From Sphaeroforma arctica JP610 (Eukaryota), in NCBI RefSeq assembly GCF_001186125.1, contig NW_014040531.1, positions 82,469-102,468 of the forward strand: a DNA stretch of 20,000 bases, given 5' to 3'. The notes beneath the pieces were generated by a model. That model was not told the origin of the DNA and ran no database searches. It saw nothing but the letters and a program-made list of their open reading frames with translations. The first letter of the stretch is position 1, and the number at the start of each line of letters is the position of its first letter. Positions 1-20,000 of this stretch are shown here, in pieces. A program made the position numbers and the translations under genes.

Positions 1-10700: not shown

Positions 10701-13700
10701 GAGGCATGAGGTGTTGACATGGTATGACCATGTGTGTGTTCCTCTGCTGTTGTTTTGAATATTGACAAGTGGTTTGTCATGTTTAATGACAGTAGTGTGT
10801 GCTGCCTCGTGATGTTAGATCACTTTATGTGCGATAGAATCTAAGGTAAGGTACAATATGATAGTGCACCCGCAGGAGGTTGATCAGGTAACAGCGCGTG
10901 CGTATACCTCTACTGGTGCTATTATCGGTAATGCTCGACAGAAAGTGCAATGCACACCTCTCTTCGCTCGATGCTAGGCACAAAGGCGATATTTATCCAC
11001 CATAAGATGTAGAACACGACGTGTGTGGTGAAGACTACCAGACTGATACCGCTAATATGCGATAAGGAGAAATTGATTGTGAGATATGGCTGGCATTGAT
11101 AGAGCCTGCAAGGTGGTGCACACCTACCACAAAACGTTCTCAGACGGCTTCATCAATGCATAACGAGTGTGGGATACAGCATCTTCTGTATGGCGACACG
11201 CCAGACAGTTAGTAATTCTAAAGAGCAGATGCAACAAACTTCATACAGGGGTACAGAAAAATTCTACAGTTGATTCATAAGAAACTCACTTAATTGTCCT
11301 CAGATATAATCTAAACCTCTTAAGCCCGCCTGCCAGACAGAATCTAAATACACAACATTGACAAGTTCAGCACCAAACAAAAATTATTAACCCATAAAAG
11401 AATATATACATACATACATACCGATTTCTCCTGGTCAGGGGTCATGGGGATGATATTCATCGGTGTCTCCATGCCCAGCGCCATGTTACCTACAGGCGTG
11501 GCTCCCACAAAGGCCTGTCCTCCAACTGGAGTCTCCGCTCCGGCATGTAGACTGGGTGTCTTGTCCCATCGCGATCGCTTGCGCGAAGGTGTTTCAGCCA
11601 CCTGCAGTATGCGTGCAAACATTTAGAATATACATGAGACATGCGTGCGAGCATTTAAAATATACACGAGACATGCGTGCGAGCATTTAGAATATACATG
11701 AGACATGCGTGCGAGCATTTACAATATACATGAGACATGCGTGCGAGCATTTAGAATATACATGAGACATGAAACAATATCCGGTAGCAGGGCGGCATAG
11801 GTTGTTAACGGCAAGGTGCGTTCTGTTTTTGGACATGCGGCGATAATGTTCGATATGGAACACTATTTGTTCTGCCTCTGAAACAGGGACCCACCGTGCC
11901 CACTTTGCTCGGCTACATTGCCTAGCTCATCAGATTAAAGCAAAGAAAAATAAATAAAACTGCTCACACGGGTACCGTAATGCACGGGATATACAGTTTA
12001 ATTTTCTATATACAGACGTAAAAACAACATAAATAAATAAATACATACATACAGACGAATGTACATAAATACACACACACACCCCACACACACATATATA
12101 TAATATATATACATGTATATATTTGGATGAATATATGTATAGATATATAGATACAGATTTAGATATAAATTTATATATATATAAGTCCATGCAAGTCCAC
12201 CTACCCCATCAGCTCGAGGCGTCTCGCCCCAGCCCGACGTTGCAGCACTGTCATGGGCGGGTGTTGCATCCCAGCGGTTGCGCTTTCTTGCCGGTGTTTC
12301 GCCTGGCCGAGGTGTGGCAGCCACACCAGAGGCCCCATTTGGTGTTGCATCCCAACGCGAGTCTGCTGTAGACCTTGGTGTTTCCTGCACACCCTCCCAG
12401 GCCTCTGGAGCTAATTAACGAACGGATCAAACGTTGGAGAAGGAGTTTGGTGAGAGATGCGTGAGAATCGATCTATTGCTTCTCACTGATATTGACATTG
12501 ACATTGTGAAAGATTCGTAAATATTCATAGTTCACATGAATGAAAAGATCGATGGAGAAAATGTATGTAACAAATTTCACTTAAAATCATTGTGTCGTTT
12601 TTGACCATCGACCCCACTCGGAAGATTTTGAATTTATCAACGCCCGAACGGTCACAAGCACATTGTATTATTGACATACCTTTCGTTTTGGGTGCTTGGT
12701 CGAAACGTGATCGCCTCTTGCGAGGCTCTCCTTCTGTGGCAGCTGCAGCAGGCTTCGACGGTGGCGGCGGCATAACACCTGCAACAACATAAGACCGTGA
12801 TTAATGAGAGACCTTAAAAATGACTTACAAATACCTAGCAGATTGCCGTACACTAGCACTGTGCGTCACCTGAAGCACCGAAAGACCTCGCGAAGATATA
12901 AAACAGCACACCTATATACTTGTAATTGCAAACCTATGTGCATGAATGGTCATTGTAGCAGCGTATCATGGACGCCAATATAAGAACCTATGGTAGACTG
13001 CCCCGCCAACGGATGAACCGAACTCCTGCATTGTAAATGCAAGGCTCAGCACTCGATTCATAGTGTAATGCCTACATCAGGTAAGATCTCTACAGTATAC
13101 TTAAGTCACTGACACTACTAAGCCAACCAAACGACGAACCAGGACTATTCGAGGAGCTTAATGGGGTTGTGCGTGAGCCGACCGTAGCTAGTCTGGGCGA
13201 AGCAGACGATAAGCCTAAAGCAAGTCACGAATGCCAATGTAACGAGTACATAGCACGTGGTCTGCAACCGGATGCAGCATATTTCAAATATAATTAGCAC
13301 ACACAAGAAGGCAGGGATATGTCATCAACGAGAACAAAAAGAAAATCCTTATGTACACGCTATGATGCTGTACAGCAAAAGCCGTAACACAAGCAGGTAT
13401 ACCATTTGCAGCCTGATCCTCTTTCTGTTTCTGAATCATCTTAAGCACCTCCCCATGTTCCTTCTCCAAGGCTTGTTCTTTAATAATATCCGCATACGAA
13501 CGATTTTCGCTACCTGGAGTGATACAGAAATAGGGCGAGTATAAGACATAGTAGCGGACATGATAGTTTACCACTCCACACGGACAACCTTAGGAAGCGG
13601 CCTTCGGCTTGAATATACGTGAATGCAAATGCGAACAATAGCAAAGCCAGACATAAGAGGGCCACGAGAAACTCTTGCAATTTGTTTATACGAAGAAATG

Positions 13701-16700
13701 TTCTCGATTCCAGAACAAGGGTATCAGGTATCGTAACCGTACCACCATGCTCCATACCGCAATTCTAAGTAATTGTACACAAGTAAACAAGCAGGGTGAC
13801 GTGACTGACTTTGTTACATACTTGGGGCAGGCGTTGCGCCGCCGGCAAAGGGATCTGCACGCTCGGGAGATATGATGCGGTTACGCCGGCGCTGTTGGTA
13901 TTCGTTCTCTCGCGCACTGATGCGCTGATCTCTCTCTGCGAACACATCCTCATCGCCTTCGCCTTGAGGCTGTGACGAAGGACAGGATACGGGTAAGTGA
14001 ATGCGGAAGTCGATGTGCAACCCTCAGGCTATCACCTATGTGCTTGAACGTAACGGCCGATACATCACCCACCAACTCAACTTTAAATATTGCAGTGTAT
14101 GTGGGTGTGAGTGTGATAGTGCATGTTATGTGCAAGTGCACTGGAACCAAAGAGTGTAAGCTAGACTCTCCAAATGATGGAATAAAATATCGCTGAGAAA
14201 TGCATATAAATCCACACATGGACTTGTGTCTACGTTTCTTGTACAAAATCATGATCATATTAATATTACTCAAGCATGAACAACTAAGACCTAGCAGGCC
14301 GCTTTGGGATCACGGCTTGAAAGGCAGTAGTTCAACTATAGACTACAGCACCCGCCTCATCCTATACACTTCATGCGGTCCCCTACACAGGGCACCCATA
14401 TCAGTAAAGATGAGTCTCATATCTCAGTACAGACGTAGATATACAAATATTTGAGCAACTGTGTTAGACATATACCATACCATGCACATACTCACCTTTA
14501 ACAGAGCAGAGGGGGCGGTAAACTGACGTTTCTTGGTGGCGACGGCGGTGGGTCCCATGCGTGCACTGTGGGCCATAGCGTCGGCCTCAGTCTCGTCTTC
14601 ATCCTCGTCATTGGCTGCGATAGATGTCGAGAACCCTGCATATCTACAGAGGGTTATTCAGACACGAATATTCATTTGATTCAATTCAAGATAAACATGT
14701 GTATATACATGCTCATACAGTCAAGAAGTGACTTGCCTCACTTTCTTGATAGTAGAGCGTGGTGAGTCACATATATGCAAGCGCGATGTGAGTACGTGGA
14801 ATGAGAAAGCTAAAAATCTGGAATATCTACGCTTCCCAGAGAGCGAGCACAAATGCACCATATCGCTTCCCACTTTCGGCTGAGAATGAGGGCAGTAATG
14901 CGTATATATACTGTAAACATTTGGGAATGGAGTGTACAGCGTCATACAGATTTATAAGAGCGGATAAAAAAGATATAATCTGAATAATATTATGAAGAAA
15001 CTTGCTCCCCTGAAAAAGTACGTACACATACATATATGCAAACTGTACCATGTCAATATTTTCTTGTTGATGTTCATCCGTACACACATACATACAACAA
15101 AAGTATATAAATAATATAATAATATGACTATATATATATATACGCACAAAAACAACACACACACACACGCACATATATATATATATATATATAATATACA
15201 TATATTCCTCAAATTCATATACACACACACATGCACATATATAGATACATATATATACAATACATGCATATATTTAATAATATATACATATACACTATAT
15301 ATATATATATATATATACATACATACATACATACATATATATATATACATACATATATATATATATATATATTATATATATGTATATATTATAAATATAT
15401 ACACATGCATGGATGTGTGTAAATATACGTTAGCATCACACACACAGATATATATATATATAAGTATATTTATATTTATCTATATGGGTGTGTGTGTTTG
15501 TACGTACGTACGTACGTATGTATGCATTTATATTATATATATATATATATATATATTGTTTTATTCTTATTGTTATCATTGATTTATATTTATAAGTATA
15601 TTTATATATTTTATACACATTTAGTTATATTGAATGCAATATTTTCCGTGTGCGCTCTTGTGGCTGCTACCAAGTGTCTTACTTTCAAGTAATCATCGCG
15701 GCAGAATAATATACGTACATGGATAAGCAGAAATGTTATGTGCATCAATTTATGTTTGCGTTCGTGTGTATACCATCTACATGCACAGATATTTATGTAT
15801 ATATCGTATTTTTCTGGCTCGTATTTTCGCTTTAGTTTTAGTCTCTTTTTTGTACAATGTATGTTGTCTCGTGTAATAAGAGCATGTTTCTGACTGTAGA
15901 ACATGATGACTATTTCTTTGCCTTAAACGTTGAATCTTTTATCCTTCTATCAATTTTGTCATATTTACACTGATTTTTTTGGGCGGATTCGTGTCTGATT
16001 TAGTTCTAAAGTTTTTGCTCGGCACATGCAATTGTCACAGGTACTTTGGCATTACCACCTTTGATATAACAAAGTGATAAAGTACCGCATCTTCAGCATA
16101 TCCCTCTTCCCACACTGCCTGTAGAAGTACGAAATGCTTTTCATTCTCGGACTGTCCAATACTTAATTAAGCTTTTCACTCTGTATTCGAAACTATTTTC
16201 TCTTCTAACACTTATACAGGTTACAATCAGCGGATGTCGAACGGAATATGTCCGATCGGGTGCTAACCAGTTTCTTCCGCGAAACGGTGCTCACCATGGC
16301 GGCCACTCGGTCAAGGGATGATAAAAAACGATTCCTGGAATTATGCGCTATACTACTTGCCATGGACGTTTTACCCGCCAGCACGGTCATGTTCGTAGCT
16401 CAGGTGAGTGTGTGGGAGATACATATCAGTCAGACCATAATCGTTAACTTCAGCTGCTTGGCATGTTCTGGGGCTTGCAGTTCATGTGCAACGCTGGAAT
16501 GTTGCGTTCCATTGTCGTTGCTTTGCTTTGTCCTCCAAGTGATACCTCAGTATATACATCCTAAAACACACACCACGAACCCGATCGGCAGTCGATCGGA
16601 TGGTCAGGGATACAACGCAATGGCGTACTTCTCATTGGTAACTCTATTCTGACTCTGTTTCTTCCTGTGGTGCTCAGGACTGCCTTGCCACCAGCACCAT

Positions 16701-18113
16701 CTTTGAGTGCGAGCTTCTCTTCTCTTTCCTGGAGGACAACATGCGCTTCTTCGGCTCATGCAAGAACACACTCCTCATTGTGTGCACGGGTCTTATTGCA
16801 CGCCTCTCCACTGTTTTAAACGCTGGGTTCAGAGGCAGGATACTATTGTTTCTAGCCCGGTTCTATCCACTAACAGACAAGTCTGGGGCAAATGTCATTG
16901 GAGCGTTCAACACGGATCTGAACTTTGGTGATGTGGAAGCCGAGTTGGAGGGTATGTGAGGTTCGCAGCGTGATTGAATGAGGATCGTGTGGTGATTATG
17001 TACTGCCAAAGGTGCAGCTGTGTGTGTACAGCTGCCTATTGAACTAGTCAAAATTATCTGCGTGTTTTGTAGATGACTTGCTTAAAAGCAGGTATCGGGT
17101 ACGTTCATCTGCTCTGAGATCGCGCGAAAACATGTGGAGGAGCTGGGGATCACTGATGAAACAAAAGCTGATACCATTTAGTTTGATATATGTAGATTCT
17201 TACTCACACTTTATGTGCTACGTTGTTCCTGTTCCCAAATGCGACAGAAGAGAAATCGCGCACCTCGACACCCCAGGTCCTTGGCACAGCCGATCCAATG
17301 GACACTGACGAGACTGTGGAGACCAGTACCAAATCTGTTCCTGGTGTGTATATATCATATGTTCGGTACGGGCATCGAGAGACACGTGTGCTGCAAACAT
17401 TAGATATAAACACAAAGTGGCGAAGTAGCGAATATCCCGCCTTAGTTTTAGTACTCATCATAAGTCTGGCTGCGGATCTGACAATTGTATTCTGAGTACC
17501 GAGCGATTGTCGACATGATGCTGTTCGAACCAATATGGAGTTATCGAATACCCAAACGTCTACTGATTTTGGTTGGTGAATATATTTATATGCGGTCCGG
17601 GCACACTAACTGGCATGTGTGTCTATGGTAGCAGTCAGGACTATCGGACCTCGTCTCAGTCTAGCTGTTCGCGGCTGCTTTACAATTATACGCATCCAAC
17701 GCATTCGCACTCAACACCATACCTCTGCGATGCTGAGCATGCATGCCGCTATAAGTCTGCACGAACATTCATAGCCATCCCATTCACCGCGATAGGTGCC
17801 AGCGAATACATGCCGATTGATAGTACCGGCTGCCTGGGTGATGTAACGGGTCAGGGCGCCACAGACTTCGATCTGTTCCGCAAGTACTCTAAACTGCAGA
17901 TGTTCTGTCAGAAACCGCAACTGATTTTCGATGAATCGGGACAGGCGTTCAAGGACTTTTTGGGATGTGTGAATACACTAGCGACTACATTCGAGGGAGA
18001 TCGTTTGGGCGATAAGAAAGCGCATGAGATGGGAGTCGGCCCGGAGGTACATATACTACATGATATAGTACTGTGTGTAAATTTGGGATGTTTTCGTAAT
18101 GTCTATGGTTTTA

Positions 18114-18158
<45 letters not shown>

Positions 18159-18242
18159 NTGTNTNTANNNNNNNNNNNNNNNNNNNNCATAAATACATGC
18201 ATGCATGTATGTATGAATACGTAGCTACATAGATAAATGGAT

Positions 18243-18275
<33 letters not shown>

Positions 18276-18329
18276 GTATTATATATATATATAAACACGT
18301 AAACATATATATAATATATATATATACAC

Positions 18330-18363
<34 letters not shown>

Positions 18364-18400
18364 GTATATATATATATACATATACACATACATATACACA

Positions 18401-18462
<62 letters not shown>

Positions 18463-18485
18463 CACACACACACACATATATATAT

Positions 18486-18520
<35 letters not shown>

Positions 18521-18537
18521 TATATATACAGCTACAT

Positions 18538-18590
<53 letters not shown>

Positions 18591-18792
18591 ATATCAACAT
18601 GAGTAACTTGGCCATGCACTGCGACATATCACTTGCAACATACCGGTCCGTACTACCGCCATAAACATCCGTGTCAAAGGTACTCTTTCCAGCACCCAGT
18701 TGCACTCTCTCTTCCTCATTGACTGCTTCAGACTCAGCTTTGCGCTTCGCTTGCAGTTCAGCGATCTGTTTGTCGATTGCGGTGTCATCCAT
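318..18792 (-). CDS. SF3B1: Splicing factor 3B subunit 1 (SF3b155/SAP155/Hsh155), 23 exons in window, 3' end beyond left edge
   Basis: Exons on the - strand: 18644-18792, 14496-14643, 13822-13969, 13403-13513, 12680-12778, 12205-12410, 11422-11601, 10387-10559, 9384-9492, 8735-8917, 8296-8412, 7827-7953, 7171-7314, 6119-6228, 5519-5642, 4866-5011, 4297-4455, 3517-3690, 3152-3367, 2486-2680, 1798-1989, 1064-1303, 318-527. All introns are GT-AG with matching phases. Hallmark motifs: RWD(A/K)TP ULMs, [85 protein letters not shown]. Confidence 0.98.
1064..1303 (-). CDS. SF3B1: SF3B1 exon 22 ([17 protein letters not shown]...LMDRDL)
   Basis: CCCAG| acceptor, TTG|GTATGT donor. Confidence 0.96.
1675..1772. 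repeat. (CA)n/(TA)n compound microsatellite
   Basis: Seen directly. Confidence 0.9.
1798..1989 (-). CDS. SF3B1: SF3B1 exon 21 ([10 protein letters not shown]...LLNNLK)
   Basis: TGCAG| acceptor, AAG|GTGGGT donor. Confidence 0.96.
2486..2680 (-). CDS. SF3B1: SF3B1 exon 20 ([20 protein letters not shown]...ENCIDL)
   Basis: TACAG| acceptor, TTG|GTACGT donor. Confidence 0.96.
3152..3367 (-). CDS. SF3B1: SF3B1 exon 19 ([18 protein letters not shown]...LMSQ)
   Basis: CATAG| acceptor, CAG|GTATGT donor. Confidence 0.96.
3420..3485. repeat. Short degenerate pentamer array (AAATG/ATATG/ATACG)
   Basis: gaaatgaaatgatatg...atatgatatgatacgatacg. Confidence 0.7.
3517..3690 (-). CDS. SF3B1: SF3B1 exon 18 ([24 protein letters not shown]...FAFQ)
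   Basis: CTCAG| acceptor, CAG|GTATAA donor. Confidence 0.96.
4297..4455 (-). CDS. SF3B1: SF3B1 exon 17 ([11 protein letters not shown]...TTVELANK)
   Basis: TCCAG| acceptor, AAG|GTATGC donor. Confidence 0.96.
4866..5011 (-). CDS. SF3B1: SF3B1 exon 16 ([11 protein letters not shown]...EMKKIVLK)
   Basis: AACAG| acceptor, AAG|GTAATG donor. Confidence 0.96.
5519..5642 (-). CDS. SF3B1: SF3B1 exon 15 ([27 protein letters not shown]...HHGK)
   Basis: TGCAG| acceptor, G|GTTCGT donor. Confidence 0.95.
6119..6228 (-). CDS. SF3B1: SF3B1 exon 14 ([14 protein letters not shown]...VDEQQK)
   Basis: CTCAG| acceptor, AAG|GTACGT donor. Confidence 0.96.
6356..6846. repeat. 35-bp minisatellite, 14 copies, in SF3B1 intron 13
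   Basis: Unit AATGCAATTGCAACAAAGACGAATAAAGTCTATTG (34-36 bp), head-to-tail with no spacers. Confidence 0.97.
7171..7314 (-). CDS. SF3B1: SF3B1 exon 13 ([17 protein letters not shown]...SWQARHT)
   Basis: GTCAG| acceptor, G|GTAAGT donor. Confidence 0.96.
7626..7750. repeat. (TA)n/(CA)n microsatellite
   Basis: Seen directly. Confidence 0.9.
7827..7953 (-). CDS. SF3B1: SF3B1 exon 12 ([24 protein letters not shown]...MRP)
   Basis: AACAG| acceptor, G|GTATGT donor. Confidence 0.96.
8296..8412 (-). CDS. SF3B1: SF3B1 exon 11 ([20 protein letters not shown]...PYVHK)
   Basis: TCCAG| acceptor, AAG|GTGTGT donor. Confidence 0.96.
8735..8917 (-). CDS. SF3B1: SF3B1 exon 10 (YFGKLL...[11 protein letters not shown]...GPLFNQ)
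   Basis: CTCAG| acceptor, CAG|GTATGG donor. Confidence 0.96.
8918..9053. repeat. 46-bp tandem repeat, about 3 copies, containing the branch point and 3' splice site of SF3B1 intron 9
   Basis: Unit CTGAGTGATGGAAGTGATAA(A/C)AGTCAAAGATGTTAGGTCACGACAA starting at 8918, 8964 and 9010. Confidence 0.96.
9384..9492 (-). CDS. SF3B1: SF3B1 exon 9 (FMMAED...[10 protein letters not shown])
   Basis: CGCAG| acceptor, CAG|GTATGT donor. Confidence 0.92.
9701..10065. repeat. 99-bp tandem repeat, 3 full copies plus 1 partial diverged copy, in SF3B1 intron 8
   Basis: ACCATACACATTTAACGTC... recurs at 9701, 9800, 9899 and 9998. Confidence 0.96.
10051..10146 (-). pseudogene. Decayed intronic copy of the 3' half of SF3B1 exon 8
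   Basis: Reads [25 protein letters not shown] versus exon 8 [30 protein letters not shown]; contains frameshifts and a CGA>TGA change. Confidence 0.88.
10387..10559 (-). CDS. SF3B1: SF3B1 exon 8 (p14/SF3B6-binding region, [21 protein letters not shown]...TATPTP)
   Basis: ACCAG| acceptor, GG|GTATGA donor. Confidence 0.95.
11422..11601 (-). CDS. SF3B1: SF3B1 exon 7 ([16 protein letters not shown]...)
   Basis: TGCAG| acceptor, TCG|GTATGT donor. Confidence 0.93.
11609..11771. repeat. 32-bp tandem repeat, 5 copies, adjacent to the 3' splice site of SF3B1 intron 6
   Basis: Unit ATGCGTGCGAGCATTTAGAATATACATGAGAC at 11609, 11641, 11673, 11705 and 11737. Confidence 0.96.
12030..12183. repeat. (TA)n/(CA)n low-complexity tract
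   Basis: Seen directly. Confidence 0.88.
12205..12410 (-). CDS. SF3B1: SF3B1 exon 6 (ULM/TP-repeat region)
   Basis: [27 protein letters not shown]| acceptor (an in-frame alternative CCAG lies 6 nt further in), GGG|GTAGGT donor. Confidence 0.92.
12680..12778 (-). CDS. SF3B1: SF3B1 exon 5 (VMPPPP...RKRRSRFDQ)
   Basis: TGCAG| acceptor, G|GTATGT donor; first ULM-like motif. Confidence 0.88.
13403..13513 (-). CDS. SF3B1: SF3B1 exon 4 ([18 protein letters not shown]...)
   Basis: TCCAG| acceptor, G|GTATAC donor; RSYxDI motif. Confidence 0.88.
13822..13969 (-). CDS. SF3B1: SF3B1 exon 3 ([10 protein letters not shown]...[17 protein letters not shown])
   Basis: CACAG| acceptor, |GTATGT donor; conserved IISPERxDPF motif. 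Confidence 0.92.
14496..14643 (-). CDS. SF3B1: SF3B1 exon 2 ([16 protein letters not shown]...FTAPSALLK)
   Basis: TGTAG| acceptor, AAG|GTGAGT donor; phase fits exon 1. Confidence 0.9.
15080..15620. repeat. Long compound (TA)n/(CA)n/(TACA)n/(GTAC)n microsatellite
   Basis: Seen directly; source of the spurious YI-rich ORFs. Confidence 0.95.
16220..16403 (+). CDS. THOC1: THOC1 internal exon 2 ([14 protein letters not shown]...STVMFVAQ)
   Basis: TTCTAAC branch point, ATACAG| acceptor, CAG|GTGAGT donor; in frame with the next, diagnostic exon. Confidence 0.82.
16678..16951 (+). CDS. THOC1: THOC1 internal exon 3 ([19 protein letters not shown]...[23 protein letters not shown]...FN)
   Basis: Matches the THOC1/Hpr1 conserved block (human FCGRIQLFLARLFPLSEKSGLN, from recall); CTCAG| acceptor, G|GTATGT donor. 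Confidence 0.93.
17248..17343 (+). CDS. THOC1: THOC1 internal exon 4 (acidic linker EEKSRTSTP...[17 protein letters not shown])
   Basis: GACAG| acceptor and G|GTGTGT donor, both phase 1; acidic MDxD linker at the expected position. Confidence 0.72.
17796..18046 (+). CDS. THOC1: THOC1 internal exon 5 (...[19 protein letters not shown]...FKDFL...F)
   Basis: Resembles THOC1 DYNLYRKFWSLQDYFRNP; GATAG| acceptor, GAG|GTACAT donor. Confidence 0.85.
18112..18592. repeat. Long compound (TA)n/(CA)n/(TACATA)n microsatellite containing an assembly gap
   Basis: Seen directly; Ns at 18159-18187. Confidence 0.95.
18159..18187. other. Scaffold gap (Ns)
   Basis: Scattered n followed by a run of n characters. 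Confidence 0.99.
18644..18792 (-). CDS. SF3B1: SF3B1 exon 1 ([18 protein letters not shown]...[11 protein letters not shown])
   Basis: ATG at 18792; donor CG|GTATGT, phase 2; resembles the SF3B1 N-terminus. Confidence 0.88.
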
Positions 18793-19425
18793 ATTGTATA
18801 CTACTACGAAACTACAAGCTCAAAACCCGCGTGAGGCCAGATGTACCGGAAAGTTCGCGTAGAGAAAATTGCAATATATAGAATTGTTCAGATCTTAGAT
18901 CTGTGCCATAACAGGCTGCGTCACTCAATAATATTATAGTCTATCCGATGGATCAAATAGATGTGCGTGTTGACTATTTCGTATGAACTATGTGTGTATA
19001 CCAGTCTTCATATTCGGCGTCGCATGGATTATCGCCCAGAGTGATATGTCTGATTTTCAATTGAGTACCGAACTGTTCAATACAAAAATTGTTAGGACGT
19101 TACGAACTGGCGTTTTAAAAATACACACAAAAATCAAATTGTGTGTGTATGTGTTTTTTAGTTGATCTCACACCCCCAGGCCCCAGAGAGTCCCAGACTC
19201 CCGGAGAGTTTGAAATTTTATTTAATACTGCCGGGGTGGTGGTACGTTGTCCAAAACAAACTTGAGCTGCGGATTAACGAGATACTTTAGAGTCATATCA
19301 CATCGAAGTAGTTCATGTCTGCATACAGCTGTCCTGTATTCAGACGGTTAGGTACGCGTGTACCAGAACATACACTGAGAAATATTCAACGGCATAGTTG
19401 CCGGCTATAAATAGCTTTGAACACC
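18793..19425. promoter_or_regulatory. Putative bidirectional promoter/5'UTR region between head-to-head SF3B1 and THOC1
   Basis: 633 bp between two divergent ATGs; no specific elements assigned. Confidence 0.5.
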
Positions 19426-19646
19426 ATGGCTGCAGCCTGTGACACTGACATGGTCGTGTCTGGTGACCAGATTACTGATGATAACATAGAAGCCAACGAA
19501 ACGAATAACAAGGCAATTCTAGGCATTCTATCTACCTCTATATTTAGCTTTATAGACCAGAAAGATGAAGCTGTCACTTATGAAGACGTTACGGACAGTG
19601 ACATCCACCAGGCGGTTAATCATTTCCGGAAGATACATGAAAAGGG
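19426..19646 (+). CDS. THOC1: Probable first coding exon of THO complex subunit 1 (MAAACDTD...FRKIHEKG)
   Basis: acaccATGG start context. The phase-2 donor GG|GTACGT fits the phase-2 acceptor at 16220, and the following intron echoes exon 16220-16403. The peptide alone is not diagnostic. Confidence 0.7.
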
Positions 19647-19966
19647 GTACGTAGGTTTCAATTGATGTGCACTTCGAAACTTATTTACCGAATATATGCA
19701 TGATAGGATGATATAATCACGATTAATGATATCTCCTCCTATACTTCTGATAGTTAATAATTTGTGCCTGTAGATTTCTTATTCTTGCATGCGTGTACTT
19801 CGTAGCTCGTTTCGTTGACATTACTTTTGTCGCGAAAATCGGTGCGATCATTGTCGCTGGTATTTTGCATCGTGTACATGTATTCTTTGTGTTGCAAGTA
19901 CCGCATATTAATGTCGTATGGATTGAATTATATGTGCAAATGTGCGATGAATGCGAAAAAGCATAA

Positions 19967-19967
<1 letters not shown>

Positions 19968-20000
<33 letters not shown>
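19968..20000. repeat. Start of another (CA)n(TA)n tract, running off the right edge
   Basis: Seen directly. Confidence 0.9.

What the first reader, a model, noticed from the sequence alone, without database searches (positions are those of the whole stretch)
15620..19646. THOC1 exons out of order: exons 2-5 nested antisense in SF3B1 intron 1, upstream of exon 1
Seen: four clean, phase-compatible THOC1 internal exons (16220-18046) have no start exon before them and no continuation before SF3B1 exon 1. A phase-matched first exon lies downstream on the same strand (19426-19646; GG|..|G = Gly). The 2.5-kb block is bounded by long (TA)n tracts, one containing the N gap, and another (CA/TA)n tract begins at 19968. 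Inference: most likely a contig mis-ordered through microsatellites that belongs right of 20000, which would shorten SF3B1 intron 1 to roughly 1.5 kb or less. If the order is real, it would be a microsatellite-mediated segmental duplication or a scrambled gene needing trans-splicing.
Basis: partly seen in the sequence, partly recalled or inferred. Interest (0 to 1): 0.7.

Follow-up and report, generated by a model that had tools for sequence, protein, structure and literature searches.

The report
Swapped assembly pieces scramble THOC1 exons
The out-of-order THOC1 exons are in this sequence as described, but the transcript joins them in normal order and the block is single-copy, so this is most likely a draft-assembly error that swapped two neighbouring DNA pieces between microsatellites in an ordinary head-to-head SF3B1/THOC1 gene pair.

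Summary
Observation confirmed; most likely an assembly artefact. The window encodes Sphaeroforma arctica SARC_00772 letter for letter. THOC1 exons 2-5 (16220-18046, +) lie in SF3B1 intron 1, upstream of exon 1 (19426-19646). Spliced contigs from three studies join exon 1 to exon 2; two of them run on through exon 5 to an exon outside the window. In two DNA runs the block (~15535-18137) and the promoter piece (~18565-19990) are separate contigs ending in dinucleotide tracts, with depth ratios 1.04 and 0.99, so the block is not duplicated. This fits the textbook three-repeat B/C swap. The annotation of the later PacBio assembly lists one SF3B1 and one THOC1 model with consecutive numbers and no flanking model that behaves like a fragment; Creolimax has the same consecutive pair. 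Removing the block shrinks SF3B1 intron 1 from 4000 to about 1270 nt (21 other introns: median 496, max 942). No DNA record spanning a tract was available, so the true order is inferred, not read. Artefact about 0.93; real scrambled gene about 0.02.

The parts
19426..19646 (+). THOC1 exon 1, coding part (ATG to phase-2 donor); the RNA contigs start at 19266
   Evidence: spliced to exon 2 in X17 and X18 and seen as the loose end before exon 2 in X17 and X20
16220..16403 (+). THOC1 exon 2
16678..16951 (+). THOC1 exon 3 (start of Pfam efThoc1)
17248..17343 (+). THOC1 exon 4
   Evidence: joint table
17796..18046 (+). THOC1 exon 5; the RNA goes on into an exon 6 that is not in the window
   Evidence: (best window match to the next 30 nt has 12 mismatches)
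15535..18137 (.). Block B: one single-copy short-read contig with exons 2-5, both ends inside (TA)n runs; inferred true place right of 20000
   Evidence: records of 2601 and 2604 nt, 0 other letters, depth 124.7 and 37.2; ends computed
18565..19990 (.). Block C: single-copy contig with SF3B1 exon 1, the shared promoter region and THOC1 exon 1, bounded by (CA)n runs; a 34-nt (CA)n(TA)n word is identical at 18554 and 19967
   Evidence: records of 1394 and 1426 nt, depth 120.2 and 37.4
18644..18792 (-). SF3B1 exon 1, coding part; the RNA contigs start at 18988 and 18979
14496..14643 (-). SF3B1 exon 2, joined to exon 1 in RNA
   Evidence: loose end matches 14609-14638 exactly
18989..19265 (.). 277 nt between the two RNA contig 5' ends; inferred bidirectional promoter
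15080..15595 (.). Left dinucleotide tract; gap-free in this assembly; inferred misjoin near 15463, where strand composition flips
18080..18615 (.). Middle dinucleotide tract with the 20-N gap (18168-18187); strand composition flips at the gap
19967..20000 (.). Start of the third (CA/TA)n tract, inside THOC1 intron 1

Best explanation
THOC1 exons 2-5 sit upstream of exon 1 in this sequence, while the transcript joins the exons in normal order and the block is single-copy, so the order is most likely an assembly error in which two adjacent unique pieces were swapped between three similar (TA/CA)n tracts. The inferred true order is A-C-B-D: SF3B1 exons 2 onward (A), SF3B1 exon 1 + promoter + THOC1 exon 1 (C), THOC1 exons 2-5 (B), THOC1 exon 6 onward (D). 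The assembly shows A-B-C. In the cell SF3B1 and THOC1 would be an ordinary head-to-head pair, each cis-spliced. Shown: exon structure, RNA joins, single-copy depth, contig ends in the tracts. Inferred: the true DNA order, the place of the left misjoin, and that D follows.
For: (1) X17 holds a 4316-nt contig (same length and depth 104.9 in both calls, so taken as one record) covering 19266-19648 at letters 1-383 and exons 2-5 at 381-1186 with GT-AG skips; the predicted end of exon 5 is 1186. X18 shows the exon 1-to-2 join from the exon 1 side; X20, another organism label with 17 substitutions, shows it from the exon 2 side. (2) DNA depth of B over C: 124.7/120.2 = 1.04 and 37.2/37.4 = 0.99; one contig each, 0 other letters. 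(3) B and C are separate contigs in both DNA runs, each ending in a dinucleotide run, so short reads cannot order them; one junction is an N gap. (4) Long-read annotation (PMC6855841, supplementary rows): the SF3B1 orthogroup holds only Sarc4_g4888T and the THOC1 orthogroup only Sarc4_g4889T. g4887 has 0 TPM in 20 of 20 samples and another orthogroup; g4890 and g4891 fall steeply over the time course (Spearman with g4889 -0.44 and -0.48), unlike a second piece of one mRNA. A split gene would need such a piece on one side. (5) Creolimax has the same orthogroups as 5549 and 5550, and CFRG5550T1 is one 909-aa THOC1. (6) Intron 1 is 4000 nt against median 496, max 942 for 21 other SF3B1 introns; about 1274 nt without the block. 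(7) Phillippy et al. describe this three-repeat B/C swap (PMC2397507 passages); the older S. arctica assembly has 15,618 supercontigs, N50 64.6 kb.
Against: No DNA read or contig that spans a tract was seen, so A-C-B-D is not read directly. The left junction has no N gap, so a gap-free misjoin must be assumed there. The three tracts share only short exact words (8-34 nt), not one long identical repeat. The long-read evidence is gene numbers and expression rows, not coordinates; that pipeline can merge models. About 1270 nt would still be the longest SF3B1 intron. Sequence right of 20000 was not available. X14 may be a source of this DNA (flag). The strand-composition flip is expected under real nesting too.
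Confidence: 0.93

Rival explanations
1. The order is real and THOC1 mRNA is built out of order: exon 1 from one transcript is trans-spliced to exons 2-5 made from upstream, antisense within SF3B1 intron 1, and then to exon 6.
For: The RNA joins are out of order relative to this assembly. The left junction is gap-free. No spanning DNA record excludes it.
Against: It needs two efficient out-of-order splices for an abundant mRNA, in two organism labels (X17/X18 and X20). Both breakpoints fall in sequence that short reads cannot order, one of them at an N gap. The long-read annotation has a single THOC1 model with no partner fragment. A paper search for Sphaeroforma with trans-splicing gave 3 listings, none by title or abstract start about such a case (not read further).
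Confidence: 0.02
2. Segmental duplication: a true copy of exons 2-5 lies right of the window and an extra copy was inserted into SF3B1 intron 1 through microsatellites.
For: The block has tracts on both sides; sequence right of 20000 was not seen.
Against: Depth ratios 1.04 and 0.99, where 2 is expected; one contig per run with 0 other letters. The exon 3 search found 1 protein among 121 candidates, in a cluster of 1 member.
Confidence: 0.02
3. A real rearrangement in the culture or haplotype used for this assembly only, with other cultures collinear.
For: It would explain the gap-free left join; long TA tracts are breakage-prone (general knowledge, recalled).
Against: It would break THOC1; it needs three breakpoints exactly in the tracts; the contigs laid show no alternative joints or loose ends in DNA, though contigs drop rare variants.
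Confidence: 0.03

Closest known systems
Rearrangement-type mis-assembly, three-copy repeat with regions B and C swapped (Phillippy et al. 2008, PMC2397507, Fig. 3; passages read)
   Same: Two unique single-copy segments between three similar repeats appear in swapped order; copy number is right, order is wrong; it mimics a biological rearrangement.
   Different: Here the repeats are imperfect dinucleotide tracts sharing 8-34-nt exact words, and one junction is a scaffold gap; mate-pair signatures could not be checked.
Exon-order anomalies as markers of draft misassembly (rhesus macaque, PMC3426473; passages read)
   Same: mRNA-to-genome exon order exposes a misplaced contig and a spurious automated gene model; here SARC_00772 starts at an internal Met (16248) and reads 49 codons into intron 4.
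   Different: Those cases were mostly exons on the wrong chromosome or orientation; here it is a local swap of 2.6-kb and 1.4-kb pieces.
THOC1/Hpr1 (THO complex subunit 1), closest relative Creolimax fragrantissima CFRG5550T1
   Same: PF11957; 54% identity over the best stretch; exons 2-5 collinear with residues 59-318; numbered next to SF3B1 in both species.
   Different: Exon 1 is poorly conserved; orientation of the Creolimax pair is not known from the data seen.
Genic trans-splicing and scrambled genes (e.g. Drosophila mod(mdg4), split dynein and Hsp90 introns of Giardia; recalled, from no call)
   Same: mRNA exon order differs from the order in the reference DNA.
   Different: In those cases the DNA order is established and pieces are separate transcription units; here the DNA order rests on unresolvable microsatellite junctions.

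Membership tests
THOC1/Hpr1 | efThoc1 domain PF11957 | tested here: met
   exon 3, E 1.6e-13, 50.6 bits against cut-off 27
THOC1/Hpr1 | exons collinear with a full-length relative | tested here: met
   exons 2-5 map in order to Creolimax 59-318
THOC1/Hpr1 | exon 1 homologous to relatives' N-terminus | tested here: inconclusive
   no BLASTP match; anchored gain reached by 38 of 1000 shuffles, and real beat shuffled in only 16 of 69 long homologues
SF3B1 | sequence match to solved SF3B1 chains | tested here: met
   exon 1064-1303, E 1.1e-46 to 5ife_C; 23 exons give 1218 codons without stop
Three-repeat swap mis-assembly | two unique segments bounded by three similar repeats | tested here: met
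   contigs B and C end in dinucleotide tracts in 2 of 2 DNA runs
Three-repeat swap mis-assembly | segments present at single copy | tested here: met
   depth ratios 1.04 and 0.99
Three-repeat swap mis-assembly | independent long-range DNA shows the other order | tested here: inconclusive
   only gene numbers, orthogroups and TPM rows of the long-read annotation were seen; they fit the collinear order but give no coordinates
Three-repeat swap mis-assembly | violated mate pairs or reads across the junctions | not testable with these tools
   all 24 runs listed are kept as contigs
Segmental duplication | double depth or a diverged second copy | tested here: not met
Nested intronic gene | self-contained gene with its own start and stop inside the host intron | tested here: not met
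   RNA contigs enter exon 2 from exon 1 and leave exon 5 for an exon outside the window
Trans-spliced or scrambled gene | non-collinear DNA order proven on single molecules | not testable with these tools
   no record spans a tract

The most novel reading that the evidence does not exclude
The order is real: an ichthyosporean THOC1 gene has exons 2-5 parked antisense in the first intron of SF3B1, upstream of its own exon 1, and an abundant full-length mRNA is assembled by two out-of-order splices, conserved in a related organism.
Probability: 0.02. Interest if true: 0.85.

Novelty: not a real feature. Interest (0 to 1): 0.05.

Why it matters
As an artefact it matters only for curation: SARC_00772 is a spurious 225-aa model, and the older S. 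arctica draft should not be trusted for exon order or intron length where introns hold long TA/CA tracts. A small real by-product is that SF3B1 and THOC1 are head to head with 277 nt between transcript ends and are numbered neighbours in Creolimax too. If the order were real, it would be a rare case of obligatory out-of-order splicing of a housekeeping gene in a close relative of animals.

Tried and rejected
No whole genome is held for this window, so the DNA right of 20000 could not be read. Search with exon 1 among longer proteins: 0 of 22 candidates scored; exact look-ups of the exon 1 and SF3B1 exon 1 read-through frames: 0 of 2 found. Search with the Creolimax C-terminal part for the S. 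arctica downstream fragment: 0 of 7997 candidates. Metagenome scan: 1 locus of 551 stretches, a 27-residue match flanked by stops, taken as chance. Supplement search by gene and Pfam names: 0 of 12 files. Paper search for the three gene ids: 0 papers. Earlier scan findings: none by place or words. No RNA holder is on record as RNA; X17, X18 and X20 are taken as RNA because their contigs skip GT-AG introns or stop at exon ends with loose ends matching the next exon. No RNA contig covers the block upstream of exon 2, but contigs show presence only, so this is not used. One search used a wrong exon 4 end (4 stops) and a faulty donor score; both were corrected; the composition switch points do not depend on that fault. 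Two recalled S. pombe ids found nothing in the orthogroup file. Creolimax neighbours: 1 of 4 ids found (5552), whose S. arctica orthologues have distant numbers, so wider synteny was not shown. That a 20-N gap is one assembler's minimum gap is recalled and was not confirmed (one search gave nothing on it).

Full report
Observation. The window holds SF3B1 on the minus strand: 23 exons from 18792 to 318 chain into 1218 codons without a stop (boundaries chosen by a script from approximate positions, so inner ones may be a few bases off), and one exon matches solved SF3B1 chains at E 1e-46. Inside its first intron (14644-18643) lie four plus-strand exons, 16220-16403, 16678-16951, 17248-17343 and 17796-18046, and a start exon lies at 19426-19646. 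In the order 1-2-3-4-5 they give 342 codons with no stop. Exon 3 hits efThoc1 (1 of 5 THOC1 exons hit Pfam).

Source. Exon 3 is 100% identical to SARC_00772 of Sphaeroforma arctica JP610, the only hit among 121 candidates. The window gives that 225-aa model letter for letter: it starts at an internal Met (16248) and reads 49 codons into intron 4. So the window is likely from the older draft (inferred), which has 15,618 supercontigs and N50 64,598 bp, against 732-737 and about 244 kb for the PacBio version (PMC6855841 supplement 1, read whole).

RNA. Of 24 runs listed, 5 were laid, all as contigs. Run X17 has a 4316-nt contig that covers 19266-19648 at its letters 1-383 and exons 2-5 at 381-1186, skipping three GT-AG introns. 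Records are numbered per answer; equal length and depth make me take them as one. The loose ends match exactly: before exon 2 lie window 19616-19645, after exon 1 lie 16222-16251. X18 (another study) shows the same join from the exon 1 side. X20 (another organism label, 17 substitutions) shows it from the exon 2 side, with 2 differences in 30 letters by eye. After exon 5, X17 and X20 go on into sequence absent from the window (best match 12 mismatches in 30 for X17). SF3B1 exon 1 is joined to exon 2 in X17 and X18. So both mRNAs are normal and exon 1 does belong to this THOC1, although it is hardly conserved. Contigs are not single molecules, and RNA alone cannot tell a misassembly from trans-splicing.

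DNA. In X14 and X7 the block is one contig of 2601 or 2604 nt with no other letters, reaching about 15535-18137, both ends in (TA)n runs. The piece with SF3B1 exon 1, the promoter and THOC1 exon 1 is another contig of 1394 or 1426 nt, about 18565-19990, ending at (CA)n runs. Depth ratios are 1.04 and 0.99, so the block is not duplicated in these samples. X14 may be a source of the window; X7 is not so flagged. Neither run spans a tract, so they neither confirm nor refute the order; they show that short reads cannot set it.

Long-read annotation. In the orthogroup table of PMC6855841 (supplement 7, rows found by search; file cut at 3,712 rows) the group with AT5G64270, Arabidopsis SAP155 (PMC545797 passage), holds Sarc4_g4888T and Cfra_5549T1; the group with Cfra_5550T1, shown here to be THOC1, holds only Sarc4_g4889T. 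If the scrambled order were in that assembly, a collinear predictor should give two THOC1 pieces, one of them g4887 or g4890. g4887 has 0 TPM in 20 of 20 samples and another orthogroup; g4890 has no orthogroup row, averages 3.4 TPM against 26.8 and correlates negatively with g4889. This is indirect: no coordinates were seen, and the pipeline can merge models (section 14 read), though the six numbers 4887-4892 are all present.

Anatomy. Intron 1 is 4000 nt against a median of 496 and a maximum of 942 for the other 21; without 15464-18187 it is about 1274 nt, and THOC1 intron 1 would be at least 1110 nt. Plus-strand AT skew is positive in 20 of 21 SF3B1 introns and on both flanks of the block, negative in all block introns; it flips at 15463 and at the N gap. 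This places the seams but is expected under real nesting too. Against the reading: the left seam has no gap, the tracts share only 8-34-nt exact words, and 1.3 kb is still the longest SF3B1 intron.

Mechanism and comparison. Two unique pieces between three similar repeats can be laid out as A-B-C-D or A-C-B-D; Phillippy et al. show this swap and warn that it mimics a biological rearrangement (PMC2397507, passages). Exon-order anomalies have been used as misassembly markers (PMC3426473, passages). I put the swap at 0.93, a culture-specific rearrangement at 0.03, duplication and true out-of-order splicing at 0.02 each. Searches that found no description of this locus.

Verdict. A well-spotted assembly artefact over an ordinary head-to-head SF3B1/THOC1 pair. 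One alignment to the PacBio contigs would settle it.

Noticed in passing
window 18988-19266; orthogroup rows: SF3B1 and THOC1 are head to head with 277 nt between RNA contig ends; their TPM correlate (Spearman 0.59, 20 samples). They are consecutive numbers in Creolimax too (5549, 5550) but carry different scaffold-like labels in Chromosphaera (s352, s349).
   Followed up: partly
window 16248-17495: The public model SARC_00772 (XP_014160998.1) is a truncated product of the misorder: internal start, 49 codons of intron 4 at its end.
   Followed up: yes
window 8917-9057: A 46-bp unit repeated 3.1 times abuts the acceptor of SF3B1 exon 10 and places two extra CAG acceptor-like sites 46 and 92 nt upstream of it.
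   Followed up: partly
window 6356-6847, 9696-10049, 11609-11771: Intronic minisatellites in SF3B1: 35 bp x 14, 99 bp x 3.6, 32 bp x 5.1.
   Followed up: no
window 18554-18587 and 19967-20000: An identical 34-nt (CA)n(TA)n word flanks block C on both sides.
   Followed up: partly
window 19266-19646 and 16220-18046: The THOC1 RNA contigs are 4316-4552 nt long, of which only the first 1186 are in the window.
   Followed up: no
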